Below, piece by piece: positions 1 to 64,000 of a DNA stretch of 64,000 bases. The translations under genes were made by a program, and so were the position numbers. The stretch covers positions 290,948 to 354,947 of the forward strand of contig DISV01000005.1 in assembly GCA_002422025.1 (NCBI GenBank), given 5' to 3'. The notes beneath the pieces were generated by a model. That model had not been told where the DNA came from and made no database searches. It saw only the letters and a program-made list of their open reading frames with translations. Source of the stretch: Patescibacteria group bacterium UBA6201. Lineage in GTDB: Bacteria; Patescibacteriota; Minisyncoccia; Phycocordibacterales; UBA918. Position 1 is the stretch's first letter; each line of letters starts with the position of its first letter.

Positions 1-504
1 CATTACACCATTAACAATAGCAACAAAGAGACACATCATACCTAGATAGGCTAGGAGGAACTGCATAAAGGTAAACGAAGTCAGTCCTAGTGATACCAAT
101 GCAAACATGATGCCTAAGGTGTACCATGATCCACCTTGGATACCTGGACCTAAGATAGAAGGGATCCAGTGCTTAGTCATTGCGAGAGCATTAACAAATA
201 ATACTGCGATTATAAGCCATAGGGCGAGAGTGAAAGTGTTCCAATACTGCTCCATGGCCATTCCTTGGAGATTAAGGATATACCAAACCATTGCCATATG
301 TGCGACTGTAGTAACAAGGATCAGACCCATCGCTACTCGCAATACTATGTATACAACTTCCATCATACGACGCTCAGCCTTATCAATTTTCCCGTCTGCA
401 ATTGCAATAAAAAATTGAGTAATGGCGATGGTCGAACTACCTACTCCTAAAGATACGCCGATTGATTGTAATACTGCGATTACGATAATTATTGCTGTTT
501 CCAT
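1..504 (-). CDS. Polytopic membrane protein, 3'-truncated by window edge (hypothetical)
   Basis: Manual minus-strand translation from the ATG at 504 (MET AIIIVIAVLQSIGVSLGVG...) runs open to position 1 and has several hydrophobic helices. The plus-strand ORFs 107..418 and 265..450 overlap it and look non-protein-like. Confidence 0.5.
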   Translation of the reverse strand, partial: METAIIIVIAVLQSIGVSLGVGSSTIAITQFFIAIADGKIDKAERRMMEVVYIVLRVAMGLILVTTVAHMAMVWYILNLQGMAMEQYWNTFTLALWLIIAVLFVNALAMTKHWIPSILGPGIQGGSWYTLGIMFALVSLGLTSFTFMQFLLAYLGMMCLFVAIVNGVM

Positions 505-648
505 ATACCTTACATCATAGCAATAGCTTCACCCTAGGAAAGCAGTAGCTGTGCACAATCCTAACTGACATTTGCTAACTCACAGCAATATCCATTCAAA
601 TGGATTATGAAAAAAATCTACTGATGATTAAATTTATCTCCACTTCTT

Positions 649-2323
<1,675 letters not shown>

Positions 2324-2367
2324 CTATAATTGACCAAGTTCAGAATGAAGTTGGTCAATTATAGCTT

Positions 2368-3273
2368 TCAAGAACCCATTGCCTCAACACCAGCGGTTAT
2401 TTCAGACACCTCTGCAGTAATGGCTGCTTGACGAGCCTTGTTGTATTTAATAGTCAGACTCTTAATCAATTCCTTGGACTTGTCAGTAGCGTTTTTCATC
2501 GCCACCATACGAGCTGAGTGTTCAGATGCCTTACTCTCAAGTAGTGCGTGATAAATAATAATCGCAACCAATTGAGGAATAAGTGTATTAAGTACCTCTT
2601 CAGAAGATGGTTCAACTAAATAATCAGTAGGTGTTCCAACACTATTTTCTATCTCACTCCACTTTCCTGACTTTGGTTTGATACCATCCATCATTAATTT
2701 AATTTCATCAGGATTGAGTGGTAACACTGTGCGCAAAGTCGGCACTTGCTCGAAAGTTGAAAGAAAGTTCTGGTAGATGATAGATACCTTTTGATACTTT
2801 GGTGACTCGTAGAGGGACAGGACCTTGTCGGCCATGCTAGTAACCTCCACTAAAGAGACGCCGTCAGCAACGTTTATATAATCACCAACTAAAGTAACAT
2901 TCTCTCTCACTGCGTACTCAACCGCCTTGCGGCCAATAGCTAATATCTCGACACTGTCTCCCGCAGCAATAATTTCATCCACTCTTTTCTGCACGGCACT
3001 ATTAACACTACCCGCTAAACCTTTGTCACTGGTCACCATCACTAACAGGTGTTTGCCTTCTGGTCGAACTTCCGCAAAAGGATGCGAGAGTCCGTCCTGT
3101 GAAGCACTGAGGCGTGACAGGATATTAAGTGCCGAGCGCACATAAGGGCGACCGACAAAGGCACGCTCCTGGCTCTTACGCATCTTAACCGCAGACACAG
3201 CCTCCATAGCCTTAGTTACTTGACCAGTTTTCTTGGTGGCAATTATTTTGTTTTTAACTTGTTTTAAGGCCAT
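2368..3273 (-). CDS. atpG: F1 ATP synthase gamma subunit (start placed at MALKQVKNKI, internal to the longest ORF)
   Basis: N-terminus MALKQVKNKIIATKKTGQVTKAMEAVSAVKMRK matches the gamma consensus; lies between atpA and atpD. Confidence 0.9.
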   Translation of the reverse strand: MALKQVKNKIIATKKTGQVTKAMEAVSAVKMRKSQERAFVGRPYVRSALNILSRLSASQDGLSHPFAEVRPEGKHLLVMVTSDKGLAGSVNSAVQKRVDEIIAAGDSVEILAIGRKAVEYAVRENVTLVGDYINVADGVSLVEVTSMADKVLSLYESPKYQKVSIIYQNFLSTFEQVPTLRTVLPLNPDEIKLMMDGIKPKSGKWSEIENSVGTPTDYLVEPSSEEVLNTLIPQLVAIIIYHALLESKASEHSARMVAMKNATDKSKELIKSLTIKYNKARQAAITAEVSEITAGVEAMGS

Positions 3274-3312
3274 GATTGATTTAGTACACGATACACAGCA
3301 GTTGCTTTGCAA

Positions 3313-4878
3313 CTAAGCTGCGTAAAACTGTGCATGTGATTCTTTATAGTCTTTAATTGCCTTATTAAGCTGATCTACTACTTCGTCGGTTAATTCACGA
3401 CCCTTCTCAATAGTGATCATCGTTTCCTTTCGGTCACGAGTGACAAAATCAATAAAGCTTTTTTCTATTTCTCGCACCTTCTCTGGAGTGGTACCTTCGA
3501 AGAGTCCGTTATTAGCACCATAGAGTGACACCACCTGTTCATAAAATGGCATCGGGTTACTTTGATTTTGCTTTAAGAGTTCTACATACTTACGACCAGA
3601 ATCAATACGTGACTTAGTGTCCTCATCTAGGTCACTAGCAAACTGCATAAAGGCTTCTAGTTCACGAAACTGTGCAAGTTCCAAGCGAATCTTTCCTGAC
3701 ACTTTCTTCATCGCCTTAGTTTGCGCCGCACTACCCACACGTGACACAGAAATACCGACGTTGAGAGCAGGACGGATACCCTTGTTAAAAAGATCCCCCT
3801 CCAAGAAAATCTGTCCGTCAGTAATAGAAATAACGTTAGTTGGAATATATGCTGAGACGTCACCTTCCTGAGTCTCAATAATTGGCAAGGCAGTTAATGA
3901 ACCTCCTCCAAGTTCTTTTGAGAGTTTGGCACTGCGTTCCAAAAGACGAGAGTGAAGGTAGAAAATATCTCCCGGATAGGCTTCTCGACCTGGTGGACGG
4001 CGGAGCAAGAGTGACATCTGACGATAGGCATTGGCGTGCTTAGAAAGGTCATCGAATACTACGAGAACGTCGCGACCCTGCTGCATAAAGTATTCACCAA
4101 TAGCAGCTCCTGCAAAAGGTGCTAGGAAAAGTAACGGAGAGGCTTCAGAAGCAGAGGTTGCAACAATGATGCTGTATTCCATTGCGCCAGCTGCTTCAAG
4201 CTTGGCCTTAAGGCTCGCGGTCTTTGAGCGTTTTTGTCCAATCGCTACATAAATACAAATTGGACGTTTGTCCTTCGGTTCATATTTCTGGTTAATTATT
4301 GTGTCGATAGCAATAGTCGTCTTACCAGTACCACGATCCCCGATGATGAGTTCACGCTGTCCACGACCGATTGGAATCATCGAGTCAATGGCTTTAATAC
4401 CGGTATGTAGTGGCTCGTTAACCGCGGATCGATCCATTACTCCGTAAGCAACGCGTTCAATCGGCATTTCTTTTTCAGCTTTTATATCTCCAAGCCCATC
4501 AATAGCTACTCCGAGAGGATTAACCACGCGACCGATAATATCTTCGCTTACTGGCACTGATAAAAGACGCCCAGTTTCCTTTACAACCATACCCTCTCGC
4601 ACTCGGCTTGAGTCACCCAAGATTACCGCCTTTACCGAATCCTCCTCTAGGTTGAGTACCAAACCGTAGAGTTCCGAAGTATCTTCGAGCGTATCCTTGA
4701 GGCTTTTACCTCCAGAAACATCAAAGGCCACCATCTCCATCATCTTGGCTCCCAAGAGACCTTCGATTTCCACGATACCATCAGATACCGCCGATACTAA
4801 ACCGACTCTTTCGGTTTTGGTTTCTGTGGAGAGACCAGCTATTTCTTGTTTTAGTTTTTCTACGATATTGGTACTCAT
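3313..4878 (-). CDS. atpA: F1 ATP synthase alpha subunit
   Basis: GDRGTGKT Walker A and alpha-type C-terminal domain; operon context. Confidence 0.95.
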
Positions 4879-4910
4879 AAATTTTGATCAATTAAAGTTC
4901 TAAGCTGTCG

Positions 4911-5282
4911 TTATTTGATTGAACGACGATACCACGTGAGCAGTTTAGTCTTATGACTATCGTCAATACGCTTCCAATCCTTGGTTAAAATGTGACCCCC
5001 AACAATACTTTTATCCACAATAACGCGAGTGTCTTGAGTCGCTTCAGTTTTTGTAAGAAAAGATTTGGCATCACTCTCCGAAGCTACCACTAGGACAGGG
5101 GCTCCGGTTACACGATCCTCTTCCAAACTACGCAAAAGCGAGCGCAGTATATTTGGATAAATCTTGCTATGGCCGTGCTTCTCAAGCGTTAATTTCAAAC
5201 CACTAAAAATTGACGCCGGAGTAGCTCCTTTCTTTATCAATGCTTTTGTAGCCAACAAATACTGTTTTTGTGTGCTATTCAT
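4911..5282 (-). CDS. atpH: F1 ATP synthase delta (OSCP) subunit, short form (~123 aa)
   Basis: C-terminal half matches the delta consensus (TRVIVDKSIVGGHILTKDWKRIDDSHKTKLL). The start is set at internal MNSTQKQ so the gene only slightly overlaps atpF; the N-terminal domain appears reduced. Confidence 0.7.
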   Translation of the reverse strand: MNSTQKQYLLATKALIKKGATPASIFSGLKLTLEKHGHSKIYPNILRSLLRSLEEDRVTGAPVLVVASESDAKSFLTKTEATQDTRVIVDKSIVGGHILTKDWKRIDDSHKTKLLTWYRRSIK

Positions 5283-5727
5283 TACTATGATTTTTAAGAA
5301 TTTCCTCTGCAGCCAAAACAGCAATTTTCGCCACCTCAGACTCACTCTTCTTTCGCGCTTCCTCTATCAAAGCCTCAGCGCGAGACTCAGCTTGCTGGAG
5401 CTTGGCAGCATTGGCAGCATCAGCCTCAGCTCTGAGTGCTTCAGCTTTTTCTTTAGCGTGTACTTCAGCACGCTTCTCAACCGCCTCAGCTTCTTGGTGA
5501 GCCAAAGAAAGTATTTCCTTCTTCTCACCCGCTGCTCCCTCTAGCGTTTTCTTGGCGTCTTCTGCGTCTTTCAAACCTTGCTTAATCTTACCTTCACGCT
5601 CATTAACCAATTTCAAGATTGGTTTGTACAGAAAATAAGTCAACAAAGAAGCCAATATTACGAAGTTAATTACCTGAATGGTAATTAGTCGTACGTCGAT
5701 GCCAAAGGCTTGAATAAGTGAGTCCAT
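5275..5727 (-). CDS. atpF: Fo ATP synthase b subunit
   Basis: Single N-terminal TM helix followed by a long Ala/Glu/Lys-rich coiled coil; operon position. Confidence 0.8.
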   Translation of the reverse strand: MDSLIQAFGIDVRLITIQVINFVILASLLTYFLYKPILKLVNEREGKIKQGLKDAEDAKKTLEGAAGEKKEILSLAHQEAEAVEKRAEVHAKEKAEALRAEADAANAAKLQQAESRAEALIEEARKKSESEVAKIAVLAAEEILKNHSNE

Positions 5728-5958
5728 TGTTAGTTTTTAGTTGTTAGTTGGCAGTTTTTAGTGTCAATCGAAGTGTTTTAAACTTAAGAAATTGGATGCA
5801 TATGTGCGGGTTGAAAAAATTTTTCGAGAGAGCGACCAAGAAAATAAAGAGTGTTCACACGACTATATTTTCTAAAGTACTCTCTGTGGTGCCTTAGATG
5901 ATCTAAAGTGACCGAAAAAAATTTTGAAACTCGTGCAAAAGCACCAATTTATAGAGTT

Positions 5959-6210
<252 letters not shown>

Positions 6211-6347
6211 TTAGTTTCTAGTAGTTAATGTCTGACACTATCAACTAATAACTAATAACTTACTACTGAATAATGTTCTGCTCACGGGCAGACAGGAACC
6301 AATCAAAATGACTGACTCCTGTCCGCCTGCGATTTCTGACCTCGTGG

Positions 6348-7136
6348 TTAATGAGGTTCCTCAATCGCTAGCTTAATGAAGAACAGTGTGAGAATAGCAA
6401 AAATGAAAGCCTGAATAAAGCCCACAAAAAGTTCATAAGCGATTAGCGGTACCGGTAGCACGTACGGTGTAGCCAGGAACATGACCACCAACAATAATGT
6501 CTTGCCGGCGAAAATATTTCCAAATAGACGGAAAGAGAAAGAGATTAAACGAGCCATCTCGGAAAGGAGTTCAATAATACCAATTACGAACGCCAGGGGT
6601 GACCTGAAGTTTATAAACTTCCCAACATATTTAAAGAAGCCAAGAATAGTTACTCCAGCCAATTCAATTGCAAAGAAGGCAACCAAAGCAAAAGCAATCG
6701 TGATGTTTAGATCTGTGGCTGGCGGGTGAAAGAAAGGAACTAATTTGGAAACCACTTCTTCATGAGATTCAACATCCTTATATATACCAATAGAATCAAC
6801 TCCAGGCAGAAGACCAACCCAATTCATCAGAAGAATGAAGATGAAGATGGTCATCACGAGCGGAAAGAAACGACGTGCTAAGCTGGTACTTTCTAACACC
6901 TCAGACATATAGTCAAAAACCGAGACAATCAAGAGTTCCACCACGTTTTGTAACTTTCCTGGAACTAAAGACAATCTAGTATTAACAACTAGAGCTACTA
7001 AGAGCAATATAGCCATCGTTAGCCAAACCGTCAAAAGTGTATTGGTAACTGGTATACCAAAAAGCGTGGCCACGGAATCCGGGGCTAGGTGTATAGATAA
7101 ACCTTCAGCAGCATGAGCTGTTTGGGCAAATAACAT
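6348..7136 (-). CDS. atpB: Fo ATP synthase a subunit
   Basis: Polytopic protein with the conserved C-terminal RLFGN motif (SFRLFGNIFAG). Confidence 0.85.
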   Translation of the reverse strand: MLFAQTAHAAEGLSIHLAPDSVATLFGIPVTNTLLTVWLTMAILLLVALVVNTRLSLVPGKLQNVVELLIVSVFDYMSEVLESTSLARRFFPLVMTIFIFILLMNWVGLLPGVDSIGIYKDVESHEEVVSKLVPFFHPPATDLNITIAFALVAFFAIELAGVTILGFFKYVGKFINFRSPLAFVIGIIELLSEMARLISFSFRLFGNIFAGKTLLLVVMFLATPYVLPVPLIAYELFVGFIQAFIFAILTLFFIKLAIEEPH

Positions 7137-7301
7137 AACAAATGCAAGCTATCTTAGCATAAATGCCACTATCTTTAAAGCAGACGTCTTGGGAAAAATA
7201 AGGACTTTAGATAGGAAAATAAGTCAGCTTTAAATTAAAATACTCTTGGACAAGATATCCAAGAGTATTTTAAAAGTGTTTATTTAGTGGATTAGTGTTA
7301 A

Positions 7302-8015
7302 CTATGCTACCGAATTTGGTGAAAAGGAAACCGAAGCTTCAGGCGTAGTCGCTGGAAGGGTTTTAACTTCCTTATAAAGTAGATACACGTACACTACAGC
7401 TATCGGAGTTAGTAATACTGTGAGTGCAGTTACCAATGCCTCAGTAACTACATGATTAGGCAAAAAGACAGAAATTGTAGAAATAAGCATACTAAGTAGC
7501 AAGACGAATACACTCATCGCTATTAGACGACCAAATATTGCCCACCATTTGCCACGTGTATATTCTCGACTTTTTTTCAAGGACTCCACAATTGCTCCAT
7601 TCTCAAGCACTAAAACAAAAGTGGCAAATGCGAACCAGACAGAAAGAATGATGCCAGGAATAATAAGTAGCAAGAAACCAACCATCATTATAATGGACAT
7701 TAGTAGTGATAGACCGATGTATCGCCAAAAATATGGCCATGCACGTCTATAGGCCTCCTTGGCCGTTATAGAATTATCATTAATAGCTAGAATCAGAGCG
7801 ACTGTCATCAAGACACTAAGGACAACATAAATAAACATCAACACTACATAGACTATAGACTCAGAAGTAATCATTATTCCCGTTGCCTTATTTGGGGCAA
7901 AAAGAGCAGTGAGAAATGAAACTACAATTGGTATAAACAAAATAGATAGGAACAAGAAAAAATTAGCACTCACTATCGCTAATGAATTCTTGAATAGTTG
8001 AATTGGTCCAGGCAT
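7302..8015 (-). CDS. Hypothetical polytopic membrane protein upstream of the atp operon
   Basis: 237-aa ORF with ~6 hydrophobic helices. It is not AtpI-like in size. Confidence 0.5.
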   Translation of the reverse strand: MPGPIQLFKNSLAIVSANFFLFLSILFIPIVVSFLTALFAPNKATGIMITSESIVYVVLMFIYVVLSVLMTVALILAINDNSITAKEAYRRAWPYFWRYIGLSLLMSIIMMVGFLLLIIPGIILSVWFAFATFVLVLENGAIVESLKKSREYTRGKWWAIFGRLIAMSVFVLLLSMLISTISVFLPNHVVTEALVTALTVLLTPIAVVYVYLLYKEVKTLPATTPEASVSFSPNSVA

Positions 8016-8090
8016 ATTTAATGCTTAATTAATATACTTGAATTATAGCACTTTAGGGGTGCGCGGTAGGAGTTTTGCACAGGGATGGAT

Positions 8091-8115
8091 TGGATGACCC
8101 GAGAGGATTCGGTCA
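8091..8115 (-). repeat. Degenerate copy of the tRNA-Ala 3' end (T-arm/acceptor fragment ending TCCA)
   Basis: The 16-mer gacccgagaggattcg (8096-8111) is a perfect direct repeat of 8273-8288 inside tRNA-Ala. The reverse complement reads ...GACCGAATCCTCTCGGGTCATCCA. Confidence 0.6.
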
Positions 8116-8270
8116 CAACTCTGGTGTTTACACACCAGGTCGCGACCTCGCCTCGCTTGCCTGCGGCATCGCTCCGGCCTTCGAATCCTCACGCAAGCAA
8201 AGCAGTTTGCTTGCTTCGGGTCCACATGAAAATCAAAAGCCACACTTGCGTGTGGCTAAGATTTTCTATG

Positions 8271-8343
8271 TGGACCCGAGAGGATTCGAACCCCCCGCCT
8301 CCTCAGTGCAAATGAGGCGCTCTACCAAATGAGCTACGGGCCC
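8271..8343 (-). tRNA. tRNA-Ala (anticodon UGC)
   Basis: The reverse complement reads GGGCCCGTAGCTCATTTGGTAGAGCGCCTCATTTGCACTGAGGAGGCGGGGGGTTCGAATCCTCTCGGGTCCA. It has a 7-bp acceptor stem with the G3:U70 alanine identity pair, D-stem GCTC/GAGC, an anticodon loop TTTGCAC (anticodon TGC), T-loop TTCGAAT and discriminator A. No CCA is encoded. Confidence 0.8.
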
Positions 8344-8351
8344 AGTTAAGT
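8332..8351 (-). repeat. Direct repeat copy 1 (tRNA-Ala 5' end plus 7 bp of 5' flank)
   Basis: agctacgggcccagttaagt occurs perfectly again at 8455-8474. Confidence 0.7.
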
Positions 8352-8389
8352 ACTGAACGAACTAGCTAGGCCACCCTGCTCAAGGTGTA

Positions 8390-8474
8390 GGGCTCATTTG
8401 CACTACGTGCAAATGATTCGAAAGCCTACTAGGCTTTCTCACCCCCACCACATAAGCTACGGGCCCAGTTAAGT
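8390..8474 (-). pseudogene. Decayed tRNA-Ala-derived fragments: inverted anticodon-arm hairpin and a second copy of the 5' end
   Basis: ctcatttgcac, the tRNA anticodon-arm sequence, occurs on the opposite strand inside a hairpin tcatttgcac-tac-gtgcaaatga (8395-8416). agctacgggcccagttaagt is repeated at 8455-8474. No complete cloverleaf can be folded. Confidence 0.45.
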
Positions 8475-8556
8475 GTTGGGCACTTTTATCAGCATTTACT
8501 CTGGTATAAAAGTTCAGATATATTACTGATTTATGCACCTAAAGTCAAAGGGTAAG

Positions 8557-9102
8557 CTACGGCATCAACCAAGGTGTGCTACTACTAAGTGACAAAACGC
8601 CTCCAATACTTAAAGTATTGTCTGGTAGCCAAAATGAAGATTTGGCGACAGCGTTGTCTGACATAACAAGATTTTCTTTGTTCTTAACTGGATAAACCAT
8701 GTCCTCACTAACCACATATATAAAGTGGTAGCAAGAATCGCTATCATCCATGCTAGCGCAATAATGAACCATTGTGCCATCGAGTGAGACCGAAGAGGAA
8801 ACCACCTCTCGATGAAAACCAAATTCAAGATCCTCTTCGGAGCCTTTGGCACTAATTATTCGCTGCCTTTCTCCATTTGTCACAAATAAACCTTCATCGG
8901 TAACAATTGTTTCTACAGCACCATATGCTGAGGCTTGTTGAACTACTCGACCTTCAGACTGACTATTGTCTTCCTCAAAATACTTTGGACTAACGTCATT
9001 TAATTCAAAAGCAATATAGGCAGTAGTGAATCCTATTAAATAAGCTAAACCGATCAATATAGCTTTAGTATGATCAGTTACAGGAACTGTCTTTTTCTTC
9101 AT
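8557..9102 (-). CDS. Hypothetical membrane-anchored/secreted protein
   Basis: 181-aa ORF with an N-terminal hydrophobic anchor (AILIGLAYLIGFTTAYIAF); no recognisable domain. Confidence 0.45.
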   Translation of the reverse strand: MKKKTVPVTDHTKAILIGLAYLIGFTTAYIAFELNDVSPKYFEEDNSQSEGRVVQQASAYGAVETIVTDEGLFVTNGERQRIISAKGSEEDLEFGFHREVVSSSVSLDGTMVHYCASMDDSDSCYHFIYVVSEDMVYPVKNKENLVMSDNAVAKSSFWLPDNTLSIGGVLSLSSSTPWLMP

Positions 9103-9155
9103 TATTATGATTATGCATTTGAACCAGCAAATAGTCTATATAAAACTGTGCATAA

Positions 9156-10118
9156 TTAGCTCGCACTAGCTACTAAATGCAAAACGAAATCATCGTAAGA
9201 GTGACCAACAGCAGATAATGCTTTAGGTAGGAGCGATTCATTAGTCAAGCCTGGTAATGTGTTGGTTTCCAAAAAATAAATACCATTCGGACTCACAATA
9301 AAATCACTGCGAGAGTACTGTGACAAACCTAAATGATGATGAGCTTTTAAAGCGGCATCGCTTAAGGCATCTTTTTCCTCACGAGAAAAACGACCCGGGC
9401 AAATTTCTTCGGTTGCTCCATTATATTTAACTTCATAATCAAAAAATCCGTTTGCAGGTGGTGGCACAATCTCAATAACTGGTAGACTATAGTGTTTTTG
9501 ACCTCGGAGGTTTTCCACGATACCAACAGTGGCTTCACGGCCATCGATACATTTTTCTACTAGTACCTCTTCCCTTTCTTTAAGGGCGCGAGTTAATGCA
9601 TTAACTAGCTCATGAATACCATGGGCCTTGTAGGTTGCAATGGAAGAACCGCCGTTTACTGGTTTAACAAAATATGTTGGCCCAAAGAGTGACTCGATAC
9701 CAGCAGCTACCCGACGTACATCGGTACTGGACCGAGTGACACGTAAGTGTGGTGCTGTCTTCACGCCAGCAGAGCGGAGAATGTCCTTGGTAAGAATTTT
9801 GTTCATAGTAAGTGCAGAAGGATAAGCACGACTGCCGGTATAACGTATACCAATGCGATCCAAAATCCTCTGCACAGTTCCGTCCTCACCATACGCTCCA
9901 TGCAATGCCACAAAGGCGACGTCTGATGTAGAAAGTGCTGCTGCCGGCTCTTTAGCAAAACCATGAACCATCCATTCACCCTGTTTGTTAATAATAACGT
10001 CCACAGTAGAAAGACCTTGCCGAGCCAAAGCAGACAACACCTCAGCTCCCGTCTTCATCGAGACGTCGTACTCCTCACTGGTTCCACCGCGCAAAACTGC
10101 AACTCGCAGATTTTTCAT
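9156..10118 (-). CDS. ddl: D-alanine--D-alanine ligase
   Basis: ATP-grasp Ddl signature regions (VFVALHGAYGEDGTVQ..., FVKPVNGGSS, ETNTLPGLT). Confidence 0.9.
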   Translation of the reverse strand: MKNLRVAVLRGGTSEEYDVSMKTGAEVLSALARQGLSTVDVIINKQGEWMVHGFAKEPAAALSTSDVAFVALHGAYGEDGTVQRILDRIGIRYTGSRAYPSALTMNKILTKDILRSAGVKTAPHLRVTRSSTDVRRVAAGIESLFGPTYFVKPVNGGSSIATYKAHGIHELVNALTRALKEREEVLVEKCIDGREATVGIVENLRGQKHYSLPVIEIVPPPANGFFDYEVKYNGATEEICPGRFSREEKDALSDAALKAHHHLGLSQYSRSDFIVSPNGIYFLETNTLPGLTNESLLPKALSAVGHSYDDFVLHLVASAS

Positions 10119-10122
10119 CCCG

Positions 10123-10341
10123 TTAGAAATTATTGATGGCTTTTAAACTTCCCGTAACGCGACCTTGAACTATCTCAGAGCAATACATATGGTATGTCTC
10201 TTCATAATTTCTAACGGGATTCATACCCTCATTATATAACAACTCTTTAGATAACTCTCTAGAAAAGAGAACGGTTTCTTCTTTGTCTATGGAAACCGAT
10301 GGAGAAACGATGAGCTTCTGCATTAGCCAGCAAAATTGCAT
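10123..10341 (-). pseudogene. Possible frameshifted remnant of the uvrC C-terminal (HhH) region
   Basis: 72-aa ORF in a different frame, overlapping the uvrC 3' end. It has weak resemblance to the UvrC HhH segment (SVSIDKEETVLFSRELSKELLY vs consensus S.LE.I.G.G.KR...LLK.F). Confidence 0.3.
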
Positions 10342-11488
10342 CGTGGTGTTTTTTAAGAATACTGGCAGGCCCTAAAACACGTACTGGACGGTGACGATCA
10401 TCTTTAACGACAGCCACTACCGGAATTGCTAAATTAAACTTTTTTAGGACAATTAAGGCTATGTTCTTCTGAGCAGTACTGCCATCAACAGCAATCACCT
10501 GCGGTAATGGCCACTCGTCGTGCCCGAGGCGTCTCTCTAACACTTCACGCAAGGCAGCGGTATCGTTAGCTTTATCGACCGAGTTAATCTTAAATTTTCG
10601 GTAGTCAGACCGCCGAATTTCCCCACCTTCAACTACAGTCATCACCCCCACCATATTCTGTCCAGAGAGGTGCGCTATATCGTAAGCTTCGATACGTACA
10701 AAATTTTCATCGCGGTAAATTCGAGAGTCGTCTTTTATTAAAGCAACGTCATGAATATGAGTAAGAGCAAAAATTTTCTTCTTGACTATATTGGCTTCTT
10801 CAAACTTTTGTTCCTTGGCAAAAACTTTCATTTCATTCTGCAGGTCTTTAATGATTTGTTGCTTCTTGCCTTCAAAGAAAAGTCTGATGTGTTTGATGGT
10901 ACGTAAATAATCCTTTTGATTACCTTCAGTTGGATACAAGCCAATTTGGCGATTAAAATCAATTTTGCCACGTGCCATTTTTGACTTCTCGTTTCCAAGT
11001 GGAATTTTGGTGTCATAGAACTGGAACAAACGTCGAACTATTTTCAAAGCTTCTCTAAATAGTTGTCCGCTCGGAAAAGGTCCAAAATGATAGAGAATTC
11101 CGTCCTCATTCATAGTGACCAAGTCTTTACCGCGCACCACCAATACTCGTGGCCACTCTTCGTCGGTAATAACAAGATGATTGTAGCTTTTGTCATCCTT
11201 GGCTAGAGTGTTGTACTTTGGCTTATGAGAACGAATGAGGTTAGTCTCGAGAATCATCGCCTCAAGCACGGAGTCGGTCACTGTTATATCCACCCCTTTT
11301 GCTTCCTTGACCATCTTTTCAATGAGAGCTGAGCGCTTCTCCTTAAGATCAGGAGCAAAATAACTCCGTACTCGGTTCTTAAGTGAAGTGGCCTTGCCGA
11401 TATATAACACTTCCTTGTTCCGCCCAAGGAAAAAATACACGCCAGGCGTATCAGGTAATTTCTTTTTTGCTAAAGCTTCCTTGGTCAT
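10259..11488 (-). CDS. uvrC: Excinuclease ABC subunit C with GIY-YIG, UvrBC-interaction and RNaseH-like domains; reading frame stops before the HhH domain
   Basis: GIY-YIG motif (GVYFFLGRNKEVLYIGKATSLKNRVRSYF). The C-terminal region EAHRFSIGFHRQRR matches the end of the UvrC endonuclease domain, and the stop follows immediately. Confidence 0.8.
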   Translation of the reverse strand: MTKEALAKKKLPDTPGVYFFLGRNKEVLYIGKATSLKNRVRSYFAPDLKEKRSALIEKMVKEAKGVDITVTDSVLEAMILETNLIRSHKPKYNTLAKDDKSYNHLVITDEEWPRVLVVRGKDLVTMNEDGILYHFGPFPSGQLFREALKIVRRLFQFYDTKIPLGNEKSKMARGKIDFNRQIGLYPTEGNQKDYLRTIKHIRLFFEGKKQQIIKDLQNEMKVFAKEQKFEEANIVKKKIFALTHIHDVALIKDDSRIYRDENFVRIEAYDIAHLSGQNMVGVMTVVEGGEIRRSDYRKFKINSVDKANDTAALREVLERRLGHDEWPLPQVIAVDGSTAQKNIALIVLKKFNLAIPVVAVVKDDRHRPVRVLGPASILKKHHDAILLANAEAHRFSIGFHRQRRNRSLF

Positions 11489-11578
11489 ATCACAAGAATA
11501 TACCTCGTGGAGGGTGACGATACAACATTGACGTAAATATTAAAGGCCACGCGACAAATGTCGCGTGGCCTTGGTTCT

Positions 11579-11803
11579 CTAGGTTGGAAGCTGAAGCCTT
11601 TCCTTTTCACGATTCACGACATCGAGAAAGGCTGCAGGTGCCATCCGAGCAGACATCGCCGAGTAGCGAAGGATATCTTCGTCATTAAAAGCATTTTCAT
11701 CTAAGCGCGTCAGATAGTCTTGCACGATCAATCTGAGTGATTGATACCTTTCTAACTCCCGACGCTCTTCTTCAAGATGCTCTTTCTCCTTGTCCACATT
11801 CAT
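11579..11803 (-). CDS. Small charged hypothetical protein (74 aa)
   Basis: ORF between uvrA and uvrC on the same strand; coiled-coil-like and highly charged; no homology recognised. Confidence 0.35.
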   Translation of the reverse strand: MNVDKEKEHLEEERRELERYQSLRLIVQDYLTRLDENAFNDEDILRYSAMSARMAPAAFLDVVNREKERLQLPT

Positions 11804-12013
11804 CCCCTTTTGTTGAGACTCTCTAAAAGTAAAGTATATAAGTCTTCCTCTATCTCTTCAATGCTTTCCAGAACCAATCTCAAACAGAATGACTAGAAAT
11901 CACACCCAAAATCCGAGAGAGAAATGTGCGACACGAGGATTCATAGATACATCTGGAGACGAGTGGCAAGCATTTCGTAGCCGGATTTTTGGTGTTAGTT
12001 CAGTCAAGCCTAT

Positions 12014-12055
12014 CGTCTTTTTAAATGAGTCTACTTAGACTCATTTAAAAAGACG
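12014..12055. repeat. Perfect 19-bp-stem palindrome (hairpin) 17 bp downstream of the uvrA stop
   Basis: cgtctttttaaatgagtct-actt-agactcatttaaaaagacg. No flanking U-tract, so it is not a canonical intrinsic terminator. Confidence 0.5.
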
Positions 12056-12071
12056 ACTCTGGTTGGGGATT

Positions 12072-14705
12072 CTATTTGAGATGGGTTCTAAGATATTGAC
12101 CAGTATATGACTTCTCATTACGTGCAACTTCCTCAGGAGTACCTTTGGCAACCAAGTTTCCTCCTCCCTTGCCACCCTCCGGGCCAATATCCAGTATATA
12201 GTCAGCACTCTTCACTAAATCAAGGTTGTGTTCAATTACCATAACGGTATTACCACGGTTCACAAGCTCTTGAAGAATTTCTATCAACTTCTTTACATCT
12301 TCATAATGGAGTCCAATGGTAGGCTCATCGAGTAAGTAAATAGTTTTTTGGGTATGTGGACGATAAAGTTCAGAGGCAATCTTCACACGCTGTGCTTCTC
12401 CACCAGATAAAGTAGTAGCACTCTGTCCCAACTCCAAGTAACTAAGTCCAACATCAAGTAAAGGCTTTAGACGTTCAGCAATGGCAGGGATGTCATTGAA
12501 AAACATATAAGCTTCCTCAATGGTCATATGAAGCACATCATGAATACTTTTCTTTCTGTAAGTCACCTCGAGTGTCTCTTTAGTAAAGCGCTTTCCATCA
12601 CAAACATCACAAGTCACATACACGGTCGGCAAGAAGTGCATCTCAACCGCTATCTCACCATTACCTTGACAAGCTTCACAACGCCCACCTTTCACATTGA
12701 ATGAAAACCTCCCAGGCTTCCAACCACGAGCACGTGCTTCGCTAGTAGAAGCAAACATATCGCGAATGTGCGTGAAGGCTCCAGTATAAGTAGCTGGATT
12801 AGACCGTGGAGTACGACCAATCGGTGATTGATCAATTAAAACTGTGCGTCCTAGATATTCAGTACCATCAAATGAAGTACAGTTGTGAATCTTGGCTGAA
12901 CGATACTGACGCTCCAAGCGAGCCCTTAGATTCTTGTGGAGAATCTCATACATAAATGTCGACTTGCCACTTCCAGACACACCAGTTAAAGCGATTAGTC
13001 TGCCTAGTGGTATATCTACATTCATGTTCTTTATGTTAAAGGCCTTTCCTCCTCTAATCTTTATTGAACCTTTCTCACTCTGCCGACGTTCTGGAATCAC
13101 AATTTTTTTGTCACCGCGCAAATAATCAAGTGTAATAGAACCAGACTCATTAGTCTTGGCTTCCAAAAGTTTTGGAAGATAATCAGCCACAACGACGTTG
13201 CCACCATGCACGCCAGCGCCAGGACCGATATCAATCAAATAGTCAGAGGCGTAAATAGTATCCTCATCATGTTCTACTACAATGATGGTATTACCGAGGT
13301 CACGAAGCGACGTTAGAGTTTTAATCAAACGGTCGTTGTCACGCTGATGAAGTCCAATAGTTGGTTCATCAAGTACATAAAGTGCTCCCACTAGGCCAGA
13401 ACCAAGCTGTGAAGCCAATCGAATACGCTGTGCTTCACCACCAGAGAGAGTGTTGGCGCGACGGTTAAGTGTCAGATATTCAATACCGACGTTCTGCATA
13501 AATTCCAAGCGCTCGATAATCTCGCGCAAGGCGGGCCAAGCAATCTCTTGATGTTTCTTAGAGAGTTTAAGTTGCGCAATAAAATCACTAGCCTCCTTTA
13601 CTGTCATATTAGTAAAGTCAACAATGTTTTTTCCAAGTGACTTCCCTTCACCGCCGAGATAAACACGAAGTGCTTCTGGTCGGAGGCGCGCCCCTTTACA
13701 TACCGGACACTCGTCATTCTGAAAGATACCCACAACCCCTAACCCGTTACACTCAGGACACGCACCGTATGGTGAGTTAAAGGAGAACAAGCGTGGTTCT
13801 ACTTCAGGAAATGATGAGCCATCAATTGGACAAATAAACTTTGCTGAGAGTGTACGTTCACTACCATCTGGACTTTCTACCTTTACCAAACCGTTAGACT
13901 CTTTTAGAGCCATTTCCACAGCCTCACTCAAACGCTCCTTTGAACCTTTAGGATCATCGGTGAATTCAGAAACGTAGATAGAATCAACCAACACGTCAAT
14001 ATCGTGTCTAGCTGTCTTCTTTAACTCAATACGTTCACGCAACTGTTTAATTTGTCCATCGATTTTAACGGTTTCGTATCCTTTATTTAAAAGGTCATAA
14101 AGAAGCTGGTAGTACTCTCCTTTTCTACCTACTATCAAAGGAGCAAAGATTCCTACCTTGCCCTTAGATAGTTCAATACCAAGTACCTTTTCTTTCTTAG
14201 CTTCAGTAACCTCCTTATCTTCAATTGATTTAAGAACAATACCGAGAATTTCGTCTTGCGAAAGCTTTTCAATCGGCACGTCAGTATCTAAACAGTATGG
14301 CTGACCAACGCGTGCATAGAGAATACGCAGATAATCATAAATCTCTGTAATAGTCGCAACAGTCGAACGTGGGTTACGACTGGCTGACTTTTGGTCAATG
14401 GAAATAGCTGGAGAGAGACCACTAATCTCATCTACATCTGGCTTCTGGAGTTTATTTAAAAATTGTCGAGCATAGGCAGAGAGCGACTCAATGTATCGCC
14501 GCTGACCTTCGGCGAAGATAGTATCGAAAGCAAGTGACGACTTACCACTTCCAGAAGGTCCAGTAATGGCAATTAGTTTACCGCGAGGCATTTCAACGGT
14601 AATGTTCTTTAGATTATGGGTACGAGCGCCCCGCACCACGATTTTATTACCGCTTTCACCTTCGCCTTTTACATCCCACTTGACTTTAGTTTTTTTCTTT
14701 TCCAT
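12072..14705 (-). CDS. uvrA: Excinuclease ABC subunit A
   Basis: Two ABC ATPase modules ([12 protein letters not shown] and GVSGSGKST Walker A; LSGGEAQR signatures twice) and zinc-finger cysteines. Confidence 0.95.
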
Positions 14706-14791
14706 ATAGCGACGCCTCCGGTTGGAGCCGAAGGTTTAATAATGACGAGTATAACTCAATCAGCAAAAAACGACAAAGTCGTATAGTAGCG

Positions 14792-16828
14792 CTATTTCTT
14801 CTTAGCTTTTTTTGCGACTGTTGCTTCTAAAATATTTATCTCGTCGCGAATAATAGCGGCAGTTTCGAAGTCGAGAATGGCTACCGCTTCATTCATCTGA
14901 CTCCTCTTTTCTTTCAAGACTTTCTTGGGATTCTTCTTAAACAACTCCATATCGACAGTAAGCAAGGTATGTACGGTTTCTTCATGCACACTACGAAGCT
15001 GATCAGCAATACTTTTAATCTCCTTCTTGATAGTGGCCGGAGTGATGTTATGTTCTTTGTTGTATGCCAATTGACGATCGCGGCGACGGTTCGTTTCACC
15101 AATTGCATATTCTAATGACTTAGTGATGACGTCAGCATATAGAATTACGCGTCCATTTACGTTACGGGCAGCGCGACCAATGGTCTGAATGAGCGCCGTC
15201 TCACTACGAAGGAAACCTTCTTTGTCAGCATCGAGGATGGCTACCAACTCCACTTCCGGCAAGTCGAGTCCTTCACGAAGCAAGTTAACTCCGACCAAAC
15301 AATCAAACACACCCTTTCTAAAGTCGGTCAAGATCTCAATACGCTCCAAGGTCTCCACATCACTATGGATGTACTTGGTTTTCATCCCCTTTCCTTCTAG
15401 GAACTCAGCTAGGTCTTCTGCCATTTGTTTAGTGAGCACAGTGGTGAGTACACGAGCTCCAGAAGCAATCACTTTTTCTGCCTCCAGGATAAAGTCTTTC
15501 ACCTGTCCTGGATAATCACCCTTCTCCACGATTGGACGAACCTCAATCAAAGGGTCAACTAGTCCGGTTGGGCGAATGATTTGTTCAACCATTTTAAAAG
15601 AAGTGGTCTCTGCCTTTTCATACTCATACTTACCTGGAGTGGCTGAAGTATAGATACGCTGTCCAACCCGCTTCTCAAATTCATCAAATTTTAGTGGGCG
15701 ATTATCCTTGGCACTTGGCAGACGGAAACCGTAATCAACCAGAGTTTCTTTGCGTGCTCGATCACCAGCATACATTCCCCCAATCTGTGGAATAGTGACA
15801 TGTGACTCATCAATCACTGTCAAAAAGTCAGCCGTACCATCAGCCTTATGTGGAAAGTAGTCGAGCAAACTATATGGTGGCTCACCGGCGGAGCGTCCGT
15901 CGAAGTGGCGTGAATAGTTTTCAATACCATTACAATAGCCAATCTCCCTAATCATCGCTAAGTCGTACTCAGTACGACGCTTGATTCGCTCACTCTCAAG
16001 TAGCTTTCCTTCCTTCTTAAACTTCTTGAGTTGTTCATCGAGCTCTTGTTTAATATCCACAATGGCGCGGGCACGCTCAGCCTCAGGTGTCACGAAGTGC
16101 TTAGCTGGGAACAAGTAGAAGGTATCCGGCTCTTCGATAATGGCGCGTGTAGTAGCATCAATCTTAGTGATAGCCGAAACAGTATCTCCTACGAAGTTAA
16201 GTCGAAAAATAACCTTCTCATTAGTTGGCATTATCTCCACAGTATTCCCAATCGCTCGGAAAGCGCCGGGGGTAAGATCAGCCGGTGTTCGTTCGAAGTA
16301 CATAGATACCAAAAGCCGAAGCATCTCTTTACGGTTGATTGTAAATCCTTTTTCTATTTTCTTATGGACTTTTTCGTACTCAATTGGAGAACCAAGACCG
16401 TAGATACAAGACACCGAAGCGACAATAATTACGTCACTGCGGGTCAAAAGAGCTTGAGTTGAGGCGTGGCGTAGACGATCAATTTCTTTGTTAATTTGTG
16501 CCTCCTTCTCGATGAAAGTATCAGAGACTGGCATATAGGCCTCCGGCTGGTAGTAGTCGTAGTATGAAACGAAGTAGTGAACTGCGTTATTAGGAAAGAA
16601 GTCTCGGTACTCCTGCGCCAACTGAGCTGCCAGAGTCTTATTGTGGGCAATCACCAAGGTCGGCTTCTGGATAGCATTAATGACATTAGCAACAGTGAAG
16701 GTCTTACCAGAGCCAGTCACACCTAAAAGCGTCTGATGCTCGGCACCAGCTTTAAGTCCCTCCAAAAGCTTTTTTATAGCCTCAGGCTGGTCTCCATCTG
16801 GAGTCTTATCTGTTGCTAACTTAAACAT
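14792..16828 (-). CDS. uvrB: Excinuclease ABC subunit B (start placed at MFKLATDK)
   Basis: Helicase motifs (GVTGSGKTFT, DESH) and a UvrB interaction domain. The N-terminus FKL..D..P.GDQP.AI matches the UvrB consensus. Confidence 0.95.
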   Translation of the reverse strand: MFKLATDKTPDGDQPEAIKKLLEGLKAGAEHQTLLGVTGSGKTFTVANVINAIQKPTLVIAHNKTLAAQLAQEYRDFFPNNAVHYFVSYYDYYQPEAYMPVSDTFIEKEAQINKEIDRLRHASTQALLTRSDVIIVASVSCIYGLGSPIEYEKVHKKIEKGFTINRKEMLRLLVSMYFERTPADLTPGAFRAIGNTVEIMPTNEKVIFRLNFVGDTVSAITKIDATTRAIIEEPDTFYLFPAKHFVTPEAERARAIVDIKQELDEQLKKFKKEGKLLESERIKRRTEYDLAMIREIGYCNGIENYSRHFDGRSAGEPPYSLLDYFPHKADGTADFLTVIDESHVTIPQIGGMYAGDRARKETLVDYGFRLPSAKDNRPLKFDEFEKRVGQRIYTSATPGKYEYEKAETTSFKMVEQIIRPTGLVDPLIEVRPIVEKGDYPGQVKDFILEAEKVIASGARVLTTVLTKQMAEDLAEFLEGKGMKTKYIHSDVETLERIEILTDFRKGVFDCLVGVNLLREGLDLPEVELVAILDADKEGFLRSETALIQTIGRAARNVNGRVILYADVITKSLEYAIGETNRRRDRQLAYNKEHNITPATIKKEIKSIADQLRSVHEETVHTLLTVDMELFKKNPKKVLKEKRSQMNEAVAILDFETAAIIRDEINILEATVAKKAKKK

Positions 16829-16950
16829 GGTCACAGTGTAGCTGAATAAGGGAAATAAAAAAAGTGTATGACACATTAAGATCACCCGAAATAGCCATGG
16901 TCGCACATTCAGGGCTGAACAACCGAAGACCCTGAACTAGTATTGGCCTA

Positions 16951-18165
16951 TTACAATATATGTCCTGTCAAAATACTCTCCCTCAACTTCTTTGTGAAAT
17001 TTACAATCGTATAAAGATTGTGTATTGAAGCAAGGTGTCCGCCAAGAATCTCGCCGGAACGTAGGAGGTGCGAGAGATATGCTTTGGTGTAGCGTTCACA
17101 CACAAAACAATCACAACCTTCATCAACACGAGAAAAGTCTCGTTGATACTCAGCATTACGTAAATTAGTTTTAACTATTCCCTCTCTCTTATGCTCATAG
17201 ATAGTACCGGTGCGTGCAATACGGGTCGGTGCTACACAATCAAAAGTATCACAGCCCAGTTGTACTCCTTCCATAATGTCTACAGGTTCTCCGATTCCGA
17301 GTAAGTGTCGTGGTTTTTCCTCTGGTAGATTTTCATTGACCACCTTAAGAGCATCCCCCAAATCTTTCTTAGAAAAACTACCACCAATACCAAAACCATC
17401 AAAATCCATCTCTGCCAAAGTTTGTGCGCTTTCTTTGCGCAAATCTAGGAAGCGTCCACCCTGTACCACACCGTAAAGCCCCTGCTTCTTTAAGGCTTCA
17501 TAGTTCTGCTTATGTGCCATTATTGAGCGCTTGGCCCAACGGTGAGTTCTGTCCATCGCCTCCCTCTGGTAATCGTAGTCAGCCGACGGACTGGTGCATT
17601 CATCAAAAGCTACAATGATATCAGCCCCAATAGCGTGCTGTATCTCAATCGAGCGCTCTGCAGTAAAGCGGTGCATCGAACCATCATGATGTGAGGTAAA
17701 AGTTACACCTTCCTCGTCAATCACACAGAGCTTGCCGTGGCTTTCAGCCAAGGTTTTTGAATAGACATTAAGACCGTGAACGATTGGCTTCGCGTCTTCC
17801 TCAACCTCACCGGCCGCAAACTTCGTAACACCTTTACCGAAAGCCGCACCGAGCGAAAAAACCTGAAACCCACCAGAATCGGTCATTAATGGTAGATCGA
17901 GATTGGCAAATTTATGTATCCCTCCGGCTTCTTTAATTGTCTCGTGCCCAGGCTGAAGATAGAGATGATAGGTATTAGCGATAGCCACCTGAGCCTCTAC
18001 TAGGTCTTTTAAGTCTTCTGACTTAAGACTCTTCACTGTGCCTTTGGTTCCCACTGTCACAAAAGCCGGAGTTTCAATGTCTCCGTGTGGAGTATGGATG
18101 ATACCCGCTCTAGCCATAGAGCCAGAGGCGCGTTTAACAACTTCAAAGGAAATAGGAGAGGACAC
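16951..18165 (-). CDS. tgt: Queuine tRNA-ribosyltransferase
   Basis: N-terminus ...ARAGIIHTPHGDIETPAFVTVGT and a C-terminal zinc site CDCFVC...H, typical of Tgt. Confidence 0.9.
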   Translation of the reverse strand: MSSPISFEVVKRASGSMARAGIIHTPHGDIETPAFVTVGTKGTVKSLKSEDLKDLVEAQVAIANTYHLYLQPGHETIKEAGGIHKFANLDLPLMTDSGGFQVFSLGAAFGKGVTKFAAGEVEEDAKPIVHGLNVYSKTLAESHGKLCVIDEEGVTFTSHHDGSMHRFTAERSIEIQHAIGADIIVAFDECTSPSADYDYQREAMDRTHRWAKRSIMAHKQNYEALKKQGLYGVVQGGRFLDLRKESAQTLAEMDFDGFGIGGSFSKKDLGDALKVVNENLPEEKPRHLLGIGEPVDIMEGVQLGCDTFDCVAPTRIARTGTIYEHKREGIVKTNLRNAEYQRDFSRVDEGCDCFVCERYTKAYLSHLLRSGEILGGHLASIHNLYTIVNFTKKLRESILTGHIL

Positions 18166-18257
18166 TGGTGAGATAATTTAAAATATAAATCTAAAAATCA
18201 AAATGAGAGTGTAGAAGTAAATTTATGTTTTTATTTCTAACTTTCTACTCTGAAATT

Positions 18258-18803
18258 TTATTTTTCAACTTGCAATAATTCAATAGCGTAAACGACGGTG
18301 GCATTACCTGGGATCGGGCCATAACCCTCACTTCCATAAGCCATATCAGATGGAATAATGATAATTCTTTGTCCACCCATCTTCATTCCTACCATTCCTT
18401 TATTCCAGCCTTCGATTATCTTGTCGTCACCAACCTTAAAAGAAAAACTAGTTCCCTTCTTGTAGCTATTATCAAACTCCTGACCATTCTGGAGAGTACC
18501 GATATAATTCACAGTTACAGTGTCTCCGACAGAGACTTCATCACCCTCACCAATTTGAACATCAGTCACAACCAGCTTATTGACTCTGTTTCCTACCAAA
18601 GCGTCCCCAATAGCATCTCCCACGCCCTCAACACCATCTTTAGCCATAATAACATTGGCTGCTTGGTCGTTCTGCTCAGCACTTCGAGCCAAGATGCTAC
18701 CTGCGTCAATAGAACCATCTAGGCGCATCAAGAAAAGAGCCAAGGCCATCGCTCCAACGCTTAGTCCCACACCAATTACTTCATATTTGTGAATCTTGAT
18801 CAT
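18258..18803 (-). CDS. FKBP-type peptidyl-prolyl cis-trans isomerase with N-terminal membrane anchor
   Basis: FKBP domain (VTVNYIGTLQNGQEFDNSYKKGTSFSFKVGDDKIIEGWNKGMVGMKMGGQRIIIIPSDMAYGSEG). Confidence 0.85.
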   Translation of the reverse strand: MIKIHKYEVIGVGLSVGAMALALFLMRLDGSIDAGSILARSAEQNDQAANVIMAKDGVEGVGDAIGDALVGNRVNKLVVTDVQIGEGDEVSVGDTVTVNYIGTLQNGQEFDNSYKKGTSFSFKVGDDKIIEGWNKGMVGMKMGGQRIIIIPSDMAYGSEGYGPIPGNATVVYAIELLQVEK

Positions 18804-18838
18804 AAGTCTTATGTGTCGCTTAGCATAGGCTAAACCCT

Positions 18839-19897
18839 CTAAAATTGCAACAATATTCTACCTTTAGCAATATCATTAAGGAGGTTTGCGGAACTACGAC
18901 TAGCTAAATCATCAAGAAAGGCTTGTCTCGCCTCTCCAAGCATCTCATGTGGCTGAACACGCACCGTAGCGCTTTCTACTGGTATGAGCTCCACTTTCCA
19001 GCCTAAGGCATCGACCATAAGCTTTAATACCAACCCTTCTTGCACCGTTGAAGTCCAATACTGGTCAAATATGAAGTTGCCAAGCGAGTAAAAGATGAGT
19101 CCATCTTTGTAGCTCTCTATATTCTGAACAACATGTGGATGATGTCCAACTACTAAATCAAAACCGCTGTCGATAAGATTGTGTGCTAGATTTTCTTGAG
19201 TCTCATCATTTAAAGGCTCATATTCTGTCCCCCAATGAATATATGCAACCTTCAGGTCTGCCGGACCAGCAGAATCCAGTATATCTTCTATCAAAGAAAC
19301 ATCTGGGCCACCATAAGTAGCATTGGCGTGAAGCACTAATACTCTCTGAGCTTTTTCTTCGATTATCGATAAGGAGGAGGTTGAAATTTGTGTTGCGTGA
19401 CCAAAAGTTTTAAAGCCTACATCCTCTAACACCTTAATGGTATTACGGTACCCCATTACACCATAGTCCAAAGAGTGATTATTTGCTAAAGATAGATATA
19501 CGGGACTTCTAAGTAAGAGCTCACTAACAAGATCGGGTTGCACTGAAAATCTCATTTCCATAAATTGTGTCTGTATATGACTCTCTGGTATTGATGCTTC
19601 GAAGTTCATCAACACCGCATCAGCAATCAACACATCCCTAAGCGCAGACAAGGCATATCCTTTTTCTTCTTGCAGTAGCCTCATCTCTACATCCCTAGCC
19701 AACATAACGTCACCGGTAAAAATGAGACTAAGTGGCTCCTCAACTTCTTCGGGAGACAAACCAGTCGGCTCATTTGCAGAGAGGATTGGGAGACTGATTA
19801 TTTGCTCACTACCAAAATGGAGAACAGCGTATGTAAAAGTCACTCCGCTAAAGACAGTGGCCAGAAATATAGATATCAACAAAACTCGTATATGCAT
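18839..19897 (-). CDS. CapA/PgsA-family metallophosphoesterase (poly-gamma-glutamate/capsule synthesis-like), membrane anchored
   Basis: Calcineurin-like motifs (LSLANNHSLDYG, GHHPHVVQ, YSLGNFIFDQ) typical of the CapA family. Confidence 0.8.
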   Translation of the reverse strand: MHIRVLLISIFLATVFSGVTFTYAVLHFGSEQIISLPILSANEPTGLSPEEVEEPLSLIFTGDVMLARDVEMRLLQEEKGYALSALRDVLIADAVLMNFEASIPESHIQTQFMEMRFSVQPDLVSELLLRSPVYLSLANNHSLDYGVMGYRNTIKVLEDVGFKTFGHATQISTSSLSIIEEKAQRVLVLHANATYGGPDVSLIEDILDSAGPADLKVAYIHWGTEYEPLNDETQENLAHNLIDSGFDLVVGHHPHVVQNIESYKDGLIFYSLGNFIFDQYWTSTVQEGLVLKLMVDALGWKVELIPVESATVRVQPHEMLGEARQAFLDDLASRSSANLLNDIAKGRILLQF

Positions 19898-19974
19898 GCG
19901 CTACTTATACCATCTCAAAATAATGCTTACCACTAACAGCGAGCAAAGTTTTGTTATTACAGAATGTGGTTAAT

Positions 19975-20397
19975 TTAGTATGGTCTTACGTACGAAGGAT
20001 GAAAAATACCAAATGCGCCCATATACATCATTCCCAGTATAAAAGTAATAGCAATTAAAATAGCAATTATAAAAATTGATAAAATTTGCCAACGAAAAAG
20101 GTTACGCCGACCAACACGGAGAGTCTCAAGTTCATCAGAGTTAACTTGGACGTCAATACCGAGTAGTGAATGAATCGCTTCAGGGCTCAGTTTTTTATCC
20201 GTCAAGAACACGTCATGTAGCGTATCTACTCGACTCTTGTGAGTATTAATATTCTCACGCAACACGGTAATTGCAGTCTCTACATCTTCTTTATTCCAAC
20301 GGGCCGAAATAAGCACAGAGCGAATCTCTTCATCAGCTGCAGTAGGGGCCAGACCATTTAATTTCAATATCTGCTCGATATGCGTTCGATCAATCAT
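19975..20397 (-). CDS. Hypothetical protein with C-terminal TM helix
   Basis: 140-aa ORF; no recognised domain. Confidence 0.4.
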   Translation of the reverse strand: MIDRTHIEQILKLNGLAPTAADEEIRSVLISARWNKEDVETAITVLRENINTHKSRVDTLHDVFLTDKKLSPEAIHSLLGIDVQVNSDELETLRVGRRNLFRWQILSIFIIAILIAITFILGMMYMGAFGIFHPSYVRPY

Positions 20398-20411
20398 ACT
20401 AATTTATATTA

Positions 20412-21446
20412 TCAAATCCTACCATCGGCGTTAGCTACATGTTGTGAGTATATTTCTAAAAGCACAATGAACACACTAGTAATAACTGGACCGACAATAA
20501 ATCCAATCGGACCAAATAGCGCCAGGCCTCCCAACACTGAAAGCAATATCAAAAACGGATGCATTGGATGAGAACGACTCATCAAGTATGGTCCAAGGAT
20601 ATTGTCCAGTAATGAGACTGCTACCAAATACCAAACTAGAATACCGACACCAGTTACATAATCACCAAATACAAACGAGTAGACAGCAGCTGGTACGAAG
20701 ACTACGGAAGGGCCAACACCTGGCACTAAGGCAGTAATAGCTACTATGGTACCGAACAAAATTGCTCGGTCGAATCCGAAAATAGAAAAACCAATCGCCG
20801 CAGAGACACCTTGAATAATTGCTACTAGTACCGTCCCAGTGGCCACACCTCTCACAGCAGAGGCCATCCGTCGCAATATCAAGCCATCTTCAATGTCTGC
20901 CAAAGGACTAATTTCAATTAGTTTATTAGTAAACTTTTCTCCATCTCTAAAGAAGTAAAAACAACCAAATACAGCAATAAAGAAGGAAAATAGTGTCGAG
21001 GCAGTACCAACAAAAATGGCACCAAGGTTTCCGGCAAACCACTGTGCACCTTGCCTTAGGTAACTTGCTAGATCTATTTGCAAACCAGGAATTAGGTTCT
21101 GTAGCAAGTTTTCAAAATTATTTAGTGTATCTGCAAGAGAAAACTGATTACTATCAAGTATACGATAAATAGAGATGGCTTCACTGACGAGCATTGATGT
21201 AATCCAAAAAAGTGGGATGACAAAAATGATGATTACAAGCACAGTTGAAATGAGCGCCGCAGTGGTTGGATTATGTCTTGGGGTATAAGCCAACACCTTT
21301 CCGTAAATAGGATAAGAAATAGTGACAATGACGGCCGATAAAGCTAAAGCTGTGATAAACGGAGACATCATCTGCCACAACAAGTATCCTACGATACCCA
21401 TTAGGCCGAAAAAGAATACGTACTCAACAACTCTATTCAGTAACAT
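20412..21446 (-). CDS. AI-2E family (PerM/UPF0118) transporter
   Basis: 8-TM topology and sequence pattern typical of AI-2E family permeases. Confidence 0.75.
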   Translation of the reverse strand: MLLNRVVEYVFFFGLMGIVGYLLWQMMSPFITALALSAVIVTISYPIYGKVLAYTPRHNPTTAALISTVLVIIIFVIPLFWITSMLVSEAISIYRILDSNQFSLADTLNNFENLLQNLIPGLQIDLASYLRQGAQWFAGNLGAIFVGTASTLFSFFIAVFGCFYFFRDGEKFTNKLIEISPLADIEDGLILRRMASAVRGVATGTVLVAIIQGVSAAIGFSIFGFDRAILFGTIVAITALVPGVGPSVVFVPAAVYSFVFGDYVTGVGILVWYLVAVSLLDNILGPYLMSRSHPMHPFLILLSVLGGLALFGPIGFIVGPVITSVFIVLLEIYSQHVANADGRI

Positions 21447-21495
21447 ATATCGATATTATCACATTTTTGAACTTGCACCCCACACAGGGGTGCTC

Positions 21496-22521
21496 CTACT
21501 TTAACAAACTCTTTACATCCTTAATCTCCTTTTTTAGTAGTTGTTCGGACACATTGAGGGCCTTATTTAGACCATCAACTGCCTCCTTCTCCTTTTTGGT
21601 CAAGCGAGTTTTGCGATTAATTGCACCGATTTGGTCATATATTTCTTCTCGAAGAGCTGTAAATATCTTGAGCATCTGTGACTGAATTTCATCAGCCTCA
21701 CGGCGCAAATCGGTCACAGCAGTAGCATAACGCTGGCGTTCGTAGACTAGGTAACCAAAGATTAGAAGCATCAAAGCAGCCATAATTGCAACCAGTAATG
21801 AAGCAGGTTCGCTCGCCACATATCCGATTGGGTCCATACTGGGATTGATACTTTCTGGCGGAAGTGACAAGACGGGAGTGGTTTCAGATCGCATATTTCC
21901 AGCCTTGTCATAGGCTGTCACTTTTATGCTGTGTGTACCCTCACCATTTACGTGCATGAAATAACCTCGACGTGCCTCCTCGATACTCAATTTTTGTGGA
22001 GTATCTCCATTTACCGACAATTCAAAATGAGACAAACCGGAAAGCTCATCAGTAGTTTCTGCGGTAATTATTATTCCTCTTTGATCGCCTTGATGCGGGG
22101 TAACCTGAACACTGAAAGGGGCTGGGGCAGTATTATCAATCATCACCTTGTGAGCAGTGAAAGGTCCCCATTTATCAGCGTTCTTAAATTGAACAGTTAA
22201 GTACTGAATTCCCTCCTCCCATTTATCTACCTCAATACTTAGAGAACTAACCGGTGGGCGATAAGTTTTCATCGGCTCAGTTTTTGAATCACTCGTTAAT
22301 TCAGCTGCTACTGCCACCACCTCCTCAGGAAGAGACCAAGAGAAAGATGCACTATCTGCTTTGTACCACTGTTCTGGATTTGGATAATCTACAGAAAGAA
22401 TAGTGGGAGCCTCTGGACCACCCGCATAAAGCTCAGCGGGAATTGGCTCACTAATTTGTGCCGAAACAATAATCGGCATCACCACGTAAGAAATTAAAAA
22501 TACAAATGCAAGAACACGCAT
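21496..22521 (-). CDS. Secreted Ig-like-domain protein with C-terminal TM helix and coiled-coil tail
   Basis: Signal peptide and a GEGTHSIKVTAYDKAGN Big-like motif (also present in the giant protein at 27689..31525). A TM segment is followed by a charged coiled coil. Confidence 0.5.
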   Translation of the reverse strand: MRVLAFVFLISYVVMPIIVSAQISEPIPAELYAGGPEAPTILSVDYPNPEQWYKADSASFSWSLPEEVVAVAAELTSDSKTEPMKTYRPPVSSLSIEVDKWEEGIQYLTVQFKNADKWGPFTAHKVMIDNTAPAPFSVQVTPHQGDQRGIIITAETTDELSGLSHFELSVNGDTPQKLSIEEARRGYFMHVNGEGTHSIKVTAYDKAGNMRSETTPVLSLPPESINPSMDPIGYVASEPASLLVAIMAALMLLIFGYLVYERQRYATAVTDLRREADEIQSQMLKIFTALREEIYDQIGAINRKTRLTKKEKEAVDGLNKALNVSEQLLKKEIKDVKSLLK

Positions 22522-22580
22522 GAATTTATAATTTAATTATCACACACTTCACACGCAAAACTAAAAGTGAAGTGGATAAA

Positions 22581-23828
22581 TTATCGCAGTCTCATTATTT
22601 CACTCCAACTTGTTGTGTATCGTGACGACTGAAAATTATGATTACTACCCCAAGACTCTTTGTAGCGTGCGCGCCCAATAGTGATACTATCCTTACCTAA
22701 ATTTTTGTTTACCGTGTCGATGACTGACATTAGTTTATTATCACTAACTTGCTGTGAGCCAAATAAATCTAATTGTAGGTGGTCATCAGCGGTTATCTGA
22801 CTCAAGACCACCCCAGCCTTCTTGTAAGGTACATCTTTCACAAATATAGCGCGTGCCAATCTTTCCACCTCTCTTAACAACACGATAGTATCGTTGGTTG
22901 GATAAGGAAGTACGGACTCGGAAGTAGCACCTTGGAGCACCCATTCACTATGGCGATTAGTACCGAGCATTATGGAAAGCTTTCCGGCTTTAGAGTGACT
23001 AGATCGGAGTTCCTCCGAGGCGCGAGCCGTATGATAAGCGAGCGCCTCCTCCAAAACGGCTAGAGAGGTGGTGGTTTTAGAGAAAGAGCGTGTGCTCATA
23101 ATGCTCTTTTGTTGTGCCTCATCATTCTCTGGCATTTTGGCAGGTATACCTCTAAGCTCAGAGCCTAATCGCGTTCCATTAACACCAAAAATTTTTTCTA
23201 TTCTTGAATTGTCGGCAGAAAGGAAGTCAGCCACAGTGATTAGATTATGCTCACGCATTTTTTGAGTCGTGGCGCCGCCCACTCCCCATATTTCAGACAA
23301 AGAAACCGTGTCTCTCTGTACCTCCCAATCTTTCATAGTTAATACTGACACTCCACTACCTCGCTTTTCTAGTTCACTGGCATACTTCGCTAGTGTCATT
23401 GTGGGTGCTAAACCAAAAGACAACGGTACACCTACATTCTTTTGTATCAGTGTTTTCAAACGAGCAAGTTCAATTTTGGCCTCCTTCACACTCTTCACCT
23501 CCATTGTGAAGAAAGCTTCGTCTACGGAATACTGATAAATCACGCCGAGCTCCTCATGCAGGGTATCCATCACTCTTTTTGAAATGTCGCTATATAAATC
23601 AAAGTTAGATGAAAAAACTTTGGCACCGGCCTTTTCTAATTCATCGCGCACCTTAAAGTACGGCACACCCATCGGCACACCGAGCTTTTTAACCTCCTCA
23701 CTTCTAGCTACAATAGCGCCGTCATTAGAAGACAAAACCACTACTGGGCGACCCCAAAGATCGGGTCGAAACACCCTCTCACAGGAAACAAAAAAGTTAT
23801 TACAATCTGCCAAACCGATGTATTTCAC
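22581..23828 (-). CDS. Y-family DNA polymerase (UmuC/DinB-like)
   Basis: N-terminal MKYIGLADCNNFFVSCERVFRPDLWGRPVVVLSSNDGAIVARSEEVKKLGV and SVDEAFF motifs of the UmuC/ImpB family. Confidence 0.85.
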   Translation of the reverse strand: MKYIGLADCNNFFVSCERVFRPDLWGRPVVVLSSNDGAIVARSEEVKKLGVPMGVPYFKVRDELEKAGAKVFSSNFDLYSDISKRVMDTLHEELGVIYQYSVDEAFFTMEVKSVKEAKIELARLKTLIQKNVGVPLSFGLAPTMTLAKYASELEKRGSGVSVLTMKDWEVQRDTVSLSEIWGVGGATTQKMREHNLITVADFLSADNSRIEKIFGVNGTRLGSELRGIPAKMPENDEAQQKSIMSTRSFSKTTTSLAVLEEALAYHTARASEELRSSHSKAGKLSIMLGTNRHSEWVLQGATSESVLPYPTNDTIVLLREVERLARAIFVKDVPYKKAGVVLSQITADDHLQLDLFGSQQVSDNKLMSVIDTVNKNLGKDSITIGRARYKESWGSNHNFQSSRYTTSWSEIMRLR

Positions 23829-24313
23829 CGTTATATTATACGCTTCCTCTCAACTGTATTGATATATATACATTTGTATGTCAATGTGCAGCACAAGAGA
23901 TATCCACTATGTCGAATAAACATTCAAGGTCGGGTGGAAAATTTAACGGTAACCACACTACCCTTATACCGGCTGCTTGCTGCGTGGCTGATATCGCAGA
24001 GTCTTGCACCGCGGTTACGAAAATTTCACCAGGATTCATAAAAGCAGGCCTGAAGTCAGTCAACGGCATAAGGCGAGTCAAAATAACTGACGACAAATTG
24101 TGTCTATTGCTCTCCGTGCGAGACAATACTTCACACCAAGAAATTCGTATTTACGTTAATGATATACAGGCAGCCAAGCGTACAATCATAAAGGGTGCAA
24201 AGTCAGCAGGACTCAACGTATCATTTGGTGGTGAAAAAATACAAAGGTCACACAATTAAATATGAACACGGTCTCAACAATACCTTTCTACAAAACGTGC
24301 TACCGGTCCTACT

Positions 24314-24811
24314 TTAAAATGTCTGTATTGAAAGATAAGTCACCATCGGAATCACCCAAGTGAGCCAGTCAACTACTCCTTTCTGTCTAGATTGCCCATA
24401 CCGCTTTGGATGCAAATGGAACTCTTGAATAAACAAGACAACAATCGCCGTGGCCATCAGTACGTAAAGCGCTCTGTCACTTCCGAATAATTTTTGTGAC
24501 AGGAGTGTAGCAAATATAATGAACAAGACTGCACCAAGGAGATGGAAGGAAGCTCGATAGAAAGTCAGCTTATAGCCAAGACGTTGCGGACCATAGGTCA
24601 GAAAAGCATTATTAAGCGCGTTCAAGTAAGAACGCCTGCCTCTGACCCAACGTCCCTCAATCTCGTTAGCAAAAGGATAAAGGCGATCTGGTATTGTTTC
24701 TATAAACTCGTAGATTTGGGAAAATAGTTGTCGCATATCACTCTCAATATTATAGATAATTGTATTTTTATTATTGGTACTGGATATAGATCGGTGACGG
24801 TGTGAGGTCAA
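24314..24811 (-). CDS. Hypothetical membrane protein
   Basis: 165-aa ORF with hydrophobic helices; no homology recognised. Confidence 0.4.
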   Translation of the reverse strand: MTSHRHRSISSTNNKNTIIYNIESDMRQLFSQIYEFIETIPDRLYPFANEIEGRWVRGRRSYLNALNNAFLTYGPQRLGYKLTFYRASFHLLGAVLFIIFATLLSQKLFGSDRALYVLMATAIVVLFIQEFHLHPKRYGQSRQKGVVDWLTWVIPMVTYLSIQTF

Positions 24812-25877
24812 GTACTTCCTTTGGAGTCATAAGGCGAGTACTTGGCGCACGGAGGTCATTTTTATAGAATAATTTAAATCCCGTGAATTGAACTGGTTCA
24901 GGAGTAATTACGCGGGCATAGGTGTTTACTTTTTTGGCTGGCTCACCCCAACCATCCATATCGATTACCATTTGCACCTCGGGAAGTAGCTTAATATCAT
25001 CGTAGTTAGTGAGCATATTTTGTGTAAAGCGGTGGAGGAGTAGGATCTTCGGTGGCAGATTATGTTCCTTCACAATCCCTGCAAGATATTCTGCTGCCCA
25101 GTTCACGTCCTGTGCATCCATACTTCCCATGTACTCTCCTGGTGCCTGTCCCGCCCTCATATAAAATTCTGGATCAATCGCAAGATGTACCTCAGGCATC
25201 GCCAAATACTTCTCCAGGAGTGGAGCTTCAGTACGAATATTGCTGAGCCCAACCTGTAGGTCTATGAATACTATACCGTCAACCTGCTTAGCAAGTTCAA
25301 GGGCATAATCTATCTGACTATCTGGCATACGGAGACGATACTTACCATCATCTCCAGCGCTACCCTGAGCAGTCACCGCTATGTAGTGGATAGCGGGAAT
25401 TACTGGAGTATCAGGGTCTGCAGCCTCCCATTTTGCTACTTCAGCCTTAAGCATTGAGAGCATTTCTCTCTCTGAATACTCACCCAATACCCCCATGCCT
25501 TTAGAATAAAAGTTTCCGTAATATGCGACGATGCGGTTAAACGGCAATAGCGCTCCTGGTAACGGGTATGATGCATTGCTATTCGCCCAACGCTCCTGTA
25601 ATGATGTCATCTCTGTACTACTTCCGACGCTGGTCTTATCAACTACAGAAAGGTGTGCCAATCGTCGCATCCGCAAATCATAGTCAGCCTTATCTAGTTC
25701 TGGTTGTAGCTTTTCCGAGATTTGAGAATCAACTCCCGCCTCCACCTCGAGCACACGCTCATATGTCACAGTTGAGAGTTGTGTCAAAAATTGAAAGATG
25801 AGTATCATTCCGACAAATAAAGCGATTGTCGAGACTGCTATTACTGTGTATTTTTTACCGCTCAAATAACGCCACAT
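24771..25877 (-). CDS. Hypothetical membrane-anchored extracytoplasmic protein (possibly TIM-barrel hydrolase-like)
   Basis: 368-aa ORF with an N-terminal TM anchor. The domain assignment is a guess. Confidence 0.45.
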   Translation of the reverse strand: MWRYLSGKKYTVIAVSTIALFVGMILIFQFLTQLSTVTYERVLEVEAGVDSQISEKLQPELDKADYDLRMRRLAHLSVVDKTSVGSSTEMTSLQERWANSNASYPLPGALLPFNRIVAYYGNFYSKGMGVLGEYSEREMLSMLKAEVAKWEAADPDTPVIPAIHYIAVTAQGSAGDDGKYRLRMPDSQIDYALELAKQVDGIVFIDLQVGLSNIRTEAPLLEKYLAMPEVHLAIDPEFYMRAGQAPGEYMGSMDAQDVNWAAEYLAGIVKEHNLPPKILLLHRFTQNMLTNYDDIKLLPEVQMVIDMDGWGEPAKKVNTYARVITPEPVQFTGFKLFYKNDLRAPSTRLMTPKEVLDLTPSPIYIQYQ

Positions 25878-25970
25878 GATTACCTAGTGTATCCTATGTA
25901 CTCACGTAAAGCCAAAACAACTTGTTTGTTATCCTAATTTTAGGAATTTCCGTATAGAGAATCGAAATAA

Positions 25971-26279
25971 CTAACACAAGTGTCGAAGCAAGCCCGTTAT
26001 CACGCCCCATAAGGTGACATCTTCTTCCAAGTTACTCCCTACGGAGTGTCTCTGGACCTTAAGTTCCCCGTCTTCTGCGACCACCAGAATACTGCCACGC
26101 TTAGGACTAAGTGAGCGATCTACTACTAAGGTATCTCCAGCTTTTATATCCGTACCCTCAGGACCATCCGACTCCATCTTCATAAAAAAAGTAGAGCTAG
26201 GGTGCTTGACCATCAAATCGTGGATGTCGAGTGGTCTTTCTTCCCCACTATTTTTCATTACATCAAAAACTTTTCCCAT
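25971..26279 (-). CDS. Stand-alone S24 peptidase-like domain protein (UmuD/LexA C-terminal-like, no HTH)
   Basis: MKMESDGPEGTDIKAGDTLVVDRSLSPKRGSILVVAEDGELKVQRH aligns with the LexA/UmuD GMSM...DGDLL.V...G.IVVA..DGE.TVKRL core. A Ser and a Lys sit in the expected positions. At 102 aa it is UmuD'-sized. Confidence 0.6.
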   Translation of the reverse strand: MGKVFDVMKNSGEERPLDIHDLMVKHPSSTFFMKMESDGPEGTDIKAGDTLVVDRSLSPKRGSILVVAEDGELKVQRHSVGSNLEEDVTLWGVITGLLRHLC

Positions 26280-26333
26280 ACTTTATTCTAGTTTAAAGTT
26301 TTTAGACTCAGAGTGAACTTCACTAAATTTTTT

Positions 26334-26447
26334 AAATCGAATGCAGTTCTGATGGTTGGAGAAAATTTTATGAGGGAGACGTATACGACATACGATGACT
26401 GAATAAAATTTTTGAAACCACAGAAATGCATCGATTTTAGAAGTTTT
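26334..26447. repeat. Copy A of a ~105-115 bp intergenic element with terminal inverted repeats (MITE-like or structured regulatory RNA)
   Basis: About 85% identical to 54873-54985. Its ends form an inverted repeat (aaatcgaatgcagttctg ... cagaaatgcatcgattt). It starts right at the stop of the CAP-domain gene and lies immediately upstream of the UmuD-like gene. Confidence 0.6.
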
Positions 26448-27492
26448 AGGCTATGAGAGCGCCAGAAGAGGCAAGCAAATGAACCTGAAACAACACAATC
26501 ATCATCAAAAGCATAACTGTCGCATAAGCAATCTGTATCGGATGATGCCTTCTCCACTCAATAATGATGGAAGCTAGTAAAGCCCCAATTATAAACAAAC
26601 CGAGAATAGAATAAATGATCTGGAGCAACAGGCGCGGAGAGGTCAAAATACGCCAAAAGGTTGAAGGCCTTGAAGTGATATTGTCAGTCGGTGCAGAAAT
26701 TATCTCTTCAACATTCTCTACTGCCGTGGCAGCAAAACTTTCATAGACCACGGTTCCATCACTGGTTACACTCGCATTTATCTCGCTGTCTTCTGTAACA
26801 CCGGCGACCTGTGCAGGGATAACAGGCTCTGTTTCCTCTACAATTACTTGCTCAGGTTCAGTCAGCACAAGTTCAGTTTCTGTAATTTCAGGAACCACCT
26901 CAGACACTGTTGCTGGTGCTGCTACCGCAACCGCTGGAGTACCAAACATCTGTACAACAAAAACTGTGTCAAAACCTTCGTATTCACCCTTTGCTGTTCC
27001 GATACCAATCTCAGTATACTTGGTGTTCATAATATTCTCGCGGTGTGTGGGAGACTTAAGCCAAGCATCAACCACTACAGTTGAGTCAGTGAAGTGTACA
27101 GCCAAGTTTTCACCAGCGTGAATGTAGGAATAACCAGCTTCGGTAAACCAATGCCACGGAGAGACACCAGCGGGACTCCAGTGGGCAAAGTAGCCATTCT
27201 TCGCCATATCTTCGGCCTTAAGGCGTGCTGCCTCGTCGAGAACTGGGTTTCTAACTAGTGGAGACTTACCCTCTTCAACACGAGCAGAGTTGGTGGCGTC
27301 GGTCACAACAGCTGGCAAAATTGTAGAGACCAACCATTCAGAACTGACCCAAAGAATTGATTGCAGATTAGCAATGGAAAAGGAGATGAGGACCAAGCCC
27401 ATCATACCAACCAAAGCCGCCCGTTGAAGGACGTGCGGCTTAAAGTCGTTCTCAGCATTCGGAACAAAAAACTTTTTCAGCCAGTTTTTCAC
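26446..27492 (-). CDS. CAP/SCP/PR1-like domain protein with N-terminal TM anchor and C-terminal TM helix
   Basis: CAP domain motifs (GYFAHWSPAG, HAGENLA, VVDAWLKSPTHRENIMNTKYTEIGIG). Confidence 0.75.
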   Translation of the reverse strand: MKNWLKKFFVPNAENDFKPHVLQRAALVGMMGLVLISFSIANLQSILWVSSEWLVSTILPAVVTDATNSARVEEGKSPLVRNPVLDEAARLKAEDMAKNGYFAHWSPAGVSPWHWFTEAGYSYIHAGENLAVHFTDSTVVVDAWLKSPTHRENIMNTKYTEIGIGTAKGEYEGFDTVFVVQMFGTPAVAVAAPATVSEVVPEITETELVLTEPEQVIVEETEPVIPAQVAGVTEDSEINASVTSDGTVVYESFAATAVENVEEIISAPTDNITSRPSTFWRILTSPRLLLQIIYSILGLFIIGALLASIIIEWRRHHPIQIAYATVMLLMMIVLFQVHLLASSGALIA

Positions 27493-27688
27493 CTGGTCAT
27501 TATAACACTACAAAATCGGAAACGAGAGTCCGCTAGATAGTGGTTATTTCTATCGTCAAAGCTAAATAAGCTTTTAATTATTTTAGATTATGGTGACGGT
27601 TTGTCGAATAAGTAGCAGTGACATAAGTACATAAGAAAAGGCGCAGGTCTCAGACCTGCGCCTTTTCTTAAGCTAGTTGCTTACCTCC

Positions 27689-30600
27689 TTATTCAAGACT
27701 CCAGAAGTAGGCAGTAATAGCTCCAATGGTCACTATTAGTGACGGCCAGAAAGCTCCTACCAGTCCGAAGAATACTGCACCAGCTAATAGTAGCAAGGCG
27801 ACAGCCATAAATGTGCTCTGTACTGCCCTCATAGCCATAGTCTCAGGATATTCGTTTCTTCTCCAGAGTGCTACAGCAGAAGCTAGTAACCAGAGAAGCA
27901 CTAGTAGCCAGTAATAATTCTGCCACGAGCTAAGTATGGCTCCTTCAGAATCTTCATCTTCTTCGTTTACAGTCATCTCGGTAATCTCATTCTCTTCTTG
28001 TCCTTCAGCATCTTTTGCTTCTTGTACGAGCTGCAAGTCAGCTTGTGTGATTGAATCACCCAATACAACACCTGATGACTGACCTGCTGGACTTTGAGCC
28101 GAGACATAGGAAGCAAGTAGGAACTCAGCTAGACGATTCTTAATTTGTTCAAGCAAATCGTATATTTCTCCGTCCGTGCTAGCACCAAGTACTCGAGGAG
28201 TAGCACTTCTATTTGTTCCTCCACCTCCTCCACCCCCACCTCCGTCAGTATCAGTGTTAGTTTCAGGGATAACTGTGTTAGTAGTTGGTTCGAAGTCATA
28301 TGCCTCAGTATGAGTATTATTGCCAGTCTTAATACCGATTACAAAGTTATCAATATTACCTGTAAACCCACCTGGATAAGGCTCTCCTACTCGAACACCA
28401 AGGAATGAGTCAGTTGTACGAGTACCTGCGTTAGGGAATGCGGCCTTAATTTGATTCCATGTCTTTGTTACTGAACCAGAGTCACCACCAAGCTCTGCTG
28501 GCCAATTAGCTCCGGAATACTTCCAAAGAGCATTGCCTCCATTTATAGCATCCCACTCTTGCCAAGTATCTGCCAATACAGTGCCATTGTCTCTTGGTAC
28601 ATAAATAAGTCGTCGTTGCCAAGTATCAGTGCCATTAAAGTCAACATTGAAGTGCAAATAAGGTGCTGCATTTACACCAGCGCCGTTTCCAGCCGACTGA
28701 GAGTAGGTTGAGAATTTAAGGTCAGTAATATCAGCCAACTTTACGTTACTGAACTGATAAGTGGCCAAGTTGCGTCGTGCATTGGTACTAGACGCAACCT
28801 CTACAGGCACACTGATTTCAACACTACCTAGACCTAGTAGCACTCCAGCAGGACCAGTCACAAATGAGCCCAAACTGTTGTTGACTCCTTCAGCTCCATC
28901 AATACTTCCTGTCTGATCATTATAGAAGAACCAATTAGTTGATGAGAGATCTTCAGCTTCAACTGTAGTAGTGCCAGAAGTAAATGATGGTGGAGTAGAT
29001 GGAGTGGTTTTGTAGACAATAGTGAATTCATCGCTGCACTCTGATTCATGACCGCCGTTATCGACAGCAATAATACAGAAGTAGTGAGTCCCCTCTCCTT
29101 GGTTAAAGGAACCTGAGCGTGAGTTTGCAGAACCATTGTTCACCGTCCAAGCAGTAGATGTACTGTTGAAAGCAGAGGTAGAAATGTTGTTCCAGTACTT
29201 GTATATGTAGTGACTAAAGTCTGGTTCGGTATTAGCGTCCCAAACTGCGGTACCAGAAACCAACTCGGTTGTGCCACCGTCAGCCACAGGGTTACTGTTT
29301 GAGTCGTTCCATCCTAGACCGGTTGGGACAGCTGGAGTGCCGTTCATTGGGCCTGAACCATCTACATCGTAGTAGTAGTGAACAGGGTCACTCCAACCAC
29401 TAACGTTGCCGGCATTATCAAAGGCACGAACCCAGATGGTCACACCACCTTGTTCAGAAGTTGAAGGAATATGATTGCGAGAAGTGCCGTCTACGTCACG
29501 ACAACCTACCCAATCTCCATCAATAGTTACGTCTGGACAGGTAGAAGCGCTAAACGTATGTCCATCGTCATAACGGTAAGCGATTTGGTAATAGTCGATA
29601 CCGCTAGCATCAGTGACTACAGTCCATTCATTTAGAATCGGAGCAGTTGTAAAGATTTGTTCAGGATTTGGAAAAGTTATTTCTGGTACAGATGGTCCAG
29701 TAGCATCATAAGTAACTACAAAAGGATCAGAGTAGTTAGAACAATCATCAGAGGAATTACAGGCACTGAATGCAAAATAATGAGTCCCCTCACCTTGAGT
29801 GAAATTGTCGTTATACACTCCAAGACTAGATGAGTGAAGTGCTAAGTTGGTTGGATTCCAAGGAGTAGCCTCTTTAAAGACTGACCCGACGATATCATTC
29901 CAATACTTAAGTTGATAACGATTAACATCAAGTGAGGACGAGAGGTCAAAGGTAAAGTATTGCTCTTGAGTATACCCGCCATTAGACACGACTGTATTGC
30001 TCGGAGTTGCAGTGAAGATTGCTGTTGGAATTGTGGGAGTCTCTGTAACTTCACCAAGTTCAAGGTCAGACCAGATAGTTGTGTAACTTTGCCCACCATT
30101 GAAACTATTAAATATAGTCTCATTAAACTGATTGAAATTATGTCCATCAATTATAGAACTGTACGAATGAACAAGACTTCCATCAACAAAAAATTCAAAT
30201 TGATTAGTATATGGGTTTTGTAACACTTCAAGACTTACACTTGTACCATAGGTACTTGATGCCACATCAGTCCAGCCACCATTTGCTGTATCCCATACTC
30301 GAATCCGAGGATTCGCTTCAAGATTTGTAAACTCAATGATTGGCCAAGCCAAAGAACCAGTGGTTGTGGCAGACAAAACGCCCCATAAACCAGCACGCAC
30401 ATCTGTTACAGAACTCCATGAACTGTCGATATACAGATTTGCTTTGACGCTATTATTGCCACTTGGGAGAGTCGCCTTTACTCCTTCCGTTTTATAGTAA
30501 CCTTCAGGACTTGCAGAAGGACCATGTACATTAATAACTAACTGATCGGGTGTAGCAGTCCATCCACCAGTTGGGTTAGTACGGTCAGGCGACCAAGTTA

Positions 30601-31525
30601 ATCCGCCGAATTCTTGTGGTGTATGCACTACCACGAAAATCGTAAAGTGATTAAGTTCAGAAATCGTTACAGTATCTTCTGATGCTTGAACCTGAACACT
30701 ATCATCAGAAATGATATCAGCGTTGGAGAGTTGATCTACACTTTCAGCATACACAATACTTGGGACTTCATTTGCACTAGACGGCAAAGGTAATTCGAGA
30801 TCATAAGCAAACATACCATTCTCCATCGAAGAAGTAATATCGTAAGCAACATTACTTATAGCCCCCAATGAAGCCACCTGTTCGTCAGTCAAAATAACCT
30901 CCTCAATAGATAGACTGCCAGCAACTTCTGGGAGGCTAGTGAAAGTAACTTTTACTTGGGAGTTTTGTGGAGCAACATACGCCACACCTAATTTAACGTT
31001 ATCGACTGTAGCAACACCATTCTCGCCGAGCTGAAGGGTTACTTCTTTATTCCCAGAAAAAAGATCAACTGCTTCTTTTACTATTGCAGAAGCTGCTTCA
31101 ATCACTGTCGAAACAATACCTTTATTTTCCTCATCAACTACATCATCTGAACTAGATGCAACTTCTTCCGAACTAGATGCCACATCTTCTGTAGTAGTTG
31201 CACTTTCGTTTTCATCAGAAATAGTTGGAATATTCTCCACTTCATCAACCCCACTTTCTTCGTTATCAATAATTTCTGTGGCCTCTTGTTGTTCTGCGAC
31301 TTCTTCAGAAGCTTCAACCTCCTCAACAAGTTCCTCAGAATCTTCAACTTGCTCAGAACTTTCCGATACAACTTCTGGAGTTGAAATTTCTGTCGGCTCT
31401 GCATTAACTTCCTCAGCGTAAGTAGTTAACACACCAATCGGCAAAGATGTTACCAAGAGTGAGGCTATAGCTAATAAAGCGGCGGTCTTTCGTAGTGAAT
31501 TTGGGATTCTGTGTGTGTAGTTCAT
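27689..31525 (-). CDS. Giant cell-surface protein (1278 aa): signal peptide, acidic N-terminal region, repeated Ig-like modules, poly-Gly linker, C-terminal TM domain
   Basis: Signal peptide. Internal paralogous repeats (YWNDIVGSVF...GEGTHYFAFSACNSSDDCS / YKYWNNISTSAF...GEGTHYFCIIAVDNGGHESECS). A ~200-aa module shared with the 32969..34984 protein. A GGGGGGGG tract followed by TPRVLGASTD. Three C-terminal TM helices. Confidence 0.7.
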   Translation of the reverse strand: MNYTHRIPNSLRKTAALLAIASLLVTSLPIGVLTTYAEEVNAEPTEISTPEVVSESSEQVEDSEELVEEVEASEEVAEQQEATEIIDNEESGVDEVENIPTISDENESATTTEDVASSSEEVASSSDDVVDEENKGIVSTVIEAASAIVKEAVDLFSGNKEVTLQLGENGVATVDNVKLGVAYVAPQNSQVKVTFTSLPEVAGSLSIEEVILTDEQVASLGAISNVAYDITSSMENGMFAYDLELPLPSSANEVPSIVYAESVDQLSNADIISDDSVQVQASEDTVTISELNHFTIFVVVHTPQEFGGLTWSPDRTNPTGGWTATPDQLVINVHGPSASPEGYYKTEGVKATLPSGNNSVKANLYIDSSWSSVTDVRAGLWGVLSATTTGSLAWPIIEFTNLEANPRIRVWDTANGGWTDVASSTYGTSVSLEVLQNPYTNQFEFFVDGSLVHSYSSIIDGHNFNQFNETIFNSFNGGQSYTTIWSDLELGEVTETPTIPTAIFTATPSNTVVSNGGYTQEQYFTFDLSSSLDVNRYQLKYWNDIVGSVFKEATPWNPTNLALHSSSLGVYNDNFTQGEGTHYFAFSACNSSDDCSNYSDPFVVTYDATGPSVPEITFPNPEQIFTTAPILNEWTVVTDASGIDYYQIAYRYDDGHTFSASTCPDVTIDGDWVGCRDVDGTSRNHIPSTSEQGGVTIWVRAFDNAGNVSGWSDPVHYYYDVDGSGPMNGTPAVPTGLGWNDSNSNPVADGGTTELVSGTAVWDANTEPDFSHYIYKYWNNISTSAFNSTSTAWTVNNGSANSRSGSFNQGEGTHYFCIIAVDNGGHESECSDEFTIVYKTTPSTPPSFTSGTTTVEAEDLSSTNWFFYNDQTGSIDGAEGVNNSLGSFVTGPAGVLLGLGSVEISVPVEVASSTNARRNLATYQFSNVKLADITDLKFSTYSQSAGNGAGVNAAPYLHFNVDFNGTDTWQRRLIYVPRDNGTVLADTWQEWDAINGGNALWKYSGANWPAELGGDSGSVTKTWNQIKAAFPNAGTRTTDSFLGVRVGEPYPGGFTGNIDNFVIGIKTGNNTHTEAYDFEPTTNTVIPETNTDTDGGGGGGGGGTNRSATPRVLGASTDGEIYDLLEQIKNRLAEFLLASYVSAQSPAGQSSGVVLGDSITQADLQLVQEAKDAEGQEENEITEMTVNEEDEDSEGAILSSWQNYYWLLVLLWLLASAVALWRRNEYPETMAMRAVQSTFMAVALLLLAGAVFFGLVGAFWPSLIVTIGAITAYFWSLE

Positions 31526-31839
31526 AAAATTTCTAATATTCTGAATAAAACCAAATTATTTATGCTGAAATAAGATCAAGATATAAAAAACGGGCCACAC
31601 ACGAAATCGTATGCGGCTTTAAACCGTCCCCCTCCAATATCCTACCCCTTTACAGTCAGCATTCATTAGTATTTTTAACACTACACTCTTTTTTCCTCTT
31701 ATGCCAATTGACACCAAGAATTAATTATGTGATATGTTGCTCCTATAAAGATTCAGTGCCTAAAGTAAACTTACTGTTTTGTTGTCTAACCCTCCGTTTT
31801 TGTAGTAATTAAGGTGCTCTTACTCTCTTGGACCCTACT

Positions 31840-32964
31840 TTATCTAGAAAATATACCCTTGAACCAATTCCATACACTACCGAAGAAGCTAGTTCCTGCC
31901 GAGACAGCAGAAGCGGTCTGCTCTTTAACGGTAGTGGCAGCCTTTTGACCCATACCTACAACCTCTTCGACTGTACTAGTCACCCCTTCCACTATTTCTT
32001 TACCGCTGGAAAATGGATCAGAAGTAGATTGACCACTAGAGCTACTTTGACGATAGGTTATACCCTGATTACGATACCAGGCTATCTCGGACTGCTGATC
32101 AGTGGTTAAAGGAAATTCTTGAGCAAATTCGCAGTATATCTCATTCACCATCTTGCGGGTTGTATAGTAGACGAACCGAGTTGGCAGAGGCAATCCCCAG
32201 GGTGTCAGTACTCTATCCGAGTACTTTTGCTGGAACTCATACACTGCCTGCTGAGTCGCTGCGTCGTACACTCCATTGACCTCCAAATCAAAGTGGCCCT
32301 CGAGATCACGAAGGAAAGTCTGCAGCTTGATTACCTCAGACACATCGTTCTGACGATTAGGATGGATATAGCTATAAAGCAGCTGTTCACAAGTATCAGT
32401 TGTTTCTCCAAGCACCTGCGGAGTGGCTTCTACGACAGCTCGAGATCGAGTCGAACGACTACCACCCCCACCACCGCCACCAGTATCATTTGTCACCACT
32501 GGAACAATTACGGTTGAACCTTCTTCAAACCCAACAATTAAGTCAAAGCCAAAGTTTTTCCCCATCAAGGGGTCCTGTGGAGCATCTGTTTTGAGCGTAA
32601 GAGTGATGGTGTAGTTGTGTGTTCCGCCATCAGGAATAGTGGATAGCTCAAAAGGATTAATTAACTCACCTAGCTCTCCACTGGCTGAGAAGTCTCCAGT
32701 AATCGTAAAGGTCATCTGATCAGCAAACAGAAGGAAGTCGCCAGTCGTGGACGCTACTTGTATTCCCGCCTTTTGCGTAAAGCCAGTAGTGTTTTCGACT
32801 GCAAAGCTACCACTCGCTGATGAGTTAGGCACCATATTAGTAGCTGTGATCGGCATATCAGAAGTGGTAACAAATGCCTCAACAATAGCCGGCATAACCA
32901 AAGCAGCCATAACTAACAGAGTCAAAGCATAACGTGTAGTAAAGTTTTTAAGAGATACGTTCAT
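31840..32964 (-). CDS. Secreted protein with poly-Gly linker and C-terminal peptidoglycan-binding (PG_binding_1-like) domain
   Basis: Signal peptide. A GGGGGGG tract followed by TPQVLGETTD, the same motif as in the giant protein. The PG-binding consensus is VIKLQTFLRDLEGHFDLEVNGVYDAATQQAVYEFQQKY. Confidence 0.65.
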   Translation of the reverse strand: MNVSLKNFTTRYALTLLVMAALVMPAIVEAFVTTSDMPITATNMVPNSSASGSFAVENTTGFTQKAGIQVASTTGDFLLFADQMTFTITGDFSASGELGELINPFELSTIPDGGTHNYTITLTLKTDAPQDPLMGKNFGFDLIVGFEEGSTVIVPVVTNDTGGGGGGGSRSTRSRAVVEATPQVLGETTDTCEQLLYSYIHPNRQNDVSEVIKLQTFLRDLEGHFDLEVNGVYDAATQQAVYEFQQKYSDRVLTPWGLPLPTRFVYYTTRKMVNEIYCEFAQEFPLTTDQQSEIAWYRNQGITYRQSSSSGQSTSDPFSSGKEIVEGVTSTVEEVVGMGQKAATTVKEQTASAVSAGTSFFGSVWNWFKGIFSR

Positions 32965-32968
32965 AAAC

Positions 32969-34984
32969 TTATTCGGTTTCAGTTACTGATTCTGGTTCCG
33001 GAGCTGGCTCTGGCTCTGGTTCTGGTTCAGGTTCTGGTTCAGTATCAGTTTCTGGAGTTGTTTCTGGTTCTGACTCAGTAGTTTCCTCGGTCTCTGGTTT
33101 TTCTACCAACGCATCCCCGCTTCCATCCTCTGGATCAATTACTTCTACCTCCTCTTCCTTCTTACCATCACCTTCAGGATCAATCACTCCCTCATCCACA
33201 CCCTCCCCATCTTCCTTCACAGGTTCATCACCCTCTATACCCTCTTCCGTAACGGATTCAATTGGAATTTCACCAGGATCAGTAACAGCAGCTTCGTCAG
33301 TCGGTTCAATTACTGTATCACCTCCGCCTCCATCTGCTCCTGCTCCTTCTTCATCAATCTTCTCCTCGTCTGCTTCCTCTATGGCCTCAACAGTCTCCAC
33401 AATCTCAACTGGAGGAGTTTCAACCACTAGCTCTACCTCCTCTTGAGACTCTTCACCTATTAGATACTCTCCGCGTGAGGTTAGTAATGCCACCATTCCT
33501 TCTATCATTTCATCGGAAAATCCAGAATCAATCAAATCTTGACGAGAAAAGCGGTTTTCCTCACCTGGAGTTGGTTCTGGATCTACCCAAGGACCAATAC
33601 CGTCAATAAACCGCGCAAATGATTTACCCTCAGGAACGTTACTGGCATTACATACACCCACTGTATCATTAGTGTTTGGATTGTCTGGTGTAGGGTCATT
33701 TTCACAAGCAGTTGAGTCTTCGCCATACTCGTACTCATCTTTAATTTGATCTAATGAGTTGTATAACTTCACGGTATCGCCTGTGTTGTTGAGTATAGGT
33801 TTATTCATATAAACCACCATAAATCCGTTGGCTGGAATAGTTGTAGTACCTGATGATATATGAGTAACAGCTGTCACAGAATTTATTTCTATGGTGTTAC
33901 CAGTACCACCGCTATAATCAGTAACATACCAGTCAGTCAAGTCTACTTCAAAATCCTCATTGTTATATATCTCAACCCACTCTCCATCTGGCATGTTGGC
34001 ACTATCATCGTCACTGTTCGGTAAGAACTCGTTTAAGACCACATCACCATCGGTAGGTACAGACACTTCACTTTCTGCGGTTGGCTCAAAGTCGAAGGTA
34101 CGGGTATGAGTAGAAGCACCAGAATCAATACCAATAGTGAACGAGTCAATATTCTCAATATAACCATCTACATAAGGCTCGCCCACCCGAAGACCCAACC
34201 ATGAGTCGGTAGCTCTTGTTTGTATGCTTGGGTAGGCTGCAAGAATATCACTCCATTTTTGAAATTGAGCAGTTGGGTCAACAAATGGTGTACCTGTCTC
34301 CGCAGGCCATGAGGTAGCAGCCCCTCCGCAACCAGACATACCAGACCAGCACCAGAGAGCCTCTCCTCCCGCTATTGCATCCCATTCTTGCCAGCTATCT
34401 TGGATAACAGTTCCATTTTGATTCGGCACAAAAGCCAATCGTTTCTGCCAAGTGTCAGTACCATCAAAGCTGACGTTGAAATTTATATAGGCAGAACGGT
34501 CAAGACTACCGCCATTTCCGGCTGACGGATTATAAGTAACGTAAGACATCTCAGTAATGTCTGCGAGCGCAACATCTCTAAACATATATGTTGCTATATT
34601 GCGTCGCTCAGTACCACTCACACCAATTTGAGCGCTACCTGAACCATAGAAAGGTGTGCCGGGACCATCGACGAAAGAACCTAGAGAATTATTAATTGTA
34701 TCTGTCTCATCATTGTAGAAAAACCAAGAAGTAGGATTGAGTAATTCTGTTAACTTATCGGTTCCTAAGTCTTCAGCCATAACTACGATTGTTTCTTCTG
34801 TGTCAGAAGACCAAACACCTGTAGACACACTATTACCTTCAATGGAGGTGCTGGCTTGCCAAGCGGCAAAGGTGGTTTGAATTGCTAGACCACTCGAGTT
34901 CATAAACATAGAGCAAACTAAAAGTACCTTTGCCCAAAACGGCAAATGTTTGCTACTAATTCTGAATAATGAGTGTTTTTGCAT
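32969..34984 (-). CDS. Large secreted protein (671 aa) with SipW-cognate-type signal peptide, shared surface module, lamin-tail domain and acidic EPEP C-terminal tail
   Basis: The N-terminal TFAAWQASTSIEGNSVSTGVWS resembles the TasA-type signal region. The LTD motif is NEFLPNS...EWVEIYNNEDFEVDLTDWYVTDY...GDTVKLYN. A ~200-aa module is paralogous to one in 27689..31525. The tail is PEPEPEPEPEP. Confidence 0.7.
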   Translation of the reverse strand: MQKHSLFRISSKHLPFWAKVLLVCSMFMNSSGLAIQTTFAAWQASTSIEGNSVSTGVWSSDTEETIVVMAEDLGTDKLTELLNPTSWFFYNDETDTINNSLGSFVDGPGTPFYGSGSAQIGVSGTERRNIATYMFRDVALADITEMSYVTYNPSAGNGGSLDRSAYINFNVSFDGTDTWQKRLAFVPNQNGTVIQDSWQEWDAIAGGEALWCWSGMSGCGGAATSWPAETGTPFVDPTAQFQKWSDILAAYPSIQTRATDSWLGLRVGEPYVDGYIENIDSFTIGIDSGASTHTRTFDFEPTAESEVSVPTDGDVVLNEFLPNSDDDSANMPDGEWVEIYNNEDFEVDLTDWYVTDYSGGTGNTIEINSVTAVTHISSGTTTIPANGFMVVYMNKPILNNTGDTVKLYNSLDQIKDEYEYGEDSTACENDPTPDNPNTNDTVGVCNASNVPEGKSFARFIDGIGPWVDPEPTPGEENRFSRQDLIDSGFSDEMIEGMVALLTSRGEYLIGEESQEEVELVVETPPVEIVETVEAIEEADEEKIDEEGAGADGGGGDTVIEPTDEAAVTDPGEIPIESVTEEGIEGDEPVKEDGEGVDEGVIDPEGDGKKEEEVEVIDPEDGSGDALVEKPETEETTESEPETTPETDTEPEPEPEPEPEPAPEPESVTETE

Positions 34985-34991
34985 AAAAATT

Positions 34992-35540
34992 TTAATCTTG
35001 TCTTTCGGTTTCGTTTTCTTTAACTCCTTCTCTACTCGTTCTTATCGATACCATTATCTTCTTAACCTCATCCACTATGACCAGAAACGCAGGAATGATA
35101 ATAATGGCAAGAAACCCCCAGGGTGTCTTGGCTACATCGAGTAGGTAGCCAATAAATGGTAAGTGAAAAATCACTTTGCCATAAATCTCGCTTTCGAGGA
35201 CAGGATTGCGATCCGCATAGTCATTGGCGTCGCCTTTAGTGGTGAACTCGCGTTCGTCTCCGTCACCTTCGGCAGCTGCAACAATTCGGTGCGTAATTGG
35301 CACCTCCAAGCTACTCTCTATTCTTTTGAAGGTGACTATATCACCCTCAGCATAATCGGCTTTTGGATAAATGAAGACTACGCTCCCAGTAGGGATAGCT
35401 GGCTCCATTGAACCAGTCAAAACCGTACGGGAATCAAGAGGAAAACTGGGAATGGAAAGGATAGATATGAGAAGCAGGGTCGCGACAGCCAAAAAGACCG
35501 TCACAACGATATAAAGAAGGATGTTAAAGAACAATTTCAT
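34992..35540 (-). CDS. Signal peptidase I, archaeal/eukaryotic-like S26B type (SipW-like)
   Basis: N-terminal TM helix, then LTGSMEPAIPTGSVVFI (Ser box), a His in PITHRIV, and a TKGDANDYAD box. It is 182 aa with a C-terminal TM helix, as in SipW. Confidence 0.75.
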   Translation of the reverse strand: MKLFFNILLYIVVTVFLAVATLLLISILSIPSFPLDSRTVLTGSMEPAIPTGSVVFIYPKADYAEGDIVTFKRIESSLEVPITHRIVAAAEGDGDEREFTTKGDANDYADRNPVLESEIYGKVIFHLPFIGYLLDVAKTPWGFLAIIIIPAFLVIVDEVKKIMVSIRTSREGVKENETERQD

Positions 35541-35617
35541 AACGCTTTATGCCAAAAGGTCTCTAGACCTTTATCCTCAAGCCCACCGAAGTGGTGAGCT
35601 TGAGAAAAAGGTTTGGA

Positions 35618-36286
35618 TTAGGAAGGAAGTTCGTCAGGCAGAGTTCCTACAAATACTTCAGTCCATGCACATTCACCATTATGAAGACCGTAATCAGCAT
35701 CTTCTGCAAATCCGCCCATTTGACGCATCGCAATCACCTCACCAGGACCAAAACCATTAGATCCATCGGCAATCTTAACTGCATTTGCTGCACCATAGAA
35801 TGCACTTACAAGTGTGAAGGTACCATTGTCAGGATCACCAGCATCACCGACATTTCCTACGCTAGAACCTGTTTCATATGTTGTGTTATCTATTGCTGTG
35901 CCATAACCCATCCAGTTTGATCCATCACCTGGGGTACTAGCACGCCAGGCAATCTTTGTTGCATCACAGGCCCCTGGATTACCTGATACAGGATCAATAT
36001 AGAACCATAGATCAAGTTCCATTGAGCTGTCGTTTGTAACCTCTGCTCGTTCCGCCGGAGAACTCTTGAAGCCAGGAAGGACCTCAGTTTCTATAATCGG
36101 CTTTGACTCAGAACCATACGCTGCCACTCCTTCAGCTGTAATCCCAAGTACAGCGGTACTGATTGTATTACCTTCAATACCATCAGTTGCTTGCCACGCA
36201 GCGTATGTAGCACCTAGGACAAGGGCTGTCATTGCTACTATCACGCTTGCTGCGAGCAGTACCTTTTTGTTTAAAATTGCTGTCAT
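35618..36286 (-). CDS. Secreted protein with SipW-cognate (TasA/camelysin-class) signal peptide
   Basis: N-terminus ...ALVLGATYAAWQATDGIEGNTISTAVLGI matches the A-[FYW]-x-D/A...N-x-[FI]-S-[ST]-[GA]-x-L pattern of SipW substrates. It is nearly identical in pattern to the N-terminus of 32969..34984 and lies directly upstream of the SipW-like gene. Confidence 0.6.
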   Translation of the reverse strand: MTAILNKKVLLAASVIVAMTALVLGATYAAWQATDGIEGNTISTAVLGITAEGVAAYGSESKPIIETEVLPGFKSSPAERAEVTNDSSMELDLWFYIDPVSGNPGACDATKIAWRASTPGDGSNWMGYGTAIDNTTYETGSSVGNVGDAGDPDNGTFTLVSAFYGAANAVKIADGSNGFGPGEVIAMRQMGGFAEDADYGLHNGECAWTEVFVGTLPDELPS

Positions 36287-36365
36287 AAAAATTTTTATTT
36301 TTACTTAATTTAATAAATTACTAATCCAGCAATGCTGGCTGTGAGTACTGTGAAAACATAGTAAT

Positions 36366-36403
36366 TAAAAAAGACACCGCACAAAATTGCGCGGTGTCTT
36401 TTA
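36366..36403. terminator. Hairpin with flanking A/T runs (bidirectional terminator candidate) between anti-sigma gene and surface-protein operon
   Basis: taaaaa-agacaccgc-acaaaattgc-gcggtgtct-ttt. Confidence 0.5.
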
Positions 36404-36530
36404 AGACTGTATCTACCGGAATGGTTTCACCATTCATTACACAGACTGCATTCATGGTTTCTTCATTGTACGCTCATGTATTTCGACAGCAACGTTGACA
36501 TGTGAATTACTATGTATCGGGATAATGACT

Positions 36531-37487
36531 TTATCTTACACCTCTGAAGATTGGGTGGTTGGCACAGAGAGATTTTTTTGCCACCTCAATTACAGTTTCA
36601 GGTGTTGTGGTGGAGAGGTTCGGACGCGATGACAAAACTACGTCGTCATCCTCCACCACCTCCTTGATATCTTCTAATAGATCCAATAATTTCGCTCTAC
36701 GTTCTTCAACCTCCTCCACAAAATTGTTGCGCTCCTCACGCCATTTAGTCACACCTGGTGCATCATCTAGTATCCACGGGAATACTGCGCAAGCTACCAT
36801 TCCATCACGCACATCTTCGGTTGTGGTAGCGACCAACATACGCACCTTACGTCCAGAAAGTAGTAACTCAGAATCTTTTGGACGTAACTCGGTTATGGTG
36901 ATATTCCACTCTTCGTTCTTAACATCAATAAAGCGTACCTGCTCTTGATCTCCATACTCCAATCTTTTAACTGCACCTAACATGCGTCCAGCCAATGGAT
37001 TTTGCCACATTTGTGCCTCAAATTCTGCTCGAGATTGATAGCTTTCTAACTGCTCTCCCATATATTGATCAAGATAGAAGCCTGCTCCAATTGAATGAAG
37101 CATCATCGCACCCACCACACTAAAACCAAAGCTACTGCCAACCACAAGGTATAAAGGATATTTATATCCTCTCTTAGTGTTGCGAAGGTTGAAATAGGCG
37201 ACCAAGGTGAGCGAGCCAAAAGCCAAAAGCCACAGATAGGGCAACGTATCGAGGAAGAAGGTTAAGAAACTTTGGTGGGTCGCCTCGTAAAGCGAGTAGC
37301 CGATATATAGGGAAGTAAAGGATAATATTGCTAAAGCCACAGCTCCCAGAATCACTGACAAGACCCAGGCGGCCCAAAAAGCGTATTCATAAGATAGCCA
37401 ATACAGCCGAGAATGAGGGGTGATTCCCTCCCTTTCCAGACGGTCTAAGACACTCTGCTTTATTTTGTTATTCATAGATTCACTCAT
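36531..37487 (-). CDS. Membrane protein co-transcribed with the ECF sigma factor (putative anti-sigma factor)
   Basis: Start overlaps the sigma-factor stop (ATGA). It has a short cytoplasmic N-terminus, TM helices, and an extracytoplasmic domain with an acidic C-terminal end. The anti-sigma assignment rests on position only. Confidence 0.4.
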   Translation of the reverse strand: MSESMNNKIKQSVLDRLEREGITPHSRLYWLSYEYAFWAAWVLSVILGAVALAILSFTSLYIGYSLYEATHQSFLTFFLDTLPYLWLLAFGSLTLVAYFNLRNTKRGYKYPLYLVVGSSFGFSVVGAMMLHSIGAGFYLDQYMGEQLESYQSRAEFEAQMWQNPLAGRMLGAVKRLEYGDQEQVRFIDVKNEEWNITITELRPKDSELLLSGRKVRMLVATTTEDVRDGMVACAVFPWILDDAPGVTKWREERNNFVEEVEERRAKLLDLLEDIKEVVEDDDVVLSSRPNLSTTTPETVIEVAKKSLCANHPIFRGVR

Positions 37488-38056
37488 ATATCTAATGACT
37501 CAAGCTTTTGCTTTAATTGCTTCTTAGCGCGGTGTACCAAGGTACCTACCGTACCAGTCGGTACATGAAGGACATCAGAAATATCTTCATACTCAAGATG
37601 TTCAAAGTAACGCAAAATTAGCACTTCACGGTACTTGTCGTCGAGTTGTTCTAGTGCACGCAGGAGTAGTTTATTACTCACCTGTTGGTCAAAAATGGCT
37701 TCCGGATCAACATTATCAGCTGCGATTAACTTCACAATATCATCTCCTTCAGATACAAGATAACCTTCCGGACGTGACTGAAGTTTACGATACCAGCTAA
37801 TAGCTTCGTTGTGCGCAATGCGATATATCCATGCGGAAAAAGAAAGACTTTGGTCGAAGCTGTTTAGATTACGATACACTTTGATAAAAATTTCCTGCAG
37901 CACATCAGCTCTATCGTCTGGATTACGAACACCGAGACGGGTGATGTACCGTTCGAGACGTGCTTCATAACGCTCCACCAGATTCCCAAAAAACGCTCGG
38001 TCGCGTAGCGAATGTGTCACCAGTTCATTGTCGGTTGGGGCCGAAGATTCGGGCAT
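37484..38056 (-). CDS. ECF-type RNA polymerase sigma factor (sigma-70 family, regions 2 and 4)
   Basis: Region 2 (LQEIFIKVYRNLNSFDQSLSFSAWIYRIAHNEAISWYRK) and region 4 HTH (LEYEDISDVLHVPTGTVGTLVHRAKKQL). Confidence 0.85.
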   Translation of the reverse strand: MPESSAPTDNELVTHSLRDRAFFGNLVERYEARLERYITRLGVRNPDDRADVLQEIFIKVYRNLNSFDQSLSFSAWIYRIAHNEAISWYRKLQSRPEGYLVSEGDDIVKLIAADNVDPEAIFDQQVSNKLLLRALEQLDDKYREVLILRYFEHLEYEDISDVLHVPTGTVGTLVHRAKKQLKQKLESLDI

Positions 38057-38116
38057 ACCCAGACATTATACGCTTTATAGGCTTATTTGTTTCAAGTCGG
38101 TGATATAATCGAGGTA

Positions 38117-38824
38117 ATGACAGTTCGTTTAAACAAATACTTAGCAGACAGAAAAATTGCCTCTAGGCGCGAGGCGGACGTACTGATTGCTGAAGGTAAA
38201 GTACTCATAAATGGCAAAAAAGCCATAATTGGACAAAAAGTGACTGATGACGATATTGTTCGTCTATCACCGAACGCCACAAAGGCCAAGACCTATCTCG
38301 CCTATTATAAAGGTGCTGGCATCATCACTCATTCACCAGACAAGGAAAAGGGCGAGGTTGATATCGCCACCAGAATGAAGAAGGATTATGGAATCAAGGA
38401 CGTTTATCCAATCGGTCGTCTTGATAAAGCCTCAGAGGGGCTCATTATCCTCACCAATGACGGTCGAGTGACTAGTGCCCTCCTGGACTCAGAGAACGAT
38501 ATAGAAAAAGAATACGAAGTTACTGTGGACAAACCAGTCACTGGAAGACTTTTGAAAAAGATGGCCGAAGGAGTGAATATAGAAGGTTATGTAACTAAGC
38601 CAGCCCTCACTGCTCCCAAGTCTGGAAAATCGTTCAAGATTATTTTAACCGAAGGGAAAAAACACCAGATTCGTCGCATGTGTATGGCTCTTGGTTGGCA
38701 AGTAAAGATATTGAAACGTGTGCGAGTGGTAACTATAAAACTCGACAAACTAAAGCCTAATCAATATCGAAAGATAGTTGGTAAGGAACTACAGACGTTT
38801 TTGCAGGAACTGGGTTTGAGTTGA
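38117..38824 (+). CDS. 16S/23S rRNA pseudouridine synthase, RsuA/RluB family (S4 domain + catalytic domain); longest ORF starts at 38087
   Basis: S4 motif LNKYLADRKIASRREADVLIAEGKVLING and the catalytic aspartate motif YPIGRLDKASEGLIILTNDG. Confidence 0.85.
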   Translation: MTVRLNKYLADRKIASRREADVLIAEGKVLINGKKAIIGQKVTDDDIVRLSPNATKAKTYLAYYKGAGIITHSPDKEKGEVDIATRMKKDYGIKDVYPIGRLDKASEGLIILTNDGRVTSALLDSENDIEKEYEVTVDKPVTGRLLKKMAEGVNIEGYVTKPALTAPKSGKSFKIILTEGKKHQIRRMCMALGWQVKILKRVRVVTIKLDKLKPNQYRKIVGKELQTFLQELGLS

Positions 38825-38860
38825 GGTATATCAATTGAGCAGACAGTATATGGTAAATAG

Positions 38861-38889
38861 AAACGGCCGGCGCTATGCGCCGGCCGTTT
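38861..38889. terminator. Bidirectional intrinsic terminator between convergent pseudouridine synthase and typA genes
   Basis: aaacggccggcgc-tatg-cgccggccgttt followed by tctattt. Confidence 0.6.
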
Positions 38890-38932
38890 CTATTTACTAG
38901 TAGCTAAGTGCCAAGAAGCCAAGAGCTATAAA

Positions 38933-40720
38933 CTACTTCCCTCCCTTCTTTCGATCAGATTCCTTCAACAAGGCCTTACGTAAACGCACACTGTTTGGAG
39001 TTACCTCCAAGTACTCATCATCAGCCATGATTTCAAGTCCTAACTCAATCGTAAGTGGACGATAAGGTACCAAATCAATAGCCTCATCAGAGCCAGAGGC
39101 ACGAACGTTAGTGAGAGCCTTTCCCTTAGTAGGGTTTACCATCATTTCCTCACCCTTTGAAGTATTACCAATCACCATTCCCTCATAAACTTCAGCAGCT
39201 GGACCGATGTATAAAACACCACGATCTTGCAGGTTCCAAAGAGAGAAACCAAGCGCCTTACCAGTCGCCATCGAAATCATACTACCAACCTGACGCTTCT
39301 TGATTTCACCCACATGTGGCTGGAAGCCAATGAAGTGTGAAGCCAAAATACCCTCTCCTCTAGTATCAATAATAAACTGGCCTTTGTATCCGAGGAGTCC
39401 ACGAGTCGGACCAACGAAAGTCAAACGCACTTGCGTAGCGTGCATGACCATATTCTGCATAATGAAGCCACGATTAGAAAGCTTCTCAATCACTGCTCCC
39501 TGGAATTCAGAAGGAACATCAGCAATTACTTCTTCGAATGGTTCAAGCTTCTTACCACCTTCCTCCTTAATGATTACTTGTGGCTGAGACACGGCCAATT
39601 CGTAACCCTCACGTCGCATGTTCTCAAGCAATATAGAAATATGCATCTCTCCACGACCAAACACTTCGAAACTATCTCCTTGAGAGAAGTCCACTTTTAG
39701 ACCAACGTTAATTTCTAGTTCTTTTTCAAGACGCTCCTTAATCTGACGGCTCGTTACATACTTACCCTCTCGACCTGCAAATGGTGAGGAGTTGGGCATA
39801 AAGCGCAAACCAATGGTTGGTTCATCTACTTTAATTGCAGAAAGTGGTGGAGTGTTCTCATTGTCGGTCAAAGTCTCTCCAATATCGATATCAGCAAACC
39901 CAGCGATAAGTGCAATGTCCCCCGCGTATACAGTTTCAGCCTCTACTTGAGCAGTTCCTTTAAAGGTGGAGATTTTAACAACCTTCCCCTTCTTAGTTTC
40001 CTGACCTTCATGAGTAATGAAAAGGTTCTGCCCCTTACTTAGCTTTCCACTATATACACGAGCTACTGCTAGACGACCCAGGAAGTTGTCGTAACCGAGG
40101 TTGAATACCTGTGCAGCGAGTGGGTCACCCTCTTTGAAGACAGCAGCTGGCTGAACCTGCTCCAAGATAACGTCAAGAAGCGGAGAAAGGTCTTTAAACT
40201 CATCTTCCAACTTGCGTTTTGCCACTCCTTCACGACCAATGGCGTAGACAGAGGTGAAGTTAGACTGTTCATCAGAAGCCCCCAGCTCTAAGAAAAGTTC
40301 CAAAACCTGTTCTTCAGTACGGTGTGGATCAGCCGCAGGCTTGTCCACCTTATTAATGACTACAATCGGCTTAAGACCGAGCTCTAGTGACTTTTTTAGT
40401 ACGAAACGTGTCTGAGGCATCGGACCTTCCTGTGCGTCAACCACTAAGAGCACTGAATCGATAGAACGAAGCACACGCTCCACCTCACTACCGAAATCGG
40501 CGTGACCTGGAGTATCCACAATGTTTATCTTGGTATCCTTATACTCGATAGAGGTATTCTTGGCATAAATAGTAATACCACGCTCTTGTTCAAGAGCGTT
40601 ACTGTCCATTGACTGACCCTCAGCACGAGAGCCGGTCTGCTCCATCAAAGCATCGGTAAGAGTGGTCTTACCATGGTCCACGTGGGCAATAATGGCGATG
40701 TTTCGGATTTCTTTGGACAT
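38933..40720 (-). CDS. typA: Translational GTPase TypA/BipA
   Basis: G1-G4 motifs (AHVDHGKTT, DTPGHADF, NKVD) and EF-G-like domains. The length, 595 aa, is typical. Confidence 0.95.
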   Translation of the reverse strand: MSKEIRNIAIIAHVDHGKTTLTDALMEQTGSRAEGQSMDSNALEQERGITIYAKNTSIEYKDTKINIVDTPGHADFGSEVERVLRSIDSVLLVVDAQEGPMPQTRFVLKKSLELGLKPIVVINKVDKPAADPHRTEEQVLELFLELGASDEQSNFTSVYAIGREGVAKRKLEDEFKDLSPLLDVILEQVQPAAVFKEGDPLAAQVFNLGYDNFLGRLAVARVYSGKLSKGQNLFITHEGQETKKGKVVKISTFKGTAQVEAETVYAGDIALIAGFADIDIGETLTDNENTPPLSAIKVDEPTIGLRFMPNSSPFAGREGKYVTSRQIKERLEKELEINVGLKVDFSQGDSFEVFGRGEMHISILLENMRREGYELAVSQPQVIIKEEGGKKLEPFEEVIADVPSEFQGAVIEKLSNRGFIMQNMVMHATQVRLTFVGPTRGLLGYKGQFIIDTRGEGILASHFIGFQPHVGEIKKRQVGSMISMATGKALGFSLWNLQDRGVLYIGPAAEVYEGMVIGNTSKGEEMMVNPTKGKALTNVRASGSDEAIDLVPYRPLTIELGLEIMADDEYLEVTPNSVRLRKALLKESDRKKGGK

Positions 40721-40961
40721 AATTTAAAAATAGAAAATGCGCTCACGCGCTTTAGGTTTAGAGTTCAAAGTGCGCTGTAGAATACCTCAGATTGAACTGT
40801 TTGTAAACCCACAACACCACCTTCTTATGGTGTTGCTTTGCCTTTAATAAGCGTTTCTTCGTTCAAATATTACTATTATCAGCAATTTGACCCTCCCCTT
40901 TGGTCTATTTATACGTAAAACTACGATGGAACTAATGTCTGGGAGAACTAGACTGACACAA

Positions 40962-40998
40962 AAAGCCGGTGGGCAAGATGACCTACCGGCTTTTTAAG
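40962..40998. terminator. Hairpin terminator candidate downstream of the 41025..41705 gene
   Basis: aaaaagccggtggg-caagatga-cctaccggcttttt (one mismatch in the stem). Confidence 0.4.
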
Positions 40999-41024
40999 CT
41001 TGTAATTTATCTTTCCACTACCTT

Positions 41025-41705
41025 CTAGTCTCTCTCCTCCCACTCTTTATCTTTTAAATGTCCAAATCCCTTTTCATCACCCATACCTTCATCGTGACCC
41101 CCTCCACGATGTTTGAACTCAAAACCAGATTCAACTCCTGCTTCATCTAATATTTCTCGTACACGCTCGCGGTCCTTATTCTCCATTGCCTCCCGAAGCG
41201 CTTCCTTTTGTTCAGTATTTAGAAGACTCATAAAGTTTGGTCTCATATTGTCTTTGGAATTATCCATTCCAAAACCAGTCAAACCAAGTTCGTCAAAAAT
41301 GTCCTTAGCACCTTCTCTATCGCCGTCCCTCATCAACTCGTAGGCTTCAACTAATCTATCAAACTCTGCTTCACTATCAATCATGTCAGCGAAGGCAGAG
41401 CCCTCAATCGCTTCTTTAAAGGCCTCATAGTCTCGGGTGGCAATGGCGCTATGGATATCATTTTTATGCTCGCGCATGGCTTCACGAACTTGCTTAATAA
41501 CATCTTCGTCGACTCCGGCAGCTAAGAGAACATCTCGTGCAGCCTCTTTATCACCAGATTCTCTTAGTTCCTTAGCAGTCTCGAAGGCGGCAATCTGGTC
41601 ATCATTTAGGCCAGCTCGTTTAAGCATATCGCCACTAAAGGCACTTGCTCCTGTCACCGTGACCGCGAAAGCGGCCAAGGGAATAAGCAGAGTTTTCATA
41701 AGCAT
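41025..41705 (-). CDS. Secreted acidic hypothetical protein with His/Gly-rich C-terminus
   Basis: Signal peptide (MLMKTLLIPLAAFAVTVTGASAF); charged helical repeats; C-terminal HRGGGHDEGMGDEKGFGH. Confidence 0.5.
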   Translation of the reverse strand: MLMKTLLIPLAAFAVTVTGASAFSGDMLKRAGLNDDQIAAFETAKELRESGDKEAARDVLLAAGVDEDVIKQVREAMREHKNDIHSAIATRDYEAFKEAIEGSAFADMIDSEAEFDRLVEAYELMRDGDREGAKDIFDELGLTGFGMDNSKDNMRPNFMSLLNTEQKEALREAMENKDRERVREILDEAGVESGFEFKHRGGGHDEGMGDEKGFGHLKDKEWEERD

Positions 41706-41767
41706 AATTTTTTAATACAAATTTAAAGTAAATAAACGTCTTCAAAACGAAGTGTGGTTAAATAAGG

Positions 41768-41797
41768 AACAGCAAAGCCGCCCGCGAAGGCGGCTTC
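41768..41797 (-). terminator. Terminator hairpin downstream of the 41922..42536 gene
   Basis: gccgcc-cgcgaa-ggcggc with a T-rich tail on the minus strand. Confidence 0.4.
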
Positions 41798-41921
41798 ACT
41801 TTAGGGCCAGTAACATTTCTTTCTGGAACTAACCCTTTATGTACTCCGTTCCATTTTTTATTACGTGGCGGAGTTATAAATATTTCACACTTAATGAACC
41901 TTCAGTTCACTGAGCGAAATA

Positions 41922-42536
41922 CTAATTCGCACCAATCCTTTCATGTAACCAATTCTCAGCCCAATCAGAAAAGTTACCCACGGGTCTTCCACCACCTTCT
42001 AGTTCTGACCAAACCTCTCGTAGCAACACTGCCAGTTCACTACTCTGCCCAAGTGCTGTCTCGCAAGTATCCAAAAGATAAACTGTATTATCAACTGTGA
42101 AGCGATACTCATAATCATACCCGCCCTGAATTGAAGGACAGTCTGGCGCTAAGGGCGCATAAGTATAGGCAACCAATTCATCATCATACTCACGTAAGTC
42201 ACGCATCAGGCCTACTGAGAGCTTACCTTCAATCGGAGATAAAGCTGAGTCACTGTTCCCACCTGGCAGGTATATATAATTTCTGTCTGACAAGACTCTA
42301 AACGACGGTTCTACATAGCGAGAACTGCCGTCACTATAACGCTTCGCGACCAAACTCCACTCACCTGCCTCAGCTTCGGTGTCATTTAAACTGTCCGGCA
42401 CGTAAATAGGTTTAAAAGCCATCAAGTAGACATACATACCGATAGCCAAACCAGTTAGGAAAGTTAGGGAAAGCAACATCCAATCATCGCGTTTCATTCT
42501 CTCAATTATACACGGCTCTATCATCAGCTTAAACAT
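41922..42536 (-). CDS. Hypothetical membrane-anchored protein
   Basis: 204-aa ORF with an N-terminal TM helix; no homology recognised. Confidence 0.45.
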   Translation of the reverse strand: MFKLMIEPCIIERMKRDDWMLLSLTFLTGLAIGMYVYLMAFKPIYVPDSLNDTEAEAGEWSLVAKRYSDGSSRYVEPSFRVLSDRNYIYLPGGNSDSALSPIEGKLSVGLMRDLREYDDELVAYTYAPLAPDCPSIQGGYDYEYRFTVDNTVYLLDTCETALGQSSELAVLLREVWSELEGGGRPVGNFSDWAENWLHERIGAN

Positions 42537-42615
42537 AAGAATGGTGAGATCAAATCATTCATCGCTTGTTCCAAGAATTACCTTCAAGCGACTTAGGGCG
42601 TGTTAAAATTTCCAG

Positions 42616-44700
42616 ATGGAGTTATTTTCATATCTTGGATTACACACCGCATACCTCTTTGTGTTTTCTGTTAGTTTAGGTTTAGGTATTGGTACATCTG
42701 TATTGAGTCATAGTCTTTTTTTACTTGCTGCTAAAGACAAAAAAGTGTCACGCGATGAGTTTAAATTACTAAACCTATCACGCAAAGTGAGTTGGGTGGC
42801 AATCCTTATGTATGGTTTCAGCGGTATCGGTCTTTTTACCCTTGCCTACGAATCTATGATTGAGCTTGGAATATTCTATGCCAGCATGACGGTCGCTGTA
42901 ATTCTAGTCACAAATGAAGTGCTGTTTTCGTTTTGGCATTTGCCACGTATACAAAACACCAAAAATGGTGTGGCTGTAGTTGATGCTTTTGTTTTAGTAA
43001 GCGGTGCTGTCTCTGCCGTGTCATGGATATTTTTAATGTTCCACCATGTCATTTATCGAACCGATATTGGATACTTTCCATTCATGACCCTATACACAAT
43101 AGCGGTCATTTTGGCACTACTACTCACTTGGTTTATATTCAGAAATTCCGTACACAAACATGACGGCCTTATACTCAAACGCTCTTTATTGACTGCAGTT
43201 TTGCTAACAATTATTTTTATTGGCGCTTGTTATTCCGATATTAATCTAATAACCAAAACGATTAAGGTTGAGGAAGTGGTGCCTCCAATATCAAGTGATG
43301 CAACATACACTATTGATGATGTGGCCCTCCATAACAATTCTGAGGATTGTTGGCTAATTATAGATAAGAAAGTATTCAATGCCACCGAAGCGTCACGCCT
43401 ACATCCAGCCATGTTCAACTGCGGTGAGGATGTGAGTGAGAACTATCATATAAATCATGGCGAGACTATTCGTGACAAGATGATGAAGTTTTATATAGGA
43501 GAACTTAGTGACGGGAAAGGTATCACAAATGTCGATGTACCATTTACAAAAAACCTTACCCTGGAACCATATCGTGAACTATATGTAGATGAAGGATCCT
43601 GGAATCCACATAACCTGATGTTAGTGGTGGAAAAGGACGCTGAGAAGCTTCTAGCAATTGACGGAACTACACACGAAGTAATTGGACGTGTCCACAATGT
43701 TGGTTTTCAGCCACATACATCAGTCTTTTCTTCAGATGCGAAGTTTATGTACATCATCTCGCGCGATGGTTGGCTAACAAAAATAAGCCTTGAAACACTT
43801 GAACCAATTAAATCAGTGTTGGTAGGTGAGAATTCTCGCGGTACTGCGCTGACCGATAATGACAAATACATTGCGATTGGCAATTACGCACCGGGAAATC
43901 TAGTGATTCTCGATACTGATACGATGGAAATCCTCAAGACTATTGCACTTAATGTCACAATAGATGGTAAAGAGATTGAGTCGCGAGCAGGTGCAGTAGT
44001 CGAAGATGGTAACAGAATTATCGTAGCCTTAAAGGATGCAAATAGCGTATGGGCCATTGATACTGACCAGTCGGATTTTCCAGTCACTGATAAATTTGAA
44101 AACATTGGCGAGAATGTACCTGCACTACATGACGCCTTCCTTACTCCCAATGGAGAATACTACATAGTCGCATCCCAAGGTTCAAAGACTGCCTGGGTAC
44201 TTGATTTAACAACAATGAAACCAATCGCTGAGATAGAGACGGGAGAAACACCTCACACCGGCCCTGGAGCTGCCTGGGGCGACTACATCTACGTTCCAGC
44301 TCTCGGAGAAGGTTTAATAACAGTTATTGATACTAAAACCTGGAAGCCGGCGAAGTACATAAAAACAGGTGGGCCAGGACTATTTGTGCGCAGTTACAGC
44401 AAAGATCCATCGTATCCATATGTCTGGGCCGATACTGCCTTTGGCGATTATAAAGATGAAATATATGTGATTGATGCAAGGATTAACGAAATCGTTGAAA
44501 CAATTGTCCCAGTCGAAGGCGAAAGCTCATGGCACCCTGAATTTACCTACGATGGTAAGTCTGTCTACATCGTTTCTCAAACAGCCAACGAAGTAGAAGT
44601 ATACGATGCCTACACCTTCGAAATAGTTAAAAGAATTGAAGCTAATACTCCATCAGCAATATCTAATGTTGGTCTTCGAATCGAGGAGCCTGGACTCTAA
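42616..44700 (+). CDS. Membrane protein with N-terminal polytopic domain, cytochrome b5-like heme-binding domain and C-terminal YVTN-type beta-propeller
   Basis: About 6 TM helices (1-230). A cyt b5-like core (DVALHNNSEDCWLIIDKKVFNATEASRLHPAMFNCGEDVSENYHINHGE). Repeated beta-propeller blades of cd1-nitrite-reductase/YVTN type (KYIAIGNYAPGNLVILDTDTMEILKTI...). Confidence 0.6.
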   Translation: MELFSYLGLHTAYLFVFSVSLGLGIGTSVLSHSLFLLAAKDKKVSRDEFKLLNLSRKVSWVAILMYGFSGIGLFTLAYESMIELGIFYASMTVAVILVTNEVLFSFWHLPRIQNTKNGVAVVDAFVLVSGAVSAVSWIFLMFHHVIYRTDIGYFPFMTLYTIAVILALLLTWFIFRNSVHKHDGLILKRSLLTAVLLTIIFIGACYSDINLITKTIKVEEVVPPISSDATYTIDDVALHNNSEDCWLIIDKKVFNATEASRLHPAMFNCGEDVSENYHINHGETIRDKMMKFYIGELSDGKGITNVDVPFTKNLTLEPYRELYVDEGSWNPHNLMLVVEKDAEKLLAIDGTTHEVIGRVHNVGFQPHTSVFSSDAKFMYIISRDGWLTKISLETLEPIKSVLVGENSRGTALTDNDKYIAIGNYAPGNLVILDTDTMEILKTIALNVTIDGKEIESRAGAVVEDGNRIIVALKDANSVWAIDTDQSDFPVTDKFENIGENVPALHDAFLTPNGEYYIVASQGSKTAWVLDLTTMKPIAEIETGETPHTGPGAAWGDYIYVPALGEGLITVIDTKTWKPAKYIKTGGPGLFVRSYSKDPSYPYVWADTAFGDYKDEIYVIDARINEIVETIVPVEGESSWHPEFTYDGKSVYIVSQTANEVEVYDAYTFEIVKRIEANTPSAISNVGLRIEEPGL

Positions 44701-44710
44701 TTAAATATAT

Positions 44711-45253
44711 TTAAGCTGTTTTAGTTGAAAGAATCCTTACCCCACTAAGGACAAAGGCGATTTCAATGGCACCCACAAGAACCAAGGTGTAAGCAATATC
44801 ACCAAGTAGCATATTCCTCAAAAATGGTAGGCCAAGCTCATAAGCATAGAGGAGTCCAAAAATAGATTTCTCATACCATGGAGAGAACAACCAGACTGCA
44901 GCATTGGTAAACAAAAAGAAGACTAGCGAACTGGCAACAACAGTGACCCCAACCGAAGAGAAGGAGTTATACTTTCGACAAACCCAACTAAGGAAACCAA
45001 TTAGGATAAACGAGCCGTAGACTGAAAGCATTATTCTCCAATCGTAAAACCCTATAAGCAAATCAGACAGTAGGAGGGCCACAAGCGGAAGAATAATTGA
45101 CCACCTTCTTCCGAGATACAAACTACCCACAAACGCTAAGGCGGCAATCGGTGTTGCGTTCGGAGCGTGTGGCATAAGCCTTATCATTATCCCGAAAGAA
45201 ATTAGTGCGCACGCTATTAAAATAATCTGATTTCTATTCAAATTCATAATCAA
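44711..45253 (-). CDS. Small polytopic membrane protein, ECF-transporter S-component-like (by context possibly cobalamin-related)
   Basis: 180 aa, ~5-6 TM. The N-terminal motif LMPHAPNATPIAALAFVGSLYLG resembles S-component signatures. It is adjacent to B12-related genes. The functional assignment is speculative. Confidence 0.4.
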   Translation of the reverse strand: MIMNLNRNQIILIACALISFGIMIRLMPHAPNATPIAALAFVGSLYLGRRWSIILPLVALLLSDLLIGFYDWRIMLSVYGSFILIGFLSWVCRKYNSFSSVGVTVVASSLVFFLFTNAAVWLFSPWYEKSIFGLLYAYELGLPFLRNMLLGDIAYTLVLVGAIEIAFVLSGVRILSTKTA

Positions 45254-45681
45254 AATTGTGATTTTTCATAGCGCCATTCTACAGAGTCTCTGTCTTTAAG
45301 CTCTAGTTTATCGGCTCCGACTTGTGGCATAGTGTCGTTAACAAAATACTGCCAATATTTGTCCTCCACTCCATTTACCTTTCCATTTATACCCTCAACC
45401 AATATTCCAAGCCCTGGATACTCTTTGGTGATTAAGAGAAACTCTGGGTCTTCTTGATTTAGTGCCTCTAGAGCATCATAGACAGTATCACCCACTGCTA
45501 CAGTTACTGATTTATTTGTATAAACACCTTCAACACTTAGGGAAATGTTGATGACTTCTTGAACATCTTCAGTCGGTACATTTTGTAGATTGGTCTGTCT
45601 GTCTGTATACGCAGACAGACCAAAGATTAATGCCAATACAACAGTACCTAACCCTAATATTTGCAAGACTTTATTATTCAT
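45250..45681 (-). CDS. DUF4430-like exported protein (family frequently linked to cobalamin uptake loci)
   Basis: N-terminal anchor. The conserved pattern is TVYDALEAL...GILVEGINGKVNGVEDKYWQYFVNDTMPQVGADKLELKDRDSVEWRY. The family assignment is from memory. Confidence 0.5.
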   Translation of the reverse strand: MNNKVLQILGLGTVVLALIFGLSAYTDRQTNLQNVPTEDVQEVINISLSVEGVYTNKSVTVAVGDTVYDALEALNQEDPEFLLITKEYPGLGILVEGINGKVNGVEDKYWQYFVNDTMPQVGADKLELKDRDSVEWRYEKSQF

Positions 45682-46226
45682 ACACTTTTTAAATTATCTT
45701 TATACGAAGGCGATAGTTCTCTTATATTCTTCCTGACCGCTACATATCGTGCAAGTACGTATAGAAGACTTGAGAGTCGATTGAGATACGCTAGAGTCTC
45801 GGGCGACACTGCCCTATCTGACAAAGCAGCGATGACTGTACGCTCTGCTCGACGCGACACTGCTCTAGCAAAATCAAATAGTGCTGAGTGTTCTGTCACC
45901 CCTGGTACCACAAAGGAATGAGGGTTTGTTATTTCACTCTCAAAATCTTCAATCGTCTGTTCAAGACTGTCTATATGACTTTGTTCAAGTGTTTCGGTGA
46001 CTCCCGCCAACTCTGCCTGCACAATAAAAAGACTTTCTTGCGCCTTTAGTATCTCATTACTAATTCGTTTGTCTTTTTTAGCAAAACGAGCCCTGCAAAT
46101 ACCGAGTAATGAGTTGAGCTCATCAACCGTACCAAGTGCTTCAAAGACAAGACTATCTTTAGATAAACGCTCTTTAGTCCCAAAGAGTCCTGAAGTGCCA
46201 CCATCCCCTTTACGCGTATATAGCAT
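45678..46226 (-). CDS. ATP:cob(I)alamin adenosyltransferase, PduO type
   Basis: N-terminal LYTRKGDGGTSGLFG (TRTGDxGxT-like motif) and the PduO-type helical bundle. Confidence 0.85.
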   Translation of the reverse strand: MLYTRKGDGGTSGLFGTKERLSKDSLVFEALGTVDELNSLLGICRARFAKKDKRISNEILKAQESLFIVQAELAGVTETLEQSHIDSLEQTIEDFESEITNPHSFVVPGVTEHSALFDFARAVSRRAERTVIAALSDRAVSPETLAYLNRLSSLLYVLARYVAVRKNIRELSPSYKDNLKSV

Positions 46227-46231
46227 AGAAT

Positions 46232-48556
46232 TTACGCAGTAGTTACATCAGAGGGTACCAACATATCAATATCACAAGTACCACCCACACAAGCCAACTC
46301 CTTCTTCTGCTCCGTCTCATCAGTATGCTCATAGGTGACCAACTTTGAGTAGTCGATTGAAGGAAAGCCAGCTAATAGTTCATCATATCGTTTTTTATCA
46401 ATTGTCTCATAAGGAGCCAGACGGTAAACATGATCAAAGCGTGGCAAGAATGATAAACCGCCGATAATACTCCAATTTTTCTGCACCCAATCTACAACAC
46501 TAATCCACTCATTTTCGCCGACTGATATCGTGGCCGATGGATTATGTTCCGTATAGTTAAGCTTTACTGTCTTCCAATATTCTAATTGTTCCAGTGCAGA
46601 AAAATCATCTTTAAAAACAGAATCACTTGGTGCCTCGACTGGAAACTCCAAAACATAAGTACTAGCGCTTTCGAGAGATTGCCCAACTTCAGGGTAGTAT
46701 GGTACGCCTTGGTCCTTCAACATCTTGAAGAGTGAGTCAGTGGCAGAGATTCGGACACGACGGATATAGTATTTTGAGTGACGAGGATGTATACCAGAGG
46801 AACAATTGAAGGTTTGTGACACAGTACCAGACGGTTTAACTGCTGTTACTGATAGTGATTGCTTTATTCCTAGTCGTTTGGCGTACAGAGCGTTTGTCTC
46901 TATTGCCATATCACGCATCGCACGTAAAGTTTCTGGTTCGCGCGCAACGTCACTATCCCACTGACCAGTCACTGAAACACCAAGCAAATGCTCATCTTCA
47001 CAATGCTTCTGCCAGTCTTTCGAGATGTAGTTAAATTTCGTCAAGGAAGATTGATAAGTTCCAAGGAGAGAAGCAAGACGCGCCTTACGCACCAAACTCT
47101 CTTTAGTGTCATCCGCTCGCGCTATAACTTCAGAGAGGTTACAAAATTGTTTTGATTGGAGGATTATCTCTCCACACGGATTCGTACCAATTGGACCCTC
47201 TACTACCCCATCTTCTCCTAGGAAGCCTACCTTCTTAAAATACTTAGCACGACGCTCCGGTAAAGTGTTGGCCAATGCTCCACGGTTAAATATACCTCTC
47301 TCTCCTGACCCACTTTTCATAAGTGCCACCCACTCTTCCATTAATTCCGTATTTGATGGAGTTGTTTCGTATACGGCAGAGTTATTAGCAACTGACCGAT
47401 GTGGTTCTGTTAAATAAAACTGTCCCTTTTTAGCATCACGTAGGTCAGCGTCATCAAGATCAGACAGACTTATCATTGCGGTCCGACGTACTCCTCCTGA
47501 GACCACACACTCACCAATCTTGCAGATAATATCGTGAACATCGAGTGGTCTCAGGCGACGACCTTGTCGTTTCTGTATCTTTTCTTTAGCAAAATCCAGT
47601 AGCGAACGTAGTGGCTCAGGACCAGAGGCTTTGCCACCCATAGTCATCAAGCGGGCACCCGCTGGCCGAATAAGAGAGTAATCAAACTGAATATCCTCTC
47701 CGGCATACCAAGTCTTTAGCCCTAAAGTGAGCGCATCACACCACCCTTCTTTAGAATCTTTAACTCTGTGTGTGGGCTTCACTTTTTTAGTTAGTTTTTT
47801 AATCTGTGGCATCTGCTCAACATTCTGACTCTCAACAGAAAATCCGACACCACACCCTTGCATTGAGAGGTACATAATTTCGGCATAATCTTCAAGTGAA
47901 GCTGGAGCAATAAATGTGCAGTTATATGCACAGGTGTTGCAACGGCGAGCTGGGTCACCAGCAAATTGCATCAGTCTCATAGAAGGCATCACTTCTTGCT
48001 TAAGAATTGCTTCACGAAGTTCAGAATACTCCTCTTGTGAGAGCTTATTGCCAAGATTTTCTCTCATAAATGAAATATAACGATCAACCGTCTCAATCCA
48101 TGTCTCACGTCGATTTTCCTCCTCAATCCATCGTGCGTAGGTCCTCAGATATACGAATTCGCCAAGAGCATTATCTTTAAAATACTTTTTGCTTTTTTCC
48201 GCCAGGACCCGCACATGTTCTGGCACCTCACCTCTTTCCAAGCGTCTCTCTGTTCGCTCCGCTCGGTAGAGGATGTATGATTTGGCAGATTCAAGGAACC
48301 CCAAAAGCATAAGTTCTTTTTCCACCTCATCTTGCACCTCCTCAACAGTGGGAGTAAATGCTGAATTAGTTTTTTTATTTGCCGCCAACTTCTTTTCTAC
48401 TGCATTAGCAACCATCTTTGCTGCTCCATCACTAAATTCTCCAACGGCCTTCATTGCTTTGTTTACAGCAACGATAATTTTGTTTTTATCAAAATCAACG
48501 GACGAACCGTCTCGTTTAATGATGGTAGTTAGCAATGGTGATTTGGTTTTTGGCAT
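46232..48556 (-). CDS. nrdJ: Adenosylcobalamin-dependent (class II) ribonucleotide reductase (start placed at ATG 48556; longest ORF uses TTG 48565)
   Basis: N-terminal ATP-cone-like region (KRDGSSVDFDKNKI) and the RNR active-site motif NPCGEIIL. The large catalytic-domain size (~775 aa) fits monomeric or large class II enzymes. A neighbouring adenosyltransferase supports the B12 dependence. Confidence 0.85.
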   Translation of the reverse strand: MPKTKSPLLTTIIKRDGSSVDFDKNKIIVAVNKAMKAVGEFSDGAAKMVANAVEKKLAANKKTNSAFTPTVEEVQDEVEKELMLLGFLESAKSYILYRAERTERRLERGEVPEHVRVLAEKSKKYFKDNALGEFVYLRTYARWIEEENRRETWIETVDRYISFMRENLGNKLSQEEYSELREAILKQEVMPSMRLMQFAGDPARRCNTCAYNCTFIAPASLEDYAEIMYLSMQGCGVGFSVESQNVEQMPQIKKLTKKVKPTHRVKDSKEGWCDALTLGLKTWYAGEDIQFDYSLIRPAGARLMTMGGKASGPEPLRSLLDFAKEKIQKRQGRRLRPLDVHDIICKIGECVVSGGVRRTAMISLSDLDDADLRDAKKGQFYLTEPHRSVANNSAVYETTPSNTELMEEWVALMKSGSGERGIFNRGALANTLPERRAKYFKKVGFLGEDGVVEGPIGTNPCGEIILQSKQFCNLSEVIARADDTKESLVRKARLASLLGTYQSSLTKFNYISKDWQKHCEDEHLLGVSVTGQWDSDVAREPETLRAMRDMAIETNALYAKRLGIKQSLSVTAVKPSGTVSQTFNCSSGIHPRHSKYYIRRVRISATDSLFKMLKDQGVPYYPEVGQSLESASTYVLEFPVEAPSDSVFKDDFSALEQLEYWKTVKLNYTEHNPSATISVGENEWISVVDWVQKNWSIIGGLSFLPRFDHVYRLAPYETIDKKRYDELLAGFPSIDYSKLVTYEHTDETEQKKELACVGGTCDIDMLVPSDVTTA

Positions 48557-48572
48557 AGTCGGCAAAGATTAC

Positions 48573-48614
48573 ATAGATAATGGTCTATCTATAGTAATAT
48601 AGATAATTATCTAT
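48573..48614. promoter_or_regulatory. Two adjacent palindromic sites sharing the half-site ATAGATA, 17-58 bp upstream of the nrdJ start
   Basis: atagata-atggtc-tatctat (48573-48592) and the perfect 16-bp palindrome atagataattatctat (48599-48614). Confidence 0.35.
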
Positions 48615-48797
48615 GTATAAGAAAATGATGTGGAGAAGAGATACGGACACGAAAGATAGGCCCTGACAAGTACACATTGCCCCACCTAGTTGAAGAGACT
48701 AGTTAAGATAGGGCATTTTTTTCCAAATTGACCTAGTTTATTGCCACACCTGCGTTGGTATTCAACATACATATACGTTATGATAACGACCGCATAC

Positions 48798-48872
48798 GGA
48801 GGGTTCGCATAGTGGATGAGTAGCAAAACATTTTGCTACTCATCCGGTCCCGAGTGAAGCGAGGGATTGTCC
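48798..48872 (+). pseudogene. Decayed tRNA-Ser copy: 18-nt 5' end identical to tRNA-Ser, 28-nt perfect hairpin inserted after the D-loop GG, degenerate T-arm, no 3' acceptor
   Basis: tacggagggttcgcatagtgg (48795-48815) is a perfect direct repeat of 48964-48984. A hairpin atgagtagcaaaa-ca-ttttgctactcat occupies 48816-48843. cgagggattgtcc resembles the tRNA-Ser T-arm cgagggttcaaatcc. Confidence 0.45.
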
Positions 48873-48966
48873 GATGTTTTAGACGAGGACAAAGGTGGAC
48901 TAGTGCTAGGCATTTCTATCACTTAGTTTGTAACTGGACCGAGAAGTCATTAAACTAGGAATTTAC

Positions 48967-49053
48967 GGAGGGTTCGCATAGTGGCCTAGTGCGCCGCCTT
49001 GGAAAGGCGGTATCGGGGAAACTCGATCGAGGGTTCAAATCCCTCACCCTCCG
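48967..49053 (+). tRNA. tRNA-Ser (anticodon GGA), class II with long variable arm
   Basis: GGAGGGT-TC-GCAT-AGTGGCCTA-GTGC-G-CCGCC-TTGGAAA-GGCGG-TATCGGGGAAACTCGATC-GAGGG-TTCAAAT-CCCTC-ACCCTCC-G. It has a 7-bp acceptor stem, a GG in the D-loop, anticodon GGA and T-loop TTCAAAT. No CCA is encoded. Confidence 0.8.
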
Positions 49054-49387
49054 CAGATGAACGAAGTGAGACAAGGTGGGTGAAAGAAACAGTCTGGGTG
49101 AGTAAGTGTTGCACACTTCCACAAGACTCATTGAGATAGTTATGACCAACGGGAATAAATATCCAATGAGTAGACAGCTCCTGTAAGGAGACTGTTTCTT
49201 GGGATTTGAAAAGGTTGCCCGTTGTTTTGGGAATACTTGGACTAATATAACTATAATCTGTATTGAAACTATAAGTTTCAAATCTCTCAACTACTTATAC
49301 ACACCCCACCTTTACACACCTCAAAAAATGTTTCGAGAAGAGTACAATATAGATAGCACGAAGTTATTAACATTAACTTAATGAATT

Positions 49388-49780
49388 ATGGAAAGTACTA
49401 CTATGTTCCTCGCCAGTCTGTGGGGACCGGCCATTCTGGCTGTTGGTGCAGGGTTTTTTGTGAGTCGTGAACACTACCTCCGAATATACAGAGATATCCA
49501 AAGAGAACCGTTTGCTTTATTAGTATTTGGAATGGCTGGTATTGCCGCTGCCATTGTCCACATCAACACTCATAATGTTTGGGGGAATCTACCGGAGATG
49601 ATTATCAGCTTCTTAGGCTGGGCATTACTCCTTAAGTCACTAACCTTGATGATAATGCCAAATATCACGGACAAATTAGCTGGCCGTATAGCCACCAATT
49701 CAACTCTGATTACCATCGTTGGAATCACGATGTTACTGGTCGGTGGATATCTATCATGGTTGTCCTACTTTGTTAATTAG
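49388..49780 (+). CDS. Hypothetical small membrane protein (4 TM)
   Basis: 130-aa ORF with a good start context and hydrophobic helices. It is followed by a strong terminator. Confidence 0.45.
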   Translation: MESTTMFLASLWGPAILAVGAGFFVSREHYLRIYRDIQREPFALLVFGMAGIAAAIVHINTHNVWGNLPEMIISFLGWALLLKSLTLMIMPNITDKLAGRIATNSTLITIVGITMLLVGGYLSWLSYFVN

Positions 49781-49795
49781 TATGTAGGGAGAATC

Positions 49796-49826
49796 AAAAA
49801 CGGCGCGTCACGGACGCGCCGTTTTT
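49796..49826. terminator. Bidirectional intrinsic terminator
   Basis: aaaaa-cggcgcgtc-acg-gacgcgccg-ttttt: a perfect 9-bp GC stem flanked by an A5 and a T5 run. It lies between convergent genes. Confidence 0.7.
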
Positions 49827-49843
49827 GATTATCTGTTTTGTTT

Positions 49844-50197
49844 CTAGTGCTTACACTTCCCTCGCACAGTTAACTCTAAAGATTCGGGAGTAAAACCTGG
49901 AACCTTAATCGATTTCATAATCTCAGCATCCGATACATTAAAGTGGATTACCTTATTGCAATCAGTGCAGATGGCATGATGATGATTTGCTTCTTTATAT
50001 TCATACATCGCCTCGTCTTTATCAAGGTCAAGTTTTTTTATCAAACCATCCGACACAAAGAGTTCTAAGTTCCGATATATGGTAGTCAGGTCAATCTCCG
50101 GAATTTTCTTATGAATTTCAGCCGCAGACAAAGCACAGTGCGCGTCTTTCAGCACTTTAAATATTTTTTCACGCTTTGGACTGTGGCGACGATTCAT
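49844..50197 (-). CDS. Fur-family metalloregulator (Fur/Zur/PerR)
   Basis: Winged-helix N-terminus (REKIFKVLKDAHCALSAAEIHKKI...TIYRNLELF) and a metal site HHHAICTDCNKV...CKH. Confidence 0.85.
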   Translation of the reverse strand: MNRRHSPKREKIFKVLKDAHCALSAAEIHKKIPEIDLTTIYRNLELFVSDGLIKKLDLDKDEAMYEYKEANHHHAICTDCNKVIHFNVSDAEIMKSIKVPGFTPESLELTVRGKCKH

Positions 50198-50205
50198 AAT
50201 TGAAT

Positions 50206-51138
50206 CTATTTACTCATGTCCCTTAATATCCTGATTCTTTCCGCTGCAGGTGGGTGAGTTTGGAAAAGATTAGAAATTTTCTGCCCAAGCGTACGTTTTT
50301 CAGAACCAAATGGATCGGCAATGAAAAGGTGTGCAGTAGCGTTATTAGCTCGCTTCATCGGCTGACTATAATGACTAATTTTTTCGAGCGCAGAAGCTAG
50401 ACCCTCCGGATAGCGAGTAAGTAAAGCGCCAGAGGCGTCAGCTAAATATTCACGTTTCCTAGAGATGGCTAATTGAATCATCTGCGCAGCAATCGGAGCT
50501 AATATAATGCCAACGATACCAAGTACCAAGAAGATTACTCCTGCCTTACTATCGCGATCATCACCTCCACCCCACAGCATTGAGCGCATAAAGAGGTCAG
50601 CAATAATGGCAATGAATCCTGCAAGGACAACAGCGACAGTTGAGACCAACATATCGCGGTTTCCGACATGAGAAAGCTCGTGTGCCATAACACCCTCGAG
50701 TTCAGTACGATCTAAAACCGCTAAAAGGCCAGTTGTAGCGGCCACTACAGCGTTCTCAGGATTGCGACCAGTAGCAAAAGCATTCGGAGCCGAATCATTC
50801 ACGACATACACTTTAGGCATTGGTAGACCAGCGGTAATAGAGAGGTTCTCCACGATCTGAATCAGGTCTCGGTATTCACGTGGGTCAGCCGGTTTCGCTC
50901 CCGTCATTGCAACAACAAGCTTATCACTCCACCAGTAACTGCCGACATTCATAAACAGCGCAAATGCGATGGCAACATACATTATTGAAGGATTACTGTA
51001 GTACCAGTTAAGGAAGTACCCAATAGCGATAACCAAGGCAAAGAACATCGCCATCAAAAACCAGGTCTTACGAATATTTTCAGATTGATGTGTATACAGG
51101 GTCATAATTAGTTGCTTAGTACACAGTACGCAGTACAC
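50206..51138 (-). CDS. htpX: Zinc metalloprotease HtpX (M48 family)
   Basis: HELSHVGNRD zinc-binding motif and 4 TM helices; the size is typical. Confidence 0.9.
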   Translation of the reverse strand: MYCVLCTKQLIMTLYTHQSENIRKTWFLMAMFFALVIAIGYFLNWYYSNPSIMYVAIAFALFMNVGSYWWSDKLVVAMTGAKPADPREYRDLIQIVENLSITAGLPMPKVYVVNDSAPNAFATGRNPENAVVAATTGLLAVLDRTELEGVMAHELSHVGNRDMLVSTVAVVLAGFIAIIADLFMRSMLWGGGDDRDSKAGVIFLVLGIVGIILAPIAAQMIQLAISRKREYLADASGALLTRYPEGLASALEKISHYSQPMKRANNATAHLFIADPFGSEKRTLGQKISNLFQTHPPAAERIRILRDMSK

Positions 51139-51141
51139 AGC
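51118..51141. repeat. Left inverted repeat flanking the four-helix-bundle gene (heptamer-built: agtacac/agtacgc units)
   Basis: agtacacagtacgcagtacacagcac. Its reverse complement matches 51546-51569 at about 22 of 24 positions. Confidence 0.55.
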
Positions 51142-51153
51142 ACGTCATTCTTA

Positions 51154-51507
51154 CTATACTGAGAGACTAGTTATCAGCTTATTAAGCATTTTCCGTACTA
51201 CAGTTGTCTGCTCCTGTATTCTATCAAATTCTGCGCCTCCTACTAAACTTAACTTTTTAGAGATAATAAGCTGCGTTTCTAATTCAGCACTGGACCCATA
51301 CGAAATACGAAGGAAGCGAACAAAATCTCCACTACTCTTCCTGGCATGACCCTCAGCAATATTCGATGGTATTGATACAGCACTTCTTCTCATTTGGTTA
51401 ACTAGACCGAATTTTTCACTATCAGGAAAATCGGCAGTTACTGTATATATCAATGTAACTAATTCAATACTTCTCTGCCAAACTAGAAGGTCTTGATAAA
51501 TTTCCAT
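51154..51507 (-). CDS. Four-helix-bundle protein of the rRNA intervening-sequence (IVS)-associated family (start placed at MEIYQDLLVWQ)
   Basis: MEIYQDLLVWQRSIELVTLIYTVTADFPDSEKFGLVNQMRRSAVSIPSNIAEGHARKSSGDFVRFLRISYGSSAELETQL matches the TIGR02436-type four-helix-bundle family. Confidence 0.7.
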   Translation of the reverse strand: MEIYQDLLVWQRSIELVTLIYTVTADFPDSEKFGLVNQMRRSAVSIPSNIAEGHARKSSGDFVRFLRISYGSSAELETQLIISKKLSLVGGAEFDRIQEQTTVVRKMLNKLITSLSV

Positions 51508-51545
51508 AAATTTTGTTACGTACTGCGTCCCAACGTGCTGCGTAC

Positions 51546-51569
51546 TGTGTACTGCGTCCTGTGTACTAA
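51546..51569. repeat. Right inverted repeat flanking the four-helix-bundle gene (tandem gtactgc/gtactgt heptamers)
   Basis: The block ttacgtactgcgtcccaacgtgctgcgtactgtgtactgcgtcctgtgtact contains 4-5 heptamer units. It pairs with the left repeat. Confidence 0.55.
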
Positions 51570-53267
51570 CTACCAACTTCCCCCACCACCACCCCCTGCG
51601 CCACCGCCCGAAGAACCTCCACCAGAAGAAGCTGAGACAGATGCTCCGGTAGAAGCTACTGACGAAGAAAATGTTCCCAAGCTGTTGGTCAAATAAAGCG
51701 CGGAGAAAGTAGAGCCATTCTTATCTTCGTACCAGGAAGGATTTGGGATAGTAATTCCTTCAAAAACTTTAGCCCATTCCTTCTCAACCTTAAAAGCAAT
51801 AGCATAGGGAAGATATTCCATGAATTGTTCCGGGCTTTTCTTCGGCGCATTATGGAAAGCAAAACGCTCCTTATCAGTGACCGAAAGAAATGTTTTGAAG
51901 CCTTTAAGGTAATCAAGAGCCTCATATCCCTTGCGTGTCCGGCGGCGGTAGAAGAAGGTCGCAATCACGGAACTCACCACAAAAGTAATTACGGCAATTG
52001 CAGTTGGCGTAACCATTTCTGCACCAACAATAAAGGTAGCGCCGAGCAACAACAGTAATGTAATAAGGAGAGAGGACGACAACTTAAGTGGCATTTTCCA
52101 CTTATGCTCAAAGAAACCTTGCAGAATTAAATCTGACTCGGCCGCAGACTTTAACTCTGTTAGTAATTTGTGGTTTTTTGTCACCTTACTTGTATCCTTA
52201 GCAATCTCACTTAACACGATAGTACTACCCACTGTCGCATCTTCAGCAAACAGTAAGGTAAATATTTTCTTTTGTAACTCAGTCGGAAGCTCCTCGTAGG
52301 GACGCAAAAGGGTTATCTCGTAATCATCAGTCTCTATAAAAAAGAACACCTTTCGGCCAATGTGTTTGATTTTCAGGAAACCTTGTTCAGCCAAGTAGAC
52401 AATACCAGCAGTGATATCGTGTGGGTCAATACGACCATCAAACAAGAGTCCGGTGTACATCGGCTTGAAATCTTCATATGGCTCATACTGCGCAATTATA
52501 GAAGCATCCGTTCTGTGTGCTACGTAGTACCTATATAAGAACCAAGTAAGCCAAATGAACCACAAGAATGCACCTATGAGCCACAATGGCCAAAGTGACA
52601 ACCGCTCCATAATTAATCTATCCACTAAGGTTGGATCAAGTGACAGAGCGACCGTTAGTCCCTCACCAGAATCAAGAGCCACTGGACCAAAATCAAACGC
52701 ACCCTTACCAAGTATCGAAGGACACTCGTCTGTCGAACCAGTAGGGCCGAAGTAACAGTGGTATTCGGACAAGACAAGACCTTCCTGGTCGTATACCCTC
52801 ACTAAAGCATTTTCGATTGGAACTTCCCAACCGTTACCAGTCGCATTCCAGTACAAATCCACCCCTCCCTGGTCGTAGTAAGTGAGACCACCTTCAACTG
52901 TGTAGTTAATGATATAAGTATGCTCACCACTAATGGTCTGGCTCGGGTCACCAATCTTTATTTCCAACTCTCCAATATTCTCGCTCCGCTCAAATATAGC
53001 AGTCTCACCATCTACTGACACCGAGAAGTTCACTATCTCCAGATACCGCTCTTTGAACCATTCCTCGCTTTCTTGAAAATGTTTTGTCGGTATAAAGCGA
53101 AATATTCCGTGTTTATCTTCAGACTCAAAATCGTAAACAATAGTTTCACTTACAGAGAAAGAACCATCACTTTCTAGAGTAATCTCTGAAATAAACGAAT
53201 GTATAGTCTCTGCCCTGACCGATATCGGTACTAGAATGAGGACCAATAACAGGATAAGTTTTTTCAT
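51570..53267 (-). CDS. DUF2207-family membrane protein with Gly-rich C-terminal tail
   Basis: Signal peptide, a large extracytoplasmic domain, TM helices, and a tail SSGGGSSGGGAGGGGGGSW. It is adjacent to LemA, the typical pairing. Confidence 0.65.
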   Translation of the reverse strand: MKKLILLLVLILVPISVRAETIHSFISEITLESDGSFSVSETIVYDFESEDKHGIFRFIPTKHFQESEEWFKERYLEIVNFSVSVDGETAIFERSENIGELEIKIGDPSQTISGEHTYIINYTVEGGLTYYDQGGVDLYWNATGNGWEVPIENALVRVYDQEGLVLSEYHCYFGPTGSTDECPSILGKGAFDFGPVALDSGEGLTVALSLDPTLVDRLIMERLSLWPLWLIGAFLWFIWLTWFLYRYYVAHRTDASIIAQYEPYEDFKPMYTGLLFDGRIDPHDITAGIVYLAEQGFLKIKHIGRKVFFFIETDDYEITLLRPYEELPTELQKKIFTLLFAEDATVGSTIVLSEIAKDTSKVTKNHKLLTELKSAAESDLILQGFFEHKWKMPLKLSSSLLITLLLLLGATFIVGAEMVTPTAIAVITFVVSSVIATFFYRRRTRKGYEALDYLKGFKTFLSVTDKERFAFHNAPKKSPEQFMEYLPYAIAFKVEKEWAKVFEGITIPNPSWYEDKNGSTFSALYLTNSLGTFSSSVASTGASVSASSGGGSSGGGAGGGGGGSW

Positions 53268-53359
53268 AACTTGCTACCTTGATGACTATTCATCAACAAA
53301 GCCACTTCTTCTAGGGCCGAGTCAAATATTGATCCGACCGTGTCAGCTTTCGTGGTGGA

Positions 53360-53947
53360 TTAGAATTGAACTTTCACTGGCTCTTTAGCTGCCTGTTCAT
53401 TTTCACCTAACTCAAAGTACTCACGTTCCTTGAAGTTGAACATACTACCAATTAAGTTTGATGGGAAAGATTGTAGCGCAATACCAAGGTCGCGTACGTT
53501 GCCGTTATAGAAACGACGTGCGGCTTGAATTTTGTTTTCAGTGTCAGTGAGTTCTCTTTGTAGTTCAATAAAGTTCTGGTTAGCCTTTAGATCAGGGTAA
53601 TTTTCAGCAATTGCCAAAAGTTTACCTAGTGAGTTAGTCAAAGCACCCTCAGCAGCAGCCATAGCCTGAATCTGCTCTGGAGTGATATTAGATGGGTCCA
53701 CGTGCACCGCGGTAGCCTTGGCACGCGCCTCGGTCACAGATTCAAGTGTACCTCGCTCGTGAGAAACATAACCTTTGACACTCTCAATTAAGTTTGGAAT
53801 AAGATCATAGCGACGCTTAAGTTGCACATCAATGTCCGCCCAAGCCTCCATAGCTCTTTGAGTGAGCGAAACGAAACGGTTGTATGCCCAAATAGCCCAA
53901 ACAACCACAACGGCCGCCACAATCAATAAAATAGTCATTAGTTCCAT
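53360..53947 (-). CDS. lemA: LemA family protein
   Basis: N-terminal TM helix followed by the conserved LemA region (YNRFVSLTQRAMEAWADIDVQLKRRYDLIPNLIESVKGY). Confidence 0.85.
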   Translation of the reverse strand: MELMTILLIVAAVVVVWAIWAYNRFVSLTQRAMEAWADIDVQLKRRYDLIPNLIESVKGYVSHERGTLESVTEARAKATAVHVDPSNITPEQIQAMAAAEGALTNSLGKLLAIAENYPDLKANQNFIELQRELTDTENKIQAARRFYNGNVRDLGIALQSFPSNLIGSMFNFKEREYFELGENEQAAKEPVKVQF

Positions 53948-53990
53948 AACACAATGTGTATTAACTGATACACGAAAATTCTACCATAAG

Positions 53991-54018
53991 TTGACAGCCT
54001 CTGGAAATGTTATACTAT
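53991..54018 (+). promoter_or_regulatory. Sigma-70-like promoter for the 54047 gene (-35 TTGACA, -10 TACTAT), followed by SD aaggagg
   Basis: ttgaca-N16-tactat at 53991-54018. The RBS aaggagg lies at 54035-54041, 5 nt before the ATG. An inverted repeat gtgtat-taactg-atacac lies just upstream (53954-53973). Confidence 0.4.
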
Positions 54019-54046
54019 TCGTCTCTGGATCAACAAGGAGGTTTTA

Positions 54047-54445
54047 ATGCCCTTAGTAGTGTATATAGGTGATGAGAAGGATGCTGAGAAATTAGCGACC
54101 GAACTCGGCCGAGGTGAATGCCAAGTGGGCTATTTCAGCACCAATCTGGAAAAAATGGACTGGCTCTTGTCTTTCGAGCCACCCGGCATCATGATCTGCG
54201 AATTGGATGCCGTAGAAAAGGCATTCCAGAATGACTCTGAAATCGCAGGGTACATCCAGGACGTCTCTCAAACAGATGTCCCTATCGTGCTTCTCGTGAA
54301 TGAAGGAGATTTTTCAAACACGACACCGCGCTTTACCGGTACCAGTAACGCTCGTATCAACCTTTGCATCAAAGGCGACGGGGACACAACCAGGCTCGTG
54401 AACCACGTTCATGCAGTACTTGGCCAGAAATGCCAAACGCATTAA
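54047..54445 (+). CDS. Stand-alone receiver (CheY-like) domain protein with atypical acceptor pocket
   Basis: (beta-alpha)5 pattern: LVVYIGDE... PGIMICELD ... VPIVLLVNEGD. Confidence 0.4.
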   Translation: MPLVVYIGDEKDAEKLATELGRGECQVGYFSTNLEKMDWLLSFEPPGIMICELDAVEKAFQNDSEIAGYIQDVSQTDVPIVLLVNEGDFSNTTPRFTGTSNARINLCIKGDGDTTRLVNHVHAVLGQKCQTH

Positions 54446-54448
54446 GAA

Positions 54449-54487
54449 CAGCCGGAGGCGCTAGCGCCTCCGGCTGAATTTTTATTT
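54449..54487 (+). terminator. Rho-independent terminator
   Basis: cagccggaggcgc-tag-cgcctccggctg followed by aatttttattt. Confidence 0.7.
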
Positions 54488-54540
54488 GGACCAAGCCTTT
54501 TGAATCTAAGATCGTTACTGATAAGTTTTTATACAGTAGT

Positions 54541-54825
54541 TTACTTTGAACCCTCACCTTCACTATTCATCTTTAACGGACTAATCACAGGCTCATCAGA
54601 AAGCCCTAAGTCTCTAATCTCTTGGCCAGTTTTTTGCTCAATCTCCTGAATTTGTTTAGTCAGAGCACGAGCAAATGTCTTCGAGGCAGATAACGGTAAA
54701 GCAAACCTAAATTCTTCTTCGCCAGAACCAAAAGAAATGACATGCAGACCATTCAGTATGCGACAGTGAAAACTCTCTACCAAAACTTTCATCGGTCCCT
54801 TTCCTGGTCTAATAGGCTCATCCAT
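54541..54825 (-). CDS. Small hypothetical protein (94 aa)
   Basis: ORF directly downstream of repeat copy B; no homology recognised. Confidence 0.4.
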   Translation of the reverse strand: MDEPIRPGKGPMKVLVESFHCRILNGLHVISFGSGEEEFRFALPLSASKTFARALTKQIQEIEQKTGQEIRDLGLSDEPVISPLKMNSEGEGSK

Positions 54826-54872
54826 AAATTAATTGTGATAGTTATTAGTTGTTTTAGTAGCCTTAGTAAGGT

Positions 54873-54985
54873 TAAAACTTTAAAATCGAATGCAGTTCTA
54901 CGAGTCGGAAAAAATTTTACGAAGGAGGCGTATAACGAAATACGATGACTGAGGAAAATTTTTGAAACCACAGAAATGCGTCGAT
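54873..54985. repeat. Copy B of the ~105-115 bp element with terminal inverted repeats
   Basis: About 85% identical to 26334-26447. It sits 17 bp downstream of the groEL stop and about 50 bp upstream of the 94-aa gene. Confidence 0.6.
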
Positions 54986-54995
54986 TTTGGAGGTT

Positions 54996-56636
54996 TTAGT
55001 ACATTCCCCCCATATCTGGCATCATCGCTGGAGACTTAGAATCTTCAGGCTCATCAGCTACAGCGGCTTCGGTGGTCAACAATATTGCAGCTGCCGACAC
55101 CGCATGCTGCACACAAGCTCTCTCTACCTTAACTGGATCAATGATACCGGCCTTAATCATATCGTCGACAAACTCACCCTTGAAAGCGTCATAACCTGCA
55201 TTACCTTCAGAGCTCTTCACCTTATCAACAACCACCGCACCATCTATCTTGCCAGTATTGTCAGCAATCTGTCGTAGAGGTACCTCAAGGGCCTTCAATA
55301 CTATATTATAGCCAACCAGCTCCTCACGTCCTAGATCTTTCTTACCCAAAAGATTCTTCTCGACAACAGCAGCCGCGCGAGTGAGTGAAGTCCCTCCACC
55401 TGGAACAATTCCTTCCTCAATGGCGGCTTTAGTAGCGTTGACAGCGTCTTCTATCTTCAATTTTAGATACTTCATCTCCATCTCTGTTGCAGCACCAACA
55501 CGCAACACAGCCACTCCACCCCCAAGCTTAGCGATTCGTTCCTCTAACTTTTCCTTGTCATATTTAGAAGTAGTGTTCTCTAGCTGGCTCTTCAAGGCAG
55601 ACACTCGATTCTCAATTTCAGTCTTTTCGCCTGCGCCTCCAACAATAACAGTCTTGTCCTTTGTAGACATCACGCGGCTAGCCTTACCTAATTGAGAAAT
55701 TTCAGTATTTTCCAACTTCAATCCAAGTTCTTCAGTAATAACCTGACCACCCACCATAACGGCGATGTCATTTAATACCTCCTTCTTTCGGTCACCAAAG
55801 CCAGGAGCCTTGATAGCTAACACTGAGAATCCACCCTTTAATTTATTGATGACAAAAGTGGTGAGCGCCTCGCCGTCAATATCATCAGCGATAATAACGA
55901 GTTCCTTACGACCAGTTTGAGCGATTTTCTCAAGCAGTGGAAGAATCTCCTTTACTGAAGACACCTTTGCGTCCGTAATAAGAATTTGTGCATCCTTGTA
56001 CTCAGCCTCCATTCGTTCACCATTCGTTACCATATAAGGAGATACGTAACCCTTATCGAATTCCATACCTTCAGTAAACTCTGTTTCAATACCGAAAGAT
56101 TGACCTTCTTCCACAGTCACGACACCATCCTTACCGACCTTCTCTATAGTTTCAGCAATTTTTTCACCAATTTCAACATTCTCGGCAGAGATGGTAGCAA
56201 CTTGCTTGATTTCATCAGTCGACTTTATCTTAGTCGACATCGAGCGTAAGGCCTCCACCACATCTACAGCAGCATGCTCCATTCCGGTCCGCACAGCCAT
56301 TGAGTTTAGACCCATTGAAGTTTGACGTAGACCTTCATTGACCAAAGCTTGCATCAACACGGTCGCAGTAGTCGTACCATCTCCAGCTAGTTCATTGGTC
56401 TTGTTTGCTACCTCTTTCACCATCTCAGCACCCATATTCTCAAACTTGTCCTTAAGGGTGATTTCCTTAGCGATAGAAACGCCATCGTTGGTAATGGTTG
56501 GTCCTCCATAACCCTTATCGAGAATTACATTCCGTCCTCGCGGACCAAGAGTAACCTTTACAGCATTAGCTACAGTATCAACACCTTTTTTCAACTTCTT
56601 CTTTACTTCTTCATCAAAAATTACTTGTTTGGCCAT
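54996..56636 (-). CDS. groL: Chaperonin GroEL (60 kDa)
   Basis: [41 protein letters not shown]..., the ATP-binding motifs, and a C-terminal GGM-type tail (MMPDMGGMY). Confidence 0.95.
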
Positions 56637-56713
56637 AAATTAGCGCTTAGTTATTAGCTCTTGGCACTTAGTTTAGAAACGAGCCCTAAGGACTAAGTAC
56701 TACGAGCTATGTG

Positions 56714-57022
56714 CTAGTTAATAATCGCGAGTATGTCACCCTCTGACAATATCCAATATTCCTTCTCATCAAGCTTGGTTGGGTCACCCCAGGTACGAAA
56801 TATTACCTTGTCTCCTTCCTTAACTTCCATAGGAATTCTCTTTTCTCCATCCTCATCCCATTTTCCAACACCAACCGCCACCACAATTCCTTGCTCTGGC
56901 TTATCTTTCTTTGCAGTATCCGGAATAATAATGCCTGAAGCGGACACATTTCCCGCCTCTTCATCACTCAGTGAACGAACCACGACGCGATCTGCGAGGG
57001 GCTTTATATTGATCTCTGACAT
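56714..57022 (-). CDS. groS: Co-chaperonin GroES (start placed at MSEINIKPLADRVVV)
   Basis: GroES consensus (IKPLADRVVV...GIIIPDTAKKDKPEQGIVVAVG...GDKVIF); the longest ORF is extended upstream. Confidence 0.9.
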   Translation of the reverse strand: MSEINIKPLADRVVVRSLSDEEAGNVSASGIIIPDTAKKDKPEQGIVVAVGVGKWDEDGEKRIPMEVKEGDKVIFRTWGDPTKLDEKEYWILSEGDILAIIN

Positions 57023-57192
57023 AGACAAAAAAGCTAAATTAATTAAACAACTTCGGATTAGACCACTCCCTACTAACCATTGGACACTTATCTCGAAATC
57101 TCGAAATCTGCTCCTTTCAATCACGTTAATCGGGGTCGGTCTTAGAGTAACATTTTCGTGACAGATAACCCAATTATCCGAAAGTTGCGGTG

Positions 57193-57221
57193 ATTATAAT
57201 AATTAGACTTTGCGTTTTCAA
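57193..57221 (-). promoter_or_regulatory. Sigma-70-like promoter on the minus strand upstream of groES (TTGAAA-17-TATAAT)
   Basis: The reverse complement reads ttgaaa-acgcaaagtctaattat-tataat. The ~160-nt leader contains the tandem repeat atctcgaaatctcgaaatct (about 57080-57100). No CIRCE element was found. Confidence 0.4.
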
Positions 57222-57247
57222 GTCTACATGCTATCATCTTCCGTGAC

Positions 57248-57490
57248 ATGGAATTCGTCAGATCAGTCGTGATTCCGATACTGCCCTACATACAGATAGT
57301 CCTCTCCATTCTCTTGGTAGCAGCAATCTTGCTCCAACAGAGAGGTTCTAGTCTTGGTGGCGCCTTCGGAGGTGATAACTTTAGTGCAGCCTTTCACAAA
57401 CGTCGTGGTGGGGAGCTTTTCCTATTTCGCCTTTCAATCATACTAGCAGTTTTGTTTGTACTCTCTGCTTTGATTCACATCATTGTCTAA
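57248..57490 (+). CDS. secG: Preprotein translocase subunit SecG
   Basis: Two TM helices with the conserved ILLQQRGSSLGGAFGG loop motif. Confidence 0.7.
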   Translation: MEFVRSVVIPILPYIQIVLSILLVAAILLQQRGSSLGGAFGGDNFSAAFHKRRGGELFLFRLSIILAVLFVLSALIHIIV

Positions 57491-57549
57491 ATCAACTAAC
57501 CGCCAACTGACTTCGCGGTTCCACGCTTTTAAAAGCCTATAATTATTGT

Positions 57550-59295
57550 ATGAACTTACGCTCTCCGAAACTCTTCGGAACTTCCCTTTTTGACAAATTC
57601 TTTTCCTACCTAGACTCACTACAACCAGTGGACCGTATTATTTTTGGTACCTTATTGCTGATTTTCTTCGTTGCTACAACATATAATTTTTATGTTTTTG
57701 CCAGCGGATTTCTAGTAAAAGTACCAGTATCTGGTGGGACCTTAGTGGAAGGCACTGTTGGAAGTCCGCGTTTTATCAATCCAGTCTTAGCTATTACACG
57801 GGCTGATAACGACCTAGTTGCATTAACCCATAGTGGTCTTCTTCGTCTTGGAGAGGACGGCGTACTAGAAAACGATTTAGCTGAAAGTATTACTGTCTCT
57901 GAAGATGGTCTGGTCTATAACATCATCATGCATAATGACCGTTATTTCCACGATGGTGTCAAAGTCACAGCCGATGACGTAGCATTCACTATAGGCCTAA
58001 TTCAGAAGGCGTCTTTAAAATCACCCTTACGGGGAAACTGGAGCGGTGTAACTGTTGAAGTAATAAACAGTCAGGAACTTAATCTAGTATTAGAAAATCC
58101 ATACACCCCCTTTCGAGAGAATCTAACTCTAGGAATCCTACCTAAACACATCTGGCAAACTTTGAGTGACGAGGAATTTCCTTTTAGTCAACATAATGTT
58201 GAGCCAATTGCGAGTGGACCTTACAAAATCTCCGCCATCGCTCGTAATTCGGCAGGTTTAGCTTCAGAATATCAACTTGAACTTTCTGAAGGTTATCGCC
58301 AGGAGGGTCATATTGAAAATATTACCTTTCGCTTTTATCAAAACGAAGAAGAAATTATTGCCGCTTTAAACGCTGGCGAAATAACTAGTGCAGCCTCACT
58401 TAGTGAACGTTGGCTCACAGAGTTGGACCGAGAAAAATTTAACTTTATTTCCGAACCACTACCGCGCGTTTTCTCTATTTTCTTTAATCAAAATCGTAAC
58501 CCCGTTTTGCGAGATGAATCAGCAAGAAAGGCACTGAATTTAGCCATCGATCGCGACGAACTCGTCTCACGTGCTGTCAGTGGTTTTGGGAAACCAACAG
58601 ACACACCAATACCAGCCGGCTGGGTAGAATTAGAGACTGAAGAAAAACCACACAAGACAAAGGAAGAAAGGATGGCTGAGGCGGCACAGGCACTGTCAGA
58701 TGGAGGTTGGGTACAAAACCAAAACGGCCGTTGGGAAAAAGAGATCGATGGTGCTTCTATGCCATTAGTTATAACAGTACGTTCCGCTAACGGTATACTA
58801 TTTGAAAGAATGGCTAGTTATCTAAGTGAGACCTGGCAATCATTAGGTGCTGAAGTGACCTTTGAATTTTACGAACAGAGCGACCTAGTACAAACAATCA
58901 TTCGTCCCCGCGATTACCAGGCACTTTTATTCGGGATGGATATCGGACGTTCTCTCGACCTCTATCCTTTCTGGCACTCAGCCAGTCGGGAAGATCCAGG
59001 ACTAAACGTCTCACTATATGCAAACATTACTGTAGATAGGCTTGTGAACGAAATGCGTATTGCTACATCGACAGAGGCACGAGATGGGATTATCCAAAAG
59101 TTTGTAACTGAGATAGAGAGTGAACAACCAGCCATCTTTCTTTTTACTCCCTCATTTGAGTACGTCACCACCAAGAACATAATCGTTGCGCCAATGAAAA
59201 AAATTCAGAAGCCAAGCGAACGATTCAGTAATGTGAGAGACTGGTACATAAATCAAAGTGGTGTTTGGCCAATATTTGTAAAAAATAATAATTAA
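57550..59295 (+). CDS. ABC transporter substrate-binding protein, family 5 (peptide/nickel-type), membrane anchored
   Basis: N-terminal TM/signal region and the SBP_bac_5 pattern (GGTLVEGTVGSPRFINPVLAITRADNDLVALTHSGLLRL...). No permease genes are adjacent. Confidence 0.75.
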   Translation: MNLRSPKLFGTSLFDKFFSYLDSLQPVDRIIFGTLLLIFFVATTYNFYVFASGFLVKVPVSGGTLVEGTVGSPRFINPVLAITRADNDLVALTHSGLLRLGEDGVLENDLAESITVSEDGLVYNIIMHNDRYFHDGVKVTADDVAFTIGLIQKASLKSPLRGNWSGVTVEVINSQELNLVLENPYTPFRENLTLGILPKHIWQTLSDEEFPFSQHNVEPIASGPYKISAIARNSAGLASEYQLELSEGYRQEGHIENITFRFYQNEEEIIAALNAGEITSAASLSERWLTELDREKFNFISEPLPRVFSIFFNQNRNPVLRDESARKALNLAIDRDELVSRAVSGFGKPTDTPIPAGWVELETEEKPHKTKEERMAEAAQALSDGGWVQNQNGRWEKEIDGASMPLVITVRSANGILFERMASYLSETWQSLGAEVTFEFYEQSDLVQTIIRPRDYQALLFGMDIGRSLDLYPFWHSASREDPGLNVSLYANITVDRLVNEMRIATSTEARDGIIQKFVTEIESEQPAIFLFTPSFEYVTTKNIIVAPMKKIQKPSERFSNVRDWYINQSGVWPIFVKNNN

Positions 59296-59313
59296 AAAAT
59301 TAACAATAATAAT

Positions 59314-61353
59314 ATGAACGATACTAATACCAATAACACTGGGTCTACGAATGCTGGGGGCCGACGCCGAAGCTTTGCTTACCGAGGGAGAAACCAACAC
59401 GGTTCTGCCCCACGCAGTTCCCGTCCACAAGCCACCAGAGGAGCTACTGCACACAGTAGCAATGCAGTTCAGGGCACTGGACCTAAACCTACCGGAGGCA
59501 GCAGGTTAGGTGGCTCAAACCGTGGTGGCTCAAATCGCCCTGGCGAAAGAGGTGGTTCTGCTCGCAAGTCATCACCTCGCTTTAACAACAAGCGCCGTTC
59601 AACAAAAGCTCCAGCTCTACAACACCGCATCAGCACCACTGATGAACGTTCTCCTAAACTGCCAGAGATATTAGATGACGACACTGTTCGCATCATTCCG
59701 ATTTCTGGAGTAGAAGAAATCGGTCGAAATATGACTGTCATTGAGACTAAAGACGATTTGATTATCTTCGACATCGGTTTCCAGTTCGTGTCTGAAGAAT
59801 CAAACGCTCCCGGTATCAACTACATATTGCCTAACACGCAATATGTAGAAGAAAGAAAGCACAAGATTCGAGGACTTGTAGTGACTCACGGCCACCTTGA
59901 CCACATCGGTGGTATTCCTTTTGTAATGGAGCGTATCGGTAACCCACCAATCTACACTCAATACCTGACTTCATTAATGATCAAAAAGCGACAAGAGGAG
60001 TTTCCTCACCTTGATCCAGTGGACATTCATGTCGTCAAAGAAGGAGATTCTTTCACACTTGGAAAAATTAAGATTAAGACCTTCCCGGTTACCCACTCTA
60101 TACCTGACGCCATGGGTGTGTCTGTAGAGACTAAACACGGAGATATCGTACTCACGGGTGACATCCGTCTTACTCAAGAGAGCAACGGAGAAGTAGCTGA
60201 TGATGAGAAGGCAGACTGGGAGAAGGTCGGACAAAACAAGAATCTTGCTCTTATTTGCGACTCAACTAATGCTGACAAAGAGGGTTTTTCAGCTCCTGAA
60301 GCAGAGGTATTAAATACTCTCGAGAGTATTATTAAAAATTCTACTGGCCGATTAATTGTAGGTACTTTTGCCTCACAATTTGAGCGTCTCACTGCCATCA
60401 TTAAATCCTGTGAGAAGTACGGCAAAAAAGTAGTACTTGAGGGACGTAGTATAAAAACCAACATCGACATAGCGCGCACCGCTAAGTTAATGGAGGTAGA
60501 CGATAAGACATTTATAAACGCTCAGGATATGGGAGATTACCCATCTGACCGGATTGTAATCCTTTCAACCGGTGCTCAAGGAGAAGAGTTTGCCGCCTTG
60601 ATGCGCATGGCAACCGATAAGCACAAATCTATCACTCTTAATGAGCGTGACACACTCGTACTTTCTTCTTCAGTAATTCCAGGAAATGAGATTGCAGTTC
60701 AGAAGCTTAAGGACAATATTTATCGCAAGAACGTACGAGTTATCAATTATCGCACTACAGCTGTTCACTCCTCAGGACACGGTAATGCTGGTGAATTGAC
60801 CTGGGTCCGCCAAACAGTCAAGCCAAAGTTCTTGATTCCGGTACATGGTCACCACTATCACTTAAAGAGTCATATGTACTCAGCGATTGAGAATGGTTTT
60901 CCTCGTGAAAACATTGTGGTGCCAGACAATGGTTCTTTGATTGATATCAAGAACGGTACTGAAATAATTGTACACAAAGAAAAGGCGCCGACTGAATTAG
61001 TGATGGTGGACGGCTTTACCGTTGGTACTAAACAGGAAGTTGTATTACGTGATCGTCAAAGCTTGTCTGAAGACGGAATGTTTGTCATTATCGCTACAGT
61101 TAACACCAAGACTGGAAAATTACGTAAGTCCCCTGACATTATTTCTCGTGGCTTCGTCTATCTTCGAGAAAACCAACAGCTTTTATCTGAAGCTCGTACA
61201 CTTATTAAGCGCACCGTGGAGAAACACACCGAGAAGATGAATCCAGTTGATCTCGACTACGTCAAAGACGAACTCTCAAAGACTGTCAGCGGATTCTTGA
61301 TGCAGAGAACCAACAAGACACCGATGGTGATACCAGTATTAATCGGTATCTAA
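59314..61353 (+). CDS. rnj: Ribonuclease J (beta-CASP metallo-beta-lactamase) with ~110-aa Arg/Gly/Ser-rich N-terminal extension
   Basis: HxHxDH motif (VVTHGHLDHIGGIPFV), the beta-CASP domain and the RNase J C-terminal domain. The N-terminal extension has the sequence ...GGRRRSFAYRGRNQHGSAPRSSRPQATRG...GGSNRGGSNRPGERGGSARK. Confidence 0.85.
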   Translation: MNDTNTNNTGSTNAGGRRRSFAYRGRNQHGSAPRSSRPQATRGATAHSSNAVQGTGPKPTGGSRLGGSNRGGSNRPGERGGSARKSSPRFNNKRRSTKAPALQHRISTTDERSPKLPEILDDDTVRIIPISGVEEIGRNMTVIETKDDLIIFDIGFQFVSEESNAPGINYILPNTQYVEERKHKIRGLVVTHGHLDHIGGIPFVMERIGNPPIYTQYLTSLMIKKRQEEFPHLDPVDIHVVKEGDSFTLGKIKIKTFPVTHSIPDAMGVSVETKHGDIVLTGDIRLTQESNGEVADDEKADWEKVGQNKNLALICDSTNADKEGFSAPEAEVLNTLESIIKNSTGRLIVGTFASQFERLTAIIKSCEKYGKKVVLEGRSIKTNIDIARTAKLMEVDDKTFINAQDMGDYPSDRIVILSTGAQGEEFAALMRMATDKHKSITLNERDTLVLSSSVIPGNEIAVQKLKDNIYRKNVRVINYRTTAVHSSGHGNAGELTWVRQTVKPKFLIPVHGHHYHLKSHMYSAIENGFPRENIVVPDNGSLIDIKNGTEIIVHKEKAPTELVMVDGFTVGTKQEVVLRDRQSLSEDGMFVIIATVNTKTGKLRKSPDIISRGFVYLRENQQLLSEARTLIKRTVEKHTEKMNPVDLDYVKDELSKTVSGFLMQRTNKTPMVIPVLIGI

Positions 61354-61391
61354 AAAAATATTCTATTTTAAAAGAATGATACAAGGACAAG

Positions 61392-61424
61392 AAAAAGGCC
61401 GGCGCAAGAGCGCCGGCCTTTTTC
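61392..61424. terminator. Bidirectional intrinsic terminator between rnj and the convergent MFS-like gene
   Basis: aaaaa-ggccggcgc-aaga-gcgccggcc-ttttt. Confidence 0.7.
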
Positions 61425-61430
61425 GTTAAA

Positions 61431-62066
61431 CTATTTCCCCCCTTTCAAATACCCGCGTAACATCAAAGGCAACAAACTTCCAAATACCATCACTACACCT
61501 CCCGTCATCAGTACCCATTGATAACCAAACTTCTCAGCGGCGAAGCCTCCAACAGCGAGAAATAAGCCAATACCGAATGAGTAAAGCATTTGATAAACTC
61601 CGACCGTCTGTCCAAGCTGTCCTTTTTCAATGTTGCTATAGAAAAGTATTCTCCATGAAGCGTAATTCATAACGGCGATAATACCGAGGAAAAACATTGC
61701 TGTATACAGCTGCCAAATCTGCGTTGAAAAACTAAGTAGTATGTATACAAAACCGGCAGCCATAGAGGCTAACGAGAGACCATATACTTCGTCTATGAAA
61801 CCCTTGTGCTTATCGAACCATCTACCAATCGGCACAGAAGCCATAGCACCCACCACACGATGAATCATTAAGGCGATACCGACATTCAATACTGTTGCAC
61901 CCTCAATTGAAGAAACAACAAAGAGTGCTAAGGCTACAGAAATGAAGGCATCAGCACCCCACACAGTAACGTCATTGGCGGTTAATATCTTGATGATGCT
62001 GGTACGCTTACCAACCGCGCTTAGGGCGGAACCAGCAATATTTAATTCATTTTTTTCTATTTCCAT
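61431..62066 (-). CDS. MFS-like 6-TM membrane protein (half-size; possibly truncated transporter)
   Basis: 211 aa and 6 hydrophobic helices resembling one MFS half. There is no ORF for the other half in the 140-bp upstream region. Confidence 0.4.
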   Translation of the reverse strand: MEIEKNELNIAGSALSAVGKRTSIIKILTANDVTVWGADAFISVALALFVVSSIEGATVLNVGIALMIHRVVGAMASVPIGRWFDKHKGFIDEVYGLSLASMAAGFVYILLSFSTQIWQLYTAMFFLGIIAVMNYASWRILFYSNIEKGQLGQTVGVYQMLYSFGIGLFLAVGGFAAEKFGYQWVLMTGGVVMVFGSLLPLMLRGYLKGGK

Positions 62067-62202
62067 ATTTTATTCCAGTTTTTAGTTTTAAGATTAAATT
62101 ACTAAAATATTTCCAAGTGAGGTGCAGATGCGCACCATAAGGGTATTTCTATTTTATAGTCGCTATCGCTCCTTGAAAATTGGTCACTAGTTTAAATAAA
62201 AT

Positions 62203-62391
62203 CTACTGGGGCAGTAGGATCCAAGCAATTAGATACATCAATAATCCCGGCATTAGTCCAGTAATGAGTAGGAAGAAAACAAACCCTAGTCTCCATATTG
62301 TAGGGTCCTGATCAAAGTACTCGGCCATACCTGCACAAATACCAGCTACCAGTACATTATCGCGACTTCTCATCAATCTTTTTGTAGACAT
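62203..62391 (-). CDS. PspC-domain small membrane protein
   Basis: VLVAGICAGMAEYFDQDPTIWRLGFVFFLLITGLMPGLLMYLIAWILLP matches the PspC domain. Confidence 0.7.
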   Translation of the reverse strand: MSTKRLMRSRDNVLVAGICAGMAEYFDQDPTIWRLGFVFFLLITGLMPGLLMYLIAWILLPQ

Positions 62392-62409
62392 AATTTAACT
62401 ATAGTATAT

Positions 62410-63096
62410 CTATAATTCATAAATAACATCCTTTCTTTCCACAACTACTGGCCAGTCCAATCGCTTTGCATGATTAAACAATGCCAGATTTGGATTAAAA
62501 CAAATTGGACGCTCTACACTTTCTAGGAGAGGAATGTCTCCCTCAGTATCACCAACACCAATCGACCTTTTACTAGTTAAAGACACATCCTCTAAAACTC
62601 TAGCAATGATATTTGCCTTATTGGCAATCAAATGTTCATCCGTCACTTCACCTGTAAAGCGGTCTTGTGGACCCAGTTCATACATCCGACCATAGACCTT
62701 ATCGAAACCGTACTGACGACAGAAGTCATCAAGAATCGTTTTAGGAGATTGTGAGATAGCTACCAGAAAATAGCCCTCGGCTTTTAAGTCTTGAATCAAA
62801 TCACGAGTATAGCGATAGACTCGCTTATTTCTTTCAGCAACTACTTCACGACCAATGTCAGCTAGGTCGCCATAAAAAACACCTTTCAGGTTTTGCCGAA
62901 ATACTTTAACAACAGCATTTATATAACTGTCGTATTCTCCTTCCCTATCTTGCCAACGACGTTTCAATTCAGCAAACTCCTCTTCAGCTCCTTTAGGAAA
63001 CACTCCCGCGTCTAACAACCTATCTACCAACTCTATTAAAAGACTGGACCGAAAAAGGGTCCCATCGATATCAAAAAAAGCCACTGGTTTCTGCAT
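62410..63096 (-). CDS. HAD-superfamily hydrolase (HAD-IB/SerB-like)
   Basis: Motif I FDIDGTL, motif II and motif III GDTEGD. Confidence 0.8.
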   Translation of the reverse strand: MQKPVAFFDIDGTLFRSSLLIELVDRLLDAGVFPKGAEEEFAELKRRWQDREGEYDSYINAVVKVFRQNLKGVFYGDLADIGREVVAERNKRVYRYTRDLIQDLKAEGYFLVAISQSPKTILDDFCRQYGFDKVYGRMYELGPQDRFTGEVTDEHLIANKANIIARVLEDVSLTSKRSIGVGDTEGDIPLLESVERPICFNPNLALFNHAKRLDWPVVVERKDVIYEL

Positions 63097-63103
63097 GCCT
63101 ATA

Positions 63104-63174
63104 TTTTACCCCCACACCAATATTTTCATAGTGCCTTACACGGGAATGAATTCCCAATGAAAATATAGGTGTGG
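63104..63174. repeat. Nested inverted-repeat structure between HAD hydrolase gene and the GC-rich ORF
   Basis: cccacaccaatattttcat ... atgaaaatataggtgtggg are 19-bp arms with one mismatch. They enclose gggaat-ga-attccc. Confidence 0.45.
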
Positions 63175-63238
63175 GGGTGTAGCAGAAACTCTTGTGGCTT
63201 GTGGGGGCATCGCCGTGACACCCCCAAAGAACTGTTGT

Positions 63239-63619
63239 TCAGAAGCACCGTCCATCATACATTGATGACTTGCCGAACGTCATCTGCCTCTGATTCGGCA
63301 GTACCACGACCACCGAGTCATGGTCGTCGCCCCGTCCTGATATTTTGGACGGGGCGAAAGAACGGCTCAGTCCCAGACTGACAACTTCATCATTGACGCT
63401 TTCGTAAGCAGGGGAGAACCCCATCTCAATACACTGCTGTCCCGGCACCCGAGCTTCCCAGGCCAGGATTTCTTTCCTGGTGAAAGCACGGACACCCAAA
63501 TCCGCTCCTTTGTGATTGATGACTCGGCCCTGGGGACAATCATCAACCGCGGATAGACCGCTGAAAATCACCCGTTTGGTAATTTTCCCATAGGCACGAT
63601 ATATAAGTTCAATCGGCAT
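63239..63619 (-). CDS. Hypothetical protein encoded in a GC-rich (foreign-looking) segment
   Basis: 126-aa ORF, Arg/Gly/Ala-rich. Local GC content is visibly much higher than in neighbouring genes. No homology recognised. Confidence 0.35.
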   Translation of the reverse strand: MPIELIYRAYGKITKRVIFSGLSAVDDCPQGRVINHKGADLGVRAFTRKEILAWEARVPGQQCIEMGFSPAYESVNDEVVSLGLSRSFAPSKISGRGDDHDSVVVVLPNQRQMTFGKSSMYDGRCF

Positions 63620-63693
63620 TTCGCTCTCCTTTTTTCACAAAAACGCCTGAGGGTTCCGCCCTGAAGAGACGATAACTTTAATTAGGACGAATG

Positions 63694-63999
63694 TCAAGAC
63701 AGCGTCCGAAATACAAGATAAAGTTTCTGTAGCAGGACACCGATGACCAATATGAGGCCAAGGAATATTATTAGACCACCAAAAAATGGTATATATGAAA
63801 GGAAGATTACTGCAAACACTCCTAACATAACTGAAAGTAAATCAATTCTTCTGTCTTTGACAAAGTAAGACACAATGTACGCACCGAGCAGAATTGGCAG
63901 GATAATAAAGGCGCACAGGAACAGAAGCATAGTCAAAAGAAGAGAAATTATTCCCAGCCAAGCACCAAGTACGGTAGCGAGTAATATGAAACTAAGCAC
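63694..63999 (-). CDS. Hypothetical polytopic membrane protein (may extend beyond the window)
   Basis: 101-aa highly hydrophobic ORF running to the window edge. Confidence 0.4.
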   Translation of the reverse strand: MLSFILLATVLGAWLGIISLLLTMLLFLCAFIILPILLGAYIVSYFVKDRRIDLLSVMLGVFAVIFLSYIPFFGGLIIFLGLILVIGVLLQKLYLVFRTLS

Positions 64000-64000
64000 T

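What the first reader, a model, noticed from the sequence alone, without database searches (positions are those of the whole stretch)
28215..34730. Paralogous ~200-aa module and a shared poly-Gly + VLG..TD motif link three adjacent surface proteins
Module shared by the giant protein (about nt 28285-29035) and the LTD protein (about nt 34085-34730):
- Both carry NWFFYNDQTGSIDG.../SWFFYNDETDTINNSLGSFV, ...RRNLATYQF/RRNIATYMF, FNVDFNGTDTWQRRL/FNVSFDGTDTWQKRL, LGVRVGEPY and NIDNF.IGI..G..THT..FDFEPT. This indicates duplication of a ~200-aa extracellular domain.

Poly-Gly motif shared by the giant protein and the PG-binding protein:
- Both contain an uninterrupted run of 7-10 Gly followed by ..RS...P.VLG..TD...LL (GGGGGGGGGTNRSATPRVLGASTDGEIYDLL vs GGGGGGGSRSTRSRAVVEATPQVLGETTDTCEQLL).
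- A conserved motif immediately after a flexible linker could be a processing, sorting or cell-wall-attachment signal specific to this lineage.
- The DUF2207 protein (51570..53267) also ends in a Gly-rich tail.
Basis: seen in the sequence. Interest (0 to 1): 0.55.

Follow-up and report, generated by a model that had tools for sequence, protein, structure and literature searches.

The report
Swappable binding domain, conserved stalk-anchor linker
Three neighbouring surface proteins of a tiny "candidate phyla radiation" bacterium share two real features. One is an old, swappable sugar-binding-like domain. The other is a poly-glycine stalk ending in a short VLG motif, which precedes a cell-wall or membrane anchor in the majority of the related single-anchor surface proteins sampled from this bacterial group, and whose job is unknown.

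Summary
Both observations are real.

**Module.** The ~245-aa module is shared by the giant protein and the LTD protein (49% identity, E 1e-70). It belongs to a widespread family with no Pfam model and has a beta-jelly-roll, CBM-like fold. The two copies are old paralogues, not a recent local duplication. A close orthologue of the giant carries a different domain at the same position, so this is a cassette swap.

**Motif.** Poly-Gly, a basic Ser/Arg patch and [GP]xV[LA]G[AE][ST]T are conserved in orthologues. The motif is not specific to this lineage. It is the usual junction before a Cys-bracketed PG_binding_1-like anchor domain in Patescibacteria (8,380 cluster representatives). It occurs upstream of 64% of single-copy domains, against 1.4% of background windows. 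It is absent between tandem copies. It also precedes transmembrane anchors, as in the giant. Many members also end in an aromatic amphipathic tail.

**Context.** The genes lie in a conserved cluster with a SipW-type signal peptidase and TasA-like signal sequences.

**Open point.** Cleavage or sorting at the motif is not shown. AlphaFold places it in a disordered linker. The Gly tail of the DUF2207 protein carries no VLG motif.

The parts
28244..28987 (-). Jelly-roll (CBM-like) module, copy in the giant protein (aa 847-1094).
34046..34807 (-). Jelly-roll (CBM-like) module, copy in the LTD protein (aa 60-313).
   Evidence: It is 68% identical to the corresponding module of the LTD orthologue in L003.
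28217..28243 (-). Poly-Gly run (9 Gly) of the giant protein.
   Evidence: The GGN codons are mixed, so this is not a homopolymer tract. The run is kept (9 Gly) in orthologue L085.
28172..28201 (-). First junction motif of the giant, TPRVLGASTD.
   Evidence: The orthologue L085 has TPTVAGASTD. It matches the family logo G/P-x-V-L-G-A-S-T.
28046..28072 (-). Second VLG motif of the giant, GVVLGDSIT.
   Evidence: L085 has GSVLGASVA at the same place. Doubled motifs are also seen in P0181, P0204 and P0207.
27692..27931 (-). C-terminal hydrophobic anchor of the giant; three transmembrane helices read from the sequence.
   Evidence: It is 40% identical, E 5e-11, to the C-terminus of P0129. It aligns with the stand-alone 121-aa protein of L003. 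It is 86% identical in L085.
32524..32874 (-). N-terminal beta-sandwich of the PG-binding protein (aa 31-147), possibly TasA-like.
   Evidence: AF2 pLDDT is 77-90. The top Foldseek PDB hit is the TasA fibre 8aur_A, E 2.7e-4, but with low TM-score. There is no sequence match to Pfam or PDB.
32440..32481 (-). Poly-Gly run (7 Gly) plus basic Ser/Arg patch (SRSTRSR) of the PG-binding protein.
   Evidence: A Gly-rich stretch followed by an S/R patch recurs in orthologues and in the wider family.
32395..32424 (-). Junction motif of the PG-binding protein, TPQVLGETTD.
   Evidence: The motif Gly (G186) is invariant in all 15 aligned homologues and VLG itself is kept in the PG-domain orthologues, while the surrounding linker varies. 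AF2 pLDDT is below 50 for aa 149-191.
32065..32391 (-). Cys-bracketed PG_binding_1-like anchor domain (aa 192-300; C192 and C278 conserved).
   Evidence: Pfam PG_binding_1 scores 28.1 bits against a cut-off of 23. A profile of this domain finds 8,380 cluster representatives.
31843..31890 (-). C-terminal aromatic/basic amphipathic tail, SFFGSVWNWFKGIFSR.
   Evidence: AF2 predicts a helix at aa 361-372. It is conserved in orthologues. A similar tail is found in 65 of 103 single-copy family members.
33722..34057 (-). Lamin tail domain of the LTD protein.
   Evidence: Pfam LTD, E 1.3e-15, 58.2 bits against a cut-off of 34.3.
34865..34984 (-). Signal sequence of the LTD protein with a TasA-like cleavage region, IQTTFA|AWQA.
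   Evidence: Sequence is. The TasA site GGGTWA|AF, processed by SipW, is described in PMC10269814. The same pattern occurs in the orthologues.
34992..35540 (-). SipW-like (archaeal/ER-type) signal peptidase I.
   Evidence: NCBIfam TIGR02228 scores 108.2 bits against a cut-off of 51.85. The SipW equivalog scores 111 bits, below its cut-off of 190.
35618..36286 (-). 222-aa secreted protein with the same TasA-like signal region, LGATYA|AWQA.
   Evidence: It is conserved upstream of SipW in L001, L003 and L004.

Best explanation
The finding joins two separate features of a conserved surface-protein gene cluster in a Patescibacteria (Parcubacteria-type) genome.

**(1) The shared module.**
- It is a ~245-aa beta-jelly-roll domain of a widespread, unnamed family.
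- It most likely works as a ligand-binding (carbohydrate-binding-module-like) head.
- It behaves as an exchangeable cassette. The giant adhesin-like protein and the LTD protein each carry an old paralogous copy. Relatives carry other cassettes at the same positions.

**(2) The linker.** Poly-Gly, then a Ser/Arg patch, then [G/P]-x-V-[L/A]-G-[A/E]-[S/T]-T forms the stalk and junction of a 'stalk-and-anchor' cassette seen widely in Patescibacteria-labelled genomes.
- The cassette tethers very diverse passenger domains to the envelope.
- In the usual form the motif lies 2-14 residues (occasionally up to 22; mode 5-7) before a Cys-bracketed PG_binding_1-like domain. After that domain come a Ser/Thr-rich spacer and an aromatic amphipathic C-terminal tail. 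The inferred role is non-covalent binding to peptidoglycan plus association with the membrane surface.
- In the giant protein the same stalk and motif lead into transmembrane helices instead.

**Shown versus inferred.**
- Shown: the motif is a short element kept by selection inside an otherwise fast-changing, predicted-disordered linker.
- Inferred: it marks the base of the stalk and is recognised by a conserved envelope partner or by the wall itself during anchoring. I favour this over it being a cleavage site.
For: **Module**
- BLASTP E 1e-70 between the two window copies.
- 234 homologues, none with a Pfam domain covering the module. Most are ~280-aa secreted proteins of Chloroflexota, Microgenomates and Roizmanbacteria.
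- Cassette behaviour: LTD orthologues carry A, A+B, B+other or DUF4114 N-terminal domains. The giant's orthologue L085 is about 85-90% identical by eye in the flanking segments, but the module core is unalignable (55% identity over the whole 720-column alignment).

**Linker**
- Conserved in PG-protein orthologues at 34-64% identity, and in P0132 and P0133, which have unrelated N-termini.
- A profile of the anchor domain alone finds 8,380 cluster representatives.
- VLG lies within 35 aa upstream of 57 of 89 single-copy domains, 5 of 40 first tandem copies and 3 of 54 later copies. Background is 22 of 1,594 windows.
- Logo: G(-2) in 55 of 62, T(+5) in 46 of 62.
- Passengers are Big_9/cadherin-like, HYR, Ig-like, SpaA-like and DUF11 domains.
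- All 79 genome loci carry Patescibacteria-type labels; five are titled only 'bacterium'.
- The motif also precedes C-terminal transmembrane anchors without the PG domain: the giant, P0129-P0131, L007, L040/L045 and L073.
- The motif is kept in L085 as VAG plus VLG.
- AF2 pLDDT is below 50 across the linker.
- An aromatic C-terminal tail is present in 65 of 103 members.
- The two window linkers share no DNA similarity beyond GGN codons, so conservation is at the protein level.
Against: - No experiment or structure shows peptidoglycan binding by this domain subfamily, or any partner for the motif.
- The tight spacing to the first Cys (mode 5-7 residues) would also fit a purely structural N-terminal extension of the domain.
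- The PG-protein AF2 model is shallow (15 sequences, mean pLDDT 65). 'Disordered' may therefore only mean 'not predictable'.
- In the genome sample only 22 of 76 upstream regions have an exact VLG. Many have other Gly-rich motifs such as GNGPIVGSYG. The motif is common but not universal.
- The CBM-like role of the module rests on fold resemblance at modest scores (Foldseek best E 2.6e-3, TM 0.47).
Confidence: 0.6

Rival explanations
1. The motif is a proteolytic processing site. A conserved envelope protease cuts at or near VLG (or within the Gly or Arg stretch). This either sheds the passenger from its anchor or matures the protein.
For: - It is a short linear motif in a predicted-disordered linker.
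- It is strongly conserved, with an adjacent basic Ser/Arg patch.
- It is sometimes doubled.
- It occurs before two unrelated anchor types.
Against: - There is no direct evidence of cleavage.
- No protease gene is consistently adjacent in the five syntenic loci.
- Constitutive cleavage would make the anchor pointless.
- The residue after the Gly is variable (A, V, T, E), so an autoproteolytic N-O shift is unlikely.
Confidence: 0.15
2. The motif is only a structural N-terminal extension (capping strand) of the single-copy subfamily of the PG-binding domain. In the giant protein and in P0129 it survives as a remnant of a recombination that replaced the domain with a transmembrane anchor.
For: - The distance from VLG to the first Cys is narrow, mostly 3-8 residues.
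- The giant and P0129 keep a similar helix-like segment after the motif. Compare DGEIYDLLEQI, DLWEDLLKEI and TCEQLLYSYI.
- P0129 sits at the same locus position as the PG-binding protein.
Against: - Tandem second and third domain copies fold without it (3 of 54).
- AF2 does not dock it onto the domain.
- No remnant of the PG domain is detectable in the giant's C-terminus.
- The motif, or its VAG variant, is retained in the giant, in L085 and in P0129-P0131 after loss of the domain. It also occurs before transmembrane anchors in unrelated proteins.
Confidence: 0.2
3. The two similarities are chance or compositional, or they result from recent gene conversion between neighbouring genes.
For: - BLASTP of the two linkers is not significant on its own (E 3.6).
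- Poly-Gly is low-complexity sequence.
Against: - The module match has E 1e-70 across a globular domain.
- The motif is expected 0.001 times and is seen twice, each time after one of the only two G7+ runs.
- The motif is enriched about 35- to 45-fold upstream of anchor domains in independent proteins.
- There is no DNA similarity beyond the GGN codons.
- The two module copies are 60% identical at the nucleotide level, with 44% third-position identity.
Confidence: 0.02
4. The VLG segment is a donor beta-strand that plugs into a TasA-like fibre subunit made by the same cluster. On this reading the PG-binding protein and the giant would be wall and membrane anchors for a SipW-dependent fibre, analogous to TapA.
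For: - A SipW-type peptidase lies next to the genes.
- The signal regions are TasA-like, T-[YF]-A|A-W.
- The N-domain of the PG-binding protein has the TasA fibre as its top Foldseek hit.
- The cluster is conserved in five loci.
- Donor-strand exchange is how TasA fibres assemble, going by the title of PMC9674648 listed; the paper itself was not read.
Against: - The motif occurs in many Patescibacteria proteins whose passengers are not TasA-like; whether SipW lies near those genes was not checked.
- The TasA similarity is weak (TM-score 0.23-0.35).
- Profile comparison of the two candidate subunits found nothing.
- No complex prediction could be run.
Confidence: 0.05

Closest known systems
Non-covalent cell-wall anchoring modules of monoderm surface proteins (PG_binding_1 / PF01471, and by analogy LysM, SLH, GW and CWB domains)
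   Same: - A C-terminal peptidoglycan-binding-type domain follows a flexible spacer.
- It carries diverse adhesin-like passengers (Ig-like, cadherin-like, SpaA-like, DUF11).
- The Pfam PG_binding_1 match is above its threshold.
   Different: - This subfamily has an N-terminal extension and a conserved Cys pair (C192 and C278).
- It has a poly-Gly plus Ser/Arg plus GxVLGAST junction.
- It has a C-terminal aromatic amphipathic tail.
- None of these three features is covered by a Pfam or NCBIfam model.
- Among the 79 genome loci returned, all informative labels are Patescibacteria.
Sortase LPXTG sorting signal with a Gly/Pro-rich wall-spanning region
   Same: - A short conserved motif lies near the C-terminal anchor of surface adhesins.
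- It is preceded by a Gly-rich spacer.
- The passenger domain repertoire is comparable.
   Different: - There is no LPXTG.
- The motif lies upstream of a folded domain, or 20-100 residues before the transmembrane helices. It is not directly before a single helix with a basic tail.
- There is no evidence of cleavage or transpeptidation.
tapA-sipW-tasA type clusters (Bacillus) and archaeal bundling pili
   Same: - A dedicated ER/archaeal-type signal peptidase is encoded in the cluster (TIGR02228 above its cut-off).
- The substrates have T-aromatic-A|A-aromatic cleavage regions like TasA GGGTWA|AF.
- There is a beta-sandwich protein with the TasA fibre as its best fold hit.
- There is a wall-associated accessory protein.
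   Different: - There is no sequence-level TasA/camelysin match.
- The cluster also holds an LTD protein with swappable heads, a CAP protein and an ECF sigma factor.
- The SipW equivalog score is below its cut-off.
Beta-jelly-roll carbohydrate-binding modules (CBM4, 11, 15, 22, 30), PL7 lyases and the laminin IV/L4 domain
   Different: - Sequence identity is 7-14%.
- There is no match to any Pfam or PDB sequence profile.
- The ligand is unknown.
- Sequence conservation across phyla is unusually high, 50-59%.

Membership tests
PG_binding_1 (PF01471) | Match to the Pfam HMM at or above the gathering score. | tested here: met
   The PG-binding protein scores 28.1 bits against a cut-off of 23, over aa 209-248. 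Only the first part of the profile (positions 3-41 of 57) is matched.
PG_binding_1 (PF01471) | Binds peptidoglycan. | not testable with these tools
   No binding data exist. The function is inferred from the family name only.
Lamin tail domain (PF00932) | Match to the Pfam HMM at or above the gathering score. | tested here: met
   58.2 bits against a cut-off of 34.3, over aa 310-421 of the LTD protein.
ER/archaeal-type signal peptidase I (TIGR02228) | HMM score above the curated cut-off. | tested here: met
   108.2 bits against a cut-off of 51.85 for 34992..35540.
SipW (NF046067 equivalog) | HMM score above the equivalog cut-off. | tested here: not met
   111.2 bits against a cut-off of 190. 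It is SipW-like, not an equivalog.
SipW-dependent (TasA-type) signal peptide | Aromatic residues at P2 and P2' around an A|A cleavage site, next to a SipW gene. | tested here: inconclusive
   - LTD reads TTFA|AWQA and the 222-aa protein reads ATYA|AWQA. TasA reads GTWA|AF.
- No NCBIfam model hit was found.
- Cleavage was not tested.
TasA / camelysin (Peptidase_M73) fibre subunits | Sequence-profile match to the family. | tested here: not met
   No Pfam, NCBIfam or PDB profile hit for the beta-sandwich or for the 222-aa protein.
TasA / camelysin (Peptidase_M73) fibre subunits | TasA-like beta-sandwich fold. | tested here: inconclusive
   The top Foldseek hit is 8aur_A at E 2.7e-4, but TM-score is only 0.23-0.35 and many generic beta-sandwiches follow.
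Carbohydrate-binding modules (beta-jelly-roll CBMs) | Jelly-roll fold similar to solved CBMs. | tested here: met
Carbohydrate-binding modules (beta-jelly-roll CBMs) | Sequence membership of a defined CBM family, or demonstrated glycan binding. | tested here: not met
   No Pfam hit and no PDB profile hit. Binding is untestable here.
Sortase substrates (LPXTG sorting signal) | LPXTG-like motif directly followed by a hydrophobic helix and a basic tail at the C-terminus. | tested here: not met
   No such motif-plus-helix arrangement in the three proteins.
Exosortase/archaeosortase/rhombosortase C-terminal signals (PEP-CTERM, PGF-CTERM, GlyGly-CTERM and others) | Match to an NCBIfam sorting-signal model. 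| tested here: not met
   No NCBIfam hit of this kind at E <= 0.01 for any of the three proteins.

The most novel reading that the evidence does not exclude
GxV[L/A]G[A][S]T, together with its poly-Gly and Ser/Arg-rich lead-in, could be the recognition signal of an as yet unknown Patescibacteria surface-protein attachment or processing system. Such a system would be functionally analogous to sortase/LPXTG or exosortase/PEP-CTERM. It would act on many of the single-anchor adhesin-like proteins sampled here, with either peptidoglycan-binding or transmembrane anchors.
Probability: 0.2. Interest if true: 0.8.

Novelty: new variant of a known kind. Interest (0 to 1): 0.5.

Why it matters
Patescibacteria (CPR) are mostly uncultured, often live attached to host cells, and depend on their surface proteins. 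How those proteins are held on the envelope is largely unknown.

**The anchor cassette**
- A single recognisable stalk-and-anchor cassette gives a simple sequence handle for listing the surface-exposed proteome of these organisms. The cassette is poly-Gly, a Ser/Arg patch, GxVLGAST, a Cys-bracketed PG-binding-like domain and an aromatic tail.
- The anchor-domain family has thousands of cluster representatives, and the full cassette was seen in most of the single-copy members sampled.
- The cassette can also guide the design of display or pull-down experiments.
- If the motif is read by a dedicated enzyme or partner, that would be a new sorting pathway.

**The jelly-roll module**
- It is unusually conserved (50-59% identity) across CPR and Chloroflexota.
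- It is swapped between proteins.
- It is therefore a candidate determinant of what these cells bind.

Tried and rejected
- **Search with the giant's C-terminal 197 aa.** No hits. The region was later linked to other sequences by pairwise BLASTP to P0129 and by a metagenome scan.
- **Recent gene conversion or duplication between the neighbouring genes.** Rejected at the DNA level and by the identity hierarchy.
- **Remnant of a PG-binding domain in the giant's C-terminus.** None found with the domain profile, filters off.
- **Sequence-level TasA/camelysin membership of the beta-sandwich or the 222-aa protein.** No Pfam, NCBIfam or PDB hits. Profile-profile comparison of the two families was negative.
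- **LPXTG or other known C-terminal sorting signals.** None found. The IPETN just before the poly-Gly of the giant is not conserved in L085.
- **Poly-Gly as a slippage-prone contingency tract.** Rejected, because the GGN codons are mixed.
- **Literature searches for a described CPR linker or anchor motif.** Nothing relevant was found. This is not proof that none exists.
- **DUF2207 Gly tail as part of the feature.** No VLG motif follows it, and no PG_binding_1 match was returned for this protein in the Pfam search.

Full report
**What is there**

All three genes are on the minus strand:
- a 1278-aa 'giant' protein, 27689..31525;
- a 374-aa protein with a Pfam PG_binding_1 match, 31840..32964;
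- a 671-aa protein with a lamin tail domain (LTD), 32969..34984.

The contig is from a Patescibacteria (CPR) genome. The window's BipA clusters at 90% identity or more with proteins named Candidatus Nomurabacteria.

**The shared module: checking the observation**

- BLASTP aligns giant aa 847-1095 with LTD aa 60-313 at 49% identity, E 1e-70.
- The match covers a complete globular domain, not low-complexity sequence.
- A profile of the family finds exactly these two copies in the window.

**The shared module: what it is**

- It has no Pfam or NCBIfam model and no relative with a solved structure by sequence.
- It has 234 database homologues. Most are ~280-aa secreted single-domain proteins from Chloroflexota, Microgenomates and Roizmanbacteria, at a notable 50-59% identity.
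- An AlphaFold2 model from a 49-sequence alignment is confident (pLDDT 88). It is a beta-jelly-roll.
- I read it as a CBM-like ligand-binding head. The ligand is unknown.

**The shared module: not a recent local duplication**

- The giant's copy is closer to stand-alone database proteins (59%) than to the LTD copy (49%). The LTD copy is 68% identical to the module of the LTD orthologue in locus L003.
- At the DNA level the two copies are 60% identical in aligned codons. Third positions match at only 44% of identical residues.
- The module behaves as a cassette. LTD orthologues in related loci carry:
  - an A-type module plus a divergent B-type module (L003, L004);
  - a B-type module plus another domain (L001);
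  - a DUF4114 domain instead (L006).
- A metagenomic orthologue of the giant, L085, is about 85-90% identical by eye on both sides of the module. Inside the module the alignment collapses, and identity over the whole 720-column BLASTP alignment is 55%. Only the last ~30 residues (GY.dN....T..YDFEPT) still fit the module profile. This indicates a domain swap within an otherwise conserved protein.

**The poly-Gly / VLG motif: checking the observation**

- Giant: nine Gly, then TNRSA, then TPRVLGASTD.
- PG-binding protein: seven Gly, then SRSTRSRAVVEA, then TPQVLGETTD.
- P.VLG..TD is expected 0.001 times in the window's 12,389 aa of proteins. It occurs twice, each time after one of the only two runs of 7 or more Gly.
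- The two linkers share no DNA similarity beyond GGN codons, and the codons are mixed. So this is neither gene conversion nor a slippage tract.

**The motif: conservation in orthologues**

- Nine orthologues of the PG-binding protein (34-64% identity) keep a Gly-rich stretch, a basic Ser/Arg patch, (P)xVLG[AE][ST]T and, 2-12 residues later, a conserved Cys. The linker around the motif varies freely in length and sequence.
- P0132 and P0133 have unrelated N-termini and show the same junction.
- The giant's orthologue L085 keeps the nine Gly. It has TPTVAGASTD at the first site and GSVLGASVA at the second.

**The motif: how general it is**

I built a profile of the C-terminal domain only, starting at the Cys and excluding the linker (A3). 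I searched it against 1.84 billion cluster representatives.
- There were 8,380 hits at E <= 1e-3 and 620 at E <= 1e-30, in proteins of 180 to 6,588 aa.
- In the best 141 I located every domain copy and examined the upstream sequence:

| Domain copies examined | Number | Exact VLG within 35 aa upstream | V[LA]G within 35 aa | Run of >= 4 Gly within 80 aa |
|---|---|---|---|---|
| Single-copy | 89 | 57 (64%) | 63 | 56 |
| First copy of a tandem array | 40 | 5 | 5 | 8 |
| Later tandem copies | 54 | 3 | 3 | 0 |
| Background 35-aa windows | 1,594 | 22 (1.4%) | not counted | not counted |

- The logo is G(-2) in 55 of 62, x, V-L-G, A/V/T, S/A, T(+5) in 46 of 62. The Cys usually lies 5-7 residues further on.
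- The passengers are typical adhesin domains: Big_9/cadherin-like, HYR, Ig-like, SpaA-like and DUF11. No Pfam model covers the linker.
- A scan of one genome per species found 223 relatives. All 79 loci returned carry Patescibacteria-type labels, apart from five titled only 'bacterium'. The labels are Parcubacteria/Paceibacterota, Kaiser-, Lloyd- and Komeilibacteria, Minisyncoccia, and 'uncultured Saccharibacteria'.
- In that sample an exact VLG is rarer (22 of 76). Related Gly-rich motifs such as GGGGNGPIVGSYG and PQVAGAST are common.

**The motif is not tied to the PG-binding domain**

- In the giant it is followed by a helix-like segment, a second VLG, an acidic spacer and a C-terminal hydrophobic anchor that I read as three transmembrane helices. 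No remnant of the PG domain is detectable there.
- That anchor is 40% identical (E 5e-11) to the C-terminus of P0129. P0129 sits at the same locus position as the PG-binding protein. It has the same N-terminal beta-sandwich and poly-Gly, then VAGTST ... VLGED, then the hydrophobic anchor.
- In L003 the hydrophobic anchor unit is a separate 121-aa gene just downstream of the PG-binding gene.
- VLG.[SAT][TS] also precedes C-terminal transmembrane anchors in unrelated proteins of L007, L040/L045 and L073.

**Other features of the cassette**

- The AlphaFold2 model of the PG-binding protein gives pLDDT below 50 for aa 149-191. That stretch holds the poly-Gly and VLG (aa 184-186). The confident domain starts at C192. 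The alignment was shallow (15 sequences), so this is weak evidence of disorder.
- The family often ends in an aromatic/basic amphipathic tail. The window protein has SFFGSVWNWFKGIFSR, and a typical member has GSWWSNFWNWLFGR. The tail is present in 65 of 103 single-copy members with a tail of at least 25 aa.
- Together these features describe a composite anchor cassette: a flexible Gly stalk, a basic patch, the VLG junction, a Cys-bracketed PG_binding_1-like domain, a Ser/Thr spacer and an interfacial helix.

**Genomic context**

The order of the cluster is conserved in L001, L003, L004 and L006:
1. ECF sigma factor;
2. a ~315-aa protein;
3. a ~215-aa secreted protein;
4. a SipW-like signal peptidase (TIGR02228, 108 bits against a cut-off of 51.85; the SipW equivalog model is below its cut-off);
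5. the LTD protein;
6. a beta-sandwich protein with stalk and anchor;
7. a CAP protein.

Further points on context:
- The giant gene lies between items 6 and 7 only in the window.
- The LTD protein and the ~215-aa protein have T-[YF]-A|A-W-Q-A after the hydrophobic core. This closely resembles the TasA site GGGTWA|AF that needs SipW (PMC10269814).
- The beta-sandwich of the PG-binding protein has the TasA fibre (8aur_A) as its top Foldseek hit, E 2.7e-4, but with low TM-scores. There is no support at the sequence level.
- A TapA/TasA-like fibre-and-anchor system is therefore a reasonable lead but is not established.

**Mechanism**

Shown:
- the paralogy and cassette behaviour of the module;
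- the conservation, position and distribution of the linker motif;
- its association with two kinds of envelope anchor.

Inferred:
- the anchor domain binds peptidoglycan (from the family name only);
- the tail lies on the membrane surface;
- the Gly run is a spacer through the wall;
- the VLG element is read by a conserved partner, or by the wall, at the base of the stalk.

Rivals:
- A cleavage site is possible but nothing here shows it.
- A purely structural N-terminal cap of the domain fits the tight spacing to the Cys. It does not fit the motif's absence before tandem copies or its persistence before transmembrane anchors.
- Chance and recent gene conversion are excluded.

**Verdict**

The feature is a variant of non-covalent wall anchoring for which I found no published description. 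It carries a conserved junction motif of unknown function and is found in Patescibacteria-labelled genomes from several named groups rather than only in this lineage.

Noticed in passing
window 32972-33457 (- strand); L001 1353-4370; L003 7366-9993; L004 4225-6831; L006 465-2405: All LTD-protein orthologues end in a long acidic tail that finishes with -(S/V/D)(E/T)TE at the very C-terminus (ESVTETE, VVSETE, EPVTE, LSDTE, ESVTE). The window, L001 and L003 tails also contain a GGGGD(T/S) element; L004 and L006 lack it. This may be a C-terminal recognition tag.
   Followed up: no
window 31843-31890 (- strand) and P0176-P0299: Single-copy members of the PG-anchor family often end in an aromatic/basic amphipathic tail, for example GSWWSNFWNWLFGR. 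It is present in 65 of 103 members. It is probably an interfacial membrane helix, and no Pfam or NCBIfam model matched it.
   Followed up: partly
L015, L017, L023, L025, L027, L030, L031, L035, L038, L042, L043, L058, L062, L063 (upstream of the match at about 3001): A second recurrent linker motif follows the poly-Gly run in many family members: (C)GGGGGGNGPI(V/S)GS(F/Y)G. It is often preceded by CT(S/T)NC.
   Followed up: no
window 34865-34984 and 36164-36286 (- strand): The LTD protein and the 222-aa protein share a TasA-like signal-peptide cleavage region, T-[YF]-A|A-W-Q-A-[ST]..I.GN.[VI]ST, next to a SipW-like peptidase gene (34992..35540). This suggests a SipW-dependent export pair in a CPR genome.
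   Followed up: partly
window 28988-30040 (- strand), giant aa ~496-846: The giant contains two internal repeats of a ~110-aa domain, KYWN.I..S.F...W....G.F.QGEGTHYF...A.....S.CSD.F...Y. They flank an OmpL47-type beta-barrel-like segment (weak NCBIfam hit). The repeats are conserved in L085.
   Followed up: no
L003 11253-11618; L001 4379-5377; window 27692-27931: The same hydrophobic anchor unit (read here as three transmembrane helices) occurs in three arrangements: as a separate 121-aa gene (L003), fused to the TasA-like beta-sandwich protein (L001, P0129), and fused to the giant protein (window). These are gene fusion or fission events at one locus position.
   Followed up: partly
window 51570-53267 (- strand): The DUF2207 protein ends in GGGSSGGGAGGGGGGSW. 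No VLG motif follows the Gly tail and no PG_binding_1 match was returned for this protein in the Pfam search; the tail does not belong to the stalk-anchor feature.
   Followed up: yes
window 26446-27492 (- strand); L001 5392-6396; L003 11640-12629; L004 8083-9261; L006 3610-4674: A CAP/YkwD-family protein always follows the anchor gene in the cluster. In the L006 translation the protein has a hydrophobic C-terminal stretch; the other four were not inspected. A LexA-like Peptidase_S24 gene follows it in L001, L003 and L004, and a Y-family polymerase gene further on in L001 and L004.
   Followed up: no

Follow-up and report, generated by a model that had tools for sequence, protein, structure and literature searches.

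A 64,000-nucleotide stretch of the tiny genome of Patescibacteria group bacterium UBA6201, hereafter the window, carries four consecutive genes that appear to serve the capture, import, adenosylation and use of B12, preceded by a pair of strongly conserved inverted repeats. The explanation that best accounts for both, and to which we give a probability of about 0.7, is a B12 module forming one operon under the operator of a lineage-specific ArsR/SmtB-family repressor, the gene for which would have been displaced in this genome. In related genomes a gene of this family lies beside the same operator, divergent from a ribonucleotide reductase gene, and the window retains a short remnant of it.

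The four-gene B12 module

Gene calls and family matches bear out the four-gene minus-strand block described in a first-pass annotation of the window, with every gene real and in its place: nrdJ (46232–48556), pduO (45678–46226), a DUF4430 gene (45250–45681) and a DUF6580 gene (44711–45247). That annotation had also described two 4-bp overlaps. The one between pduO and the DUF4430 gene (ATGA) is certain, whereas the other requires a TTG start at 45253 for the DUF6580 gene, for which both the gene caller and the alignment of homologues prefer the ATG at 45247. The four genes are probably a single operon; of 79 Patescibacteria loci at species level, about 25 have this set of genes after nrdJ.

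The proposed coupling of a B12-dependent reductase with the enzyme that makes its cofactor holds for the two longest genes of the block. NrdJ is assigned to the monomeric, RTPR-type, adenosylcobalamin-dependent class II reductases on the basis of Pfam, TIGR02505 and its top PDB match, the L. leichmannii RTPR (1L1L, 2.7e-48). Pfam finds an N-terminal ATP-cone (5e-19), RNR_Alpha, the barrel and RNR-II_ins_dom, the last of which is marginal (25.9 versus 27), and the TIGR02505 (RTPR) match, at E 1.4e-91 and 308 bits, falls under the 340-bit trusted cut-off. The protein carries the active-site loop NPCGE at residues 459–463 and the C-terminal pair CVGGTC at 756–761. The pduO product is a PduO-type ATP:cob(I)alamin adenosyltransferase that scores over both curated cut-offs, with 2.3e-46 to PF01923 and 150 bits to TIGR00636 (PduO_Nterm), where the cut-off is 108.

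The two small proteins had been likened to DUF4430 and to ECF S-components, respectively. For the first, Pfam agrees (PF14478, 4e-15): a hydrophobic N-terminal anchor, as read from the sequence, precedes an outward-facing domain. A profile of 28 orthologues matches transcobalamin-1 (4KKI, 4.7e-4) and intrinsic factor (2PMV/3KQ4, 1.5e-3), in each case in the C-terminal domain, and this profile comparison makes the outward domain a homologue of the beta domain with which transcobalamin, haptocorrin and intrinsic factor bind B12. For the second, the likeness stands at the level of fold and remote homology, but not of family name. Pfam places it in DUF6580 (PF20221, 5.5e-39) and not in any named S-component family, although the family profile matches the S-component CbrT (PDB 6FNP chain A) remotely, at E 1.5e-4 over the N-terminal ~75 residues only. 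Its AlphaFold model (pLDDT 89.5) has the six helices and ~20-kDa fold of ECF S-components, and Foldseek ranks BtuM with cyanocobalamin first (probability 1.0, TM 0.61), followed by FolT, RibU, CbiM and ThiT. The nearest sequence relative by profile is thus CbrT and the nearest fold, as modelled, is BtuM, and we presume the protein to be a B12 permease component of this CbrT/BtuM-like kind. The invariant DUF6580 residues include a PHxPN loop motif, and no invariant or near-invariant cysteine was seen among 32 aligned sequences. A literature search found no mention of DUF6580, which would here gain its first functional context, in putative B12 import.

Taken together, these functions, as read from sequence and fold, support a module in which cobalamin would be captured outside the cell by the surface-anchored DUF4430 protein, brought in by the DUF6580 membrane protein with its S-component fold, adenosylated by PduO and used by the RTPR-type NrdJ in ribonucleotide reduction, with dATP feedback on NrdJ activity presumably exerted via the ATP-cone. 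The ~78 kb made up of the window and flanks of ~14 kb showed no cob/cbi, nrdR or ECF-module genes, and none of the clusters compared showed an ECF energising module nearby.

An nrdJ-cbrS-cbrT-pduO cluster was reportedly predicted by Rodionov et al. in 2009. Such a cluster is known from Lactobacillus delbrueckii, in which ECF-CbrT has been characterised (PMC5997447). The four functions in the window parallel it, and we therefore regard the module as an established type, found here in a lineage new to it, the Patescibacteria. Both clusters bring together an adenosylcobalamin-dependent reductase, PduO, a small extracytoplasmic DUF4430 protein, the family to which we infer CbrS to belong, and a six-helix S-component-type protein of ~180 residues, in the window a presumed B12 permease. 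They differ in gene order, in the ATP-cone of the window NrdJ, in the permease, which in the window belongs to an uncharacterised Pfam family only remotely related to CbrT, and in the DUF4430 protein, which is anchored here by a transmembrane segment and is not a lipoprotein. In a Ligilactobacillus cluster (L082) of the form nrdJ-pduO-DUF4430, the DUF4430 protein is a lipoprotein, and the DUF6580 profile found no CbrT downstream of it. The other point of comparison is BtuM, a solitary S-component-like B12 transporter found mostly in Proteobacteria, which has an essential cobalt-ligating residue, Cys80, in loop 3 (PMC6072759). BtuM resembles the DUF6580 protein in structure, and the window cluster likewise has no ECF-module genes seen near it, but Cys80 is without counterpart in DUF6580.

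The operator upstream of nrdJ

The first-pass annotation had noted two palindromes with ATAGATA half-sites ahead of the operon. Both are genuine and cannot be put down to chance: the 64 kb contain ATAGATA-N(0-8)-TATCTAT at two places, each of them at the nrdJ operator, against an expectation of 0.01. The 7-6-7 reading of positions 48573–48592, however, takes in four fortuitous bases; what 77 distinct operators have in common is a pair of 16-bp boxes of 6-4-6 form. Box 1 (48599–48614; ATAGATAATTATCTAT) follows the consensus ATAGAY-N4-RTCTAT and, in relatives, overlaps the start codon of a divergent regulator gene. Box 2 (48573–48588; ATAGACCATTATCTAT when read on the minus strand) is proximal to nrdJ, 17 nt off its ATG, and matches its consensus, ATAGAY-N4-ATCWAT, with no mismatch. 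The boxes are 26 bp apart in the window, with a 10-bp spacer; across operators the spacing is 26–27 bp, and the spacer is 10–11 bp in 61 of 89 operator instances. Apart from the degenerate Y/R positions, the half-sites are at least 96% conserved among the 77 distinct operators, and the central four nucleotides and spacers vary. No further boxes beyond chance were found in the window.

Between the boxes lies a −10-like hexamer, TACTAT (48591–48596, minus strand). All but one of the 77 distinct operators have TAnnnT between the boxes, mostly as TATAAT and 2–3 nt past box 1, and we presume the hexamer to be an nrdJ promoter element, an assignment made by consensus in AT-rich DNA. A second conserved stretch, TATCCCCAG...TTTCTTATTCAT, upstream of box 1, was considered as a promoter or RNA element and set aside, because it belongs to the start of the regulator's coding sequence, which runs divergently on the opposite strand.

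The candidate regulator gene in relatives and its remnant in the window

In relatives, the box pair sits within the ~60-bp gap separating the reductase gene from a divergent, Cys-rich ArsR/SmtB-family gene. This gene is divergently adjacent in 18 nrdJ-centred loci, and when the search starts from the regulator, 63 of the 68 metagenome loci have a divergent reductase gene as its neighbour, with the boxes in the gap. Its product, of ~120 amino acids, has an invariant CPxC, a cysteine in LVC and a C-terminal HCxxxC; its NCBIfam ArsR/SmtB scores are over the cut-off, and its fold agrees. Where the first-pass annotation could put no name to the regulator, there is now a strong candidate, even though its gene is not at the usual place in the window. 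The adjoining reductases are of classes I, II and III, including nrdD-nrdG and nrdB(ATP-cone)-nrdA, and occur with or without B12 genes; the control therefore appears to be centred on the reductase and not on B12, and the regulator itself looks reductase-specific.

With the regulator gene adjacent, the boxes have no mismatch in 16 of 19 loci, whereas loci without it mostly have three to five mismatches or background-level matches; the window and one related locus (L068) have none. The two boxes resemble an operator, predicted to be bound by an ArsR/SmtB-family repressor specific to this lineage. Such a repressor would probably silence its own gene as well as the reductase operon, and would come off when a signal reaches its Cys/His site. 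Going by the conserved Cys and His residues and by neighbouring Cu-oxidase and cd1-type genes, our guess is that redox state, oxygen, nitric oxide or a metal would be the likeliest signal.

In the window, the regulator gene is deleted from its usual position, next to tRNA-Ser. What is left is a 17-codon remnant, MYKKMMWRRDTDTKDRP* (48613–48666, plus strand), recognised by alignment to intact genes; its ATG overlaps box 1 just as at intact loci, and it agrees with intact 5′ ends at 32 of 48 nt (L004) and 31 of 48 nt (L086), compared with a shuffle maximum of 27. The same remnant is present in L068. On the one hand, no regulator gene was found in the window by tblastn or in the ~14-kb flanks, so the operator may have no cognate protein in this genome; on the other, both boxes are still perfect, from which we infer that another part of the genome most likely encodes the regulator.

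The first of these possibilities leads to the rival that survives best, although we consider it improbable: the regulator would have been lost from the whole genome, the boxes would be an undecayed fossil and nrdJ would be expressed constitutively from the embedded promoter. Deletion of the regulator gene in both the window and L068 fits this account, as does the decay of the boxes, to three to five mismatches, in other regulator-less relatives (L012–L015, L072). In the window and L068, the bases flanking box 2 towards nrdJ also depart from the consensus ATAWC, a motif that may serve as the −10 of the regulator gene itself on the opposite strand. The boxes, by contrast, are perfect in these two genomes despite diverged surrounding non-coding DNA, and the changes between them fall in the centres and spacer (6 of 18 bases) and hardly at all in the half-sites (1 of 24), which speaks against a relic.

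Other readings of the boxes and known regulators

That the boxes are neither of NrdR type nor a riboswitch had been claimed at the outset, and on sequence evidence both exclusions are supported, leaving a genuine operator-like element. Binding by an NrdR encoded elsewhere, with the palindromes as divergent NrdR boxes, is very unlikely: two 16-bp partial palindromes before a reductase gene are indeed the NrdR arrangement, and among Patescibacteria nrdR occurs in L065 and a canonical NrdR box in L054, but the 64 kb contain no match to the consensus acaCwAtATaTwGtgt at up to three mismatches, the spacer of 10–11 bp compares with a required 14–17 or 24–27 bp (PMC12051234), nrdR is absent from the window and from 78 of 79 related loci, and it is the ArsR-type gene that co-occurs with the boxes instead. 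There is a similarly slight chance that a Fur-family protein encoded 1.2 kb upstream (49844–50197) binds them. Box 1 holds GATAATTATC, an AT-rich, Fur-like core, and a Fur gene lies near nrdJ in both the window and L068. We reject this reading because the box centres are not conserved, the central four nucleotides of box 1 showing flat position frequencies and reading GTTT in L068; nor does a Fur gene lie near nrdJ in any other box-carrying locus. Least credible is an RNA-level element, with the palindromes as hairpins or a riboswitch in the nrdJ leader: box 2 is probably within the 5′ untranslated region and cobalamin riboswitches occur nearby in relatives, but the leader gives no RF00174 match at gathering or permissive threshold, although the same model detects riboswitches in relatives (L018, L028), and the half-sites keep their sequence and show no compensatory changes, the would-be stems being six AU-rich pairs. 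An FNR/CRP-type site, suggested by a resemblance to TTGAT-N4-ATCAA and considered because of a Crp-family gene near the Ligilactobacillus cluster, was dropped, as an ArsR-like gene adjoins the boxes in most loci.

SmtB/ArsR-type repressors that act on divergent operator-promoters include that of smtB-smtA as well as CzrA, BigR and HlyU. The candidate repressor shares with them the winged-helix fold and family score, a small gene divergent from its target, and inverted repeats over promoters, which here are placed by consensus only. It differs in its target, a ribonucleotide reductase of any class in place of metal or sulfur detoxification, in the cysteine pattern of the relatives' proteins, in a short terminal helix that replaces the long alpha-5 in the model of the relatives' regulator, in an operator of two 6-4-6 boxes and in the absence of the regulator gene from the window. 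With NrdR it would have in common a dedication to reductases and two 16-bp boxes over the promoter, before operons of classes I, II and III; it belongs, however, to an unrelated family without the Zn-ribbon and ATP-cone, and its boxes differ in sequence and in spacer, which in NrdR is 15–16 or 25–26 bp.

A broader reading, for and against which we see about equal odds, is that Paceibacteria (Patescibacteria) use a dedicated Cys/His-sensing ArsR/SmtB repressor with a two-box ATAGAY-N4-RTCTAT operator instead of NrdR, controlling whichever reductase class (I, II or III) is present and often co-transcribed with a NirK-like copper oxidase, the window representing a lineage that has separated the operator from the regulator's gene. 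Deoxynucleotide supply would then answer to redox state, oxygen, nitric oxide or a metal, and not to nucleotide pools. NrdR has been described as the universal reductase-specific repressor of bacteria (PMC12051234, PMC9110341). A literature search returned no paper that deals with RNR regulation in Patescibacteria and none that connects ArsR proteins with nrd genes, and an ArsR-type reductase regulator is apparently previously undescribed. If real, it would be the second regulator dedicated to reductases, from a family unrelated to NrdR and within a large uncultivated radiation, and would indicate that an ArsR scaffold can serve to rebuild such control. It would also provide a testable way into how the synthesis of DNA precursors is gated in ultra-small symbionts.

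Some relatives' modules additionally carry transcobalamin-alpha-like proteins and a cobalamin riboswitch; together, the module and its relatives reveal bacterial proteins related to both domains of transcobalamin.

The cobalamin operon and its relatives

The palindromes upstream of nrdJ are more interesting than the gene module they precede, and what the window presents is an operator without its regulator gene. The module itself is of an ordinary kind, the nrdJ-cbrS-cbrT-pduO arrangement published for Lactobacillus delbrueckii as found in a new lineage, and a Ligilactobacillus locus retrieved through the NrdJ search has the order nrdJ-pduO-DUF4430 lipoprotein. An ORF scan of the window places four genes in succession on the minus strand (44711-48556). 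By Pfam and NCBIfam, the nrdJ product (46232-48556, minus strand) combines an ATP-cone, RNR_Alpha, the reductase barrel and the class II insertion domain; it scores 308 bits (E 1.4e-91) against TIGR02505 (RTPR), below the 340-bit cut-off, and its best solved relative is the monomeric RTPR of Lactobacillus leichmannii (1L1L, 2.7e-48). Both an NPCGE loop (residues 459-463) and a CVGGTC pair at the C terminus are present. The window belongs to a Patescibacteria (Paceibacteria) genome, and NrdJ is 95% identical to its counterpart in the closest assembly, a Candidatus Nomurabacteria MAG. In a metagenome copy of the locus (L002, JGI 3300001592, 6301-8290), nrdJ lacks its 5' part and is split into two ORFs of 251 and 416 amino acids, either through an assembly error or as a disrupted allele.

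The PduO-type adenosyltransferase (45678-46226, minus strand) exceeds both curated cut-offs, in Pfam and NCBIfam, and would supply NrdJ with adenosylcobalamin. The first-pass annotation had described two 4-bp overlaps in the operon; that between pduO and the DUF4430 gene is certain, and the second is doubtful, as it needs translation to begin at a TTG, which finds no backing in the gene caller or in the alignment of homologues.

The two small proteins are assigned by Pfam and NCBIfam to DUF4430 (45250-45681, minus strand) and DUF6580 (44711-45247, minus strand). The former has an N-terminal hydrophobic anchor, and a profile built from 28 orthologues gives hits to transcobalamin-1 (4.7e-4) and intrinsic factor (1.5e-3), in each case in the C-terminal (beta) domain, a profile-level homology to B12-binding domains; the protein may capture B12 at the cell surface. 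The DUF6580 protein, a ‘putative transport protein’ to NCBI and without mention in the literature searched, has an S-component fold and would import B12. A profile of 32 such proteins matches PDB 6FNP chain A (E 1.5e-4), the B12-specific S-component CbrT of the ECF-CbrT transporter (PMC5997447), and a confident AlphaFold model (pLDDT 89.5) finds as best Foldseek matches BtuM with cyanocobalamin and, next, the S-components FolT, RibU, CbiM and ThiT. The earlier label of S-component-like membrane protein is therefore borne out, despite the Pfam filing. Membership of the BtuM family is ruled out, however, because the Cys80 ligand essential to BtuM (PMC6072759) has no conserved counterpart in DUF6580 proteins. 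No ECF A or T genes were found in the roughly 78 kb annotated around the operon, and transport may be ECF-dependent, as with CbrT, or solitary, as with BtuM.

Downstream of nrdJ, the trio of pduO, DUF4430 and DUF6580 genes recurs in about 25 of 79 species-level Patescibacteria loci, with inversions or insertions in some. An independent tie of the cluster to B12 capture comes from extra genes and riboswitches in three relatives. In L006, the interval between nrdJ and pduO holds a gene (8364-10205) for a 613-aa protein that matches the transcobalamin alpha domain, and in the Adlerbacteria-type loci L028 (10417-10536) and L018 (11850-11987) a cobalamin riboswitch directly follows the DUF6580 gene (Rfam, 34.5 and 32.7 bits) and precedes a 711-725-aa protein matching transcobalamin-alpha and/or DUF4430. 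By their domain matches, these large proteins are bacterial kin of both halves of the eukaryotic B12 carriers.

A two-box operator and its candidate ArsR-type regulator

The pattern ATAGATA-N(0-8)-TATCTAT occurs twice in the window, where 0.01 occurrences are expected, both times within 48573-48614, and the same architecture is kept upstream of nrdJ in relatives. Among 77 distinct operators, the consensus is ATAGAY-N4-RTCTAT for box 1 and ATAGAY-N4-ATCWAT for box 2, with half-site conservation outside the degenerate Y, R and W of at least 96% and about 84-100%, respectively; box centres vary, and start-to-start spacing is 26-27 bp in most. The window matches perfectly in both boxes (box 1, 48599-48614; box 2, 48573-48588). 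A TAnnnT hexamer, most commonly TATAAT, follows box 1 after 2-3 nt in 76 of the 77 operators. It reads as a probable −10 element of the reductase promoter, which would place box 1 across the −35/−10 spacer and the transcription start under box 2.

The palindromes had been said to be neither NrdR boxes nor a B12 riboswitch, and consensus, spacer and Rfam results agree on this. The window contains no NrdR-consensus match at up to three mismatches, and the spacer between its boxes, at 10 bp, is shorter than either of the ranges needed by NrdR, 14-17 or 24-27 bp (PMC12051234). A riboswitch is ruled out by the Rfam cobalamin riboswitch search, and the conservation of the half-sites in sequence, with no compensatory changes, argues for recognition by a protein over RNA structure. 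Judging from upstream sequences and gene neighbours, some other Patescibacteria appear to be under different reductase controls: in L054 nrdJ is preceded by a canonical NrdR box (CACAATATATTGTG), and in L065 by nrdR itself, immediately upstream. Several members of a group comprising L025, L026, L030 and a clade at 72-74% identity have in common an A/T-rich AATAAATTATTAGC-like motif upstream of nrdJ, which could represent yet another, third kind of operator.

L032 contains the entire operator a second time, beside a small, divergently oriented gene that bears an ArsR signature, and this gene is divergently adjacent to nrdJ in 18 related loci. Its ATG overlaps box 1, and its coding 5' end, on the opposite strand, accounts for the conserved ‘TATCCCCAG...TTTCTTATTCAT’ found upstream of that box; in L086, 60 bp separate the regulator and reductase start codons. 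The protein of about 120 aa exceeds the NCBIfam cut-off for ArsR/SmtB metalloregulators (58-64 bits against 55) and is modelled with the winged-helix fold of ArsR/SmtB proteins. Among its invariant residues are CPxC, the Cys in LVC, a C-terminal AHCFEEC and an RPxWV motif, a set that would be compatible with a Zn site, an Fe-S site or a thiol switch. The regulators are a tight family: at 90% identity they form at least 798 clusters, every one generically named, and at 50% only a handful of representatives, well apart from other ArsR proteins.

Through the palindromes a conserved ArsR-type reductase regulon comes to light, one of which no description could be found. We found no paper tying ArsR-family proteins to the control of nrd genes, and none that deals, for Patescibacteria, with the regulation of reductases or with those that depend on B12; literature coverage was incomplete, and this is absence of evidence only.

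Loss of the regulator gene in the window

The regulator has no tblastn match in the window. What is left is a remnant of 17 codons (48613-48666, plus strand), which starts from the ATG that overlaps box 1 and shares 31-32 of 48 nt with intact genes at their 5' ends (shuffle maximum, 27). The relative L068 shares both this remnant and the tRNA-Ser neighbour, and the gene is still present in L086 and L168, closer relatives by DUF6580 identity.

The boxes could be a relic of the lost regulator, and in other regulator-less relatives (L012-L015 and L072) they do decay, to 3-5 mismatches (background, at least 6). Against this, the boxes of the window and L068 have no mismatches, and the two loci differ at 1 of 24 half-site bases, as against 6 of 18 in centres and spacer. 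Given perfect boxes and constraint on the half-sites, a fossil operator seems less likely than a regulator gene at another place in the genome. At a distance of 1.2 kb upstream, the operon has a Fur-family regulator gene as a neighbour (49844-50197, minus strand), which L068 also has and which shows no evident link to the boxes.

Nearby, an exact 21-nt direct repeat (48795-48815 and 48964-48984) corresponds to the 5' end of tRNA-Ser(GGA), whose gene spans 48967-49054. The 169-bp stretch flanked by the repeats is missing from L068, the closest relative, and contains a hairpin with a perfect 15-bp stem (48814-48845); the arrangement suggests a small insertion with duplication of the tRNA-Ser 5' end.

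Linkage to three reductase classes

Scanning JGI metagenomes for the regulator recovered 80 loci, 68 with sufficient upstream sequence, and in 63 of these 68 a reductase gene is divergently adjacent to the regulator, nearly always with the boxes between. Class III nrdD-nrdG accounts for 27 of the 63 (Pfam NRDD 1e-193); the other 36 score best as nrdJ-like, some through the ATP-cone alone. The one such case examined by Pfam, L094 (562-3966), is a class I operon adjoining regulator and boxes, with NrdB bearing an N-terminal ATP-cone, then NrdA without one and a PNPOx-like gene; L095, L097 and L098 are listed alike. Boxes are also found upstream of nrdJ genes that lack B12 transport genes in their vicinity (L014, L022). 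The regulator goes with reductases and not with B12, and its linkage with operator and reductase extends across three reductase classes.

We propose that one or more ArsR-like dimers on both boxes would shut the divergent promoters, and that a change at the Cys/His site of the regulator would release it from DNA. Oxygen or nitrogen oxides are hinted at as the signal by linked genes, which suggest a wider regulon: in roughly 30 of loci L087-L166 the regulator is followed by a gene for a NirK-like multicopper oxidase, and in L110 by a cytochrome-cd1-type gene. The window has a counterpart of the latter, convergent with the operon (42616-44700, plus strand); its 694-aa product is a membrane protein containing both a cytochrome b5-like domain and a cytochrome-cd1 beta-propeller.

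Follow-up and report, generated by a model that had tools for sequence, protein, structure and literature searches.

What is a gene of the intervening sequence (IVS) protein family, a family first found in Leptospira and Coxiella rRNA, doing between two protein-coding genes? In a Patescibacteria (CPR) bacterium, such a gene, encoding a four-helix-bundle (4HB) protein, is hosted by the gene block lemA–DUF2207–htpX–fur. Annotations routinely treat 4HB genes as ordinary neighbours within their operon, and one that lies between cmr3 and cmr2 was taken as CRISPR-associated (PMC3936711). A first-pass annotation of the window (the whole 64-kb stretch of DNA that was analysed) proposed that the gene is enclosed by heptamer-built inverted repeats in an IVS-like cassette, described as an autonomous selfish or structured unit that exceptionally resides outside rRNA. 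The locus contains the following features:

53360..53947, minus strand: lemA, the first gene in the co-directional block lemA–DUF2207–4HB–htpX–fur
51570..53267, minus strand: gene for a DUF2207 membrane protein, the upstream host (Pfam PF09972 and PF20990)
51570-51572, minus strand: native TAG stop codon of the DUF2207 gene, at the stem base and in phase with the first heptamers
51106..51569, minus strand: the whole cassette, consisting of the 5′ heptamer arm, the 4HB ORF and the 3′ heptamer arm
51541..51569, minus strand: 5′ (upstream) arm, TTAGTACACAGGACGCAGTACACAGTACG (inverted-repeat search; TRF period 7, 51534-51567)
51154..51507, minus strand: 4HB protein gene of the 23S_rRNA_IVP / TIGR02436 family, 117 aa plus stop (HMM matches)
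51116..51144, minus strand: 3′ (downstream) arm, CGTGCTGTGTACTGCGTACTGTGTACTAA (inverted-repeat search; TRF)
50206..51105, minus strand: htpX (M48 zinc protease), the downstream host, with its ATG (51103-51105) directly 3′ of the stem base

All five genes of the block (lemA, DUF2207, 4HB, htpX and fur) are co-directional on the minus strand, and the cassette makes up the entire DUF2207–htpX spacer, 464 nt from the stop codon to the htpX start. The products encoded within ~4 kb of the 4HB gene are GroEL, LemA, DUF2207, HtpX (the HtpX gene call in locus L006 is 299 aa), Fur and RNR. Terminator-like sites are absent from every spacer of the lemA–fur block, the sole match inside the block (51037-51052) lying within the htpX coding sequence. 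Rfam found no rRNA in the window, and the cassette is located outside any 23S or 16S gene, where an IVS by definition takes the place of a helix tip. Within the same 64 kb, to which the search was confined, there is no RNase III gene (rnc homologue). Further copies, which the first-pass annotation had suggested looking for, did not turn up either: the 4HB gene is the only one of its kind in the window, and the cassette's heptamers form no further array there. Other heptamer arrays are present in the window's atp operon.

The 4HB ORF (ATG at 51507, stop at 51154-51156) encodes a protein that matches PF05635 (E=7.7e-38; 129.4 bits, cutoff 33.8; residues 5-110 against model positions 1-106), TIGR02436 (E=2.4e-37; 127.5 bits, cutoff 24) and NF008911 (139.9 bits, above the cutoff of 137). 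Together with the matches of its neighbours, this bears out the annotated 117-aa four-helix-bundle gene between htpX and DUF2207. The PF05635/TIGR02436 family is very large, with at least 7998 matches at E<=1e-3 among 8000 candidates scored. Its R-x3-S-x3-N-x2-E motif (PMC3936711) is present as R41, S45, N49 and E52, which are invariant across the alignment. Matches in the PDB are 2GSC (XCC0516; E=1.2e-24), consisting of five chains, and 2RLD (E=1.4e-5); XCC0516, a relative with a solved structure, is a homopentameric ring (PMC4990558). Homology to Avd (PHROG 3206, E=1.5e-8; PF22296, E=5.7e-4, although the bAvd model scores 20.8 bits, below its cutoff of 40) suggests that the 4HB protein may bind nucleic acid. 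None of the PADLOC defence families matches it at E<=0.01. Comparison with its orthologues gives a dN/dS of 0.04-0.2 (dN 0.12-0.37, dS saturated), indicating that the protein is under purifying selection.

Is the gene truly enclosed by a stem? An inverted repeat at 51116-51144 / 51541-51569 flanks it with 29-nt arms that are 93% complementary and 396 nt apart, slightly longer and better matched than the 22 of 24 positions originally noted. Both arms are built of tandem heptamers, as had been proposed (TRF period 7/14 at 51118-51144 and 51534-51567), with units that read AGYACRC upstream and GYGTACT downstream on the gene's strand. The 5′ arm begins directly after the DUF2207 stop, with looser heptamers running on to ~51519, and the end of the 3′ arm is 10 nt away from the htpX ATG. 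In the predicted RNA fold of 51105-51585 (-139 kcal/mol, z=-3.84, with 0 of 100 shuffles as stable), the arms form the terminal stem of both the MFE and the centroid structure. This predicted stem is ~40 bp long, as 51106-51112 also pair, with AGUUGGU at the 3′ end of DUF2207. The arm–arm duplex reaches -50.1 kcal/mol, whereas shuffled arms give -16.9 +/- 4.2 (z=-7.9), and a z below -3 occurs in just 1% of 289 control windows from other loci. The long stem that had been predicted around the gene is thus thermodynamically supported, and the gene and its two arms behave as one structured unit with the anatomy of an ORF-bearing 23S rRNA IVS, as in Coxiella.

The unit is also kept together in evolution. 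We compared seven orthologous DUF2207–4HB–htpX loci (the window, L001, L005, L167, L169, L170 and L171). Because heptamer register shifts make alignment arbitrary, a cross-pairing energy matrix of the arms was used in place of column-wise covariation. Complementary heptamer arms are found in 7/7 loci (z from -3.4 to -7.9), and the same gene without repeats, which would have spoken against the first-pass annotation, was not seen. The heptamer flavours of these loci differ (AGTACRC, AGCAC/AGTTC, TTRGTCC and CTAGC), and in L170 and L171, the most diverged orthologues, the best pairing of the downstream arm is with its own upstream arm. The two arms co-evolve: their sequence changes between orthologues, but their complementarity stays.

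Conversely, the four examined relatives without the 4HB gene (L087, L122, L097 and L103) are all without arrays; gene and both arms go together, present or absent. L087 is 95% identical to the window in HtpX, 96% in LemA and 88% in DUF2207. Its DUF2207–htpX spacer measures 37 nt and retains no cassette remnant (alignment score below the shuffle mean), that of L122 measures 9 nt, and L097 and L103 have short spacers of unrelated sequence. The DUF2207 C-terminus (...GGGGSW, followed by the stop) is kept in relatives with and without the cassette. ORFs in the lemA–htpX gap of other relatives were considered as diverged 4HB genes and ruled out, as they encode MazG-like or DUF5684 proteins. Since the cassette has diverged in step with HtpX and DUF2207, over synonymous distances that are saturating, its pattern of presence and absence is best explained by three or more losses rather than by recent gains. 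The empty sites that the first-pass annotation had called for exist, but they probably do not mark recent insertions.

Beyond these relatives, the design of a 4HB gene with complementary heptamer arms is established to recur across many phyla and viral contigs. Complementary flanks (z<-3) are found in 50% of 82 4HB genome loci from many phyla and in 61% of 46 viral-contig loci; among controls the figure is 1%. A stem is not obligatory for a 4HB gene, since about half of the loci have no significant one. Periodicity is enriched at lag 7 only (35% of 4HB flanks versus 6% of other gene boundaries), and in nearly every lineage the arrays beside the gene count from a few to ~10 tandem units. These arrays sit tightly between genes, with a median of 2 nt from the upstream stop to the arm and 13 nt from the arm to the downstream start. 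The upstream gene's stop is TAG in 59% of cases versus 23% of other ORFs; at 7-nt spacing, TAG and CTA are counted 172:67 upstream and 47:158 downstream. ORF-flanked positions are common: 60 of 78 4HB loci lie between co-directional ORFs, and 0 of the 20 loci checked (the 20 with the poorest ORF content) lie in rRNA, in a sample that is biased against rRNA IVSs because MAGs often come without rRNA operons. A location outside rRNA, annotated as the exception, is the norm for the 4HB family.

The same counts bear on whether the arms are merely ordinary intergenic simple-sequence repeats, unrelated to the gene, an explanation to which we give next to no credence. In many bacteria, long simple-sequence repeats are indeed most often heptanucleotides (PMC4679880, PMC4692102), and the arrays of the atp operon could be cited in its favour. 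However, coincidence is refuted by the arm pairing at the window (z=-7.9), by complementary flanks at 50-61% of 4HB loci versus 1% of controls, and by the rarity of heptamer runs at gene boundaries in general (1 of 357, in CPR loci chosen via HtpX); moreover, the arrays disappear together with the gene.

How, then, might the cassette work? We lean towards an IVS-type 4HB cassette that is co-transcribed with its operon and whose stem loops the insert out or permits its excision by RNase III. With no evident promoter or terminator of its own, the cassette would be read within the operon transcript, and we infer co-transcription on this basis. On the operon RNA, pairing of the arms would give a duplex of 29 to ~40 bp, bringing the DUF2207 stop and the htpX start side by side with the insert looped out. 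Bacterial RNase III acts on duplexes of such a length, and the Coxiella IVS offers a precedent with a 28-bp stem that is cut mid-stem by RNase III (PMC4990558). Such processing of the cassette, which we put forward by analogy, would free a 4HB mRNA with hairpin ends and split the cistrons on its two sides from each other. Without cleavage, translation of the two host genes would be coupled: a ribosome that terminates at the DUF2207 stop would unwind the base of the stem and expose the start of htpX. In addition, the TAG phasing of the heptamers may provide stops in each of the three frames at the cassette's entry. As the full cause of the 7-nt period, a three-frame stop was rejected; only 45 of 82 upstream arms close every frame, making it a partial cause at best. 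It suits the family better than the window, because the internal AGTACRC units there contain no stop codon, and near the junction only frames 0 and +1 are closed. Across the family, stems with z<-3 occur at 36 of 68 loci with a co-directional upstream gene versus 3 of 11 with a divergent one, which is a trend only (Fisher p=0.19).

Stem mismatches of the G:U and A:C types are equally frequent (25:25), which gives no signal of RNA-specific selection on pairing; the matching of the arms could be kept by a DNA-level process. This brings in a DNA-level mobile element, whose heptamer arrays would be terminal repeats or cruciform sites and which would be inserted at stop codons by an enzyme acting in trans (a transposase, recombinase or reverse transcriptase) to which the Avd-like 4HB protein would be an accessory factor, with arms matched by template switching in quasi-palindromes, not by selection on RNA. 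Besides the lack of G:U bias, it would account for whole cassettes being present or absent among close relatives, for a family found between unrelated genes in many phyla and viral contigs, and for the homology to DGR Avd. It would also fit junctions that lie at or in phase with TAG stops (at some loci the array extends into the upstream ORF), and the ORF-less hairpins of the same build that are found nearby resemble non-autonomous derivatives. Yet we consider a mobile element unlikely. The co-divergence of the cassette with HtpX and DUF2207 fits at least three losses best, no direct duplication of a target is visible at the cassette junctions, and neither a recombinase nor a reverse transcriptase was found adjoining the 4HB gene. 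Heptamer sequences are locus-specific, even for two cassettes that share one contig (L015, L076), which is not what a sequence-specific transposase would give, and the strong sense-strand asymmetry of TAG and CTA points to a constraint that is read on mRNA. The same observations divide the original description of an autonomous selfish or structured unit: the structured unit holds, but autonomous selfishness finds no support, as the cassette co-diverges with its host genes, its ORF evolves at a dN/dS of 0.04-0.2, and no recent copy or mobility enzyme was found.

The exact 7-nt periodicity is not required by base pairing alone, and this leaves room for arrays whose heptamers are bound by an oligomeric 4HB protein, for autoregulation or transcript protection, with the stem being secondary. 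The Avd of DGRs binds nucleic acid, the relative XCC0516 forms a pentameric ring (2GSC), and a few to ~10 tandem units beside the gene in nearly every lineage would suit such an oligomer. On the other hand, heptamers vary widely across loci while the conserved residues of the protein are nearly invariant, leaving little beyond TAG/CTA for sequence-specific recognition, and neither the complementarity of the arms nor the abutment of the 5′ arm on the upstream stop is explained. We therefore regard protein binding as improbable, a little more so than a mobile element.

That a 4HB gene normally comes with matched TAG-phased arrays, set exactly between a stop and the next start, makes the rRNA IVS a special case of a general operon-resident cassette. 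This cautions against guilt-by-association annotation of 4HB genes, yields a concrete model of RNA processing or translational coupling, and offers a lead on the abundance of heptanucleotide repeats in bacterial intergenic DNA. In the literature outside subscription journals, we found no account of inverted heptamer arrays accompanying 4HB genes that lie outside rRNA. At a far more speculative level, and with considerable doubt, one could imagine a single bacteria-wide system whose trans-acting factor is the 4HB protein, responsible for the creation, upkeep or use of inverted TAG-phased heptamer arrays at gene boundaries. The autonomous form of this system would be the cassettes with an ORF, and its non-autonomous form the heptamer hairpins without one, among them short rRNA IVSs and the convergent pairs of GGGAATC found in Xanthomonas. 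If true, such a system would account for why prokaryotic genomes have an excess of heptanucleotide repeats, and also for what the IVS protein family does.

Among known systems, the cassette is closest to the 23S rRNA IVSs (Leptospira, Coxiella burnetii and the Xanthomonas-type S23p), which carry the same protein family in the loop. The Coxiella IVS is a 428-nt element closed by a 28-bp terminal stem; its loop carries the S23p ORF, which is preceded by tandem heptamers (GACAGAT, two to three copies, with copy number varying between strains; PMC4990558). It resembles the cassette in size (428-444 nt there, 464 nt here) and in having terminal inverted repeats that form a ~28-bp stem. In contrast, the host of 23S IVSs is an rRNA and that of the cassette an mRNA operon, and the stem base is an rRNA helix in the former and a stop codon plus start region in the latter. 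The Coxiella ORF is decaying and probably untranslated, whereas that of the cassette is under purifying selection, and RNase III cleavage, by which an IVS leaves the primary transcript with no religation of the ends, has been shown for 23S IVSs but is for the cassette a proposal by analogy. Avd, the accessory protein of DGRs, shares a homologous four-helix-bundle fold (PMC10053308), but no reverse transcriptase or template/variable repeats lie near the cassette.

Correia/NEMIS, ERIC and REP/BIME elements are likewise inserted between operon genes and transcribed with them, folding into hairpins. RNase III cleaves Correia elements, and REPs have a GTAG head. These elements differ in occurring as many near-identical, ORF-less copies per genome with a dedicated transposase, whereas each cassette copy has its own heptamer sequence and a conserved ORF. 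Heptanucleotide arrays (cyanobacterial STRR, Xanthomonas GGGAATC and Beggiatoaceae TAACTGA) are, like the arms, intergenic tandem heptamers. They often lie directly upstream of start codons, and some form convergent pairs that are able to fold into stem-loops, with ~70 such pairs of GGGAATC in Xanthomonas (PMC4692102, PMC4679880); these two papers make no mention of the terms S23, helix bundle or intervening. Several 4HB arms are of the GGGAATC type themselves (L016, L073, L077), but the heptanucleotide arrays of those two papers use one repeat sequence per genome, whereas the arms of 4HB cassettes are specific to their locus.

The genes around the four-helix-bundle (4HB) gene all lie on the minus strand, where it fills the spacer between a DUF2207 gene and htpX together with its two heptamer arms (the cassette).

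Host gene block in the window
53360-53947, minus strand, lemA
51570-53267, minus strand, DUF2207 membrane protein gene
51507 (ATG) to 51154-51156 (stop), minus strand, 4HB gene, 117 aa, start chosen by family fit
50206-51105, minus strand, htpX
49844-50197, minus strand, fur

The 4HB protein belongs to PF05635/TIGR02436, a family first seen inside 23S rRNA intervening sequences (IVSs): it matches PF05635 over its full length (E=7.7e-38) and exceeds the cutoffs of both TIGR02436 and NF008911. Mechanical ORFs over-extend through the repeat arrays at two genes. The 140-aa 4HB form from TTG 51576, which is also the public gene call (P0001), takes in 51508-51576 ahead of the family-fitting ATG 51507, and the htpX ORF from GTG 51138 takes in 51106-51138 ahead of the family-fitting ATG 51105. 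A terminator scan found no terminator-like site in any spacer of the lemA-fur block, its two matches lying upstream of lemA (54096-54111) and within the htpX coding sequence (51037-51052). The window holds no rRNA.

The first-pass annotation had described inverted heptamer repeats bracketing the 4HB gene, and these are confirmed as two arms of 29 nt (51541-51569 and 51116-51144) that are 93% complementary. Both are tandem heptamer arrays, reading on the gene strand TAG/TTAGTAC ACAGGAC GCAGTAC ACAGTAC GCAGCAC G... at the 5′ arm and ...ACGTGCT GTGTACT GCGTACT GTGTACT AA at the 3′ arm. The first base of the 5′ arm directly follows the DUF2207 stop codon, and the htpX ATG lies 10 nt beyond the end of the 3′ arm. 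In the predicted RNA fold, the arms form a terminal stem common to the MFE and centroid structures (fold z=-3.84; arm-versus-arm pairing z=-7.9, relative to shuffled sequence), with pairing that extends to the base preceding the AUG and into the final DUF2207 codons, AGU UGG UAG, which pair with the 7 nt preceding the htpX AUG. No further copies of the heptamers or of the 4HB gene occur within the window.

By the names of its closest matches, the window comes from a Patescibacteria/CPR bacterium. Orthologues of the 4HB protein, 66-79% identical to that of the window, are encoded at the same site on six other contigs, directly upstream of htpX in all six and directly downstream of DUF2207 wherever the contig includes the upstream gene. 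Their identity to the window protein parallels that of HtpX and DUF2207, so cassette and host genes have diverged together. Synonymous sites are saturated at a dN of 0.12-0.37, which indicates purifying selection on the protein. The suggestion that the cassette is an autonomous or selfish unit was thus not borne out at this locus, where it is vertically inherited. Complementary arms are present at every orthologue (z -3.4 to -7.9), none of which carries the gene without flanking repeats. The heptamer itself changes, from AGTACRC at four loci to AGCAC/AGTTC (orthologous locus L169), TTRGTCC (L170) and a CTAGC type (L171), and in the two most diverged orthologues the best partner of the downstream arm is its own upstream arm. 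At this divergence neutrally evolving sequence would be random, so either selection or an active homogenising process keeps the two arms matched. Template switching in a DNA-level mobile element could hold the arms matched, a reading that we consider unlikely for this vertically inherited cassette.

In four relatives DUF2207 is followed directly by htpX, and the 4HB gene and heptamers are missing together; the spacers there are short and unrelated, L087 having 37 nt and L122 having 9 nt. L087 remains close to the window (identity of HtpX 95%, LemA 96% and DUF2207 88%), and its spacer contains no cassette remnant. In the phylogeny the window and L087 form one sister pair, the carrier L001 and L088 another, and L122 falls within the carriers as well. 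This is most simply read as three or more losses of the whole cassette, while repeated site-specific gain may be an alternative; under loss or gain alike, the gene and its arms appear and disappear together. The glycine-rich DUF2207 C-terminus, ...GGGGGSW before the stop, is conserved in all relatives (window 51573-51600; the cassette-free L087, L122, L097 and L103). A MazG-like ORF of 103-129 aa (weak PF01503/PF12643 matches), which the window lacks, follows lemA in other relatives, lying between lemA and htpX in L088, L089, L090, L092, L094, L095, L100, L101, L104, L116 and L120, and also at L001 1854-2231; DUF2207 is missing from several relatives with this ORF. One relative that has no 4HB gene carries a lone array of four TAACCTN heptamers between lemA and htpX (L136 3464-3501).

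The stem-bracketed design is a property of the 4HB family. We took 80 4HB loci from the genomes of species representatives (CPR, Bacteroidota, Planctomycetota, Acidobacteriota, Clostridia, Proteobacteria and others) and compared the 120 nt before the 4HB start with the 120 nt after the stop. Flank pairing reached z<-3 in 50% of 82 4HB loci versus 1% of 289 control windows taken at shifted positions in these loci, and in 61% of 46 non-redundant 4HB loci on viral contigs. Self-identity of the flanks is maximal only at lags 7 and 14 (0.40 and 0.37 vs ~0.28), and 35% of 4HB flanks versus 6% of other gene boundaries at the same loci have a lag-7 run score of at least 10, with no enrichment at lags other than 7. 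These pairing and periodicity statistics exclude a chance co-occurrence of arms and gene. Repeatedly, an upstream tandem heptamer array is met by its reverse complement downstream, in a heptamer sequence that is locus-specific and differs even between two cassettes of one contig. Co-directional ORFs lie on both sides at 60 of 78 loci. Of the proposal that an IVS-like unit had come to lie exceptionally outside rRNA, the structured unit stands and the exception does not, a position outside rRNA being the rule for the family: of the 20 loci checked, which had the poorest ORF content, none falls within rRNA.

Across the 41 strong-stem loci, the 5′ arm lies a median of 2 nt past the upstream stop codon and 29 nt ahead of the 4HB ATG, and the 3′ arm a median of 20 nt past the 4HB stop and 13 nt ahead of the next start; the median length of an arm is 25 nt.

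Three contigs carry paired cassettes with a single host gene between them (L015 440-793 and 2130-2495; L076 149-508 and 2983-3342; L021 1847-2212 and 3436-3822), the heptamers differing within the pair in L015 and L076. The motif TAnnTTTG (Bacteroidota promoter type, e.g. ttagtaattttgca) recurs inside the loop, between upstream arm and 4HB ATG, in viral contigs L177, L191, L195, L205, L210, L211, L217 and L222, which suggests that these cassettes have their own promoter, unlike that of the window.

The arrays carry a signature that depends on strand. Read in the sense direction, 62 of 82 loci have a G-rich flank upstream and a C-rich one downstream (p=3e-9), an asymmetry caused by phased stop triplets: TAG outnumbers CTA upstream (172 vs 67, p=8e-12) and is outnumbered downstream (47 vs 158, p=3e-15). 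Successive TAGs are spaced by exactly 7 nt in 57 cases, with at most 18 for every other spacing. The stop codon of the co-directional upstream gene is in phase with the array and is TAG at 59% of loci vs 23% of other ORFs at the same loci (p=3e-7); at some loci the array overlaps the last part of the upstream ORF. A 7-nt unit shifts the reading frame by one at each repeat, so that three TAG units close every frame, as happens in 45 of 82 upstream arms; in the window, only the first two heptamer units contain TAG. Stem mismatches are as often G:U as A:C (25 vs 25) and hence give no evidence for selection on the RNA duplex alone. The arrays might otherwise be binding sites for an oligomeric 4HB protein (the solved pentameric XCC0516, PDB 2GSC, matches that of the window at E=1.2e-24), although we regard this as improbable.

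Up to 3 kb away from 4HB cassettes, other gene boundaries also have hairpins of the same array type that lack an ORF, with energies up to -55 kcal/mol.

ORF-less hairpins near cassettes
L023 1537-1671
L035 1838-1945 and 4047-4159
L066 3800-3904
L073 1266-1344, heptamer GGGAATA, identical to that of the adjoining cassette

Heptamer runs were found at 13 of 215 boundaries near 4HB cassettes vs 1 of 357 in CPR loci chosen via HtpX (p=2e-5), a lead rather than proof since the two sets differ in taxonomy. In the window, the atp operon (minus strand) has two gene-free heptamer features of 4HB-arm type at 5728-5762 and 6187-6290: five CTAAnAA units directly upstream of the atpF start, and a weak ORF-less hairpin of AGTTATT-type heptamers (fold z only -1.2) in the atpB-atpE spacer.

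From this anatomy we infer that the cassette would be co-transcribed with the operon and that its arms would pair into a stem on the operon RNA, within which RNase III may cleave, by analogy with the 428-nt IVS of Coxiella. RNase III cuts that element in the middle of its 28-bp terminal stem; its loop contains the S23p ORF, with GACAGAT heptamers of strain-variable copy number upstream of the ORF (PMC4990558). Instead of being cleaved, the stem might loop the cassette out structurally and couple the translation of htpX to that of DUF2207.

The cassette probably works like an rRNA IVS, yet it is not one, as it lacks the defining rRNA location. A diversity-generating retroelement accessory protein (Avd) was rejected for the 4HB protein, whose neighbourhood has neither a reverse transcriptase nor a repeat pair and whose score against the bAvd model is below cutoff; a known defence protein was rejected too, with no PADLOC family matching at E<=0.01. 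4HB genes outside rRNA are already known from annotation, one having been noted between cmr3 and cmr2 (PMC3936711), and CPR rRNA insertions contain them as well (PMC11270868). Heptamer arrays, convergent pairs included, have been described in Xanthomonas, Nostoc and Beggiatoaceae (PMC4692102, PMC4679880), in accounts where 'S23', 'helix bundle' and 'intervening' never occur. Searches of the open literature turned up no account in which inverted, TAG-phased heptamer arrays are the usual frame of 4HB genes. The locus itself is one more case of a known kind, and the novelty rests on the family-wide architecture to which it led.
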